Positions 1-64,000 of a stretch of DNA of 64,000 nt are shown one piece after another. This DNA comes from Vermiphilus pyriformis (GTDB taxonomy: Bacteria > Babelota > Babeliae > Babelales > Vermiphilaceae): NCBI GenBank assembly GCA_022559525.1, contig CP074345.1, positions 570,267 to 634,266 on the forward strand, written 5' to 3'. Position 1 is the stretch's first letter. Every line of letters begins with the position of its first letter. The position numbers and the translations under genes are program-made. Below the pieces are notes generated by a model, which was given only the letters and a program-made list of their open reading frames with translations, searched no databases and was not told where the DNA came from.

Positions 1-222
1 CGTGGGCATGTTATGCCTATAGGGGGAGTTAAGGAAAAAATACTTGCAGCCAAACGTAATCGTGTCAAACATGTGATATTACCGTATCGTAATAAACATG
101 ATTTAAAAGGCATCGAAGATTTAACCAAAGATATCAATGTTATATTTGTCGAACACGCACATGAAGTAATAACACATGTTCTTCAAAGAACGCGCACGGG
201 TACCGACTTTAACATGAGCTAA
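1..222 (+). CDS. lon: Lon protease, C-terminal end (5' part lies outside the window)
   Basis: The frame is open from base 1. [35 protein letters not shown] matches the conserved Lon proteolytic-domain C-terminus (PIGGxKEKxLAAxR...P..N..DL). Confidence 0.8.
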
Positions 223-240
223 TTATTTTATCTGGTGAAA

Positions 241-276
241 TAAAAATGCCTCCAGATAATACTGGAGGCATTTTTA
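241..276. terminator. bidirectional stem-loop between convergent genes
   Basis: ATGCCTCCAG / CTGGAGGCAT 10-bp stem with a 6-nt loop, flanked by an A-run upstream and a T-run downstream. It sits between the lon stop and the stop of the 298..651 gene. Confidence 0.65.
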
Positions 277-297
277 TATAATTTATAGCAATAACAC

Positions 298-651
298 TTA
301 TTTAATACGATATAAAAATTTACCGCCCTCAGTAAGCGTGTATCCAATATAACCAGTAATACCCGTAATTGCTGCACATACTGCAGCCCTTTTGAGTATT
401 AGCGACGGTTTTTTATTTATTTGAATGCACATTTCAGGAGTACGTTCTTCAGGTGAAGTAATGCGAGCATAAGCATCGTACGCTACTGTTTCTACTGCAG
501 CCATACCTGCTCCGATAGCAAGAGAAAAACTTATAGCACCTGCAAGTTGGCGAGGCCAAATAGGAGCACTGTTAAAATTATAATAATTGTCAGATGCGCA
601 GACTGAAATGCTTAGACTGCTTAGTATAATAAACATATAAGAATAACGCAT
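298..651 (-). CDS. small secreted/membrane protein, member 1 of a tandem paralog triplet
   Basis: 117-aa ORF with an N-terminal signal-like segment, Gly/Ala-rich hydrophobic segments and the motif ARITSPEERTPE. The architecture is shared with the next two genes. Confidence 0.6.
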   Translation of the reverse strand: MRYSYMFIILSSLSISVCASDNYYNFNSAPIWPRQLAGAISFSLAIGAGMAAVETVAYDAYARITSPEERTPEMCIQINKKPSLILKRAAVCAAITGITGYIGYTLTEGGKFLYRIK

Positions 652-664
652 ACAGTTCCTTGCA

Positions 665-695
665 TAAAAAAAGCAGACATCTGGTATGCCTGCTT
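665..695 (-). terminator. putative intrinsic terminator after the 703..1137 gene
   Basis: On the minus strand: AAGCAGGC, a 9-nt loop, GTCTGCTT (one mismatch), then a T-run. Confidence 0.45.
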
Positions 696-702
696 AAATT
701 TC

Positions 703-1137
703 TTATTGTACGGTGGTTATAGTACGTACTTCACGTAAAGTACTACCATTTTTATATAGATAATACCAGCGAGCGCGTACGTAGTTGGTAAAAAAAGGTT
801 GTAGCGCTTTATATGCCACATATCCTGAAAGTCCTGCAACCCACGTTGTTCCTGAGACTCCGATTGCAAGATATTTATTCGGGATTGAAGCTATCATATG
901 TTGTTCTACAGTACGCTGTTCAGGCTTAGTCATTCGAGCCTTGATCACACTAGATAAATTTTCGCATCCTTTAAAAGCAACTTTGATACCTGTGCCTAAT
1001 GCGTAAGTACCTAATGCAAATTGGCTCACAGCAGCTAGTTTTGTTTTCCAAGATGGCACAATCACTACTTGATTGCTATAACTTGCAAAAGAAACGCTAG
1101 TACCCAATACCAATACAATACGTGATAAAAATTTCAT
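703..1137 (-). CDS. small secreted/membrane protein, member 2 of the tandem paralog triplet
   Basis: The ORF track gives 703..1191. The internal ATG giving MKFLSRIVLVLGTSVSFA (signal peptide) is the likelier start. It carries the motif ARMTKPEQRTVE and a GLSGYVAYK segment like its neighbours. Confidence 0.6.
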   Translation of the reverse strand: MKFLSRIVLVLGTSVSFASYSNQVVIVPSWKTKLAAVSQFALGTYALGTGIKVAFKGCENLSSVIKARMTKPEQRTVEQHMIASIPNKYLAIGVSGTTWVAGLSGYVAYKALQPFFTNYVRARWYYLYKNGSTLREVRTITTVQ

Positions 1138-1147
1138 ATAATTCCTA

Positions 1148-1498
1148 TTACTTAGTAGTAAATAATTTATAAGCTGCAAAACCAAATACACTTGTTGCCA
1201 TTGCGCTATTGAGCATAGCCAATGCTAAATTGCGTTTTGATTTAATAGCAAGTTCGTCAGGAGTACATGCTTCCTGTGGCTTTGCTTGTACTGCTTGATG
1301 TGCGCATGGCAAACAAAAAGTAATATACGCAGCACCTAGACCAGTCAATGCAGACCCTACACCGGCAGTTCTTTTGGCAGCCAGAAGAGCTCTTTTGCCT
1401 GCTAAATTATAATTAAAAGAGGCAGCTTGCATAGAAGAGCCTAGTTGTATACATAAAGCACTTACAACCAACCAAGTGCGTAATTGAGAACGAGTCAT
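1148..1498 (-). CDS. small secreted/membrane protein, member 3 of the tandem paralog triplet
   Basis: 116-aa ORF with a signal-like N-terminus, a Gly-zipper-like AGVGSALTGLGAAY segment, TPDE, and a C-terminal hydrophobic FGFAAYK. Confidence 0.6.
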   Translation of the reverse strand: MTRSQLRTWLVVSALCIQLGSSMQAASFNYNLAGKRALLAAKRTAGVGSALTGLGAAYITFCLPCAHQAVQAKPQEACTPDELAIKSKRNLALAMLNSAMATSVFGFAAYKLFTTK

Positions 1499-1790
1499 TG
1501 TTGATCCTCTTTAGGGTAGATACGTAATTTCCAAATAGATAAAAGTTTACACATAAGAAAATTAAAAGATAGGTATAATCCATTATAATAACGGGCTATA
1601 TATAAAAATATCTTACAAATGTATTATAATTTTAATATAAAATACACAAACTGCAAACTCCGTCCTATACTAGGCTATTGGAAAAAGCTAAGATATATAA
1701 ATTCTTACGATTATAAAATAAGAGCAAAAGTAAATATTGACAATTATCTATACTCCATTTGAATACATTTTTAACAAGGTACACAAAAAT

Positions 1791-4163
1791 ATGCGCTCTC
1801 AGTTATTTCTATTATATCTATTGGCAAATACAAGCCATTATATACATGCAATGCAGGCCGAACACCTTGAATATGCCTTTAGCAGATGGGACGAGCAGTT
1901 ACATCTTGCTCAAACACGCTTACAGTCGAACTTAGAGAAATCACTTGATACTCTCTTGAGCATAGATGGGAACAATTTTGCATCTTTTCAGAAAGATATC
2001 ATACCGTTACTTAAAACTATACAACGTGATATTAATGTAACATTCAAGCCTTTTATGCAACATATACATGTACCTAAACAGCATAGAGACGCTTGCACAC
2101 AAGTATTAAATGTTATATCCGATAGACTTACCACATGCATTACGCATCTTGCTCGATCAACTTCCACTACCTCTTACAACTTACCAGCATTGCACAAATA
2201 TTTGATTAGATCATTATTTTTTATCTATCACTCTTTTTTTACTATCGTATCAGAGCAACAACCAGGTTATTTTCAAAACTTTACTCAACTTATACATGCT
2301 GCGCGCGCAATACAAAACGAAATTTTTCCAGACAATACTACTCTTAAGGATGCTCTTGACACTCAAATGAATGATCATGAATCTGAACGTATTGTTGCAT
2401 GTAAGATCAGACAGCTTACCCAAGTTTTGCAAAATACTATACTCTCCATTGAAGCCTATTATTTTTGTACTGAAAGCAATGCAGACGAGTATACTGATCC
2501 AGATATTAAACTTATTAATTCACAGCTAGATACTCTTAAGATATTTGAACAAACATTTACAGGTTTTTATGCATGCCCACGCACAACGCATCAGGTACAT
2601 GAATTTCTTGAACAATTTGCACAAGGTATATTATTTATACAACAGCGCTTAAGCTCTGTTATTGAAAAAAAACGTCTTGATCTTACAAATTCTCTTGAAT
2701 TTATAGAATCTCGAGAAAAACTTAGTGTATCTGACGCGCTCATAGTATTTGCCAATTATAGGAAGAATATATCAAAAGATACGAATACATGGCTTGCAAG
2801 CACACTCAACGGATTTTCTATTCCCGCACTACCTACAATACCCAATCCATTTCAAGCAGTAACAGAAATGGGCGCTTCGGTTGCAAACCAAATAGGAGAA
2901 CCTATATTGGAAGCTACTTCACACATATTACAAACAACACATCAATTGGCAGCTCATATAAGCACCATTTTTAAAAATTTACCTGACCAATTACATCACA
3001 TAGACAGTATTCAAGAAGGCAATAGCATCAGCAGCAAACTCTCACATTACATTATAAATGTAGTCAAAAAACACCTTCTTGCTGCCACAAATAGTACCTT
3101 AAGTAGTACGGCTGATATAGTGATGGAATTTGCTAACACTTGTACAGTTTTGGCAGAAACAGCAGAGCGTTTAAAAGACTACTGCCACAACACACGTTTA
3201 CCAGAAATTGCTGGTCTTGACAAAGCTATAGTAAACAAATGTCTTGCTTTTGTAGGGCTACGCCACTTAGAAAAAATAACTATCCTGTCAAAAGAATATA
3301 ATCCTTTTCTTTCTATTTCTACTCTTTACAATTATATGCTTGCTCAACAGAAACATGGTAATAATTTGCCATGTATACCTGCTAGCATAATTAATCTAAT
3401 GCCTAGCCAATTTGTATCACAATATACAAAAGACCTTGCGCCTGTACTTGCTACATGGGAACAATTATACAATGATGAAAAAGCAGTCATAGTTAATAAT
3501 TGTAAATGCATATCGCCAGACGTACTAGAGCACATATCATCTTCTTTACAAGATCATGAAAATATAAGTAGAACTATGGTTGAAAACCTATATTCCTTTA
3601 TTTGGGCTACCCGCAATCACATTGCACAAGAAGAGACAGGGCGTTATGTTACAAATACTCAAAATCACTGGCAGAGTAAATTGTTAGAAAACAATGAAGA
3701 AATTAAAAAATTAAAAGATTCAATAAAGGATTTACAAAATGATCATGATCTTATTAAGTTATCATGGAAAAATTTGTGGCTTGGAGGAATTTTAAAGCGC
3801 TATTATATCAATGCTCAAATGGACCAATTGGACAAACAACTTCAAGGGTTTGAATCAATAGGCACAACTATTACTAATAACCTTGAAATTATAGCAGAAT
3901 GCGCACAAAGTATTGCGCAAAAAATAAAAGCTGCACATTTTCTGCTTACAACACTCAAAGGTAATGTTGCATGTTACAATTATTTGCCCAACATAAGCGC
4001 TATTATACAGACGCTCACTGACAAAGTAGATTCTTCTTTTTCATTATATGGAGCGCCTTTTATAAATCAGAAATATAATAATTTGTCAAACAGTCTCATC
4101 GGTTCAGTATATTCACAAAGTGGTTTTGATGTAGACGGAGACAGCAGTGTTGCTTTACAATAA
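1791..4163 (+). CDS. large secreted protein of unknown function (about 790 aa)
   Basis: Long uninterrupted ORF (track 1737..4163). The internal ATG gives MRSQLFLLYLLANTSHYIHA, a signal-peptide-like start. I recognised no domain. Confidence 0.7.
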   Translation: MRSQLFLLYLLANTSHYIHAMQAEHLEYAFSRWDEQLHLAQTRLQSNLEKSLDTLLSIDGNNFASFQKDIIPLLKTIQRDINVTFKPFMQHIHVPKQHRDACTQVLNVISDRLTTCITHLARSTSTTSYNLPALHKYLIRSLFFIYHSFFTIVSEQQPGYFQNFTQLIHAARAIQNEIFPDNTTLKDALDTQMNDHESERIVACKIRQLTQVLQNTILSIEAYYFCTESNADEYTDPDIKLINSQLDTLKIFEQTFTGFYACPRTTHQVHEFLEQFAQGILFIQQRLSSVIEKKRLDLTNSLEFIESREKLSVSDALIVFANYRKNISKDTNTWLASTLNGFSIPALPTIPNPFQAVTEMGASVANQIGEPILEATSHILQTTHQLAAHISTIFKNLPDQLHHIDSIQEGNSISSKLSHYIINVVKKHLLAATNSTLSSTADIVMEFANTCTVLAETAERLKDYCHNTRLPEIAGLDKAIVNKCLAFVGLRHLEKITILSKEYNPFLSISTLYNYMLAQQKHGNNLPCIPASIINLMPSQFVSQYTKDLAPVLATWEQLYNDEKAVIVNNCKCISPDVLEHISSSLQDHENISRTMVENLYSFIWATRNHIAQEETGRYVTNTQNHWQSKLLENNEEIKKLKDSIKDLQNDHDLIKLSWKNLWLGGILKRYYINAQMDQLDKQLQGFESIGTTITNNLEIIAECAQSIAQKIKAAHFLLTTLKGNVACYNYLPNISAIIQTLTDKVDSSFSLYGAPFINQKYNNLSNSLIGSVYSQSGFDVDGDSSVALQ

Positions 4164-4230
4164 ATACACATTGGATTAAGTTCTATAGTAGGTAACACTC
4201 TCAAGAATTCTATACTAAACGTATCGGTAA

Positions 4231-5673
<1,443 letters not shown>

Positions 5674-5687
5674 AAAGGTAGTATTGT

Positions 5688-5930
5688 ATGCTGTTACGAT
5701 TAATAGCTCCGCTTGAAATCAAAGAATATGAAGTAGAGTGGTGTGAAATTACTACTGAGTATGGAAGCAGAACTATTTTTTCAGGACATGCGCCTATGAT
5801 TTTAGTAATTAAGCCAGGAAGCATGCTTCGCTTTGGCGCACAAGACACATCATTGGGTGAAGAGCTTATTGGTCAAGGCATTGCTCATATTACTCGCACC
5901 ACCCTTACTATACTGCGCAGTATCTTATGA
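5688..5930 (+). CDS. atpC: F1 ATP synthase epsilon subunit, N-terminal beta-sandwich only (80 aa)
   Basis: It lies immediately after atpD. The pattern TTEYGSRTIFSGHAPMILVIKPGSM matches epsilon (eGe.giL.gHaP....L.pG). The usual C-terminal helical hairpin is absent. Confidence 0.8.
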   Translation: MLLRLIAPLEIKEYEVEWCEITTEYGSRTIFSGHAPMILVIKPGSMLRFGAQDTSLGEELIGQGIAHITRTTLTILRSIL

Positions 5931-7534
5931 GCGATATGTTAGGCACAGTGATTTCAGGTTCTTTGCAAGAAGGACTCTTGGTAAGATTTGCATCACATGT
6001 CAGACTTGCTGATATCAGTACTGGTACTTTTATGTGTATACGCACACAAAACAGTACTTTTGTATGTGTGGTAGCAGATTTAAGCTTGGCTACCAGCTCT
6101 CCTGAAATTGCACAACGCCCACCGGTATCAGCTTCTAGTTTATTAGCTCGCACACTGAGTGGTTATGATGTTTATGCGACTGCTTTACTCAAACCATTAG
6201 TCTGTCTCAATTTGCAGTCTATACCTATGCCTGTCAAAACACTGCCGGATCATTTCAGCCCCGTGTACTATGCAAGTGCTGAAGACATTGCACATATTTT
6301 TGGTAGCGAACAAGATACTCAAAAAACTTATTTTTCAATTGGTACGCCGCTTGATATGAACGTACCCGTATGCATTGATCTTGCAAAATTAAGTGAACGA
6401 AGCAATGGAATATTTGGAAAAACAGGAACAGGAAAAACTTTTATCACACGTTTGGTACTTGCAGGTCTTATCAAGCATGAGCAAGCAGTTAACATTATAT
6501 TTGACATGCACAGTGAATACGGACTTCAAGCTCGTACTGAGCAAGGTGGCGGGTCTTTTGTAAAAGGCTTACGTACACTATTTGGCGCTAAGGTTGCCAT
6601 TTTTTCTTTAGATCCGATATCAACTCGTCGACGCGGTGCCCAACCTGATGTTGAACTTAAACTCACCTATCAATCTATTAGTGTTGAAGATATTTTAAGT
6701 TTGGCACACGAACTCAATCTTCATAGCACTGCTCTTGAAGCTGCATATTTAATTCATGCACGTTACAAGCGAGATTGGCTTGCGGTACTCTTGGCACAAG
6801 ATGATATAAAAACTTTTGCAACCAGTATTGGCGCGCACCCTGAATCAGTAGCAGCATTATATCGAAAACTTAAAAGAATTGAGCGCTTGCCATTCTTTGT
6901 GCCAGCTCAAGAACCTTATAGCACTCAAGATCATACCGTTATCGATCATATGATGGAATATATTAGTAGAGGTATTAGTATCATTATTGAATTTGGTAAC
7001 TATACTTCAACTTTTGCTTATCTCTTGATTGCAAATATTATTACTCGACGTATTCATGCTGAATATGTTGAGCGAACTGAACTATTTCTTGGTACAGGCT
7101 TGGAAAGCGATCGGCCACGTCAACTTATGATTACTATTGAAGAAGCACACAAATTTTTAAATCCAGCTGCAGCTCGACAAACAATTTTTGGCACGATTGC
7201 ACGAGAGATGCGTAAGTATTATGTGTCACTTCTCATCGTAGATCAACGGCCATCAGGTATTGATCCTGAAGTGCTTTCACAAATAGGTACCAAAATTATT
7301 GCACAATTGAACGATGAACGCGATATTGCAGCTGTTCTTATGGGAATGCCCAATTCAGTGCATTTACGTACTATATTGGCAACTCTTGAAACAAAGCAGC
7401 AAGCACTGGTCGCAGGGCATGCAATTGCAATGCCTATAGTAATTAAAACACGCCCTTACGATACTCAATTTTATAGTGATATAGCGCCTGATATTATACC
7501 AACTACTCGTCAAGCAATTGACCAACTTTATTAA
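5927..7534 (+). CDS. HerA/DUF87-like P-loop ATPase (FtsK-HerA superfamily)
   Basis: Walker A GKTGTGKTF, a Walker-B-like LLIVDQRPS, IEEAHKF, and an N-terminal barrel-like region. Its start ATG overlaps the atpC stop (ATGA). Confidence 0.75.
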   Translation: MSDMLGTVISGSLQEGLLVRFASHVRLADISTGTFMCIRTQNSTFVCVVADLSLATSSPEIAQRPPVSASSLLARTLSGYDVYATALLKPLVCLNLQSIPMPVKTLPDHFSPVYYASAEDIAHIFGSEQDTQKTYFSIGTPLDMNVPVCIDLAKLSERSNGIFGKTGTGKTFITRLVLAGLIKHEQAVNIIFDMHSEYGLQARTEQGGGSFVKGLRTLFGAKVAIFSLDPISTRRRGAQPDVELKLTYQSISVEDILSLAHELNLHSTALEAAYLIHARYKRDWLAVLLAQDDIKTFATSIGAHPESVAALYRKLKRIERLPFFVPAQEPYSTQDHTVIDHMMEYISRGISIIIEFGNYTSTFAYLLIANIITRRIHAEYVERTELFLGTGLESDRPRQLMITIEEAHKFLNPAAARQTIFGTIAREMRKYYVSLLIVDQRPSGIDPEVLSQIGTKIIAQLNDERDIAAVLMGMPNSVHLRTILATLETKQQALVAGHAIAMPIVIKTRPYDTQFYSDIAPDIIPTTRQAIDQLY

Positions 7535-7591
7535 AAAGTACCTAAATTCTAGAATTATTGTATATGCTAGGTATCAAATTAGGGAGATAGT

Positions 7592-9133
7592 ATGAGATAC
7601 TATAGTAAGTATATTATATACATGCTAGTAACATGCCAACTTAATGTACACAGTATGGAGCATGAGCTAGAACAAAATAAGCCTTCTCCTACTTCTGATT
7701 TATCTAGTATGGTCCTCGCGTTAAGTCCTTACACTCAAGCCGTACGAGAAGCAATACAAAATGATAATGTATCGCAAGTAGATCAACCCCTTATTGCCAT
7801 AAGTCAAGCATGCTCAATTTTCGGCTCATACAATTATCTTCATATTGCAGCAGAATATGGTTCAGTTAACGTAGCTAAATGGCTTATAAATACACATAAT
7901 TTCGATGTAAATCGTCAAACAAGTGATGACGAACAACTAACTCCGCTTATGATAGCAAGTAGTAAAAATCATAAAAAATTTGTTCATTTTCTTATTGATG
8001 ATATTAATATTAATCCCTTAAAAATTGATACGCAAGGCATGACTGCACTGCACCACGCATCAACAATTTATAGTGCTGCAAGTTTTAAAAGGATTGTAGT
8101 AAAATTTCCACAACTACTATATATTTCAGATAATTTGGGTAGAAATGTAACGCATCTTATTGCACAAAGAAATGCTCGAGACCTTTTAAAATTTATTTAT
8201 AAAAATATTTATGAAAATGAAAAGTTTGTAAATATCGCCCAACAGCATCCATGGATTGAGTATATTAATCAAAATTCGGGAAAAGATCCTAAATATCCAG
8301 GCTATACTCCCTTATTGTATGCTCTGGCTACATGCCCTACTGACCTTGATAAAAGCCTGTCAGGTACTGATAGTTTATCAGGCTCAGGTTTTTCGGGAAT
8401 AGAAGGTGAACGAGCTTTCAGAGCTACCCGCACAAAAACAATAGCATGGATTTACAAGCATGGCGGTAATCCTTACAAAGCAGCTACTTTATTCAAGGAA
8501 ACAGAACTTGCTGATTGGCCGCTATACCTTGCAATGCAAACAATGGATCATGAGTTAATATTATGCGTAGTCAAACAAATGATCGACTACAAAGAAACAA
8601 AAAACTTTCTAGTAACCAACGGCCCAGGCAAAGACATTTTAAGTTATAAGCCTAAGCAGGGCAAGGATTTATGGCAATGGGTAGATGAACAAAATCGTCC
8701 CGATCTTATACAATATGTCATTAATAAACTAGCAGAAAAATACCAAGTTGAATGTCCGTCATGTAGCCTTGAAAGCAAAACCTCAAACCCAAATACTCCC
8801 CGCTCAAGTCAAGATTTTGAAAACATTAATAATATAAATTATAATAACCCCCTTATTTTAGGTCCCAATGATCTTACAATCACAAGCTCTCAATGTGGAC
8901 ACTTTATTTGTATTAAGTGTAAAAAAGACTGGGTAGAGCGTAGTATAAAAAACAAAAGTAAAGAATGCCCTACATGCCCGGTATGCCGTGCCCCTTTAGA
9001 ACACTTTGAATTTGAGGGCTCTGGGACTGAACTCACCTTGTGGAAACCCAATAAAATAGTACCTAAAGGTAGCCCTCCTCAGTCGCACCATCCTGAGTCA
9101 GAAGATAGTAAAAAGAACTGTAGTATACAATAG
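7592..9133 (+). CDS. ankyrin-repeat protein with a C-terminal RING-type zinc finger (putative E3 ubiquitin-ligase-like effector)
   Basis: There is an AGGGAG RBS upstream. ANK repeats include YLHIAAEYGSVNVAKWLI, LTPLMIASSKNHKKFVHFLI and MTALHHAS. The C-terminal CPSC-x43-CGH-x2-C-x2-C-x15-C-x2-C-x2-C follows the C3HC4 pattern. Confidence 0.8.
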   Translation: MRYYSKYIIYMLVTCQLNVHSMEHELEQNKPSPTSDLSSMVLALSPYTQAVREAIQNDNVSQVDQPLIAISQACSIFGSYNYLHIAAEYGSVNVAKWLINTHNFDVNRQTSDDEQLTPLMIASSKNHKKFVHFLIDDININPLKIDTQGMTALHHASTIYSAASFKRIVVKFPQLLYISDNLGRNVTHLIAQRNARDLLKFIYKNIYENEKFVNIAQQHPWIEYINQNSGKDPKYPGYTPLLYALATCPTDLDKSLSGTDSLSGSGFSGIEGERAFRATRTKTIAWIYKHGGNPYKAATLFKETELADWPLYLAMQTMDHELILCVVKQMIDYKETKNFLVTNGPGKDILSYKPKQGKDLWQWVDEQNRPDLIQYVINKLAEKYQVECPSCSLESKTSNPNTPRSSQDFENINNINYNNPLILGPNDLTITSSQCGHFICIKCKKDWVERSIKNKSKECPTCPVCRAPLEHFEFEGSGTELTLWKPNKIVPKGSPPQSHHPESEDSKKNCSIQ

Positions 9134-9272
9134 ATTTTTTGTAAAACTATCTATATATAATAAAAAATTGACAAATATGAAAAAATAAATATACTTATAC
9201 TATACTATCATTACAAAAGTCCTTACAGTCACTATACTATAATTTTATCTATAAGCAGCGCTCTATTTATTA

Positions 9273-9300
9273 TTGACAAAGTGAAAATATAGGGTATACT
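9273..9300 (+). promoter_or_regulatory. sigma70-like promoter for the 9334 gene
   Basis: TTGACA, a 16-nt spacer, TATACT, about 34 nt upstream of the ATG. An AAAGAGG RBS precedes the start. Confidence 0.4.
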
Positions 9301-9333
9301 CATTTGATATAACAACATTAAAAAGAGGTTATT

Positions 9334-10542
9334 ATGATACGTACAATACAAAAATGTATAGGCATGATAGTGCTTATAACATGTACTATGAGTGGAGCTG
9401 AAAAAACTATTTTTCGCAACTCTAATATAGCAAAATTTAGCTACAACAGACCTGAGCTTAAAACAAACTTAATTGTAGGTAATGGTCCTATTGCAGCAGC
9501 AGTTGCTAACCTACATAGATCAAATAGCAGCTTTTCAAGCTTTCTAAAAGTTTTGAGTATAGTTACATGGGGTGCGTTTAAACATATTTACACTACACCT
9601 GTAAAAGATGAAACTCCTGTTCTACAATCTGAGCACTCTCAAGTACAAGTTGTAGAGCCTATAGAGCTTTCTCTATCATTTTCGGATGATTTGATTGGTG
9701 CATTAAATAGACGTGATTTCAATACAGCATTGAATTTAGTCAAGCATCCGTCAGTTACTGAAAATATTGTTAATAAACTTAACAAATTAGATCTTACTCC
9801 ATTGTGGTGTGTTGTAGGCACATTTTGTTGCTCTGATGATGAAGAAAAACAGTTACTTGAAGTTGTAAAAGCACTTATTGATAAAGGCGCACAAGCAAAC
9901 TATGTGTTTAGTAAGAATAAAAATGATATAACTCATAATGCATTCGTCAACGCATGTAAAGCAGGAAATATCTTAATTGCTGAATATCTGTACAAAGTAA
10001 TATATCCGTATGGAGTACTCATTGATATCGGTGAGAAGTTATATGACAACAATATGCTGAGCAATTTGCTTACTGAGACTATGAATAGCTATGCAGGTCA
10101 GCAAGGAAGCTTTAGAGAGATATACAAAAAAAGTAATGCTGGTAAATCTTTAACTAGCGTTCAAATTGACAAGATTTTTGAGCAACGCATGGCGCCTGTT
10201 ATTGAATTTTTGCTTGAAAAAATATGTTATTCAAATACCTTGCCTGTTATCAATATAAATAGCCTCCGTTCTGACGGCATGGGAGGCAGAATAAATTTCT
10301 CAGCTTTAGATCTTACACGTATGCTAACTAAAATAAACAGTGATGGAACAATACAAAAATTAGATCTTATTGAAAATATTTTACTCAAACATGGTGCAAA
10401 AGAAAAAGATCTTAATAGCTTGGAAAGCAGTATTCCTGATTTAGGGGATCCTAATCATGAAGCAGCGCCTCAAGTTACTGTAGTACCAGGATTTACAGAA
10501 ACTTTGACGTCAGCGCTTGATGGATCATATCATGGAAATTAA
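9334..10542 (+). CDS. secreted ankyrin-like repeat protein
   Basis: Signal-like N-terminus, with ANK-like units LEVVKALIDKGAQANYV, NACKAGNILIAEYL and LIENILLKHGAKE. Confidence 0.6.
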   Translation: MIRTIQKCIGMIVLITCTMSGAEKTIFRNSNIAKFSYNRPELKTNLIVGNGPIAAAVANLHRSNSSFSSFLKVLSIVTWGAFKHIYTTPVKDETPVLQSEHSQVQVVEPIELSLSFSDDLIGALNRRDFNTALNLVKHPSVTENIVNKLNKLDLTPLWCVVGTFCCSDDEEKQLLEVVKALIDKGAQANYVFSKNKNDITHNAFVNACKAGNILIAEYLYKVIYPYGVLIDIGEKLYDNNMLSNLLTETMNSYAGQQGSFREIYKKSNAGKSLTSVQIDKIFEQRMAPVIEFLLEKICYSNTLPVININSLRSDGMGGRINFSALDLTRMLTKINSDGTIQKLDLIENILLKHGAKEKDLNSLESSIPDLGDPNHEAAPQVTVVPGFTETLTSALDGSYHGN

Positions 10543-10561
10543 GTTTCCTTAAAATACCTAA

Positions 10562-10591
10562 AAGGGACCCTTTAATAAGGGTCCCTTTTTT
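10562..10591 (+). terminator. intrinsic terminator
   Basis: AAGGGACCC / GGGTCCCTT 9-bp stem with an 8-nt loop, followed by a T-run, about 20 nt after the stop at 10542. Confidence 0.75.
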
Positions 10592-10622
10592 ATATCTCTA
10601 TATTATTGCAATCTCCCTCAAT

Positions 10623-11147
10623 TTGGATTATTATCCAATTACTATGAATAATAATCCAAACAAAACTCACGTCCAGTCCTCAATGCAACCTGAAAAGCGC
10701 AGGCAATTAATTGCACATCTTATACGACACCACCTTGTCGAAGACCAGGAGTCACTCGTATGTTTATTGAAAGATCAGTACCAACTTGATATCGCTCAAT
10801 CTATTATTTCACGTGATTTACAATACTTAAAAGCAGTTAAGGTCACTCAAAGTGGTCGGCGAATTTATCAGATACCTGCAATTGATGTACAGGAGCAGAT
10901 TGTACAACTTGCAGTGGCTTCTATTGAACACAATCAGACGTTAGTTGTGATCAAGACACGACCAGGCTTGGCAGATGCAGTCGCTGAATTTTTTGATACA
11001 CAAAAAATTCCCCGCATACTGGCAACCCTTGCGGGGGAAAATACTGTATTAATTATCCCTACCGACATTACTCAGACTGCATTACTTGCAGATGAACTGA
11101 AAATAAAATATACCAACTTACCCGACAAAGGACATGTCCATGAATAA
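10623..11147 (+). CDS. argR: arginine repressor family regulator
   Basis: The winged-helix segment RRQLIAHLI...IAQSIISRDLQYLKAVKV and the C-terminal LAGENTVLIIP resemble ArgR. The true start may be an internal ATG (MNNNPNK or MQPEKRR). Confidence 0.75.
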   Translation: MDYYPITMNNNPNKTHVQSSMQPEKRRQLIAHLIRHHLVEDQESLVCLLKDQYQLDIAQSIISRDLQYLKAVKVTQSGRRIYQIPAIDVQEQIVQLAVASIEHNQTLVVIKTRPGLADAVAEFFDTQKIPRILATLAGENTVLIIPTDITQTALLADELKIKYTNLPDKGHVHE

Positions 11148-11919
11148 AACTACTTTGATTATTACCGCACTTGTAGTCGCATCGCTTGCAGCCTTATATT
11201 ATAAAACAACGTACCGCTCAAATACCTTGACAAATCGTGCGCAAGTTGGTCAAACAGAAGATGCTTTAGTCATCGGTATTAACCCTTATCCTCCGTATGT
11301 AATTATTGACAATAACGACGTTACCGGCTTTGAAGCAGAATTAATTAAGGAAATTGGTCAGCAGCTTAATAAAAAAGTAGAATTTCAGAACATGGCATTT
11401 ACTTCGCTGGTAGCATCTGCACAAGCTGGCACTATTCATGCAATCGCGTGCGGCATTGCTCCTACTGCAGAACGTGCTGAAAAAGTATTATTTACCAAAC
11501 CTTATGTAAGCAATGATCCTTTAGTTATTTTAACTCTCAAAAGCCATGCGCCTATTAGAAATGTACAAGATTTATTAGGCAAAAAAGTGGTAGTCAACCA
11601 AGGGTATACTGCCGACATGTTCATCTCAAGCATCCCCGGTATGAATATAATGCGACTTGATGAAGTAGCCGATGGTTTCATGGCATTACAAAGCGGACAA
11701 GCCGATGCGTTTGTTACTGCCAGATCAAGCGCACAGCCTTATTTTAACAGTAAAAAAGAATCTACATTTTCTGCCACTGAAATACCAGGTAGTAGTGAAT
11801 CAATTGCATGCGCAGTCTCAAAAGCATATCCACAATTACACAGCGATATTGAACGTACACTTGAAAAATTGCAAAAAAATGGAACACTTGATGCACTTAA
11901 AAAGAAATGGAATCTGTAA
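11134..11919 (+). CDS. polar amino-acid ABC transporter, substrate-binding protein
   Basis: N-terminal membrane anchor or signal. Type-3 SBP pattern: PPYVIIDNNDVTGFEAELIKEIG, and LDALKKKWNL at the C-terminus. It overlaps the argR end. Confidence 0.85.
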   Translation: MSMNKTTLIITALVVASLAALYYKTTYRSNTLTNRAQVGQTEDALVIGINPYPPYVIIDNNDVTGFEAELIKEIGQQLNKKVEFQNMAFTSLVASAQAGTIHAIACGIAPTAERAEKVLFTKPYVSNDPLVILTLKSHAPIRNVQDLLGKKVVVNQGYTADMFISSIPGMNIMRLDEVADGFMALQSGQADAFVTARSSAQPYFNSKKESTFSATEIPGSSESIACAVSKAYPQLHSDIERTLEKLQKNGTLDALKKKWNL

Positions 11920-12581
11920 TGATTAATGTTGATTTAATTGTACAGTCATTGCCAGCCCTTATGCGGGGAGCAGTGGTTACACTCAAAATTGCAACACTGT
12001 GCACCTGTATTGGTATTGTGCTTGGAACATTGTTAGGCGTAGGTTCAACTTCATCTAATCGACTAATCACTTCATTGATTAATGCATATGTACTTATCAT
12101 TCGTGGCACACCCATGCTGATACAAATATTTATATCATTTTATGTATTACCTCAAATAGGCATAAAGCTTGCCCCTTTCTGGGCTGCCACTATTGCATTG
12201 GGACTTAATAGCAGTGCGTACTTAAGTCAGATTATTAAGGCAGGTATAACAAGTGTTCCGCGTGGCCAACTTGATGCAGCTTATGTACTCGGGCTGTCAA
12301 AATGGCAAACATTCAGATACATTACCATGCCTCAAGCACTTACTTTGATGCTACCGGCATTGGGCAATGAACTCGTGACACTGATTAAAGATTCTAGCTT
12401 GGCCTCGACCATTGGTGTAGTTGAACTATCGCGAGAAGGTTCTTTTATACAAAGCAGAACCCTTGATGCGTTAAGTATATATCTTGCAGTAGGAATGATT
12501 TACCTTGCGCTTACCATTACTGTTTCTTACTTTATACACCTTTATCAAAAAAGAATGAAAACTCATGCTCAATATAATTAA
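11907..12581 (+). CDS. polar amino-acid ABC transporter permease (HisM/ArtM type)
   Basis: Motifs IRGTPMLIQIF and the EAA-loop-like AAYVLGLSKWQTFRYITMPQAL. It overlaps both neighbours. Confidence 0.9.
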   Translation: MESVMINVDLIVQSLPALMRGAVVTLKIATLCTCIGIVLGTLLGVGSTSSNRLITSLINAYVLIIRGTPMLIQIFISFYVLPQIGIKLAPFWAATIALGLNSSAYLSQIIKAGITSVPRGQLDAAYVLGLSKWQTFRYITMPQALTLMLPALGNELVTLIKDSSLASTIGVVELSREGSFIQSRTLDALSIYLAVGMIYLALTITVSYFIHLYQKRMKTHAQYN

Positions 12582-13281
12582 TGTAAGTAAAAAATATGGT
12601 TCGCGTGTTATACTCAATAAAGTTAGCTGCCAAGTCAAAAAAGGACAAATTGCAGTACTCTTAGGGTCATCAGGCGTTGGCAAATCTACCCTTTTGCGTA
12701 TATTGGCAGGGCTTGAAAACTATGACCAAGGGACTATTACACTTGAAAACAAACCATTAACTCAAACCACCGGTACTCGTGCACAACAAGTAGGAATGGT
12801 ATTTCAACATTTTAATTTATTTGATCATCTTACTGTCGAGCGTAATGTAACATTAGCACTTGAATGCTCCGGCACAATAAATTCAACCGATGCAAAAATT
12901 CGTGCGCAAAAGCTTCTTGCTCATTATGGTATACAAGATAAAGCGACAATGTATCCCTCACAATTGTCAGGAGGACAAAAGCAGCGACTTGCTCTAGCTC
13001 GCGCACTAGCACTTGAGCCCGAAGTAATTTGCATGGATGAGCCTACTTCAGCTCTTGACCCCCAACTTACTTCAACCGTTTTGACTGCTATTGAACAACT
13101 TGCTCACGAAAATTACATTGTGGTAATTGCAACACATGATATTACACTTATTGAAAAATTACCGTGTTTCGTATACCTCATGGAACATGGGACAATTGTA
13201 GAAAATGCACATTCATCTGAGCTTAAAACACATAGTGATACGTATCCTAAGATTAAAAAATTTATTGCAGGCGCACATTAA
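12565..13281 (+). CDS. polar amino-acid ABC transporter ATP-binding protein
   Basis: Walker A GSSGVGKST, signature LSGGQKQR, Walker B ICMDEPTSALD. Confidence 0.95.
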   Translation: MLNIINVSKKYGSRVILNKVSCQVKKGQIAVLLGSSGVGKSTLLRILAGLENYDQGTITLENKPLTQTTGTRAQQVGMVFQHFNLFDHLTVERNVTLALECSGTINSTDAKIRAQKLLAHYGIQDKATMYPSQLSGGQKQRLALARALALEPEVICMDEPTSALDPQLTSTVLTAIEQLAHENYIVVIATHDITLIEKLPCFVYLMEHGTIVENAHSSELKTHSDTYPKIKKFIAGAH

Positions 13282-13335
13282 AAACAGCTTTTGATCGTGC
13301 TTTTCGTACAGATCAGCAAGAGTCATCATTTATGC

Positions 13336-13364
13336 TTGACATGGCTAATTTGGCTTGTTAGGAT
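13336..13364 (+). promoter_or_regulatory. orphan sigma70-like promoter in the ABC operon 3' region
   Basis: TTGACA, a 17-nt spacer, TAGGAT. No ORF lies downstream before the terminator at 13453..13487. Confidence 0.35.
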
Positions 13365-13369
13365 CAGTG

Positions 13370-13487
13370 TCAAGCTATACGTCAAGACGACGTAACGTTA
13401 TTACATTTGGTCCCTAATTGAACAATACGCATGGTATTGTTCACCCCCCTAACCCTTCAGCTTTTCTAAGTTGAAGGGCTTTTTTTT
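13370..13487 (+). ncRNA. candidate small RNA (unclassified) or long structured 3' UTR
   Basis: About 120 nt between the promoter-like element and a strong terminator. It contains a 10-bp hairpin TGAACAATAC/GTATTGTTCA at 13419..13443. I recognised no known RNA family signature. Confidence 0.3.
13453..13487 (+). terminator. intrinsic terminator
   Basis: CCCTTCAGCTT, loop TTCT, AAGTTGAAGGG (11-bp stem with one G-U pair), followed by C and a T-run of about 8. Confidence 0.8.
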
Positions 13488-13974
13488 ACGCTTCTATTTT
13501 AAAGTTAAGAGTAAGTATGCACTGTTCTTGTGCACCTTGATAATAAGTAGATAAAGATTGATAAGGACAGGCATTGACAAAGCGTGTCAGTGAATCAATT
13601 GTTCCTTCAAGCGTACATGCTACAGTACGGTTTTTATCTATTTTGTAATCTTTTAAATTAACAGATGTATCACGAGCACATTGTAACAATGTAGTAAGAC
13701 ATGCAATGCTAGTTGTTTTATCACCTGAAGTTTGAACAGGATTTTGGCACGCACATACTGCACAACGATCAAGAACACCAATCAGGCTCGTGTATTCCTG
13801 ACATGCACTTACATTAATAGTGTCATAATAAGTTCGCGCCCATGACATATTCATATACAATGCAATCCAGATAATAATAAGAAGAACTGAACCACATAAA
13901 GTTATTAATATGCGACTACGCACGGTAGTGCTCTTTAGAAATTGATTGAGACGAACATATTTATGAAGATACAT
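13486..13974 (-). CDS. bitopic membrane protein with a Cys-rich extracytoplasmic domain
   Basis: 162-aa ORF with one TM segment (ILITLCGSVLLIIIWIALY) and about ten Cys in the C-terminal domain. It lies directly downstream of the M23 peptidase gene. Confidence 0.55.
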   Translation of the reverse strand: MYLHKYVRLNQFLKSTTVRSRILITLCGSVLLIIIWIALYMNMSWARTYYDTINVSACQEYTSLIGVLDRCAVCACQNPVQTSGDKTTSIACLTTLLQCARDTSVNLKDYKIDKNRTVACTLEGTIDSLTRFVNACPYQSLSTYYQGAQEQCILTLNFKIEA

Positions 13975-13996
13975 ATATCATTCACACTGCATGAAT

Positions 13997-15205
13997 CTAA
14001 AACGTTGGTCGTGTCCACTGCATAGGATCTACTGCAACGTTGTTAATGCGCATTTCCCAGTGTAAGTGATAACCGCTTGCATATCCTGTTTTGCCTAATG
14101 TCCCGACAGGATTGCCTTTTGCAATTTTCTGACCAATTTTAATATCAGCAAATTGATCAAGATGATAATACATAGATAGCACTCCCCATCCATGATCGAT
14201 AATTACCGTATTGCCGCTAGTATCATACCGCTCCTTCAATACCACTATTCCATCTTGTGAGGCCCACACAACGCTTTTAGGAGTATTGACTAAATCAAGT
14301 GCTTTATGCATATACCTGCCACGTTCTTGAGTTGTACGAATAGTTCCAAAGTCACAGCTTACTCGAGTCACATCAATAGGCGTACAAAATGCTCCTCGCC
14401 ATAATTTTTGTTTTTCTGATCGAGATGATAAAAGTCCAATTGTTTTTTCAAGCTCGTCCTTGGATGGCGCACCTATTTCTTTTTCCTCTTGAAGTTTTTG
14501 CGCAGTTACCGTTAAGGTTTGCTTTTTAAAAGGAAATGCAACCACCATAAACTTATTATCCATGGTTACACTATTGCCAACTTTATCAGTAACGTTCACG
14601 GTAAAAAGGAATTCTCCTGGCGCTTCTTCGCATGCTACAGGAATAAAACATTCATAAACAGAAGAATTTTTAGATTCAGGAAAACAAGTAAATGCTTGCG
14701 ATAAAGCGCTCACTTGCGCTCCTTCTATATCTTTGTTTACTTGGAATTGAACGTGTAAAGTACGCCCTTGAAAGACCTTATTATCACCTTCAGAACGGAC
14801 AAAAGCAACTTGAAGTGGAACATTGTCTACATAAAATTCACGCTCAATCACTTTTTTATTATGATTAAAAGTAGAATCCACAACTTGAACTTTTAAAGTA
14901 TGTTTTGCGTTAGTAAGAGTCTTGGTTGGGATAATAAAAGGATGATCAACAAAATTAGAACTTATCTTAAATTCATTAATAAGAGGTTGGCCATCAAGCC
15001 ATACTGATAATAATCCTTTTTTAGAACTTGCAACTGCACACTGCATATCTCCTGCATAGGTGCCTTGTGAATTAATGCCTGATATCGTAATCTCAGGCGT
15101 GTATGCATCGAAGAAATAGTTTGAAATTTTCCATCCACTTACAAGCGCCACGGTCAATAGAGGAATAACAATATAACGTTTTTTAAATTCCATATATATA
15201 TCCAT
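13997..15205 (-). CDS. M23 family metallopeptidase (membrane-anchored)
   Basis: HKALDL (HxxxD) and GYHLHWEM (HxH) zinc motifs of LytM/M23, with an N-terminal TM segment. Confidence 0.85.
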   Translation of the reverse strand: MDIYMEFKKRYIVIPLLTVALVSGWKISNYFFDAYTPEITISGINSQGTYAGDMQCAVASSKKGLLSVWLDGQPLINEFKISSNFVDHPFIIPTKTLTNAKHTLKVQVVDSTFNHNKKVIEREFYVDNVPLQVAFVRSEGDNKVFQGRTLHVQFQVNKDIEGAQVSALSQAFTCFPESKNSSVYECFIPVACEEAPGEFLFTVNVTDKVGNSVTMDNKFMVVAFPFKKQTLTVTAQKLQEEKEIGAPSKDELEKTIGLLSSRSEKQKLWRGAFCTPIDVTRVSCDFGTIRTTQERGRYMHKALDLVNTPKSVVWASQDGIVVLKERYDTSGNTVIIDHGWGVLSMYYHLDQFADIKIGQKIAKGNPVGTLGKTGYASGYHLHWEMRINNVAVDPMQWTRPTF

Positions 15206-15330
15206 AAAAAGAGAAAAACTACAAACAAATGTAGCTTGGTATACTTATAGTTTTAGTCTAACATCTGTACTATTTTGTGCAAAATAATCATATATCTTAG
15301 AATTACCTTTACAGAAGTAATATTAATTAT

Positions 15331-16647
15331 TCATTGCTGATCGAGTGGTTGAACAGGTTGCTCAAAATATATCTGTAACGATAGGGGTAGCTGGTGATAA
15401 TCAACTAAATTGATGATAGATTCAAAACTATCAGAACAGAATGTATTCCAAAAAAGAACGCGGGCTTGGGGCTGTCGATACTGCTGCAAGTAAGATTCCA
15501 TACCGGCCCACGCTTTAGCCGAATATACTCCATCTAACGTAATATTGGTGGCATGAGCGACTAGACGTATAGCGTTCACAGCTTGTTGAGTAAATAATGA
15601 ATATTCTTGTCCTGCGCTATCAAAACGCAAGATAAGATCGCATGATTCAAACGACTTGCTTTTAAAGCTCGGATCCAAAGAGTACAGCCAATTTTGAGTT
15701 TGATTATACAGAGTCTCTATAGTGGCAATACATTGCCCTGAATACTCTTCAGGCTCTACGGCAATACCAACAATGCGTGTTTTAAGACCTGCCGCACTGA
15801 CACCTAAAAGTATCCCTACTATAGTGCCAGCACTTCCTACTGGAGCAAATATTATGTCAGGTTCTACCAATTTGCCTTGAATAATTTGCTCTTTGAGCTC
15901 AAAGACTGCATTAATATATCCCAAAACACCGCGAGGGCATGATCCACCGGTTGGAATAATATAAGGAAACATGCCACTATTAATTTTTTCTTGTCCTAAT
16001 ATATGGCTTACCATACTCGCACGCAAATCTTTATGTGGAACTGTCACTAGCTGCGCACCAGAAGCATGATCAAGAAGTAAATTTCGACGGGTAATTTGAG
16101 TATTATGTTGATTTGATAACAGGAGTATGCAACGCAATCCTAATTGTTGTGCATAGGTTGCAATTGCCAAGCCATGATTAGTACCAGCCGCTCCCCGTGT
16201 CAGTATACATTGAGCGCCTTGTGCTAATGCATCGGCCAATAAAAATTCTGCTTTACGTACTTTATTACCACCAAACAACTTACGTCTATTTTGATCGTAC
16301 CCTCCTGTTAAATCGTCACGCTTAATATACAAACTCTGTATATCAAAATGTGTTGCAAGCTGCGGGACCGATGTAATTGGCGTTGGTAAATCTGCTAATG
16401 ATATATAAGAGATGACGCCTTTCAGATGGGGAAAAGCAAGGAATAACGGCACATGTGTGTGCGAAATTAAAATTTTAGTTGATTCATTTTCATCATGCAC
16501 ATCAATAAGTTCTTCGAGCGCATTAATCTGGGTATCTTGCAAACCAAAATAATGTGTAGCTTGATATAGCTGTTCATTATTATACTGTGGCCACAAAGAC
16601 GAATATATAAAAAGTATACTATATAGACCGAATATAATTTTCTTCAT
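15331..16647 (-). CDS. PLP-dependent D-cysteine desulfhydrase / ACC deaminase family protein with an N-terminal extension
   Basis: GGNKVRKAEFLLADA (PLP lysine motif), TRGAAGTNHG and PTGGS match the family. The protein is 438 aa and has a signal-like N-terminus, MKKIIFGLYSILFIYSSLW. Confidence 0.8.
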   Translation of the reverse strand: MKKIIFGLYSILFIYSSLWPQYNNEQLYQATHYFGLQDTQINALEELIDVHDENESTKILISHTHVPLFLAFPHLKGVISYISLADLPTPITSVPQLATHFDIQSLYIKRDDLTGGYDQNRRKLFGGNKVRKAEFLLADALAQGAQCILTRGAAGTNHGLAIATYAQQLGLRCILLLSNQHNTQITRRNLLLDHASGAQLVTVPHKDLRASMVSHILGQEKINSGMFPYIIPTGGSCPRGVLGYINAVFELKEQIIQGKLVEPDIIFAPVGSAGTIVGILLGVSAAGLKTRIVGIAVEPEEYSGQCIATIETLYNQTQNWLYSLDPSFKSKSFESCDLILRFDSAGQEYSLFTQQAVNAIRLVAHATNITLDGVYSAKAWAGMESYLQQYRQPQARVLFWNTFCSDSFESIINLVDYHQLPLSLQIYFEQPVQPLDQQ

Positions 16648-16899
16648 ATCACCACCTTTAGTTGTAAAAGAAATATATAAAGAATGTGTTAAGAATGTAT
16701 CTTCATTCTATAAGTTTTTATTTTACATTCGCACAAACATTTTCTTTTTACAAATTATTCTAGAACTATTAACAGCATACAAGATCCCGATAAAAACAGC
16801 TTACATACATTATAAAGCAATGAAATTTATCAATTTGTTACAATTTGAATTTTATGATATACTATAAATAATCCACAAAAGAAGTTGGGAGGAATATGT

Positions 16900-18147
16900 A
16901 TGGAAAAACGATTTCCTGACGCTCCTGGGGTATATTTCTTCAAGAGCACAGATAATAAAATTATATATATTGGCAAAGCAAAGTCGCTTAAAAACCGTCT
17001 TAACACCTATTTTGTTAAAAATAATAAGGATTGGAAGGTTCTTGCGCTATTGGAAGAACACGCAAGCGTTGAATGGGTTTTGACGACAACTGAAATCGAG
17101 GCTTTGTTGCTTGAAGCACAAATGATTAAAGAACATCAGCCAAAATACAACGTACTTTTAAAAAATGGCCAGCCATTTATATATATTATGTTCACAAAAG
17201 CCGATCTGCCGGTTATTCAACTTGTACGTAGTAAAAAAGATAAAGGCACTTATTTCGGTCCTTTTTTGCATAAGAATGATGCTCGTCAGGTTTATTATTT
17301 CTTAAAAGAGACATTTAAACTCTCAATGTGCAACAAAAAAATTGCCAATGGATGCCTTGATTATCATTTGGGCAGATGTGCGGGCAGTTGTAAAAATGAA
17401 TTTAGCGACCAAGATTATAAATTTAGAGTAGAGCTTGCAATTGATGCGCTATCCTATGATCACCAAAGTTTTATTACAAAACTTAAAGAAAAAATAGCAG
17501 AACATAGCAAGAGCTTTGAATTTGAAAAAGCGCGTACATTATCTCGTTATGTCGAGGGCATGGAAACTATATTTAAAACCATTAAAGTAAAATTTGATCA
17601 GAGTAAGTTTGCAGATCAATTAATTACTGTTACCAGTCCAGTAAAAAGCCCGAGCCAAACACCTGAAAGCGCTCTGCATTTACAAGCATTACTCGGCACT
17701 CCAACTCCTGTTGTTACTGTTGACTGTTTTGATATCTCACACTTTCAAAGCAGCTCTATTGTAGGTTCTTGTGTACGATTTACCAATGGGGTGCCTGAAA
17801 AAAATAAATTTCGTAAATTTAAAATACGCTCACTAATCGAGCAAAATGACTATGCAGCTTTGCAAGAAATTATAGCGCGTCGATATAAGAACGGCGATAT
17901 ACCCGATCTTATCTTGATTGACGGAGGCAAGGGACAACTATCTGCAGCACGAGCAGTAATGCCTGATGCACAGATGATTAGTTTAGCCAAACGCGAAGAG
18001 ACTATTTTTGGAGCCCAATTTCCTGAGGGCAAAAAACTCGATCTCCACAATCCTGCCGGTGCTCTTCTTATTGCATTACGTGACTATGCACATCATTTTG
18101 CTATTAGTTATCATAGATATCGCCGCTCATCACACCTGAAATCTTAG
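16900..18147 (+). CDS. uvrC: UvrC-like excinuclease subunit, short form lacking the C-terminal (HhH)2 domain
   Basis: GIY-YIG motif GVYFF...IYIGKAKSLKNRL, a UVR-like FEFEKARTLSRY, and the endonuclease core FDISHFQ...LILIDGGKGQL. A GGAGG RBS precedes the ATG at 16900 (track start 16885). Confidence 0.85.
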   Translation: MEKRFPDAPGVYFFKSTDNKIIYIGKAKSLKNRLNTYFVKNNKDWKVLALLEEHASVEWVLTTTEIEALLLEAQMIKEHQPKYNVLLKNGQPFIYIMFTKADLPVIQLVRSKKDKGTYFGPFLHKNDARQVYYFLKETFKLSMCNKKIANGCLDYHLGRCAGSCKNEFSDQDYKFRVELAIDALSYDHQSFITKLKEKIAEHSKSFEFEKARTLSRYVEGMETIFKTIKVKFDQSKFADQLITVTSPVKSPSQTPESALHLQALLGTPTPVVTVDCFDISHFQSSSIVGSCVRFTNGVPEKNKFRKFKIRSLIEQNDYAALQEIIARRYKNGDIPDLILIDGGKGQLSAARAVMPDAQMISLAKREETIFGAQFPEGKKLDLHNPAGALLIALRDYAHHFAISYHRYRRSSHLKS

Positions 18148-18158
18148 TTTCAAACATA

Positions 18159-19064
18159 TTATGCAAAACGCATTTTCGATTGATAGTCAGGCAATATAGA
18201 TATTCCTGATAAGTTAGCACAGGTAGTAATGATATCACCATCTAAAATAGTAGCATGTGGAGTTGACTTAACAGTATTAGTATAATCAAGCTGGCAAAGC
18301 ACATGTGCTATACGAGCAATATGACTACCTCCAGCACAAACTATTATGGGTTGCGGCTTTAGACAATTAAGTTGATTGATATAAATATAATGAAGAACTT
18401 GAATATCAAAAAGCGCCGCATCGTATATAAGTAATGCTTCTTGTGCAGTCACACTCATATCATCAGCTGAGCCTAAGCATTTTTTGAGGAGCCCAAATCC
18501 TTTTTTTTCAAGCTTTTCAACAAGTTCAGACCAATCTTCAAAAGATATCTTTTTAATGTAATTATGCGCTTGTTTAATACGTCCAAGACATTTACGATAA
18601 TATTTTGTAAGAATAGGCCCGTCATTGAAATTCTCCATACTCTCAATAAGAGCATCGACATTGGCCAACCATAAAGTTTTTAATTTTTCCTTCATGCCAT
18701 CAGGAAGTCCAAACTGAGCTTGATTTGCAAATGCAACTTTAGCATGTCTACACTCCATATTAATAACATGTGAATCAAGTTGAGCAATCTTATTTAAAAT
18801 AACAGGCTGTTGATGCTCAGAAAATACTTTGAAATAATTTTTCAAGAGTGGAGAACTACCCGGATAGTTAAATATATCTTCAACTAAAAATGCAGGCGAT
18901 ACTGGTAAGTATTTTTTTTCAATTACTGATATATGATGTTTGTCGTACTTGTCATGCACAATGTGATTTTCTGCAAATAGATAAGTATATGAATTATTTG
19001 GCGCAATTGAACGTTGACCATAATAAAAATAAGCAGAGATGGAAAACGTATACATAAAAAACAT
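18159..19064 (-). CDS. hypothetical protein
   Basis: 301-aa ORF. IIVCAGGSHIARIAHVL weakly recalls the GxxH motif of the ChaN/TraB/GumN/TIKI superfamily, but I cannot make a firm assignment. Confidence 0.5.
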   Translation of the reverse strand: MFFMYTFSISAYFYYGQRSIAPNNSYTYLFAENHIVHDKYDKHHISVIEKKYLPVSPAFLVEDIFNYPGSSPLLKNYFKVFSEHQQPVILNKIAQLDSHVINMECRHAKVAFANQAQFGLPDGMKEKLKTLWLANVDALIESMENFNDGPILTKYYRKCLGRIKQAHNYIKKISFEDWSELVEKLEKKGFGLLKKCLGSADDMSVTAQEALLIYDAALFDIQVLHYIYINQLNCLKPQPIIVCAGGSHIARIAHVLCQLDYTNTVKSTPHATILDGDIITTCANLSGISILPDYQSKMRFA

Positions 19065-19309
19065 AAAATCAAAAATGTTCTATTCACAAATAACCTCCCT
19101 TATTGTGTATAGGATGTATAATCAGGCGTATATTTTTATTTAACCAAACTATATATTACATAATAACATACATACGTATTTTGTCAAATTTAAATTAATC
19201 AAATAGAATTATAAATTTCAAACTAACGATCTGATCAGGTTTTTTTGATAAATGCTTTTTTGTGTTTAAGCAAAATAGATCTAAGTACACATGTTACTCA
19301 ATAATATAT

Positions 19310-19870
19310 TTATAAATTAGTAATAAGGTTATGCATGTGAAGTTTATAGAGTAGTCTTAAAAAAGTTGTTTGGTAATTCGACAATTGTTCTTCTTGCAAT
19401 ATAAGTTCCATCTGGTCATAAAATTTTAGTAGTGATGCTTTTGCATACGTAACATATTCAGCTCGAGTACTAACAGGACGAACTTTAACCATATCAATAA
19501 ATTTATTTATGTGATTATTTAAAGCATCGCTAATTTTGCAATTAACCTCATCTATTTTGCGAGCAGCCTCATCTAAAAATTCTAAAATAATATTACTATC
19601 CGCTAAGGTTACTTGAAACTCTTGAAACGTTTTCATAAGAATTTCTTTAAAATTATTACCGCGTTTTTCAATTTGAGATTCACGCAATTCTAATGAATAC
19701 ACCGTTGCTAACATTTCATCATGGCAACGCTCCATTTCCTGGATAAATCCATGAATGATTTGGTCGTGAATAATTTCAAGTCTTACTGGCAGTAGCGTAT
19801 CGGTAGAAAATAAATTAATGGCCGCGCCTGCGCTTATACCTAATAAAGCAAATTTAATATATGATTTCAT
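19310..19870 (-). CDS. hypothetical secreted helical protein
   Basis: The ORF track gives 19310..19903. The internal ATG gives MKSYIKFALLGISAGAAINLFS, a signal peptide. Confidence 0.55.
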   Translation of the reverse strand: MKSYIKFALLGISAGAAINLFSTDTLLPVRLEIIHDQIIHGFIQEMERCHDEMLATVYSLELRESQIEKRGNNFKEILMKTFQEFQVTLADSNIILEFLDEAARKIDEVNCKISDALNNHINKFIDMVKVRPVSTRAEYVTYAKASLLKFYDQMELILQEEQLSNYQTTFLRLLYKLHMHNLITNL

Positions 19871-20086
19871 TGTGTATCTCGTGAAGTAAAAATAATATAG
19901 CAATATCTTAAAATTTTATTAATAAATATTCAAAAAACTGCATGCACTTTACTATGTGATGGCTCATTTATCTCAAGTTTTATAAGAGTTATATTGAAGT
20001 TAGTTACATATTTGATGACTCTGGGATAGCCTTTACATTAGACTACTATCACTGCCCCATTTCTATCAAATTTAACGAGGGTGATA

Positions 20087-22645
20087 ATGACTCAAGAACA
20101 ATTTACTCACGCGGCTCAAGAATTACTTTCAAAAAGCGCTCAATTGGCACGTGCTCACAATAATCCTACACTTACTGTATTGCATACTCTAGCTGCAGCA
20201 CTTGACGATCAATTTTGTAATGATTGCTGGAACAATATAAACCTTAATACTGCCCAGCTTGAGTCCTTAGTGCAACAAGAATTGAGTAAACTACCTACAG
20301 TTCAAGGAGGCTCAGGACTTGCAGTCGATTATGGATTTGAAAAATTTTTAGAATTATGTAAAAAAAATGCTGATGCGATGAAAGATCAGTACATAAGTCT
20401 AGAACAGTTTTTAATCGGGTGGAGCACGACTGACCAACTTCCAACCTCAATTCAAAGCTTTTTACGTACTCAGCACTATACCAAAGAGAAAGTACTTTCA
20501 TATATTACTACTCTGAGAAAGGGCAAAACTGTGACCGATAAATCAGCAGAACAAAAATATCAAATGCTTGAACGTTATTGTATTGATATTACTAGCCAAG
20601 CTCGATTAGGTACGCTAGATCCGGTAATAGGGCGTACCGAGGAAATACGTAGAGTTATTCAAATTCTTTCTCGACGTACTAAAAACAATCCAGTGCTTAT
20701 AGGCGAACCAGGTGTGGGTAAAACTGCAATAGTTGAAGGTATTGCCCAACGTATTGTAAATAACGATGTTCCTGAAAGTCTTAAAAATAAAAAATTATAT
20801 TCTCTGGACCTTGGTCTTCTTATTGCAGGCGCCAAATATCAAGGAGAATTTGAAGAACGACTTAAGGGAGTCCTTAAAGAAATTGAAGAATCTGCAGAAA
20901 AAGTAATTTTATTTATTGATGAATTACATATGCTCGTAGGAGCAGGTTCAAGTGGTGGAGGTATGGATGCATCAAACCTATTAAAACCTGCCTTAGCACG
21001 TGGCACACTACATTGTATTGGAGCCACTACCCTTAAAGAATATAAAAAATATATTGAAAAGGATGCGGCACTTGAGCGTCGTTTTCAACAGGTATTAGTA
21101 GAAGAACCATCAGTAGAAGATGCTATTTCCATATTGCGTGGGCTTAAAGAGCGATACGAACTTCATCATGGCATTCGCATTAAGGATCAAGCGCTTATCG
21201 ACGCAGTATTGTGGTCTGCACAAAATATTCCTGATCGTTTCTTGCCCGATAAAGCAATTGATTTAGTCGATGAAGCTGCGGCAATGGTCAAAATGGCAAT
21301 CGATTCTCATCCAGAAGCAATTGATCAACTAGAACGCAAGATTCGCCAACTTGAAATCGAACGTGTCGCATTACAAAAAGAAAAAGACGACCCTACTGCA
21401 GCCACACGCCTAGAAGAACTTGAACGAGATCTGGCAAATTATAAAGAACAGAACCAGAAGCTTCTGGCCGCATGGAAGTCTGCAAAAGCTCCACTTGAAC
21501 GCGTAAGTCGAATTAAAGAAGAGCTTGAAACAGCTACTAATAAATTTTTAGAAGCGGAGCGTGAAGGTGATTTTGGAAAAGCATCTGAAATTAAGTATGG
21601 CAAAATTGTAAAACTTGAAGCAGAGTTAGCCAAAGAACAAGAGCGATTAAAGTTGCAAGACGGACAATTAGTCAAGCAACAAGTAGATGAAGATGACATT
21701 GCAATTGTGTTATCCCGTTGGACAAAAATCCCCGTCAATAAATTAAAAGTAACCGAGACTCAGCGCTTGCTTGCAATGAAAGATATTTTACAAAAAAGAG
21801 TTATCGGGCAACCTGAAGCAATTTCACGCATTGTTGATGCAATTAAAATGCATCGTACTGGCTTGATTGATCCGAGTAAGCCTATTGGATCGTTCTTATT
21901 TTTAGGTCCGACAGGCGTTGGTAAAACAGAAGTTGCGCGCACTTTAGCCGATTATTTATTTAATGATGAAAAACATATGATTCGTATTGATATGTCCGAA
22001 TACATGGAAAAACATACTGTAGCACGACTAATTGGAGCGCCTCCAGGTTACGTAGGATATGAAGAAGGTGGACAACTTACCGAGCAAGTCAGACGTCATC
22101 CGTATAGCGTAGTACTATTTGATGAGATTGAAAAAGCTCACCATGATGTGTTTAATATTTTTTTACAAATACTCGATGAAGGGCGACTTACCGACAGCCA
22201 AGGACGCACTGTATCATTTAAGAACTGTATCATTATTATGACTTCAAACTTAGGCTCAGATATTATTCTCAATGCTCCTGAACTTACTCAAGAGGTAAGA
22301 GGTGAAATTGAAAAAATATTAGCACGGACATTCCGACCTGAATTTTTAAATCGTATTGACGCAATTGTATTTTTCAAACGCCTTGATTTAAAGGACATGA
22401 AATACATCGCTCAAATTCAAATCAATCATATAATAAATCGTATGGGACAAAGAAATATTCAACTTGTTGTAGACCCTGAAGTAATAGAATATATTGCACA
22501 AGAAGGATATGTTCCTGAGTTTGGCGCACGTCCTCTCAAACGCACAATTCAAGATAAAATAGTAGTTCCACTCTCACATTATTTACTAGAACATCCCGAT
22601 GCTTTCACAGTTCATATTGAATTAAAAATAATAGTGTTACAATGA
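20087..22645 (+). CDS. clpB: ClpB disaggregase (AAA+ chaperone)
   Basis: Two AAA modules ([18 protein letters not shown]), a long middle coiled-coil and a Clp N domain. The ATG lies at 20087 within the track ORF 20081..22645. Confidence 0.97.
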
Positions 22646-22695
22646 GTAATAAATAAAAAATAAAATTTATTAAGTATTACTCACGAAAAACTATT

Positions 22696-23007
22696 ATGTA
22701 TTATTATTTGACAAGGACTAGTGTATATATACTAATCCTGAGCATTGTTGTCACAGCACAATCGGCAGAAAAGAGTTATCAAGCAGATGCTTGTGATGAA
22801 GAAATTTGTATTATTTCTGCTCACAAATTAGGGTTTGTGGATCCAAAACTTCTGGCAAAGGACTATTACCATAAACGATTTGGCAAATCAGCTTCTCACT
22901 CTTTGGCTTCAAGCACCTCAAGCTCTGAAGCAATGAAAGAAGAGGCTGAATATGAATCAGATGAGGAATCCCTGTACGAACTTTTATCAAAATCCACTAT
23001 TAGTTAG
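22696..23007 (+). CDS. small secreted acidic protein
   Basis: 103-aa ORF with a signal-like N-terminus and a Ser/Glu-rich C-terminus. Confidence 0.45.
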   Translation: MYYYLTRTSVYILILSIVVTAQSAEKSYQADACDEEICIISAHKLGFVDPKLLAKDYYHKRFGKSASHSLASSTSSSEAMKEEAEYESDEESLYELLSKSTIS

Positions 23008-23023
23008 AATAACAATACACATC

Positions 23024-23062
23024 AGTATATGACCTAAGTATCAATTACTTAGGTCATATACT
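23024..23062. terminator. 17-bp perfect stem-loop between convergent genes
   Basis: AGTATATGACCTAAGTA, loop TCAAT, TACTTAGGTCATATACT. There is no clear U-run on either strand. Confidence 0.5.
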
Positions 23063-23069
23063 AAATAAA

Positions 23070-23575
23070 TTAATGGCCTATCAAACTATAGTCGGTTGCC
23101 CTTAAAGGTGAGCTTGCAGGACGTATATCTTGCTCGCCAATAGGTTCAAACGCTGTCAACCCTGAATGTGTCATATTTTGATCAATTTTTTCTGGTTCAA
23201 GTCGTGGTTTGCCGTCGTCAACAAATTGTACGTATATTGGTCTTTTGACTGGAAAATCCCACGTGTATGTTTTAGATGACCGTTGCGGCTTAATGCTCAA
23301 CGAAGTTGCATGATCTAAATACAATGCAGCACGCAAAGTACTTTTTTGGCTCCCTGACGGTCCTAATGGAAAATTTTCAAGAAGTTCTTTATTACCATTG
23401 CTTAAAGTAACTTCCACGATACCTGAGGTAGTATTTTCAAGTTCAAAGTTATAATACCCGCGTTCTTTACCAGGAGTCGATCCTATTTGAAAAAAACGCC
23501 ATGGTGTGGCGCACTAGTCAGCGAAGCCATTGCTCCTAGAGCAATAGTAATACATGTAAAAAATAAACGTTTCAT
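23070..23575 (-). pseudogene. secreted protein gene interrupted by a frameshift at a T/A homopolymer
   Basis: An ATG at 23575 gives MKRLFFTCITIALGAMASLTSAPHHG and then hits a stop. The frame of the track ORF 23070..23417 is open upstream to the same homopolymer at about 23490..23496. Confidence 0.5.
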
Positions 23576-23780
23576 GGATAAAACCCCCTTATTTATTGCA
23601 GTTTATACCATTTCAATGTTAATATAATATTTGAAATAAAATCAATATAATAACTATAATAACAGTATATAAATCATTCAATTTATATTGACTTTGAGAA
23701 AATCTTAGAGTTTGTGCAACTTTTGCCACGATATATTTACCATAAGTTTATATAAAGTAACCCTACTGAAAGGTAGCATT

Positions 23781-24818
23781 ATGATTTTTTTTACATTGAT
23801 TTGTAACTTAGTATTTATGCTTAGTATAAGTACAAGTTGTATGACACTTTATGGCGCAGAGCAAAATACCCAAGCTGAACTGCAATTATCCAATATGCCC
23901 CTTGAACTTAAGTATGAATTCATACTTAAAAATATTGACAATGCAGAGAATGTCAGATCTGCTGCGCAAGAATTGAAAAATATGCGTAATATATCATTAG
24001 ACTTTAAAGACTTGATAGATGCCCGCATTGTTACTTTAATAAATTATTTGGCAACAAGTTATCAAACTGCTCCGCTAGAGATAGCACTATTACTTCAGAA
24101 ACTTAATAAAGTTTCTGATTTTATTTCATATCAGCTTAATAATTTTGAAAATCTTGTTAAAAACTTTACTTATTATAAACCCACTGAGCGTGCTAAAAAA
24201 GCAGCTTATTGGCTCAAATATGGAGTTGAACAGCAGCAAGACGCATTGGTTGAAAACATCTTAAACCTTACCAAAAGATTTCCAGAAGATATAACACTTG
24301 CAAAAATTGAAGCTGCTCTTTCTCCAAATAGTTTAGGCATGCTTATGTCCTATGCTGCTGGCCTTAATTCAGAACCCATTTTTTTCAGGCTCTTTGATGC
24401 AACGGAAAAACTTGAAGCCCCCCAGAGTATATTCCCTACTTATCTACAATGGGCTCTATATACCGCTATTGAGCGCAATAAAATTGCGTTAGTACCACTT
24501 ATTATTACTTACGCAATACAACACAATGATGAAAGTATATTAAGTGATGCATTTACAAGCTTACGCTTATCTCCGCTAGGATTTGCAATAACCAAAGCAA
24601 CACAACGAAACATTGAAATTATTGAACTTCTGATCAACAATGGAGCTTTACTTACAAATCAGGATACTTCAGGTAGAAATGGACTTGATTATCTCAAGTT
24701 ATTGTCAGCCAAGGAGAGCAAAATATTGCTAGACAATCTAGACAAAGATAGTATCGATAATGAAGCCTACCCAAGGCTTGTAAAAATTTTAACTCAAAAT
24801 CTCAGCAAGAAATACTAG
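23781..24818 (+). CDS. signal-anchored protein with an LPxE-type N-terminal motif and C-terminal ankyrin-like repeats
   Basis: The ATG at 23781 is preceded by AAAGG (track ORF starts at 23712). It has a hydrophobic N-terminus, MPLELKYEFILKNI, and the ANK-like LSPLGFAITKATQRNIEIIELLINNGALLTNQDTSGRNGLDYL. Confidence 0.65.
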   Translation: MIFFTLICNLVFMLSISTSCMTLYGAEQNTQAELQLSNMPLELKYEFILKNIDNAENVRSAAQELKNMRNISLDFKDLIDARIVTLINYLATSYQTAPLEIALLLQKLNKVSDFISYQLNNFENLVKNFTYYKPTERAKKAAYWLKYGVEQQQDALVENILNLTKRFPEDITLAKIEAALSPNSLGMLMSYAAGLNSEPIFFRLFDATEKLEAPQSIFPTYLQWALYTAIERNKIALVPLIITYAIQHNDESILSDAFTSLRLSPLGFAITKATQRNIEIIELLINNGALLTNQDTSGRNGLDYLKLLSAKESKILLDNLDKDSIDNEAYPRLVKILTQNLSKKY

Positions 24819-24819
24819 T

Positions 24820-25605
24820 ATGCGTGGTAGCAATAATAAACATCTATACTTTGTGATTGCTAACTGGAAAATGTATACAACGTACCAGCAAAGTATACAA
24901 CTTTTTGATGAATATATGAGAGCATATTACGATGAAAATTCTAATTCGGTTTCCATTATAGTATGCCCTCCTGTCATTGCTTTGGCTTCTTTGGCAAACA
25001 AAGTTGTTGAACCTATCTTATTAGGCTCGCAAACATGTAGCCCCTTTCCACATGGTCCGCATACCGGACAAATTGATGCTCCGTCACTTCAAGAACTTGC
25101 AATACGTTTTTGTGTGGTGGGACACGCTGAGCAACGACGTGAGCAATATGTAAATAATGATACAATTTCAGAACAATTAAGAATTTTATTAAAACATACT
25201 ATAAGTCCTATTCTATGTATTGGCGAATCTATTGTCGAAAAACAAGCAGACCAAACCTTTGCAGTACTAGCTCAACAGCTGGAACCCCTCTTTTCACTCA
25301 TAGAACATTTCAGACCAGAAGTACCATTAATAATTGCATACGAACCGCTTTGGGCAATTGGTTCGTCTCATACGCCGCCACTTGAAGAATTGGCTATCAT
25401 TGTGGAAACTTTGCACGATTGGTGCACCCAAAAAGCTCCTTACGCATCTTGGCACATACTGTACGGAGGAAGCATTGATGTAAGCCGCGCAAAAACGTAT
25501 CTTCCTATTCCTCATTTGAATGGCTTTATGATAGGTAAGATAAGCACTGACGTAAAATTATTTTTTGATATTGTTGGCACCTGTCATACCTACATAAAAA
25601 CTTGA
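24820..25605 (+). CDS. tpiA: triosephosphate isomerase
   Basis: Catalytic motifs ANWKM, GHAEQRR and AYEPLWAIGS. Confidence 0.92.
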   Translation: MRGSNNKHLYFVIANWKMYTTYQQSIQLFDEYMRAYYDENSNSVSIIVCPPVIALASLANKVVEPILLGSQTCSPFPHGPHTGQIDAPSLQELAIRFCVVGHAEQRREQYVNNDTISEQLRILLKHTISPILCIGESIVEKQADQTFAVLAQQLEPLFSLIEHFRPEVPLIIAYEPLWAIGSSHTPPLEELAIIVETLHDWCTQKAPYASWHILYGGSIDVSRAKTYLPIPHLNGFMIGKISTDVKLFFDIVGTCHTYIKT

Positions 25606-25687
25606 TATACAACTACTACCTTTAAAAGTTGCAAAAAAATAGTATAATCTGCCATATATATAATGTTCTACTTGCAAGGAAAAATAC

Positions 25688-26023
25688 ATGCTTTATACAT
25701 TACTTGTTTCGCTGTTTTTGTTTGTCTGCTTTGTGCTTGTTCTTATAATTCTTATACAACAAGGTAAAAGCAGCATGGGAATTGGTGGACTTGGTGGCAG
25801 CACACAGATGCTCTTTGGAGGATCGGGCGGTCAAGATTTATTTCAAAAAATAACGTGGGTCTTGGGTGCTATCTTTATGGCAACTTCATTGTGGCTCGCA
25901 CTCCTTAAATCATCAAGCTCCATTAGATTGCGTTATGTGCAGCCAGTAAGCACAGCACCTGCAAATCGATATGATACCAAACCTTTTACAGTTCCAGCGC
26001 CAACTGCACCAGAAAAAGCGTAA
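25688..26023 (+). CDS. secG: preprotein translocase subunit SecG
   Basis: 111 aa with two TM segments and the characteristic LIQQGKSS..G..GGS....FG pattern. Confidence 0.85.
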   Translation: MLYTLLVSLFLFVCFVLVLIILIQQGKSSMGIGGLGGSTQMLFGGSGGQDLFQKITWVLGAIFMATSLWLALLKSSSSIRLRYVQPVSTAPANRYDTKPFTVPAPTAPEKA

Positions 26024-26070
26024 TCATTGATACTAGTACATAAATAACCAGAAGCTAAGGAGATTATCTT

Positions 26071-26853
26071 GTGCTCCTAAGCCAAGTACCTGAACGCATT
26101 GGTACACATGTAGTGCGTATATGTAATCAACTGGGAACAGCCGTTCTCTTTCTATATCGCGCACTAGTGAGTATCGCAACCACGGCGCCCAAACTCGACA
26201 AATTACTTGAGCAAATGGGCCGCATTGGCGTTGAATCATTTTATATTGTTGCATTGACCGGATTATTTGCAGGCATGGTATTATGCCTGCAACTATATAT
26301 AGCAGCACAAAGATTTGCAGGCGATCAGTTTGTAAGTCCCGCACTTGCGCTCGGTATTATTCGTGAACTTGGTCCCGTATTTACAGGCTTAATGGTCAGC
26401 GGTCGAGCAGGATCGGCTATTGCAGCAGAGCTTGGCACCATGCAAATTAGTGAACAAATTGATGCTTTAAAAACACTGCAAATTGACCCTTTTCGCTACT
26501 TAATTGCTCCTCGTATTGTTGCAAGCACATTCATGCTGCCACTACTTGGTCTTTTTTGTATGATATGTGGAATTATTGGAGGATGGATAGTATACGTTGC
26601 TGTACTCGGACTAAATTCGGAAGTCTACCTTGAGGGAATAAAAACGGTTGTCACTCTTAAAGATATCACGGGTGGACTTACCAAGTGTGCTGTTTTTGGA
26701 CTTATACTTGCATGGATAGGGTGCTACAAAGGTTATATTACTACCGGCGGAGCCAAAGGAGTAGGTATTAACACAACAGCAACAGTAGTTACCAGCTCTA
26801 TTTTAATTCTTGCAAGTAACTATTTTTTGACCAAATTACTTGAGTCTTTGTAA
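26071..26853 (+). CDS. mlaE: MlaE/TGD1-type ABC transporter permease
   Basis: RELGPVFTGLMVSGRAGSAIAAELGTMQISEQIDALKTL is the conserved MlaE core. An AAGGAG RBS lies upstream. Confidence 0.9.
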   Translation: MLLSQVPERIGTHVVRICNQLGTAVLFLYRALVSIATTAPKLDKLLEQMGRIGVESFYIVALTGLFAGMVLCLQLYIAAQRFAGDQFVSPALALGIIRELGPVFTGLMVSGRAGSAIAAELGTMQISEQIDALKTLQIDPFRYLIAPRIVASTFMLPLLGLFCMICGIIGGWIVYVAVLGLNSEVYLEGIKTVVTLKDITGGLTKCAVFGLILAWIGCYKGYITTGGAKGVGINTTATVVTSSILILASNYFLTKLLESL

Positions 26854-27626
26854 TGGAAAAAAATGCCATCAAATTGTGTAATGTGACAAAGAAATTTGGC
26901 ACTACTGTTATATCAAATGGAGTTACTCTTGAAATTCCAGAAGGTAAAATGACTGTTATTATTGGCAGGTCAGGAGAGGGAAAATCAGTCCTTTTAAAAC
27001 AAATAGTGGGGCTTATTCCTCCCACTTCAGGTTCTATTTACATCAATGACATTAATATTACTACATCATCAGAAAAAGATTTTTTACAAGCAACCAAAAA
27101 TGTAGGTTATGTTTTTCAATTTGCAGCACTATTAGATTCTTTAACAGTGTTTGAAAATGTAGGGATTACACTTCTAGAGCAAAAAAAAGCACTTGAAAGC
27201 GTTGAAGAAATTGTACGTCAAAAACTTACTCTGGTAAATTTGGATCCCGATACTACAATGAATAAATATCCTTCGGAACTTTCAGGTGGTATGCGCAAAC
27301 GTGTAGGACTTGCACGAACTTTGGTAACACAGCCTTCTATAATATTATACGATGAGCCAACCACAGGATTAGATCCTGTAACAACAACAGTCATCCATGA
27401 ACTTATGAGTAGAATGCAAAAAAGCTTAGGGGTAACTTCTCTGGTGGTGTCTCACGATATAGAGATATTTAAATATGCCGATTATGTGGCATTACTTTAT
27501 GAAGGCCAGATCAAATACTTTGGCCCCGCGTCTACTATTTGGCAGTCAGAAAATGAGTATGTATATCAATTTATTCGCGGGCAGACTGTCGGACCAATTG
27601 GCACTGATTTAGCACAACAAGAATAA
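26853..27626 (+). CDS. mlaF: MlaF/TGD3-type ABC transporter ATPase
   Basis: Walker A GRSGEGKS, signature LSGGMRKR, Walker B ILYDEPTTGLD. Confidence 0.92.
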   Translation: MEKNAIKLCNVTKKFGTTVISNGVTLEIPEGKMTVIIGRSGEGKSVLLKQIVGLIPPTSGSIYINDINITTSSEKDFLQATKNVGYVFQFAALLDSLTVFENVGITLLEQKKALESVEEIVRQKLTLVNLDPDTTMNKYPSELSGGMRKRVGLARTLVTQPSIILYDEPTTGLDPVTTTVIHELMSRMQKSLGVTSLVVSHDIEIFKYADYVALLYEGQIKYFGPASTIWQSENEYVYQFIRGQTVGPIGTDLAQQE

Positions 27627-27627
27627 C

Positions 27628-28161
27628 TCACAAAGTATTAATTTGCTCAAAGTCCTTGTAAAGCATACTTGGCTGTATACCCGTGTTATTTTGATATTTA
27701 TTACTTTGGTAAGGAATATAGCTACCCTGGACAGTATGATAAAAAATTTGGCATAACTGTACACCTGGATAAATACGAATAGGTTGTACACAAAAAATTT
27801 CAAGCGTCCAAAATCCTGCAAATCCAATATCGCCAAATCCAGCTGTTATATGAATAAATAAGCCAAGTCGCCCGATAGATGATCTTCCTTCAAGCATAGG
27901 CACACATTTTTCAGTTTTCGTGTATTCAATAGTTCTGCCCAAATACAACTTGCCAGGCTCAAGGACAAGGCCTTCCTCAGGAATAATAATAGATTTAGTT
28001 TTATGAGACTTTTTCATATCAAGTACATGTTCGTCATATGTCACTAATTCATGATGCAATCGAAGATTATAACTGTTAGGACCAAGCTGTGAAGGCACAA
28101 AGGGATCAATTATAATATCCGAGCCAAGGCGGCGGTGAATTTCAAGTCCTGAAAGAATCAT
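27628..28161 (-). CDS. dcd: dCTP deaminase
   Basis: MILSGLEI start, GRSSIGRLGL, and the FWTLEI pattern of the Dcd/dUTPase fold. Confidence 0.92.
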   Translation of the reverse strand: MILSGLEIHRRLGSDIIIDPFVPSQLGPNSYNLRLHHELVTYDEHVLDMKKSHKTKSIIIPEEGLVLEPGKLYLGRTIEYTKTEKCVPMLEGRSSIGRLGLFIHITAGFGDIGFAGFWTLEIFCVQPIRIYPGVQLCQIFYHTVQGSYIPYQSNKYQNNTGIQPSMLYKDFEQINTL

Positions 28162-28450
28162 ACATGGTCCTGCAAAACATACGGGTCATTATAAAATATT
28201 ACTGTGATATGTGTTTATTATAGTCTGCACCGTCTCATGTTTTTTGCAATACAGTAATACACTTGTTTGATACAAGCAGATACAATATAAGCATTATGAG
28301 CCAGTTAATTTTTATAGTATACTTACATACATGAATACATGTTTTACCTATACTTGTGCATTATTATTTCACATATAAATTCGTAAGCACAAATTAAAGG
28401 ATGCAAACTATAATATCTAACCGAGATAGTATCGCGTTGAATTTGCTTTT

Positions 28451-29626
28451 TTGGCAATCCTTTTTTATGTTATTCATACAGTCTGTGTGTTGCACACGTT
28501 ACTAAAACAAGATAAACCTACGCGTGAAAGGCAAAAGGAACTTTTGGTGAAACATCCATTTTGGATATTAAACAACGTACTTCTTATACTGTGCATTGTA
28601 ATATTCTTTTTTATTATGTTTGGCACAAAAAAACTTCCACGTCCTGTTGAGTTGTCGATACCTACTCAAACTGTAGCACCTACTCGACAGAATATATCCC
28701 ATATTCCACTTGAGAAAATTTATCAAGATGATCTTTTTGGTACATACAGTGTACCACCTCCTCCTGCAGTGGTAGCGCGAGACATTCCCGCACTTCCAAC
28801 ACCTCCCTTTCCACAGGGACCTAAGCCTATTCAAGAAGCTACGCTTCAATTCTTAGAACCTTTGAATGTCACACTTAAAGGGATAATTGCATTTATAGGT
28901 GATGACGCTCAAAATAGAGTAATTATTGCTGATAACAAAACTAATCAAGAAAGCAGCTATCGCACAGGTGATAGAATAGAAGATGCTCAACTCTTGCGTA
29001 TATTTACTAATAAAATATTACTTATTCGATCCAACGGACAGCAAGAAATACTTTTCTTGCGCGAACGAGAAGCTCAAAAAGATCCTATTTATGCAATGCT
29101 TGGTGGATGGCAGGAAATTGTGCAAAAGAAATCTGAAAACGAATACACTATTGCACAAGATCAATTTGTAGAACGTGTTAATAATCTTGCACAATTTATT
29201 GATTTACTTGATTTAACAACTGCGTATTATCAAGGTACAATTATTGGTAGTCGCATTGGCATTGTAGTTCCTAATTCGTTAGGAACCGCTCTGGGCTTGC
29301 AAACAGGTGATATTGTTACCAAAATAAATGGTATTCCCGCTACCGGAACAAGTGAGCGGTTTACGATCTATAAAAATATGACAAATGCACGACCTGGAAC
29401 ATCAGTAGAAGTTGAAATCACAAGGGGTTCGCAAAATATTGTATTTACCTATACACTTTATCAGATGAACAAAAGCACACGCCCCGCAGGATCAGTACGT
29501 TCTACTCCTCGAGCGTCAACTCAAGAAGTTTTGAGCGAGCGATATAAATTTGCTCCTACCGAGCAAGGGTTATATCTTAAAGAAAAAGAAGCTATGAAAG
29601 AACATGGCAGACTTATACCCGAGTAG
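28451..29626 (+). CDS. GspC-like inner-membrane protein with a C-terminal PDZ domain
   Basis: N-terminal TM segment (NNVLLILCIVIFFFIMF), a Pro-rich linker, and a PDZ-like GLQTGDIVTKINGIPATG. It lies immediately upstream of a secretin gene. The start codon is uncertain. Confidence 0.6.
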   Translation: MAILFYVIHTVCVLHTLLKQDKPTRERQKELLVKHPFWILNNVLLILCIVIFFFIMFGTKKLPRPVELSIPTQTVAPTRQNISHIPLEKIYQDDLFGTYSVPPPPAVVARDIPALPTPPFPQGPKPIQEATLQFLEPLNVTLKGIIAFIGDDAQNRVIIADNKTNQESSYRTGDRIEDAQLLRIFTNKILLIRSNGQQEILFLREREAQKDPIYAMLGGWQEIVQKKSENEYTIAQDQFVERVNNLAQFIDLLDLTTAYYQGTIIGSRIGIVVPNSLGTALGLQTGDIVTKINGIPATGTSERFTIYKNMTNARPGTSVEVEITRGSQNIVFTYTLYQMNKSTRPAGSVRSTPRASTQEVLSERYKFAPTEQGLYLKEKEAMKEHGRLIPE

Positions 29627-29629
29627 AGC

Positions 29630-39867: not shown

Positions 39868-40752
39868 ATGAAATACAATCCATTATTCACTACGCTATAT
39901 ACACTTAATTTCCTAGCCATATCTGGCTCACTTTTCTGTCAAGATAGAAACATTGGATTGCCTGAGGAATTATTTTATTCTTTAACATCCAATTCATTAC
40001 AAAATATAATGCATAGTAGCACAACGCCACTGGATGCAATTGAACTGTTTATAAAAGAGTTTGGGGCATTATTAACAACTTCAAAAGCATCACATGAAAG
40101 TTATCGAACACTGGAAACAAAATTTATACAGCAATTATTTTTCAAATTTCCCTTACTCATAGATGTTATACTGCAAAATAACGGAGTTCTTGCACCCCAG
40201 GCATATATAGTAAATAGTTCCACAGACATAGAAAAAGAATTTGTAGAAAAAATTAATACCATGCCGCCAACATGGAAAAATAAGCTCTCAGTGATAGCTT
40301 TATCTCTGGCACAAGACAAACAATTAAAAGCACTCCGCTATCTTTACTACAGTGGAGTAAATTATATCAAACTTAATGATTCAGTTATAAAATACGTTAC
40401 TGATAATATAGGTTCTTTAAATCTAGCCGATACAATTTTTTTACCAGGCAAGTATTTAAGTGAACTTATCGTTCGATATGGTATGGCTGAAAATCTTGCA
40501 AAGCTATATGAAAATAAAATCATAAATTTAAGCAGCTTATTATATGCACTTGAAGCTGTGAATAAATATATAGAAATCAAAGAGCTCGATTATGATAGGT
40601 ATATGAGAGGATTCATGGATATGGACTTGGATCCAAGTTATTCAAGCGATCATAAAATACTCAATGAACAAGACAAAAAGAAAAAATACATTATCCGACT
40701 TAGAGCAAATCAAGAATTTCTTAAAAATTATATTAAAAAAATAAATCAATAA
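39868..40752 (+). CDS. signal-anchored protein with an LPEEL N-terminal motif
   Basis: 294-aa ORF. A hydrophobic N-terminus is followed by NIGLPEELFYSLTS, as in the 23781, 58569 and 59792 proteins. Confidence 0.55.
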   Translation: MKYNPLFTTLYTLNFLAISGSLFCQDRNIGLPEELFYSLTSNSLQNIMHSSTTPLDAIELFIKEFGALLTTSKASHESYRTLETKFIQQLFFKFPLLIDVILQNNGVLAPQAYIVNSSTDIEKEFVEKINTMPPTWKNKLSVIALSLAQDKQLKALRYLYYSGVNYIKLNDSVIKYVTDNIGSLNLADTIFLPGKYLSELIVRYGMAENLAKLYENKIINLSSLLYALEAVNKYIEIKELDYDRYMRGFMDMDLDPSYSSDHKILNEQDKKKKYIIRLRANQEFLKNYIKKINQ

Positions 40753-40782
40753 AGAGTTATAAAAACTGTTTTAAATCTAAGA

Positions 40783-40813
40783 CTAAGATGGCCAATCAAG
40801 GCCATCTTAGTTT
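40783..40813. terminator. bidirectional stem-loop between convergent genes
   Basis: CTAAGATGGCC, loop AATCAA, GGCCATCTTAG (11-bp perfect stem), followed by TTT. Confidence 0.7.
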
Positions 40814-40826
40814 CGTTACTAATGGA

Positions 40827-42899
40827 TTAAAATTTCCACTCAAGACCTATGTTTAGTGTAAACGCAGGATCATGATTAATGTTAGGTGTTTTGCCTCTAA
40901 AGCCGGTGGTATTAAGTTTATCAAGCTCACGGGCTTGCTCTCTATTTAAAGGTTTACCTTCAATATCATAATAGTGATCACCTGCTAAATACAGAGATCC
41001 GACACCATACAATTTAAGATCTTTAAGCAAATAGGTATAAGTGAAAGTATTAAGCTCAACACCTAAAAACTTGCTTGCTCGAGACCCTTGGATATCACGC
41101 TTGGTTGCAATATCAAATTTAGGCGTAGACTGCTCTTGCCAGTAGAATAAAATATTTGGATTCAACGAGAACCTGCGCGCCCAATCTTCAGGCTTCCAAT
41201 GGAATCCTGCACCAGTATGTACTAAATTAGTAAATCCAGTAATAGTAGGTGCGTATGGATTAATTGTACGTTCACTAAAAGGAGCTGATAGTATTCGTTT
41301 AATTTTACCCGCTCCACCTAATAAGAACGCACTGCGCACACGCTTACCAGTATAAATTTCCTGTAATCCAATGAACCCACGATAATTATAATCTTTATCA
41401 TGGTGATTTGGGTTATGGGTATCACCCGATGCCACGCCAGCTGCTACCGATACTTGGAATGAAGGCTTGAGCAACCATGAGCCATCAATTACAAAAAACC
41501 AACCATTATAAGTATTTTTATTTTCATTACGGAATCGCAATGGTGCATTATAAAGTTGATCAGCTTGAGCGGGAGCTACAGGAGCTGGCACATCGCCTAA
41601 CGCTGCACTATAGCCTGGTACGGTACCAATATATTCGCCATTATTAGACTCATCTTCAGCAGCACCATCGATAATTTCTTGTGCTTTTCGGCCTAATGAT
41701 CCAACTTGACCAGTAGGACTTATAGTAATAGTAGATTGAGGCACTTTATAGGGATCAAGGTTAGCTGGAGCCCCTGGTGCGCACGGATCGACACCCATAA
41801 CTACTTGGCTATTTACAAAAACAAGCTTACCTTCACGATTTTGTGCGTGGATTTGATTACGATCCCATGCACGCACTTTTTGACGACCTATGTTGAAAGC
41901 AGTTTCAAAACCAAATTCAACTCGTGGACCACCATACTCAAACATAAGACCAAACGTTGCTAATTTACTTTCAGCGTCAGCCAAAAATTCTACTTTTTGT
42001 TCAGGATCATTATTGTATAGCCAATATGGCTCAATCAAAACGTTCTTATCAGGACGATCAGCCAACGGATAAATTTTCAAACGCCCTGCCGTCAGGTAGT
42101 TAACACGACCAAATCCACGTGCAGGTCGTTGCAATCTGCCATACTCTTGTCCACGAATTTTTTCGCATGTATCGCCTAAAGTTGCACATTTATTTTCCAA
42201 AATAGCAACATAGATGTCGTAGAATAATGTTTTACGGAGAATTTCACCTGAAATCAATGCACCAAATGCGTATTGATCAATAATGCTTTCACTATAGAAA
42301 CCAAGAAGTTCTGGTCCGACCGCATATGCAGATCCTAGCGAAATACCACGGCCAAGCTCAAAAGGAAATGCTCCCAACGTAAACAAATGCTGATTTGCAA
42401 ATGGCAGATTTAAGGCGTGGTTAATCGAGAAACGCAACCAGCCTTCTCTCATCCAAAATATTTGACGAGGAAGGGCGTGTCTGTGTGAACCAGTAACCCA
42501 ATCGAGTATTTTTACATCAGAATTAATAGTAGGTGCTATACTACCTGGACTTCCCCAAATTGCTTTGTTACGCAAGGAGAACATAAATTCTGCAACAGTG
42601 ATACCATAAGTTTTTTTCCCATGAAGCACGTCGAGATTAAAATCAATTATATGGCGATTATAAAAAATTTGATCACATTCCAAGCTACTATTTAAAAAGC
42701 TAAGGTTTTTACCGTAAAACGTCTCGCCTTTATATAGGCCAGCTAATGTATAAGTCAAGTCAAGATCGGTTTTAGCAAGTATGCCTCGATCTCCTTGAGA
42801 AATTGCATGCAACAAAGTAGGATTCATAGACAACGTTGCAATTATTAATAAGAAGAGCCTAAAAGGTCTCCAGCCAGGTTTCATAAAAACAATCTCCAT
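40827..42899 (-). CDS. putative outer-membrane beta-barrel protein (about 685 aa)
   Basis: Signal peptide (LFLLIIATLSMNPTLLHA), abundant alternating aromatic/Gly beta-strand patterns, and the C-terminal ...GLEWKF ending in Phe, as is typical of OMPs. Confidence 0.65.
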   Translation of the reverse strand: MEIVFMKPGWRPFRLFLLIIATLSMNPTLLHAISQGDRGILAKTDLDLTYTLAGLYKGETFYGKNLSFLNSSLECDQIFYNRHIIDFNLDVLHGKKTYGITVAEFMFSLRNKAIWGSPGSIAPTINSDVKILDWVTGSHRHALPRQIFWMREGWLRFSINHALNLPFANQHLFTLGAFPFELGRGISLGSAYAVGPELLGFYSESIIDQYAFGALISGEILRKTLFYDIYVAILENKCATLGDTCEKIRGQEYGRLQRPARGFGRVNYLTAGRLKIYPLADRPDKNVLIEPYWLYNNDPEQKVEFLADAESKLATFGLMFEYGGPRVEFGFETAFNIGRQKVRAWDRNQIHAQNREGKLVFVNSQVVMGVDPCAPGAPANLDPYKVPQSTITISPTGQVGSLGRKAQEIIDGAAEDESNNGEYIGTVPGYSAALGDVPAPVAPAQADQLYNAPLRFRNENKNTYNGWFFVIDGSWLLKPSFQVSVAAGVASGDTHNPNHHDKDYNYRGFIGLQEIYTGKRVRSAFLLGGAGKIKRILSAPFSERTINPYAPTITGFTNLVHTGAGFHWKPEDWARRFSLNPNILFYWQEQSTPKFDIATKRDIQGSRASKFLGVELNTFTYTYLLKDLKLYGVGSLYLAGDHYYDIEGKPLNREQARELDKLNTTGFRGKTPNINHDPAFTLNIGLEWKF

Positions 42900-43135
42900 A
42901 AAAAATGTGTATTGGGTATAGCAAGGTTATTATTGATAAATTAAAAATGATAAAATGATCAGTAATGCTTATTCTATGTGAATATAGTCAGAATTTAGCG
43001 TAAATTTTTGTGATAATTTGTCAACAAGTTCAAAATATAAAACAAGCATAAATAGGGCATAAATCTCTAATTATATTTTTTCAATATAGTCCCCATATTC
43101 AATTTTTAGCCTTATACATTATATATGGAGTATCA

Positions 43136-43995
43136 ATGTCTATAATTTTACAAGAGTCTCAATTAATTGGAGCGCATTTATCTATTGAAGGAGGATACTA
43201 CAAAGCTCTGGAGCGAGCTAAGCAAATAGACGCTAATGCAGTGCAACTTTTTACCAAAAGTAATCGACAATGGGCAGCAAGACCACTTGCCAAGCTATTG
43301 AACTATTTAAAGAAAAACGAAACAGTTTAAATATTTACCCAGTAGCTCACGCAAGTTACTTAATTAACCTTGCATCGGATAACCCCGATATAATTTTGAA
43401 ATCAATAGAAAGTGCTTCCTGGGAAATTCAAACATGCCAAGCACTTGAAATACCTACCTTAGTACTCCACCCAGGCTCGGCAGGCAGTCAATCGCGTGAA
43501 CAAGCACTTGATAATATTGTCCGCAATCTAGACTACATATTTGAGAAGATACCCGGCTCAACATGTATCGCTTTGGAAACTATGGCTGGCCAAGGATCAG
43601 TGTTAGCCCGCTCTTTTGAAGAAATTGGTTATATTATCAATCAAAGTAAATATTCCGAGCGTTTAGGAGTATGTCTGGATACATGTCATGTATTTGCAGC
43701 TGGATACGATTTTACTACTGCAACCGGATACCAAGCTATGTGGAATCAATTTATAAACTATATACCTATTTCTTATTTGAAGGTTATACATGCCAATGAT
43801 TCTAAAAAACCAGCTGGATCACAAGTAGACCGTCATGAACATATAGGAAAAGGCTGTATAGGTATTGAAGCATTTTCTTTGCTTTGTAATGATCCAAGAC
43901 TTAGACATATTGTAAAAATAGTAGAAACACCTAAGGCGTCGCTCGAAGAAGATGCATATAACGTTAGAATTTTAAAATCATTAATAAAAAAATAA
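43136..43995 (+). pseudogene. nfo: endonuclease IV with a single frameshift
   Basis: ORF 43136..43330 ([10 protein letters not shown]...[10 protein letters not shown]) and overlapping ORF 43270..43995 (AHASYLINLAS, LVLHPGS, LETMAG, CLDTCHVFAAGYD, IHANDSK) together cover a full Nfo. The 860-nt span is not a multiple of 3. Confidence 0.85.
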
Positions 43996-44339
43996 GTAGC
44001 AGGTAAGGCAGCTTATGAGCTAAGAAAGAACTGTAGCAAAAACCTTACCTACTACTTATAGAATGTAAGCAGTGCTTATAACCATACTTCCTTCGTAAGG
44101 AGTTGAAGATGAAGGAGTATATTATGAGCGTTAGTATCTCTAGTTTGAAACATAGTTCATAAAAAACAACATGTTGCAAAAAATAATTTTTTGCGCAACC
44201 AAGAAACCCGCTATAATACTATATTCTTAAAAAAAAAGCTGTGCGTTTTGCAAAAAGCAACACTTTTGCAACATTTTGAAAAATGGGTTCAAAAAAACAC
44301 TGTAGAATACGCTATAATTTTTTTGGCCAAAAACACCAT

Positions 44340-44372
44340 AAAAAAGGCTGTGCAACATTTAAGTTCACAGCC
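44340..44372 (-). terminator. intrinsic terminator of infB
   Basis: On the minus strand: GGCTGTG, a 13-nt loop, CACAGCC, then a T-run of about 6. It lies about 35 nt after the infB stop. Confidence 0.7.
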
Positions 44373-44405
44373 TGAAAAGAATGCTTTGTTTTAGCGTATT
44401 TTTTC

Positions 44406-46553
44406 TTACTTTTTATCAGGTACCTGGATGAAGCATTCAACGCGATCATCAACTTGCCAGCCAAGTTCTTGGTCAACCATGAACCCACACTCAAAGCCAG
44501 CATGTACTTCTTTGACCGTTTTCTTGTCTCGTTGCAAGCTTGTTATCTTCGCTTGGCCAACCTTTTGTTTGCCGTGCCAGACTACAACTGAACCATCTTT
44601 AGTAAATAATCCTTCTTTGATATAACAACCGGCAATAACACCTAAGTTTTTAATATCAAAAATCTTACGGATCACAGCTTCACCAATTTTTTTAGAAATA
44701 TATTTTATTTCTTTCTTGGAATCAGCAATTTCCTGAAGACGATTGAGCAAATGATATATTACATCAAAGTACTCTATGGTAGTTTCACTTCTTTGAGCCA
44801 GTGCAAGAGCATTGGAATCAGCTTTTACATGTAAGGTAATGATAGTTGCATGAGCTGTCTTGGCCATCATTACATCACTCTCAGTGACAGGACCAATACC
44901 AGTACTCACAACGTTAAAACCTTTTTCAGATTTTTTAGACAACTTAGATATTGCATCAATCAAAGCTTCCTTTGATGAATTAGTATCTGTCTTGACTAAT
45001 ATATTGATAGAATTTTTTGCTGAAAATTGAGTTGATTGAGTCTTATTACGAGACTCTGCTTCTGACTGCGACTTACGTACTGAGCCTTTTTCCATTGCTT
45101 GAAAAACATCACCAGCATTAGGAAGTGCATCAAAGCCCGCCACTAAAACGGGAATTGATGGGCCAGCTTTTTGTAATCTTTTACCAAATGAGTCTACAAT
45201 TGAACTCACTTTTCCTGCAGTCGTACCGCAGGTAAAATAATCACCCATTTGAATGGTTCCTGTAAGACACAATATAGTAGCTACAGGCCCACGACCTTTT
45301 TCAATTTTTGATTCAAGAACATATCCGTGTGCAGGCACAGAAGGGTCAGCTTTAAGTTCTAGTAACTGCGATTGAAGTACAATCAAGTCAAGCAATTGAT
45401 CTACACCTTGGCCAGTTTTGGCAGATATAGGAACGCAAATTGTTTGCCCTCCCCATTCTTCAGGCAATAAGTCATGTTGAGCTAAATCACGCTTAACTGC
45501 ATCCATACGACTTGCATCAACTTTATCGATTTTATTAATTGCAACAATGATAGGCAAGTTGCTTTCTTTAGCGTGTTTTATAGCTTCAAGAGTCTGTGGC
45601 ATAATACTATCGTCCGCTGCGACTACTAGAATAGCAATATCAGCTACTTGAGCGCCACGCGATCTAATTTTTGAAAACGCCTCGTGTCCTGGTGTATCTA
45701 AAAATACAACATCACCCTTTTCAGTATGAGCTTGATATGCACCTAAATGCTGAGTAATTCCGCCTTTTTCTCTTAAAGCAACACGTGTATTACGTATATA
45801 ATCTAAAAGTGTAGTTTTACCATGATCAACGTGTCCCATTACAACAACTATAGGTAGTCGCTCAGTACCGGTCTCAAGCGCTTCCTTTTTAAACAAATTT
45901 TGTTTTTTTTGCTCAGGAACACGTGGCTGAACTTGATAAAATTCAGCTATTCTTTTGACCAACTCAGTATCAATTATTTGATTTTTATTAGATAGCATGC
46001 CCCATTTAAGCATGGTAACAATAAGATCATTCACGGGCTTTTGCAAGCTTAAAGCAAGATCACCTAATGTTTGAGACTCAAGAACAGCATATGGCTCTTG
46101 AATTTCAACTGCCTGTTTAATGGTTGCTGTGTTACGCGTTTGAATATGTGGCTTTGGACCTACTTGCTGTGATTTTACATGATTCAAAGCAGGTTTTCCT
46201 TGGTTCCTATGCTGATTTGGGCTCACTTTGTTTTGCTGCACCCTTTTGTCCTGATTATTTTCAGAAGACGATTGAGCTATAGGAGGATTATTTTTAGGTT
46301 GATTATTTGATAAATTCATTGATTTTTTTTGAACCGACTGATCCGAATAAGAGGGTGATTGTGGCACAGCAGTATGTTTAGGGTGTGATACAGCTTCGGG
46401 GGTTTTTTTTGTAAATTTTTGAGTTAAAGCATCCATCATAGGCTGTGTAATAACCGCCATATGACTTGACACAGTAAATCCTGCTTCTTGTAAAGCTTCG
46501 AGAGCTTGTTTATTGGAAATATCAAGCTGTTTTGAAAATTCATATACACGCAT
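44406..46553 (-). CDS. infB: translation initiation factor IF-2
   Basis: G-domain motifs GHVDHGKTTLLD, DTPGHEAF and NKID. It follows nusA on the same strand. Confidence 0.97.
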   Translation of the reverse strand: MRVYEFSKQLDISNKQALEALQEAGFTVSSHMAVITQPMMDALTQKFTKKTPEAVSHPKHTAVPQSPSYSDQSVQKKSMNLSNNQPKNNPPIAQSSSENNQDKRVQQNKVSPNQHRNQGKPALNHVKSQQVGPKPHIQTRNTATIKQAVEIQEPYAVLESQTLGDLALSLQKPVNDLIVTMLKWGMLSNKNQIIDTELVKRIAEFYQVQPRVPEQKKQNLFKKEALETGTERLPIVVVMGHVDHGKTTLLDYIRNTRVALREKGGITQHLGAYQAHTEKGDVVFLDTPGHEAFSKIRSRGAQVADIAILVVAADDSIMPQTLEAIKHAKESNLPIIVAINKIDKVDASRMDAVKRDLAQHDLLPEEWGGQTICVPISAKTGQGVDQLLDLIVLQSQLLELKADPSVPAHGYVLESKIEKGRGPVATILCLTGTIQMGDYFTCGTTAGKVSSIVDSFGKRLQKAGPSIPVLVAGFDALPNAGDVFQAMEKGSVRKSQSEAESRNKTQSTQFSAKNSINILVKTDTNSSKEALIDAISKLSKKSEKGFNVVSTGIGPVTESDVMMAKTAHATIITLHVKADSNALALAQRSETTIEYFDVIYHLLNRLQEIADSKKEIKYISKKIGEAVIRKIFDIKNLGVIAGCYIKEGLFTKDGSVVVWHGKQKVGQAKITSLQRDKKTVKEVHAGFECGFMVDQELGWQVDDRVECFIQVPDKK

Positions 46554-46634
46554 AAAACTTATCGCACCTTCTTACTACAGCGCATTAATATATTTAGTAT
46601 AAAAATGACGCATTTTATCTATTTTTTTTATACA

Positions 46635-47684
46635 TCAAGTTAATGAGCTGTTCTCTGTTGACGAGCTACTTTCAGAAGTTACCAGATGAATAGAGATACC
46701 TGCAAGTTGTGAAGCTAAATTTATATTCTGGCCCATCTTACCAATAGCCAATGAACGTTGATCGTCATCAAGCCATACTTGGGCATTATCTTGATCTATA
46801 AGTTCGACTCTATTTATTATAGCAGGTTTTAGAGCGTCCTTAATGAGCGTTTCCTTATGATCACTCCAGTGAATAACGTCAATTTTTTCTCCACCTAATT
46901 CTTTGAGAATAGGTTGGATTCGAGCGCCTTTTATACCTACACAGGTACCGACTGCGTCAACGTTTTCATCATTAGATGTAACTGCAATTTTTGATTTATA
47001 TCCTGCTGTTCGAACTATTTTTTTAACTTCAACTATATGATCATAAATTTCAGGAATCTCAAGCTCAAAAAGCCTTAGTAAGAATGTATCTGAAACTCGA
47101 TCAAGTATGAGTTGGTTATCATTGCGAGGTTCTTGAAGTACCTCTTTCAATAATGCTCTAATAGGATAACCTACAATACATTTATCAGTAGGAATACAAA
47201 GAGATTTTGGTAAAAACGCAAGATGATCTTGTAATTTTACTACAACGCCATTGCGTTCGCACTTATGGATTAAACCATGAACAATTGTATTTTCTTTGTC
47301 TTTAAATTGCTCATATACCGCATCACTTTCAATTTTGCGAATGCGCTGAGCGATAATTTGTTTAGCCCGTAAAATTTCAATTCGACCAATTTTACCATCA
47401 AATGGCATAACGATACGAGAACCTATTTCTGCTGATGGATTAATTATCTTTGCTTTTTTTAGACTAATTTGAGTGTCCTCATCTTCAACAGTTGGGACAA
47501 CCTCTTTTTCAACTTCAATAATAAGTTCATCTGACTTACGTTCATAATGAGCTTTGAAAGTAACATCGGGATAGCGCTTTGAGTATGCAGCTACCATGCC
47601 TTCACAAATAACTTCGCCCAAAACAGAGCGATCAAGGCCTCGTTCTTCTACCAACTCTTCAATGACGTCACCAAGTCTCATCAT
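46635..47684 (-). CDS. nusA: transcription termination/antitermination factor NusA (349 aa, no C-terminal AR domains)
   Basis: N-terminal domain, an S1 domain (VHGLIHKCERNGVVVKL) and KH domains (GACVGxxG-like GTCVGIKGARIQ, AIGKMGQNINLAS). Confidence 0.95.
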   Translation of the reverse strand: MMRLGDVIEELVEERGLDRSVLGEVICEGMVAAYSKRYPDVTFKAHYERKSDELIIEVEKEVVPTVEDEDTQISLKKAKIINPSAEIGSRIVMPFDGKIGRIEILRAKQIIAQRIRKIESDAVYEQFKDKENTIVHGLIHKCERNGVVVKLQDHLAFLPKSLCIPTDKCIVGYPIRALLKEVLQEPRNDNQLILDRVSDTFLLRLFELEIPEIYDHIVEVKKIVRTAGYKSKIAVTSNDENVDAVGTCVGIKGARIQPILKELGGEKIDVIHWSDHKETLIKDALKPAIINRVELIDQDNAQVWLDDDQRSLAIGKMGQNINLASQLAGISIHLVTSESSSSTENSSLT

Positions 47685-47910
47685 AATAAATTATCTTTGC
47701 AAAAATATGTAGTAAATCAGAACTATATTTGTATGTGCACATTTACAATGTAACCAAAATTATAAAACGCGCGTCCTTTTATATTAGTCAAAATACATAA
47801 AAGGCGCAAGTGGTATAAACTAAGCGCGTAAAGAGCAGTGAGGTTTTCCAATTGAAATCTTGAAATTTTGATATAAGTGCTATTTGATTATTTCAAAAGT
47901 TATCCACCAT

Positions 47911-47960
47911 GCCTACTATTATAAATATTTATATATATTTATATATTATAATAATAATAG
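47911..47960. other. AT-rich stretch, candidate DNA-unwinding element
   Basis: The block at about 47917..47960 contains only A and T, including ATATTTATATATATTTATATATTATAATAATAATA. It is bracketed by DnaA boxes in inverted orientation. Confidence 0.5.
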
Positions 47961-48181
47961 GCGTGGTGGATAAGTGGTGGATAACTTTTGAAAATAGGAT
48001 AATTGTTCCCTCTAGAGGCTTATTATGATATCAGTGGCGGGTGGTGGATAAGTGGTGGATAACTTTTGAAAATATATAAAAAACAGCTCTAGATCGATAA
48101 AAGTTATCCACCACCCGCTAAAACTGCCATCTGTAGGCAATTTTAAATAATTTTTAATAGACCTCTAAGGGGCCTGTAGAG

Positions 48182-48235
48182 TTATCCACCACTTATCCAC
48201 CACTTATCCACCACTTATCCACCAAGTTATCCACC
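48182..48235 (+). repeat. tandem 11-bp repeat CACTTATCCAC carrying four to five directly repeated DnaA boxes
   Basis: TTATCCACC starts at 48182, 48193, 48204 and 48215 (an exact 11-bp period), with a fifth box at 48227 (12-bp step). Confidence 0.85.
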
Positions 48236-48315
48236 ACTTAAAAAAATTCAATAAAAAATTATTTTATTTTAAGAGTTTTTATACTAATTCCATTAAAAAC
48301 ATTTGGCATTCTGGA

Positions 48316-48912
48316 CTATTGACTATTATTTTGTATGAGCTCAAAAGCACGCTTAATGTCACGAGTGAGTTCAGGAAGCCCAGCTGGATTACGTAAGACA
48401 TACGCAGGATGGTATGTTGGGACTACTTCAATTCCATTTACTACAAGTTTTGTGCCCCGCAGTTGTCCAATTTTGACTGGACGCTCAAGTAAGCCTTCCA
48501 AAGCAGAAGATCCAAGAGTACAAATAACTTTAGGTCGAATGATGTTTATTTGCTTTGTTAAGAGTAAGTCTTTGCATGTTTTCATTTCAAAAGAAGTAGG
48601 CTTACGGTTTTGGGGAGGACGGCATTTTACAATATTGGAAATGTATACGTGCGATCGTTCAAGACCTAAGGTAGCAAAAATGGTATTTAAAAGTTTTCCT
48701 GATCTTCCTACAAAGGGTTTTCCTTGAATGTCCTCATCTTGTCCTGGTCCTTCACCTATAAACATAAGACGAGCATCGGGGTTGCCAGAGCCAAATACTA
48801 CATGAGTTCGCCCTAGTGTTCCCAAGGGACATTCAATGCATTTTACATACGGACGGTATAACTCATCCAAAAGCTGTTGCTTGTAGTATGCGGGGTTCAT
48901 GATAATCCTCAA
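48316..48912 (-). CDS. family 4 uracil-DNA glycosylase
   Basis: GEGPGQDEDIQGKPFVGRSGKLL and the HPAYVLRNP motif. CxxC-type Cys residues near the N-terminus are typical of family 4/5 UDGs. Confidence 0.9.
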   Translation of the reverse strand: MRIIMNPAYYKQQLLDELYRPYVKCIECPLGTLGRTHVVFGSGNPDARLMFIGEGPGQDEDIQGKPFVGRSGKLLNTIFATLGLERSHVYISNIVKCRPPQNRKPTSFEMKTCKDLLLTKQINIIRPKVICTLGSSALEGLLERPVKIGQLRGTKLVVNGIEVVPTYHPAYVLRNPAGLPELTRDIKRAFELIQNNSQ

Positions 48913-48933
48913 GCAATGTATACATATTTCTTT

Positions 48934-50328
48934 CTATCTTAGCAAATAATGAGAAAGAAAGTTTGCCCAAGGATTTTGTGCAAAAAGATTGTGATAAGAA
49001 CTGTGAACTCGTGAGTCAGGGCAGTAGATGGATATACCGCGAGCTTGCTTTAAACTATTACCTACTGCGTTAGCTATAATTGCGCGCTCAATGATATACT
49101 TTCCTTGTTCTAAAAGCTGGGTAAGTTGACTTACCAGCTGGGCTCCAGTGTGTGCTTCTCTAAAGTTAAACTTGCTTAAATTGGCAAGTAAATTGCTGTA
49201 TATAGTATATAAATCTTTATAATTGGGATTGGCAAAATGTATACAGTTTGTTTTGTGTATACTATTTCTGATTGCCTGTTTTACTGAGCTGGATAGCTGC
49301 TCTATAATTGATTGATGCAGCAAGTGTGCTACTTGATTAACATTATCTTCAAGGTTATGCATAAGGGATAAATCGATTGCAGATAAAGTATAATCATCGG
49401 TAATTGATTGATACGCTCGATTATATGATTCTACAATATGTTGAGCAAGTTGTTTAGGGGATATGTTTATGTGCGCCAGTGGCTCTAGAATGTAAGAATA
49501 ATTCCATCCTGTACCAGGTTCTAGCTCTTGAGATGACACCATATAATCAGCATAGTCTTTTGCAATACACGCTATTTCAAACATAGAGCTTAGACACGTA
49601 TCACAACCAAAAATAGCAAGTCGTTTTCCATTCAATCCATACTGAGTGATTGAAGACAAGGCGATTTTAAGCTCAGCATTGCTAATAAAATTACCTGTTC
49701 TATCATCCCAGCATAATGCTCTATGTGAAAGATCACGAATACTGAGCAAGTCAAAAAAAGGTATTGAACGATCAATTTCAAGTTTATTGGTAACTGGATT
49801 GAGTACAAACAATTGACTGGTATTGATAACTGGTCCTTGTCCTTTGCCTGGTTCTTCTACACCTGAGCCATGATTCCATAGAATAAGGCCGTAGTTTCGT
49901 GCAGGAAACTGCTGAGCAAGCGAATTATAATTATCAATAAGCGTTCTGTAGTCACCACTATCTTTAGGTTGCTCAGTAGTCTTTTGATTTATGCGTACTA
50001 ATTGATTCTTTTCAACAAAATACTGTCTACTTACTTTGGTACTATTGCGCAAACGAGTGTGAAGATCAACTACAATATTGCACAGGTCACTTGAGCCTAC
50101 CTCAACCATCTGAGCAAGGTTTTCATGCGCGAATCTTCGTAAATCATTGTCAGCAGCCATATACACAATAAAGGTCCATTCCTTTTCAGGCATATTTATT
50201 TCAGAAGGTCCTTGTACTACTGCTACATTTTTATGAAGGGAAGAATAGCTAGGACTTTTTGCAAATGCTAGGCACGGACAATTACAACAAAAATATAAAA
50301 GCGCTAAAAGTCCATATAATAAATTCAT
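48934..50328 (-). CDS. secreted clostripain-like cysteine peptidase (family C11)
   Basis: Signal peptide, WTFIVYMAADNDL, LILWNHGSG (catalytic His context) and AIFGCDTCL (catalytic Cys context). Confidence 0.7.
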   Translation of the reverse strand: MNLLYGLLALLYFCCNCPCLAFAKSPSYSSLHKNVAVVQGPSEINMPEKEWTFIVYMAADNDLRRFAHENLAQMVEVGSSDLCNIVVDLHTRLRNSTKVSRQYFVEKNQLVRINQKTTEQPKDSGDYRTLIDNYNSLAQQFPARNYGLILWNHGSGVEEPGKGQGPVINTSQLFVLNPVTNKLEIDRSIPFFDLLSIRDLSHRALCWDDRTGNFISNAELKIALSSITQYGLNGKRLAIFGCDTCLSSMFEIACIAKDYADYMVSSQELEPGTGWNYSYILEPLAHINISPKQLAQHIVESYNRAYQSITDDYTLSAIDLSLMHNLEDNVNQVAHLLHQSIIEQLSSSVKQAIRNSIHKTNCIHFANPNYKDLYTIYSNLLANLSKFNFREAHTGAQLVSQLTQLLEQGKYIIERAIIANAVGNSLKQARGISIYCPDSRVHSSYHNLFAQNPWANFLSHYLLR

Positions 50329-50411
50329 GTACCTCTCCCCTTGACCATTTAATTTTCAAATTATTCTATACAAATAGTAAAATTTATTTAAAAATTAATT
50401 CAAGTATTTCG

Positions 50412-51742
50412 TTATTTGGAACTAATAACCTGGGTTTTATGGGAATAAGAATGCCATAAGAGAATAAAGGTAATAAAAAAACTCAATTGGAAATTGGCAA
50501 AAGTGAGTGCAAGTGGATTAGTAACTGCAAAAAAACCTGTAATAAGTAGGAGCGTATGAAGAGCATGTGCAGGTTTATGGAACCAATTACTGATTTTCAT
50601 TATACATGCACTGTATAATGCCCTTTCAAAGGATATGCTTGGCCAGCTAAGACTATTGTATACACAGAGTAGTGCTACTATTAATAAGTCATTGTAACGT
50701 TTTGAGATAGGTAAAAATTTTAATAGGTTGCTAAGAATGAAAATGAAAACTGCAACATGAAGTCCAGAACGTGCTAAATAATGCAATATTCCCCATTTTT
50801 ACACATATTATCAAATTGAGACAATGCATTAGATTGAGAGGTGCCCCAGAAAAGAGGTTGCGCCACATTAAATGTTTCTTTTGAAAGTCTATTTTGGACA
50901 CCCTGTAAAATATAATTTTTAAAAAGAGATATAGTACGCGCAATACTAAAGTAGGGTCTGTACACAAGGTATATCATATTGCTTGAGACATATGCACAAC
51001 CGAGAATACCTTGCTTGATAAGAAATTTTTCAAATTGCATCTTGGGTATAGAACTAAATTTAAAGGATTTAATGGTAATGTGGTCGCCGGGAAGGTAATT
51101 GTTAGCACTATACATACAAATTTTGTAAGATGTTTTAATACTCAAATTTAGCGTAGGCGAATAGAGCCAGATACCTTCAATAGTAAAGTACGCCTGAGCA
51201 CGTGACGAATCAACCTTAACTTCTTTAATGATTCCATGCGCGCTCCACGCAAATTTTGTGTTGATCATATTGCGTGCATGATGCCACTGGTCAATTTGAT
51301 TGCAGTACTGGACAGAGCCATTTATGAACGCAATGATCGCTATTAGAATCATGATTATTTTGTAGTGAGAACGCAAGCATCCGATTATACAAAGTCCCAT
51401 TCCAACGTATATAATTGAATGTACATTAGAATCCATATATTCTATGGCAAGTACGTGGCATGCTACAAGAATCCAGATTGGATGAACGCAGGGAAATATT
51501 ATAATTTTTTTTACGGCTAAAACATTTTTTTGAATACATTTAAAAATCAGTTTGGTTAATTTCTCTATTTTTGATAGCATGGCAAATAAGTAGTAATGTG
51601 TGCGCGATAATATACAGATAAGGTGTGTTACATATGAAAACAGCTCAAATAACCACAATATGTTTAGCTCTGTGTATATCAGTTTATGCATGGATGGGTG
51701 CTGAAAGCAAACGCTCTCCCCTGAAACCTTCCGTGTATACAA
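50412..51742 (-). pseudogene. comEC: ComEC/Rec2-like membrane protein split by a frameshift, no metallo-beta-lactamase domain
   Basis: ORF 50774..51742 is a polytopic N-terminal part. ORF 50412..50786 carries the competence-domain-like ...YLARSGLHVAV motif. The ORFs overlap by 13 nt at an A-run. Confidence 0.6.
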
Positions 51743-54450
51743 AAAATGTAAATGGATCTATAAAACCCGCTGAAATTGGTAGTACAAAAAAATCTATGGA
51801 TACAAAAAAAACTTCTTCACCTGTATTTAAAAAAGTTCTTGATAATGGAATTACGGTTTTAGTCAAACCTGTAAGTACTATTCCCAAGGTTTCTGTTCAG
51901 ATGTTTTATAATGTAGGTTCTATTGACGAAGGTGAAGGAGAAAAAGGTATTGCTCACTTGATTGAGCATATGATCTTCAAGGGTACAAAAGATCTACTAT
52001 CAGAATCAGATATTAATGATACTGCGCACAGACTCTCTGCTGAAATCAATGCTTTTACATCCTATGATTATACGGGTTATCTTTTTAATATACCTGTAGA
52101 AAATTGGCCACAAGTTTTGCCTATAATAGCCGATACTATGGAAAACGTTGCATTCAAAGAAGAACATTTAAATTCTGAAATGAAGGCAGTCGTTCAAGAG
52201 CTTAAAATGTATCGAGATAATTATGACCGATCACTTCTTCATGAGCTTATGTACATTATATTTGCCGATGGCCATCCGTATGCTGACCCCGTAATTGGAT
52301 ATAAACATAATCTATGGAACATGCATAGTGCTGATTTGGTGAAATTTTATAAAAAGCATTATGTACCTAATAACTCAGTGCTTGTTGTTGTAGGCGATGT
52401 TAAACCTAACGAAGTATTCCAAGCCGCACAAGACTACTTAGGCCATATTCAATCTCAACCATATGAAAAAAAGCCTCATCAAGCATGGTTACAAGATATC
52501 GCGTCTCGTTCGGTTACTTTATATCGAGATCTCCAAAAACCTGTTGTTATGCTGACGGCTGTTTTGCCTGGTACTAAAGCAAAGCAAGAAGGAGTTTTAG
52601 AAACTTTGGCCTGGGCTTTAGGCAAAGGAAGAGCTTCTCGTCTTTACAGTCTTTTGGTGGATGAGCTTGGTCTCGTGACTGATGTTGACAGCGATGTTCT
52701 TCAATTATTTGAGCAAAGTGTTTTTATTATTAGTTTTCATCCTAAAAAACAAGAGAAAATCGATCTGATTATAAAGACTATTCACGAAGAGTTAAATCTT
52801 ATTGGAGAAAAAGGATTTACTATCGATGAAATTAATCGGGCGTTAAATCAGGCACGTGTGTCTTTATATTCTCAGCAAGAGGATTTAGAGCATCAAGCGT
52901 ACATGATTGGCAAACTCTATTTGGCGACACAAGACGAAAACTATTTGTATACCTATTTAAATGAACTTACACCTGAATCTGCCAGTGTACAAATTAAAAA
53001 GATTGTAAAAGACTACTTACGCTCTTCATTTATGTTTGAGGGAAAAGTTTTACCATTATCAGAAGCTGATAAAGATGCGTGGAAAAAAATACAAAGCGCA
53101 TCAGACCAAGAAGATGCACGTATTTTGGGTGCCCGTCAACGTACAGAGCCGGTAGAACCTGCTCGATATGCACTGACAGTACATCCAGGCCAGCCTAAAA
53201 AATTTGCGTTTCCTAAGGCAGAATCGGTCGATATGGATAATGGTATGAAGTTACTTTATTTTGACAATAAAAACACCCCTACTATTGATATTGTCATTGA
53301 CTTTAAAGCACGTCCATATTATGACTCATCGGAACTTCCTGGGCTTTATGAATTTGTAACTCATATGATGCTTGAGGGAACTAAAAAGTATTCAGCACAA
53401 GAGTTAGCGCGAGTGCTTGAAGAGAGAGGTATTAGCCTTTCTGTGTACCCAGGCGGTATTGCTATGAAGTTGCTTTCAAAGGATTTAGAGTTTGCGCTTG
53501 ATATTTTAAATCAAGTAGTTGCGTGCGCTCAGTTCCCTGCTGACCGAATGGGTAAAGTTCGCGATGAAATGTCTGCTAATATTAAAGCATTCTGGGATAA
53601 TCCACGTCGTATTGCAATGCAAATTGCGCGCGAGCAGGTATATAAGGATCATCCGTATGCTAAAAATATGATAGGGACTCAGCAATCCATTAAAAAAATT
53701 ACTCGTAATGATTTAGTAAATTTTTATAAGAAATATATAACTCCGCAAGGTGCTTCTATTGCGATAGTAGGAGATACGCAAGGGTATGATATAGCTGCTG
53801 TTGTTAAAAAACATTTAAGTTCTTGGCAAGGGCCTCAGGTCGAGTCTATAAAATTCCCTACAATTAATTTTTCTCCTGATAAGGCTTCTATAGATTATCC
53901 TATGAATAGAGATCAAATTAGTTTAACATGGGCAGGTTTATCAGTATCAAGGCTGAATCCTGACTATGATAAACTAGTACTATTCGATCAAGTTTTTGGT
54001 GGTGGCGCTCTGGGCTCGATGTCCTCACGGCTATTTCAACTAAGAGAAAGAACAGGACTATTTTATGGAATATCGGGGTATACAACCTCTCAAGCTGCCG
54101 AAGATCCTGGGATGATAGTGATTAGTACTATGGTTTCAGCAGATCGCATGGATGAAGCTGAAAAAGCTATTATATCTACTATTTCTACAGTCACTGACAC
54201 CATTGACGAAGAAGATATTGATCAAGCTCGCCAAGCAATTGCCTCTTCAATGTTGAATAATTTTGAATCAAATGGAGCAATTGCTCGGGCGTTTTTATTC
54301 CTTAATCGATATAATTTACCTGCAAGTTACTTTGATAATCGCGCTGCACAACTTGCCAAGATTGATATGCAAGACATTATCAAAACAGCAGCTAAATATT
54401 TAAACAAGAATAATCTTGCACTGGTAAGAGTTGGCCGTATAGAAAAATAA
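51634..54450 (+). CDS. secreted two-unit M16 (pitrilysin family) zinc peptidase
   Basis: HLIEHMIFKGT (HxxEH) in the first half, and a second inactive M16 repeat in the second half. A signal-like N-terminus follows the ATG at 51634 (track start 51625). Confidence 0.9.
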   Translation: MKTAQITTICLALCISVYAWMGAESKRSPLKPSVYTKNVNGSIKPAEIGSTKKSMDTKKTSSPVFKKVLDNGITVLVKPVSTIPKVSVQMFYNVGSIDEGEGEKGIAHLIEHMIFKGTKDLLSESDINDTAHRLSAEINAFTSYDYTGYLFNIPVENWPQVLPIIADTMENVAFKEEHLNSEMKAVVQELKMYRDNYDRSLLHELMYIIFADGHPYADPVIGYKHNLWNMHSADLVKFYKKHYVPNNSVLVVVGDVKPNEVFQAAQDYLGHIQSQPYEKKPHQAWLQDIASRSVTLYRDLQKPVVMLTAVLPGTKAKQEGVLETLAWALGKGRASRLYSLLVDELGLVTDVDSDVLQLFEQSVFIISFHPKKQEKIDLIIKTIHEELNLIGEKGFTIDEINRALNQARVSLYSQQEDLEHQAYMIGKLYLATQDENYLYTYLNELTPESASVQIKKIVKDYLRSSFMFEGKVLPLSEADKDAWKKIQSASDQEDARILGARQRTEPVEPARYALTVHPGQPKKFAFPKAESVDMDNGMKLLYFDNKNTPTIDIVIDFKARPYYDSSELPGLYEFVTHMMLEGTKKYSAQELARVLEERGISLSVYPGGIAMKLLSKDLEFALDILNQVVACAQFPADRMGKVRDEMSANIKAFWDNPRRIAMQIAREQVYKDHPYAKNMIGTQQSIKKITRNDLVNFYKKYITPQGASIAIVGDTQGYDIAAVVKKHLSSWQGPQVESIKFPTINFSPDKASIDYPMNRDQISLTWAGLSVSRLNPDYDKLVLFDQVFGGGALGSMSSRLFQLRERTGLFYGISGYTTSQAAEDPGMIVISTMVSADRMDEAEKAIISTISTVTDTIDEEDIDQARQAIASSMLNNFESNGAIARAFLFLNRYNLPASYFDNRAAQLAKIDMQDIIKTAAKYLNKNNLALVRVGRIEK

Positions 54451-54461
54451 AAGTACTTATG

Positions 54462-54482
54462 AGGATAGGTAAAACCTATCCT
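54462..54482. terminator. stem-loop between convergent genes
   Basis: AGGATAGGT, loop AAA, ACCTATCCT (9-bp stem). Confidence 0.45.
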
Positions 54483-54492
54483 TCTCGTAATG

Positions 54493-54951
54493 CTATTGTT
54501 CTTCAATAAGTTTCAATGGTTCAGTAGGTAAATCGCCTGCGCGAACAATCCAACGAGTACTTTTACAAGGTACCTTCAAGTATACTTTAGTTACACGATG
54601 AGAATTATTAAGCGGCAGAACTATAAGCCCTTTGTCGCGTATTTGTATATCCCAGTTATGATTAGCGCACTGAGGATAAATAAGAAGAGACGTTTTGGCA
54701 GGAAAGGCTTTATCTCTACTTTCAATTTCAAGCTTTTGAGCGCATGTTTTACGTTTGGCGATAATTTTATCTGCAGCCTTAATTATTTCTCTTTTTCCTG
54801 CTTTAATTTCCTTGGTTAAGGGTGGGGCATAGGTTCTTTGAATAGTAGCTTTAATTGCAAAGTTAGTACTATTTTTAATTGTGTACGTATATGCAAAACT
54901 TAGGGGTGTTAATAAAATGCCTATTATATTAAGCATGATAAATAATTTCAT
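54493..54951 (-). CDS. small secreted protein
   Basis: 152-aa ORF with the signal peptide MKLFIMLNIIGILLTPLSFA. Confidence 0.5.
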   Translation of the reverse strand: MKLFIMLNIIGILLTPLSFAYTYTIKNSTNFAIKATIQRTYAPPLTKEIKAGKREIIKAADKIIAKRKTCAQKLEIESRDKAFPAKTSLLIYPQCANHNWDIQIRDKGLIVLPLNNSHRVTKVYLKVPCKSTRWIVRAGDLPTEPLKLIEEQ

Positions 54952-55087
54952 AGATTTTCCTTATAGCTGTTGATATTTTTACTGTAAATAAGATAGCTGA
55001 CAATTCGCAATAATTAGATACATGTTGAAAGCGATTGCAAAAAAGTGTTATACACGATAGTAGTCACCAATTGGCACTGCAAAGAAA

Positions 55088-55363
55088 GTGATAGATATGA
55101 CAAAACTAATGTTACTGTCCTTTTTAATAAGTTGTGCGTATATACAAAATATTGTATATTGCGCATCATCTGAGCCAAATGAGCATCATACTATCGTTAA
55201 CGAAACTGATCAGTCGGTGGAGGTAAAAATAGATTTAGTGGGCTACTTTCCTCTTCAAAAAATTATTGGCGCTCGACAGAAATATACTTTTGAGACACAT
55301 GGCTACTGTGCACATTCCATCGAAGTGCATCCGGTTGAAATGACTGCATCAGCAGAAGAGTAA
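55088..55363 (+). CDS. small secreted protein
   Basis: 91-aa ORF with a signal-like N-terminus. It is transcribed divergently from 54493..54951. Confidence 0.45.
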   Translation: MIDMTKLMLLSFLISCAYIQNIVYCASSEPNEHHTIVNETDQSVEVKIDLVGYFPLQKIIGARQKYTFETHGYCAHSIEVHPVEMTASAEE

Positions 55364-55373
55364 AATTGAATTT

Positions 55374-56139
55374 TTACTGATGGGGTTTACGGGGAATAAA
55401 TATACTTGTAGTACGTTGATATATTTTATATTCATGATTGTTTATCATTTGCTCTTCAGTAAGTTTAATAGTAGCGCCAAAAAATATAGCAAGGATACAT
55501 ACTGGGCTTATTAATGCGATCCATCCATAGGGACTTGCAAGTGCTACAACGAATAAACCTATCCACATTAATGTCTCTCCAAAATAATTGGGGTGTCGTG
55601 AGTATTTCCACAGACCTGTAGTTAAAACAGAATTTTCAGCATGAGGTCTATGATTAAATTGGTACAACTGAATATCTGCAATAGTTTCAAATAAAAATCC
55701 GACGAGCCAGATAAAGATTCCCAGAAAATCTGAAAATTGTAGTGGTATTTGATAATTACAATTGATAATAATAGTGCTCGTGCTTATTAAAAGAATAAAA
55801 TCCTTGAAGCATGAACACTTTTAAAAAACCCATTAACCGCTGTTGATTGCCCCATGATTTTCGCCATTGACGATATCGAGCATCTTCTGTGTGCCCTTTT
55901 TTTCGATATGCGATATATATTGATAGTCGCAATGCCCATATAGTCGTTAGAATTACTGCTACCCATTTGCGTGCTGTAATAGAGTTACAGTAATATAAAG
56001 AGTACCAAGCAACAATCACAAACCCTATTCCCCATGCAATATCGGCAATACTATTATCCTTTTTTATTTGCGCAATAATAAACATGGCTGACATAAAACA
56101 GACAATAATCCCTATCAAATGTATACTAAGAGTAAGCAT
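55374..56139 (-). pseudogene. DUF1295 / steroid 5-alpha-reductase-like membrane protein with one frameshift
   Basis: The N-terminal ORF 55756..56139 contains WALRLSIYIAYRKKGHTEDARYRQWRKSWG. The frame of ORF 55374..55667 contains GLWKYSRHPNYFGE and stays open upstream to about 55800 (GIFIWLVGFLFETIADIQL). The two frames meet at T-runs. Confidence 0.75.
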
Positions 56140-56162
56140 ACTTTTATACCTTACGTGATTAT

Positions 56163-57023
56163 ATGAAACAAATTTATACTAATACTAGTACACCTACCCC
56201 TATTTTACCAAGACCTTTAGAGTTAGAACTATTCTGTATACAAATATGGAATTTTTATAGAAATTCTGGCAGAAATTTTGTGTGGCGTAATGTTGAAGAT
56301 CCCTACAAGGTGGTGGTTTCGGAGATTATGCTCCAGCAAACTCAGACTGCACGAGTAGCTCAAAAATATCCTCAATTTATTGAAATATTTCCTTCATTTC
56401 AATCTTTGGCGGCAGCAAGTTTTCTGGATGTCCTGTCAGCATGGCAAGGGTTAGGATATAATCGGCGTGCTAAATTTTTGCATCAGCTTGCAGTGCGTGT
56501 GGTTACTGTACACCACGGAAAGCTGCCACATTTACCCGAAGAACTTGTTAAATTGCCAGGCATAGGACCTAATACTGCCGGTTCTGTGGCTGCGTTTGCA
56601 TATAACGTACCAACAGTATTTATTGAAACTAATATTCGTTCCGTGTTCATACATCATTTCTTTAAAGCTGATGAATATATTCATGACAGGCATATTTTGC
56701 CATTAGTTGCAGCAACCGTCGACAGGTTAGATGCTCGTAACTGGTATTACGCACTCATGGATTATGGAGTTATGCTCAAGCAGCTCCACGGCAATCCGAG
56801 CCGCAAAAGTGCGCATCATGTAGTGCAGTCAAAATTTGAAGGTTCAGATCGGCAAATTAGAGCACAAATTATACGGGAACTTATTGCGCATCCGGGCCTT
56901 GATTTTCAAAGTTTACAACACGTTACCCAGGCTACAGAAGAACGACTCCGCCGTATTATTGCAAGCATGGAAAAAGATGCAATGATTTTTTCACATGACC
57001 AACGGTGGAGCATTGCAGAGTAA
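56163..57023 (+). CDS. HhH-GPD base-excision glycosylase, MutY/Nth-like, without Fe-S cluster cysteines
   Basis: PYKVVVSEIMLQQTQTARV, WQGLGYNRRAKFL and LPGIGPNTAGSVAAFAY match the family. The C-terminal part has no Cys-x6-Cys-x2-Cys-x5-Cys cluster. Confidence 0.8.
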   Translation: MKQIYTNTSTPTPILPRPLELELFCIQIWNFYRNSGRNFVWRNVEDPYKVVVSEIMLQQTQTARVAQKYPQFIEIFPSFQSLAAASFLDVLSAWQGLGYNRRAKFLHQLAVRVVTVHHGKLPHLPEELVKLPGIGPNTAGSVAAFAYNVPTVFIETNIRSVFIHHFFKADEYIHDRHILPLVAATVDRLDARNWYYALMDYGVMLKQLHGNPSRKSAHHVVQSKFEGSDRQIRAQIIRELIAHPGLDFQSLQHVTQATEERLRRIIASMEKDAMIFSHDQRWSIAE

Positions 57024-57096
57024 TGATATCCGATTAATACAACAAATATATGTATGTTCTACCGTTATTTATTTTCAAAATAAATAATGTACGTAC

Positions 57097-58482
57097 TTAT
57101 TTTAAGATGTGCTTAAATAGATTTTTAGTAATTGCAGCTTGCGTGCTGTGATTAACCATAGGTTTTGGATATCCGAGTAATGGATATCTTGTATGTAATT
57201 TGTCCCAATTATGAATAACTTTAGACGGTACTTTTTCTAGTTCAGGTATCCATGTCTTTATATATACGCACTCTGGGTCGAATTTTTTTTGCTGAAGCCA
57301 TGGATTGAATACTCTAAAATACGGCGATGCATTGCATCCAGTCGATGCCACCCATTGCCAATTGCCATTATTAACGCACGGATCATAATCTACTAGTTTT
57401 TGTGCAAAATACTTTTCTCCCCATTGCCAGTTGATATGTAAATCTTTGGTTAAAAATGATGCGACAATAAGTCGGCATCGATTATGCATATAACCTGTTA
57501 TGTTAATTTGCCGTAGAGCGGCGTCCACAATAGGGAAACCAGTCAACCCCTCTGTCCATATTTTAAAGTCATTTTCGTTTGTGTTCCAATGCAATGCGTT
57601 ATACTTTTCAACAAAAGCATTACCAAATACGTAAGGACTATAATATGCAACGTACGTATAAAAATCTCTCCAATAGAGCTGACGCAAGATCGCTGCAGGT
57701 GACGGTACGTGCAAAGAAATAGCGGTATGGACCTGTCTTATTGATATGGTGCCGAATTTGTTGTGTGCTGAAAGATTTGAGGTAGGAATAGAGGGGATAT
57801 CATGTGTCTTGGGGTAGTTTTCAAGCAGATGTAATCGTTTTAATAATTTATGACCATTCCTACTGCCTCCGTGCACGTGTATCTGAGAGTTTTTGACAAA
57901 AGGTATTCGATCGAGTATCTCAAGACCTTGATCGTCAATAAGCTTTTTATTGCTTAAATTAGAAATAGTTTTATTTTCCGATAATGTCACGGGTATTTTT
58001 AATGAATGCTTATAGAATGCAGCAAAGACACGGTAAGGTTTTCCGGACGTGTTCATAATACTGTCAGGACTATTAATAAGTAGATCATGGAATTGATAAA
58101 AGGCTATACCCTTTTGTTCGCATATTTTTTTGATAATAAGATCTCTGCGTGCGCTATAGGGTGTATAATCATAATTGCACACCAGCGCATCAATAGAGGC
58201 ATATTCAATAAGTTTATTAAGGACCGTATCAATTGAGCCGTGAAGTATATTGAGATAACCGTGCTTTGATGCAATCTGGTCAGATAGATCTTTTATTGAT
58301 TCAAACATAAACTCAATACAATTATCGCTTTTATAGGTATTATCAGGCCCGATTTGTAGAGGATCTAATATAAAAGCAGTAATCACTTTTTCCGAATTTT
58401 TTAAAGCATGATTAAGTCCAATATTGTCCTCAAGGCGCAGATCACGGCGAAATATAAATAACGTAGTGCGATGTAGTTTCAT
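57097..58482 (-). CDS. phr: deoxyribodipyrimidine photolyase / cryptochrome family protein
   Basis: FRRDLRLEDN, WRDFY, TGFPIVDAALRQINITGYMHNRCRLIVASFL and GNWQW. Confidence 0.92.
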   Translation of the reverse strand: MKLHRTTLFIFRRDLRLEDNIGLNHALKNSEKVITAFILDPLQIGPDNTYKSDNCIEFMFESIKDLSDQIASKHGYLNILHGSIDTVLNKLIEYASIDALVCNYDYTPYSARRDLIIKKICEQKGIAFYQFHDLLINSPDSIMNTSGKPYRVFAAFYKHSLKIPVTLSENKTISNLSNKKLIDDQGLEILDRIPFVKNSQIHVHGGSRNGHKLLKRLHLLENYPKTHDIPSIPTSNLSAHNKFGTISIRQVHTAISLHVPSPAAILRQLYWRDFYTYVAYYSPYVFGNAFVEKYNALHWNTNENDFKIWTEGLTGFPIVDAALRQINITGYMHNRCRLIVASFLTKDLHINWQWGEKYFAQKLVDYDPCVNNGNWQWVASTGCNASPYFRVFNPWLQQKKFDPECVYIKTWIPELEKVPSKVIHNWDKLHTRYPLLGYPKPMVNHSTQAAITKNLFKHILK

Positions 58483-58568
58483 AATGTATCCGGGCTAACA
58501 CTCAAATTATATTGTATTAATCATACCCGGCTTATGTTCAAAGTTAAATATAAGTGTGATACATAGCA

Positions 58569-64000: not shown

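Follow-up and report, generated by a model that had tools for sequence, protein, structure and literature searches.

The locus and the ankyrin repeats

A gene with an ATG start at positions 7592..9133, on the forward strand of the window (the 64-kb stretch of Vermiphilus pyriformis DNA that was analysed), encodes a protein of 513 residues (UNE34919.1), referred to here as the ankyrin-RING protein; all further coding features described below lie on the same strand. V. pyriformis, a member of the Dependentiae (TM6), is an obligate intracellular endosymbiont of the amoeba Vermamoeba. The copy in TM6SC1 (KIX85424.1 / A0A0D2GPV5) bears the automatic name "RING-type domain-containing protein" in UniProt. 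Database versions of the protein have 492, 503 or 513 residues and differ solely in the start call. The 513-residue start is favoured over M11 and M22, the starts used in some database gene calls (503 and 492 residues, respectively), because a Shine-Dalgarno-like AGGGAG (7581..7586) lies 5 nt before the ATG at 7592 and no such element is found upstream of the other two. The surrounding genes are housekeeping genes (atpD, a herA-like gene, argR and an ABC transporter), and Rfam and tRNA scans of the 64-kb window were empty. The composition of the gene (GC 0.361 and GC3 0.267; the window averages 0.375 and 0.268) is typical of the genome and gives no support to a recent horizontal transfer.

The neighbouring gene (9334..10542), with a strong hairpin terminator downstream (10560..10589), encodes an orphan protein of 402 residues (UNE34920.1). 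A first-pass annotation of the window had described this protein as secreted and ankyrin-like. Its N-terminus is indeed clearly signal-peptide-like, whereas the ankyrin part of the description has weak support: the similarity to Ank_2 is sub-threshold, at E = 0.042 and 14.9 bits where the cut-off is 27.3. Paralogy of the two proteins was rejected, there being no similarity between them (BLASTP E = 1.5).

Residues 78–205 of the ankyrin-RING protein (7823..8206) comprise four ankyrin repeats, as had been claimed for the region upstream of the finger, and form a putative substrate-binding module. The Pfam model Ank_2 matches the whole protein with an E-value of 5e-24 (85.1 bits, cut-off 27.3) and residues 78–205 alone with 1.5e-16, and Ank_4, Ank_5, Ank and Ank_3 also exceed their own cut-offs. 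This segment was modelled with pLDDT values of 75–88 and matches DARPins in Foldseek with a target TM-score of about 0.8, and its membership in the ankyrin repeat proteins is solid. The repeats are followed by a helical region (residues 206–385; 8207..8746) with a Ser/Gly-rich linker at residues 254–272, where pLDDT falls to 30–69 and helical pairs are seen at residues 309–383. Searched alone, the middle region (residues 205–390) matched no Pfam family or PDB entry; residues 206–385 are possibly degenerate ankyrin-like helix pairs.

The predicted RING-HC finger

The C-terminal part of the protein contains a predicted RING-HC (C3HC4) type zinc finger (residues 386–470; 8747..9001). Eight of the 13 Cys residues in the protein fall within the 78 residues from 388 to 465, in the pattern C388-x2-C391-x43-C435-x-H437-x2-C440-x2-C443-x15-C459-x2-C462-x2-C465. 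This is exactly the pattern that the first-pass annotation had read, with codons at 8753..8986 in place of its approximate 8753..8998. The eight candidate ligands (C388, C391, C435, H437, C440, C443, C462 and C465) all stand in C3HC4 order, and C459 is regarded as an extra Cys because the RING-domain alignments put Cys7 and Cys8 at C462 and C465 (CPVCR). Classical RING spacing is C-x2-C-x(9-39)-C-x(1-3)-H-x(2-3)-C-x2-C-x(4-48)-C-x2-C, and the sole departure from it is loop 1, between Cys2 and Cys3, where an Asn-rich insertion (residues 392–434; 8765..8893) brings the loop to 43 residues, 4 above the maximum of 39; the ligand order, spacing and overlong loop thus agree with the first description. 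Loop 1 is modelled as disordered by AlphaFold and is invariant in 12 strain variants. The whole protein was shuffled 20,000 times and residues 380–513, with the local Cys density kept, another 20,000 times; a RING regular expression matched none of these shuffles, nor did it match any other of the 187 six-frame ORFs in the window with 60 residues or more.

In the alignment with RNF4 and c-Cbl, W447 lies four residues after Cys6, P463 follows Cys7 and R466 directly follows Cys8. We take W447, P463 and R466 (the "linchpin") to align with the positions that contact E2 and ubiquitin in c-Cbl and RNF4. A hydrophobic Ile, Val or Leu at Cys1+2 touches the E2 in RNF4, c-Cbl and BRCA1; at this position, where Ile or Val is usual, the ankyrin-RING protein has S390.

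All top non-ankyrin Pfam matches belong to the RING clan. The zf-C3HC4 model scores 19.7 bits with the full protein, 23.2 bits with residues 379–513 alone and 21.0 bits with loop 1 shortened, against a cut-off of 21, and zf-RING_2 scores 20–23.8 bits against a cut-off of 27.3. When the loop is shortened, the zf-C3HC4 alignment spans the whole model (1–40 of 40) and the zf-RING_2 alignment is likewise full-length. The best-scoring RING model is RING_XB3-XBAT31 (PF24921; 24.1–28.6 bits, model positions 11–54 only); the other RING models also remain under their own cut-offs, and with the full-length protein every RING model scores below its gathering score. Among the Pfam families that the first-pass annotation had named, the ankyrin families are therefore present and zf-C3HC4 is reached by the isolated region (23.2 bits), whereas zf-C3HC4 with the full-length protein and zf-RING_2 both stay below threshold. 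The RING assignment from sequence profiles is consistent, yet marginal against curated thresholds. There is no U-box family among the Pfam matches at E up to 1, the hybrid zf-RING_UBOX model scores 14–18 bits, under its cut-off, and the zinc ligands are all present. PHD, B-box and zinc-ribbon readings were rejected: a C-x-H-x2-C-x2-C core with a CPxCR ending is compatible with a RING alone, and the models that score all come from the RING clan.

In phmmer searches of the PDB the top of the list consists of RING E3 ligases only, RNF4 being followed by HRD1, CBL and TRIM32; the E-values for RNF4 are 1e-6 (tandem construct), 1.5e-3 (single domain) and 1e-4 to 1e-8 (loop shortened). Alignment by hhalign to a set of RING domains that includes four Pfam-annotated RINGs gives a probability of 97%. 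The protein could also be a secreted ankyrin effector with a non-catalytic RING-like finger. Such a finger might be an interaction module stabilised by zinc, might trap or inhibit an E2, might pair with a host RING in the manner of BARD1 or Bmi1, or might act as a ligase for a different ubiquitin-like modifier. The Ser at the hydrophobic E2-contact position, the 43-residue insertion in the same zinc loop and the marginal profile scores are all consistent with such a role, and the literature contains non-catalytic RINGs whose Cys1+2 residue is not hydrophobic. The remaining contact positions (W447, P463 and the linchpin R466) are nevertheless canonical and the nearest sequence matches (RNF4, HRD1 and CBL) are active ligases, and for this reason we consider a non-catalytic finger unlikely.

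The AlphaFold model of the finger has β-strands at residues 428–431 and 437–440 and a helix at residues 441–453, which is the canonical ββα arrangement of a RING. The pLDDT values are 64–89 over the hairpin and helix, about 80–89 in the core and 74 at the first CxxC, with a low mean of 60–62 for the models. The model is partly circular, because the input alignment consisted of RING domains picked by similarity. Nearly all of the top Foldseek matches in the PDB and BFVD are RINGs, with E-values of 0.06–7, none of them significant; they include TRAF3, RNF4, Rad5, MEX-3C, RNF168, ICP0 and giant-virus RING proteins, and a phaeovirus ANK/RING protein is also among the Foldseek matches.

Across the 12 strain variants there is a single variable site in residues 388–470 against 32 in the other 409 positions compared (binomial P about 0.02 by our own estimate), and no ligand residue varies. 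A chance arrangement of Cys residues in a fast-evolving orphan tail, with no defined domain, would fit the confinement of orthologues to one lineage (see below) and the low mean pLDDT. Against it stand the absence of the pattern from 40,000 shuffles, several independent sequence and profile matches to RINGs, a confidently modelled core, and the fact that strains differ less in the RING region than in any other part of the protein, so that we regard coincidence as highly improbable.

Searches with the whole protein returned 99%-identical copies and matches to the ankyrin repeats only, and nothing else. A RING query with the loop shortened gave zero candidates, and a profile built from the RING matches returned just four generic eukaryote-like RING proteins. 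Residues 380–513, run with HMMER against 1.84 billion representatives, gave five matches, three of which are RING or RING-like proteins. P0007 and P0010, from the same search, were rejected as repeat artefacts; P0007 is a surface-repeat protein of 3107 residues with 20 separate matches to the post-RING tail. The scan of GTDB genomes contained no match to the ankyrin-RING protein, the best AtpD identity in that scan being at most 63%, and the IMG/VR scan for viral relatives gave none. Homologues in amoeba-associated bacteria or giant viruses, which the first-pass annotation had proposed to look for as a test of horizontal origin, were not found in the protein searches, GTDB or IMG/VR. By these sequence searches, no orthologue was found outside the Vermiphilus/TM6SC1 lineage, and because of this restriction the protein offers no evidence of deep conservation.

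The termini and possible routes of export

The N-terminus, MRYYSKYIIYMLVTCQLNVHS (residues 1–21; 7592..7654), is a possible but uncertain Sec signal peptide. R2 and K6 are followed by the moderately hydrophobic 11-residue stretch YIIYMLVTCQL and then by V-H-S. The maximum Kyte-Doolittle value for an 11-mer is 1.67, compared with 2.42 for the neighbouring gene product, which is weak for a signal peptide. The M22 start of some gene callers would remove this hydrophobic stretch.

At the other end of the protein, the finger is followed by a tail that is predicted to be disordered (residues 471–509; 9002..9118) and ends in the basic pair KK, and then by the CaaX-like box CSIQ (residues 510–513; 9119..9130), a candidate site for farnesylation by the host. 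A CaaX box has a Cys at position -4, then two residues that are as a rule aliphatic, and a last residue that sets the specificity. The a1 residue of CSIQ is Ser, which is not aliphatic. Among the 70 ORFs of at least 100 residues in the window, only the ankyrin-RING protein has a Cys at -4 (Cys frequency 1.18%), and the CSIQ end is invariant in all strain variants. CSIQ is possibly a prenylation box that parallels the one in Legionella AnkB, an observation made from the sequence in the present analysis.

Of dedicated export machinery the window shows only a set of type II secretion or pilus-like genes (28451..36738), with a GspC-like gene, two secretins and a GspL/PilM-like gene. TM6 genomes share a T2SS and two copies of gspD, and only Sec/T2SS-type systems have been reported for the Dependentiae (PMC4776705). 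The genes in the window are a possible route for Sec-exported effectors. We know of no T3SS or T4SS in the Dependentiae, and for this reason delivery into the host cytosol lacks an explanation.

A protein that is not directed to the host, residing in the envelope or cytoplasm and combining ankyrin repeats with a zinc-ribbon or treble-clef finger in some bacterial function, has to be weighed here. Secretion into the host is a prediction, the gene sits among housekeeping genes with GC and GC3 typical of the genome, and there is a weak match to the treble-clef model DUF4379 (E = 0.02). However, the C3HC4 order, the CPxCR ending and the Trp in the helix are specific to RINGs, a CaaX-like box is meaningful nowhere but in the cytosol of a eukaryote, and the organism is an obligate endosymbiont from a phylum rich in secreted ankyrin proteins. 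To our knowledge, moreover, bacteria lack E2 enzymes with which a RING could interact. We consider a purely bacterial role improbable.

Proposed function and comparison with known systems

Our preferred interpretation, which we hold to be probable, is that the ankyrin-RING protein is a host-directed effector that mimics a eukaryotic RING E3 ubiquitin ligase in a single chain; judged from its sequence, a secreted E3 ligase that targets the host is the likeliest reading. The eukaryote-like E3 effector envisaged by the first-pass annotation thus gains computational support from predicted features of sequence and model, with RING evidence that is near thresholds. The protein would leave the bacterium through Sec by means of its signal-like N-terminal segment and then by type II secretion or outer-membrane vesicles, and in the amoeba cytosol its four or more ankyrin repeats would bind a host protein. 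The RING-HC finger, whose fold is predicted in silico, would hold two zinc ions in a cross-brace, recruit a ubiquitin-charged host E2 and activate the transfer of ubiquitin onto the bound target or onto the protein itself. CSIQ may be farnesylated by the host, which would tether the ligase to a host membrane or to the membrane containing the symbiont, as in AnkB. The Asn-rich loop 1 is probably flexible and leaves the core intact, and it could modulate the choice of E2. A bolder version, to which we give rather little weight, would have Dependentiae without type III or IV secretion deliver an ANK-RING ligase by Sec/T2SS or vesicles and the amoeba farnesylate CSIQ, with the protein as a convergent, cullin-independent counterpart of AnkB in which the Asn-rich loop and Ser390 re-tune the choice of E2.

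The Dependentiae, which live as obligate parasites or symbionts of protists, are widespread and have hardly been studied, and we know of no ankyrin protein with a known function among the many that they encode. The ankyrin-RING protein is among the few in the 1.1-Mb Vermiphilus genome for which a biochemical hypothesis can be read, namely E2-dependent ubiquitination and possibly host prenylation, and this hypothesis is testable because the host-symbiont pair is in culture. If it is true, ubiquitin-ligase mimicry reaches a phylum that lacks classical effector injection systems, and the question arises of how such effectors get to the host cytosol. The general picture would be unchanged, since eukaryote-like E3 effectors are well documented in amoeba-associated bacteria, and secreted mimicry of host ligases, the most likely role of the protein, is an already known bacterial trick rather than a new one.

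The finger resembles the RINGs of RNF4, c-Cbl and HRD1 in its C3HC4 ligand order, its CGH-x-[FI]-C-x2-C core and its predicted ββα fold; the Trp four residues after Cys6 is found in c-Cbl, and CPxCR with an Arg right after Cys8 in RNF4. It differs from all three in the 43-residue Asn-rich loop 1, the Ser at Cys1+2 and the extra C459, is only about 25–30% identical to them and is encoded by a bacterium. The arrangement of N-terminal ankyrin repeats and a C-terminal RING-HC is that of plant XB3/XBAT proteins, Mind bomb and the Feldmannia virus "ubiquitin ligase/ankyrin repeat protein". The protein is not a member of the XB3/XBAT family, because its 24.1–28.6 bits fall far under the family cut-off of 50, and its ankyrin region has no specific similarity to XB3/XBAT-type ANK-RING ligases; nothing points to a shared ancestry.

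Ankyrin repeats are also joined to a ubiquitin-ligase module in Legionella pneumophila AnkB (ANK, F-box and CaaX) and the ANK/F-box effectors of Orientia, which like the Vermiphilus protein come from intracellular bacteria adapted to amoebae or host cells; the C-terminal CaaX box of AnkB is farnesylated by the host (PMC2916131). Sequence homology to these effectors is absent, and as no F-box family is among the Pfam matches of the ankyrin-RING protein, the likeness to AnkB is one of design only. AnkB is an F-box adaptor that requires host Skp1-Cul1-Rbx1, whereas the Vermiphilus RING is predicted to bind an E2 directly, and AnkB reaches the host through the Dot/Icm T4SS, whereas for the Dependentiae only Sec/T2SS-type systems are reported (PMC4776705).

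Other bacterial E3 effectors include LubX, GobX and RavN (U-box-like) and Lpg2370 and MavM (RING-like) of Legionella, NEX1b of Neochlamydia (RING/U-box with LRR), CAHE_p0026 of Cardinium and a RING finger protein of Babela massiliensis (PMC5819833, PMC4209131, PMC3486910, PMC4378268). Babela encodes F-box, RING and deubiquitinase proteins (PMC4378268), and in Chromulinavorax, a related Dependentiae isolate, 78% of the ankyrin proteins have signal peptides. No sequence relationship to the bacterial RING/U-box effectors was detected, and the protein is set apart from them by its features rather than by direct sequence comparison. What it would have in common with them is a eukaryote-like E3 module in an intracellular bacterium, often fused to repeat domains; most of those characterised have a zinc-free U-box-like fold or an N-terminal module, whereas the Vermiphilus protein is predicted to carry a zinc-type C3HC4 finger at its C-terminus, behind ankyrin repeats.

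Ankyrin repeats and gene of UNE34919.1

The 513-residue protein UNE34919.1 is encoded at 7592..9133 on the forward strand, where the ATG is preceded, at a distance of 5 nt, by an AGGGAG Shine-Dalgarno sequence; the two later in-frame Met codons, used in public gene calls of 503 and 492 residues, have none. Both GC and GC3 of the gene equal the window average, so there is no compositional sign of recent transfer. Exact-sequence look-up assigned the window proteins to the 1,123,447-bp contig of Vermiphilus pyriformis, and the window composition agrees with the 36.44% GC of its closed 1.1 Mb genome, which belongs to a Dependentiae endosymbiont found as a natural infection of the amoeba Vermamoeba vermiformis (bioRxiv 10.1101/2021.04.23.440484). 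UNE34919.1 carries the annotation 'ankyrin repeat domain-containing protein' and shares its 90% cluster with KIX85424.1 (J120_00360) from 'candidate division TM6 bacterium JCVI TM6SC1', which UniRef names 'RING-type domain-containing protein'. The RING domain has already been flagged through an automatic UniProt name, and a literature search found no paper discussing the protein.

The ankyrin repeats placed upstream of the RING by the first-pass annotation were confirmed. In Pfam profile searches Ank_2 scored 85 bits (E = 5e-24), four further ANK models exceeded their cut-offs, and residues 78–205 by themselves gave 1.5e-16. In the full-length AlphaFold model this region forms four helix-pair repeats with pLDDT 75–88, and Foldseek aligned a stretch of about 160 residues with designed ankyrin proteins (target TM ~0.8). 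The ankyrin fold is supported in silico. Residues 206–385, searched alone, gave no family match and no PDB match; in the model they form additional helix pairs, predicted at low to moderate confidence, on either side of a Ser/Gly-rich linker.

The RING-type region

Residues 388–465 (codons 8753..8986) read C-P-S-C-x43-C-G-H-F-I-C-I-K-C-x15-C-P-T-C-P-V-C, identical to the RING-order Cys/His pattern with a 43-residue loop recognized at first pass, and out of 13 cysteines in the whole protein 8 fall within these 78 residues. When the full sequence was shuffled 20,000 times, a RING regular expression never matched; 20,000 shuffles confined to the C-terminal 134 residues gave no match either, and the six-frame ORFs of the window, 187 in all, contained no second one. 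The pattern is real; against these shuffles, a fortuitous arrangement of cysteines is extremely improbable. In alignments to RING domains, Cys7 and Cys8 correspond to C462 and C465 (CPVCR), leaving C459 as a spare cysteine.

In the full-length protein, the only non-ANK Pfam signals come from RING-clan models, every one below its cut-off (zf-C3HC4, 19.7 bits versus 21; zf-RING_2, 20 bits versus 27.3; RING_XB3-XBAT31, 24.1 bits), and these models align only from Cys3 on because of the 43-residue loop. When the Pfam check proposed at first pass was applied to the isolated C-terminus, zf-C3HC4 exceeded its cut-off (23.2 bits). Artificial shortening of the loop gave whole-model alignments (zf-C3HC4, 1–40 of 40; zf-RING_2, 2–44 of 44). 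The best PDB sequence matches are all RING ligases, RNF4 first (E = 1e-6 for a tandem construct, 1.5e-3 for single domains), then HRD1 and CBL; with the shortened loop all eight ligands aligned to RNF4, at E = 1e-8 to 1e-4. Comparison by hhalign with ten aligned RING domains gave 97% probability; that set came from the search hits and is not fully independent.

AlphaFold supplied with a 14-row RING alignment gave pLDDT 80–89 for residues 435–474, 74 for the first CxxC and less than 55 for the insertion, and the full-length model contains strands 428–431 and 437–440 followed by helix 441–453, the classical ββα arrangement. Foldseek ranked almost exclusively RING domains first, in the PDB including TRAF3, RNF4, Rad5, MEX-3C, RNF168, Nse1, HOIP, Doa10, MDM2, Cbl-b, IDOL and Pex, and placed ICP0, PE38 and giant-virus RING proteins among the leading matches in a viral library, with E-values of 0.06–7, none significant for so small and interrupted a domain. 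The RING-type ligand pattern and the predicted core fold are supported in silico.

The Trp, Pro and 'linchpin' Arg positions of RING domains have known contact roles. By alignment Trp447, four residues past Cys6, matches Trp408 of c-Cbl, Pro463 directly follows Cys7, and Arg466, directly after Cys8, occupies the place of the RNF4 linchpin. The residue at Cys1+2 in most active RINGs is an E2-contacting Ile, Val or Leu; here it is Ser390, which at the level of sequence is the chief argument against full activity. With these contact positions on one side and Ser390 on the other, a non-catalytic RING-like module appears unlikely.

Strain variation, relatives and neighboring genes

Across twelve strain variants, 33 positions within residues 22–513 vary, and in residues 388–470 the sole variable site is R450C in loop 2; the metal ligands and all 43 insertion residues are invariant. 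A simple binomial estimate puts this scarcity at P ~0.02, which suggests that the RING region is under stronger constraint, although the divergence is shallow. No orthologue was found beyond the Vermiphilus/TM6SC1 lineage in searches of 5.8 billion clustered proteins, of 1.84 billion representatives and of IMG/VR. A pattern-based scan of GTDB representative genomes found neither the protein nor a close AtpD, a negative that cannot be read as a missing lineage since V. pyriformis and TM6SC1 sequences exist in NCBI. Matches to the RING region are all generic: a multi-RING protein (P0008), a 65-aa fragment (P0011), a 301-aa protein with two tandem RING/U-box-like units (P0009) and four Pfam-annotated RING proteins. 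The P0009 units keep the second zinc site only (C-G-H ... C-P-x-C), and the similarity between P0009 and UNE34919.1 extends beyond the RING into the tail (APLEHFEFEGSGTELT versus APMDLTEFVEGEEITV), which hints at a common post-RING element.

The 200-bp gap downstream (9134..9333) carries promoter-like TTGACA-16-TATACT at both 9168 and 9273 and no terminator; a bidirectional terminator with a perfect 13-bp stem follows the next gene (9334..10542) at 10560..10589. That gene, described at first pass as secreted and ankyrin-like, encodes an orphan protein with a clear signal-peptide-like N-terminus, and its ankyrin similarity proved weak (Ank_2 E = 0.04). Another orphan, 58569..59678 on the reverse strand, also has weak ankyrin similarity (Ank E = 3e-4), and many other window ORFs are without any family match. 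Upstream (1737..7534), an 808-aa ORF without family match precedes atpD (4234..5673) and an 80-aa epsilon-like gene (5688..5930), with no atpA or atpG ahead. The end of the epsilon-like gene shares 4 nt with the beginning of the gene for a 535-aa HerA-like DUF87 ATPase (5927..7534), and the whole is an unusual setting for F1 subunit genes. A 420-aa UvrC homologue (16885..18147), in which two stretches match about the N-terminal half of the 574-residue model, could represent an excinuclease subunit that was shortened or remodelled in this reduced genome. The single T2SS-like cluster (28451..36738) contains two secretin genes, 29630..32119 and 34491..36738, the second consisting of overlapping ORFs for the N domains (34491..35924) and the secretin domain (35845..36738), which may reflect either a frameshift or a gene that is truly split. 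According to published work, a T2SS is common to TM6 genomes, as are two gspD copies (PMC4776705).

Proposed role and comparison with known systems

The protein ends in ...SKKNCSIQ, and CSIQ (residues 510–513, 9119..9130) forms a CaaX-like box that the first-pass annotation did not mention. It is invariant across the 12 variants, and among the 70 window ORFs of at least 100 aa only this one has Cys at −4 (Cys frequency there, 1.18%). Legionella AnkB combines ankyrin repeats and an F-box with a C-terminal CaaX, and farnesylation by the host fixes the protein to the membrane of the vacuole (PMC2916131). The parallel is no more than suggestive, and the a1 residue here is Ser, not aliphatic.

We consider it probable that UNE34919.1 is secreted and acts on the host as a RING E3 ligase contained in a single chain. 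After a presumed export from the bacterium, the ankyrin repeats would choose a host protein and the putatively zinc-binding, catalytic RING would bind and recruit host E2~ubiquitin, while host prenylation may tether the protein to a membrane. Dependentiae are obligate intracellular bacteria, a lifestyle counted among the in silico-supported parts of this effector reading, and to our knowledge their phylum is without known injection systems. A purely bacterial role is quite improbable. Ankyrin-repeat proteins are abundant in Dependentiae genomes, 78% of them with signal peptides in Chromulinavorax (PMC6561590), and Babela massiliensis, a sister member of the Dependentiae, encodes a RING finger protein, together with an F-box protein and secreted deubiquitinases (PMC4378268).

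Effectors with ANK and F-box are also known in Orientia; UNE34919.1 differs from these and from AnkB in joining ANK to RING. Its ANK-then-RING order is that of plant XB3/XBAT and of other eukaryotic and viral ligases; membership in the XB3/XBAT family itself was rejected, the XB3 RING profile scoring 24–29 bits versus 50. U-box or RING-like modules occur in LubX, GobX, RavN, Lpg2370 and MavM (PMC5819833), RING/U-box with LRR in Neochlamydia (PMC4209131) and a putative RING in Cardinium (PMC3486910). Eukaryote-like E3 modules in intracellular bacteria are thus already well known, and what is peculiar to this protein, from a phylum without known injection systems, is an extended zinc loop rich in Asn, the Ser at position 390 and a C-terminus that resembles a CaaX box.

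Follow-up and report, generated by a model that had tools for sequence, protein, structure and literature searches.

In Vermiphilus pyriformis, an amoeba endosymbiont or parasite of the phylum Dependentiae (TM6) whose closed genome of 1.1 Mb was built from ONT reads and polished with Illumina reads, nusA and a gene of the uracil-DNA glycosylase (UDG) family are separated by a non-coding gap of 631 bp. The gap lies between the nusA start (47684) and the longest UDG open reading frame (48316) of the window, by which we mean the whole 64-kb stretch of DNA analysed here and along which all positions are counted. The NusA protein encoded in the window matches the NCBI entry for V. pyriformis with 100% identity. 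A previous reading of the letters alone (the sequence-only reading) had put the gap at 630 bp, with infB and nusA to one side, with UDG, a C11 peptidase and comEC to the other, and with all these genes in minus-strand orientation; these gene names and the orientation hold. The features of the locus are collected in Table 1.

What the gap holds besides the elements described below is readily listed. Structured RNA was considered and rejected, as the Rfam scan (at the gathering threshold) and the tRNA scan of the whole window were both empty, and the gap is therefore not accounted for by an RNA of this kind. Promoter-like matches in the gap occurred at chance level, the only terminator-like site lay inside the nusA coding sequence, and the parS consensus gave no match with up to three mismatches. 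A hairpin followed by a T-run is present at about 47750-47800 on the minus strand, in the nusA leader; the fold of the whole leader is no more stable than that of shuffles (z = -0.38).

The most conspicuous content of the gap is a 9-mer, TTATCCACC, of which the window has 12 exact copies, 11 of them within 336 bp of the gap (47900-48235) and the twelfth within aspS (37014, minus strand). Seven of the gap copies are on the plus strand (starting at 47900, 48104, 48182, 48193, 48204, 48215 and 48227) and four on the minus strand (47965, 47976, 48043 and 48054). When the window was shuffled 100 times with dinucleotide content preserved, the mean count per 64-kb window was 0.31, the maximum was 2, and none of the 100 shuffles reached 12. 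The number of copies, their division by orientation and the claim that they are too frequent for chance, all made in the sequence-only reading, are thus borne out. All 11 boxes are perfect copies, and a scan of the gap that allowed up to two mismatches added a single site, with two mismatches, which is what chance would give. That the motif is a DnaA box follows from a related locus (L009) in which the majority of the corresponding boxes are the canonical TTATCCACA. An oriC is commonly expected to contain at least three DnaA boxes at a mean distance below 100 bp (quoted in PMC7561715), and the gap offers eleven perfect ones in 336 bp.

These boxes form two opposed clusters, with four boxes on the minus strand (47965-48062) and five or six on the plus strand (48104 and 48182-48235), such that the distal five-box array runs opposite to the proximal pairs. 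The two proximal pairs are contained in a 34-bp exact direct repeat (47963-47996 and 48041-48074, repeat finder), and the inner box of the second pair (48043-48051) stands 67 bp from the box at 47976-47984, a step that is kept in relatives.

Table 1. Positions of the flanking genes and of the elements in the nusA-UDG gap.
Feature	Position	Strand	Basis or remark
infB	44406-46553	-	downstream of nusA
nusA	46635..47684	-	Pfam, synteny; transcribed away from the proposed origin
Intergenic gap nusA/UDG, proposed oriC	47685..48315	.	ORF list, Pfam, skew minimum 47796, change-point 48362
74-bp near-palindrome, putative unwinding core (box-GC-trios-A/T, then A/T-trios-GC-box)	47900..47973	.	inverted repeat I1
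Mirror-module DnaA box TTATCCACC, nusA side, aimed into the A/T run	47900..47908	+	
4-nt spacer ATGC, mirror box to its trios	47909..47912	+	
CTA CTA TTA	47913..47921	+	scored by the trio definition of PMC7561715, PMC8235120
A/T-only run, proposed DNA unwinding element (DUE)	47917..47959	.	longest A/T run, least stable duplex
TAA TAA TAA TAG, four DnaA-trios (leading away from the box pair: 3'-GAT AAT AAT AAT-5')	47949..47960	+	published trio definition
GC cluster GCGT (box strand: ACGC), between trios and box pair	47961..47964	+	
DUE-proximal co-oriented box pair TTATCCACC-ac-TTATCCACC	47965..47984	-	exact match search, alignment with relatives
Repeat of the same box pair at a distance of 78 bp	48043..48062	-	exact matches; repeat finder
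Lone DnaA box, distal orientation	48104..48112	+	exact match search
Distal array, five head-to-tail DnaA boxes, steps 11, 11, 11 and 12 bp	48182..48235	+	exact matches; repeat finder
UDG family gene	48316..48912	-	Pfam, synteny

The putative unwinding element

Between the mirror box and the first box pair lies a run of 43 bp made of A and T only, which the sequence-only reading had noticed next to the boxes at a length of about 44 bp. It is the longest such run of the window (the runner-up has 29 bp) and exceeds all those obtained in first-order Markov simulations, in which the longest run averaged 23.5 bp and never surpassed 31 bp; it is also the least stable duplex across the 64 kb, whether measured over 30 or over 45 bp. 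DnaA boxes stand directly on its flanks, as is expected of an oriC.

The layout on the UDG side of the run, read along the box strand, is TTATCCACC-ac-TTATCCACC-acgc-CTA TTA TTA TTA-A/T run. The polarity of the boxes relative to the trio strand agrees with what we take to be the arrangement from R1 to the DUE in E. coli oriC. It agrees equally with PMC8235120, where the trio is written 5'-CTA-3'; the published DnaA-trio, 3'-[G/A]A[T/A]-5', is complementary to the CTA and TTA repeats. The system to which this layout is best compared is the basal unwinding system (BUS) of the Bacillus subtilis type, which consists of a box pair, a GC cluster, DnaA-trios and an A/T-rich region (PMC7561715, PMC8235120, PMC8287927) and for which predictions have been reported in the majority of bacterial origins. 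The published search rule asks for a DnaA box with at most two mismatches and a first trio 0-16 nt away, a single box being allowed (PMC8287927), with a peak of the published box-to-trio distances at 10-13 nt; trios are called where three or more trinucleotides in a row have an A in the middle and conform to 3'-[G/A]A[T/A]-5' (PMC7561715, PMC8287927), and the GC cluster is a stretch of about 4-5 bp that separates the DUE-proximal box from the trios (PMC8235120).

Each of these components has a counterpart in the gap. The co-oriented pair is found at 47965-47984, and the first trio lies 4 nt from its nearer box (47965-47973) and 15 nt from its farther one (47976-47984). Four trios can be read on the plus strand. 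The plus-strand letters CTA CTA TTA at 47913-47921 amount to three further trios (3'-GAT GAT AAT-5') on the minus strand, for which the mirror box is again 4 nt away. The GC clusters are ACGC (three of four letters G or C) and ATGC (two of four), and in relatives their place is taken by the GC-rich 3' half of a spacer. On these sequence grounds, the locus appears to be an ordinary oriC of the DnaA-box and DUE type that possesses every sequence-level feature of the BUS.

The V. pyriformis version nevertheless departs from that of B. subtilis in three respects: it is not situated between dnaA and dnaN, its trios are mostly AAT and not GAT, and its unit is duplicated in mirror image to form a 74-bp near-palindrome. 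The repeat finder reports the latter as an inverted repeat (I1, 47900-47973) with 37-nt arms that are 81% complementary and have no spacer between them. The unwinding element is consequently mirror-symmetric, with a guide that leads from box to GC cluster to trios on each strand; such a core would provide one box-to-trio module per strand, the second of which is a predicted one.

Conservation among Dependentiae and strand composition

The cluster is not peculiar to V. pyriformis. All the named relatives, among them a contig of 1.6 Mb and the complete genome AP025250.1 (1,222,284 bp, with nusA near 1,134,200-1,135,278), have NusA proteins that are 53-71% identical and carry 6-10 boxes of the form TTATCCAC[C/A] immediately upstream of nusA, and a box cluster occupies the same position in the loci L008-L010, L088 and L089. 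Metagenome contigs were scanned for the phased box pair TTATCCACCNNTTATCCACC, which returned at least 80 loci; at least about 27 of them are of the Dependentiae type and adjoin nusA and/or UDG. The majority of these have 8-11 boxes, and their NusA is mostly 52-71% identical. The nusA-UDG box cluster is kept in at least about 30 other Dependentiae loci, embedded in a conserved gene order of M16 peptidase, comEC, C11 peptidase, UDG, the gap, nusA, infB, AP endonuclease and, further on, aspS. Six low-GC metagenome loci with the box pair and with neither nusA nor UDG (L109, L094, L168, L137, L145 and L091) were considered as second Dependentiae clusters and rejected, since they belong to other taxa. 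Among the matches listed, the loci that do adjoin dnaA or dnaN have neither the Dependentiae layout nor its neighbours and are thus likewise attributed to other taxa.

From 223 boxes in 25 loci we derive the consensus A[G/C]TTATCCAC[C 89%/A 11%]A, and the steps between neighbouring boxes of the same orientation are 11 bp (102 times), 12 bp (26 times) and 67 bp (17 times). About 28 loci follow a common plan, which, read in the sense of nusA, starts with 4-5 head-to-tail boxes as its distal array and a spacer of about 110 bp, continues with an opposed array of 3-4 boxes, the 67-bp step and one more box, and ends with a spacer, CTA TTA TTA TTA (3-5 repeats) and an A/T run of 20-49 bp, from which it is 150-250 bp to the nusA start. 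All relatives have the distal array with its 4-5 boxes, and the DUE-proximal position is mostly held by a single recognisable box; where V. pyriformis has a true second box, its relatives have the spacer. In about 20 related loci this box-to-trio spacer is exactly 14 nt long, A-rich at first and GC-rich in its 3' half, and is thereby just past the published 10-13 nt peak and inside the 0-16 nt maximum. In about 20 related loci, too, CTATTATTATTA occurs at a fixed distance from the box amid surroundings that have diverged, and this conservation of both the box-to-trio distance and the trio sequence lends support to the unwinding model.

Two peculiarities may be added. Some relatives, L088 for example, have degenerate boxes in the proximal array. 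One strain (L002) shows only eight boxes, to which we give no weight, as its k-mer assembly may have collapsed the 78-bp repeat and the difference need not be real.

The composition of the two strands changes at the same place. The cumulative G-C curve of the window has its minimum at 47796, within the gap, where it stays when 5.8 kb are added on the left; a fit with a single change-point puts the switch at 48362, and the next 9.5 kb of right-hand extension have a skew of +0.068. Because the leading strand is usually G-rich, a cumulative G-C minimum marks an origin and not a terminus, and such a minimum is what the gap has locally. The sign change is independent of gene strand: to the left of the gap the plus-strand skew is -0.023 in plus genes and -0.059 in minus genes, and to the right it is +0.058 and +0.062, respectively. 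At third codon positions the same pattern is stronger (left -0.096/-0.121, right +0.183/+0.077), and the A-T skew shifts in the complementary sense at the gap. The skew data span about 80 kb in V. pyriformis and no more than 21 kb in any relative. Of the 12 related loci in which the cluster has 1.5 kb or more of sequence to either side, 11 have the origin-type skew pattern, and in nearly all of them the cumulative minimum falls within about 400 bp of the cluster.

Since transcription runs the same way on the two flanks, the sign change cannot be explained by gene orientation. The sequence-only reading had drawn the opposite lesson from these genes and had held the missing strand-bias switch against an origin; the orientation is indeed constant across the gap, but as an argument this is outweighed by the third-codon-position skew. 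It is nonetheless true that most coding DNA would face the predicted forks, with 29.1 kb head-on versus 13.6 kb co-directional on the left (68% head-on) and 9.0 kb versus 5.7 kb on the right (61% head-on). The nusA-infB pair would be co-directional with the leftward fork, and UDG, the C11 peptidase gene and comEC would be head-on to the rightward one. Such a head-on majority, unusual near a bacterial origin, may reflect a weak strand bias in the lineage.

The gap as candidate origin and the rival explanations

The anatomy of the gap, its conservation and the skew switch make us propose that it is very probably the chromosomal replication origin (oriC) of V. pyriformis. That an origin may lie here, away from dnaA, had been the main proposal of the sequence-only reading, and all three lines of evidence speak for it. 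The absence of dnaA, dnaN and gidA from the window, likewise remarked there, is corroborated by a Pfam scan of nearly all window ORFs of at least 80 aa, which found none of the three and no parAB; the same holds for the window together with its one-step extensions (-5766 to about 73540), so that adjacency to dnaA, dnaN or gidA, a common indicator of an origin and not a requirement, is absent over that interval. "Away from dnaA" is accordingly to be read as covering about 53 kb in the direction of nusA and about 25 kb in that of UDG. Within 10 kb of the cluster, the relatives yielded no DnaA signature, and a search for that signature in six-frame translations of all the loci retrieved gave matches in loci of other taxa only. 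The Noda2021 record, an HGAP assembly, is unrotated, for which reason its coordinates are uninformative on dnaA. Origins away from dnaA are well known.

The locus is in several respects reminiscent of the origins of E. coli and of chromosome I of V. cholerae, in which a DUE lies beside two opposed DnaA-box clusters of about five boxes each (PMC10316083). It shares with them the separation from dnaA, the two opposed clusters of 4-5 boxes beside the DUE, the proximal cluster aimed at the DUE, and boxes that are 2-3 bp apart with a period of 11-12 bp. It differs from E. coli in that all 11 boxes are identical, whereas E. coli mixes boxes of high and low affinity, in that it has only one GATC and no 13-mer repeats, and in its neighbours, which are nusA and UDG instead of gidA and mioC. 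Inspection by eye gave no clear match to the IHF site WATCAANNNNTTR.

Dense groups of DnaA boxes can, however, serve other ends than initiation. Like datA, DARS1/2 and the clusters of B. subtilis, the gap combines dense, consensus-like boxes with a position that does not adjoin dnaA, and it could titrate or recycle DnaA, or regulate the promoter of nusA-infB, directly upstream of which the boxes lie, while replication would start elsewhere, for example beside dnaA. To our knowledge, the datA, DARS and B. subtilis clusters have no attached unwinding element or trios and are located off the skew switch. In V. pyriformis, on the other hand, the boxes are joined to the least stable A/T run of the window through a GC cluster and trios at conserved spacing, and the skew changes sign exactly at the locus, both here and in 11 of the 12 related loci; none of this, neither the attached unwinding element nor the trios nor the skew switch, is required for titration or regulation. 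For these reasons the datA/DARS-like site that the sequence-only reading had offered as its alternative finds no support. It is true that no dnaA is encoded nearby (-5766 to about 73540), that DnaA boxes also cluster densely at sites other than oriC, where they control initiation or genes nearby (abstract of PMC3245932), and that an origin next to dnaA has been reported for Babela massiliensis, another member of the Dependentiae, 152 nt upstream of the gene (PMC4378268). The latter call was made from GC skew alone and reports no boxes (PMC4378268). Taken together, we consider a box cluster without origin function highly unlikely.

Somewhat less remote, yet still improbable in our judgement, is that the gap belongs to a two-part or dual origin, where it unwinds the DNA, or did so ancestrally, and a second functional box cluster resides elsewhere, for instance next to dnaA. 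B. subtilis, H. pylori and C. difficile have bipartite origins (PMC8235120, PMC7561715), dual origins have been predicted in Halomonadaceae according to a preprint, and the published origin calls for Dependentiae differ in position (PMC6561590, PMC4378268). But the two box arrays, the trios and the DUE already constitute a complete origin set within about 340 bp. Furthermore, the known bipartite origins flank dnaA, which does not occur here between -5766 and about 73540, and among the matches listed no locus adjoining dnaA or dnaN had the Dependentiae layout or neighbours. Finally, the genes on both sides tend to face the locus, as is usual at termini, and short-read assemblies frequently break at the cluster, which might suggest a replication terminus or a recombination hotspot with a skew change unrelated to initiation and with incidental repeats. 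We regard this as exceedingly improbable because the cumulative G-C curve has a minimum where a terminus would have a maximum, because the repeats consist of perfect DnaA boxes whose arrangement with trios and DUE is conserved, and because assembly breaks are to be expected from exact repeats of 20-34 bp.

A proposed course of initiation and its place in the phylum

If the gap is the origin, initiation could be envisaged as follows. DnaA would bind to the eleven identical boxes in two opposed groups, namely the two pairs (four boxes) on the DUE side and the five-box array on the far side, and the roughly helical 11-bp period within each group would promote the head-to-tail assembly of DnaA, as it does on either half of oriC in E. 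coli. From the DUE-proximal pair (47965-47984), ATP-DnaA would then extend via the GC cluster onto the plus-strand trios, and this extension onto one strand would open the 43-bp A/T-only run. The mirror module, with its box (47900-47908), ATGC and three minus-strand trios, faces the first across the run, such that each strand has its own box-to-trio guide. Helicases would presumably be loaded in the resulting bubble and two diverging forks would start, which would leave behind the excess of G over C that changes sign at the gap.

An origin had already been predicted in the Dependentiae from skew and DnaA boxes, in Chromulinavorax destructans, where it is placed at 651641-652233 of a 1.17 Mb chromosome with TTATCCACA boxes (PMC6561590). 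Compared by this published description, it belongs to the same phylum, is of similar extent (593 vs 631 bp) and also lies far from the start of its record. We tentatively extend the proposal to the phylum as a whole, as a possibility that we ourselves hold to be doubtful: an oriC at nusA-UDG, off dnaA, with nearly all boxes of consensus strength and with fixed distances of 14 nt and 67 bp, and with an unwinding element that became two-sided in V. pyriformis and independently in the lineage of two related loci (L111 and L159). If so, the origin next to dnaA in Babela would be a mis-assignment or the result of a relocation within the phylum, and a nusA-UDG origin may resolve the differing calls for Babela and Chromulinavorax. 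In the literature we found no published description of a phylum-wide nusA-UDG position, of invariant 14-nt and 67-bp distances, or of a palindromic two-sided unwinding element in V. pyriformis.

The proposal would provide a precise and testable origin for a closed genome in a poorly studied phylum of obligate protist parasites; its position would fix the replichores and allow growth rates to be estimated from metagenome read depth. The general picture of bacterial initiation is left unchanged, and a specialist will not be surprised. However modest in this sense, the comparison of at least about 30 genomes would amount to independent, natural support from a deep-branching lineage for the model of box, GC cluster and trios. 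The palindromic element, in turn, would be a convenient substrate for studying how both strands are engaged. If the two-sided reading is true, DnaA filaments would be able to assemble on either strand, which could be a natural symmetric solution for loading two helicases. Among the relatives, a convergent two-sided arrangement, with a 7-nt spacer, is seen in L111 and L159, and the others are one-sided.

Variation at the candidate origin

Many short-read contigs of V. pyriformis and its relatives (loci L003-L007 and L090) stop within the box cluster of the window, as would be expected given the exact repeats of 20-34 bp found there. The number of boxes also differs between assemblies, with eleven in both the window and L001 and eight in L002. 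This lower count may reflect true strain variation, or else a collapse of the 78-bp repeat, the distance that separates two identical DnaA-box pairs in the window. A twelfth perfect copy of TTATCCACC, a solitary box at a distance of 10.9 kb from this cluster, occurs within the coding sequence of aspS.

In the complete Dependentiae genome AP025250.1 (locus L088), an additional ORF of 495 aa, for which no Pfam match was obtained, separates UDG from the box cluster, and the UDG flank of the origin is thus not strictly invariant. The Dependentiae origin layout is displayed by L009, a MAG contig (JBLICC010000015.1) that is labelled 'Alteromonas naphthalenivorans' and encodes a Babeliales-type NusA (62% identical). 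This is probably an error of binning or labelling.

On the nusA side, the leader contains, at about 90 nt before the start of nusA, a hairpin (GCGCCTTTTAT ... ATAAAAGGaCGCGC) followed by GTTTTATAATTTT. This hairpin could act on the nusA-infB operon as an attenuator or leader terminator; the fold of the entire nusA leader was no better than those of shuffled sequences (z = -0.38).

Coordinates of the features discussed (window positions unless a locus is named)
Feature	Position	Strand	Remarks
Box cluster	47900-48235		
Identical box pairs	47965-47984; 48043-48062		
Solitary box in aspS	37014-37022	-	
nusA leader hairpin	about 47750-47800	-	
Additional ORF	L088 7965-9452	-	
comEC	50412-51742		124+322 aa; 389 aa elsewhere in species
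DUF1295	55374-56139		97+127 aa; 255 aa elsewhere in species
Type II secretion-like block	28451-36738		
Secretin	29630-32119		
Secretin (split)	34491-36738		477+297 aa; 821 aa elsewhere in species
Eukaryote-like proteins	7592-9133	+	
Eukaryote-like proteins	58569-59678		
Eukaryote-like proteins	L211 18042-21254		
Box array	L112 5288-5560		

Split genes and gene content of the region

Three genes of the window (comEC, DUF1295 and a secretin) are broken in two, yet other V. pyriformis assemblies have them whole; for DUF1295, one such contig was assembled from SRR14181581, a run in which the published isolate was sequenced on the Illumina platform. Leftover indel errors of a long-read assembly, rather than true pseudogenes, probably account for the splits. 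The split secretin is one of two in a gene block that resembles type II secretion, where GspC-like and GspL/PilM-like genes sit between and ahead of the two secretin genes.

Products of the window and of its right-hand extension (L211) include eukaryote-like proteins typical of protist parasites. Among them are two large WD40 beta-propeller proteins and an ankyrin-repeat protein with a RING finger at its C-terminus, a possible E3 ligase effector. The ankyrin match of a second ORF is weak and sub-threshold.

Box arrays in other taxa

On four gut metagenome contigs of a low-GC organism (L094, L168, L137 and L145), on which dnaA is not in view, five to six DnaA boxes adjoin rplJ-rplL and an ftsW-like gene, and these contigs may represent a further lineage with its origin away from dnaA. 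Locus L112, a metagenome contig of 62% GC, carries 25 head-to-tail boxes of the form TTATCCAC[C/T/A] at an exact 11-bp period. This array, far longer than those of all origins examined in this analysis, could be a DnaA-titrating array, or merely a tandem repeat.
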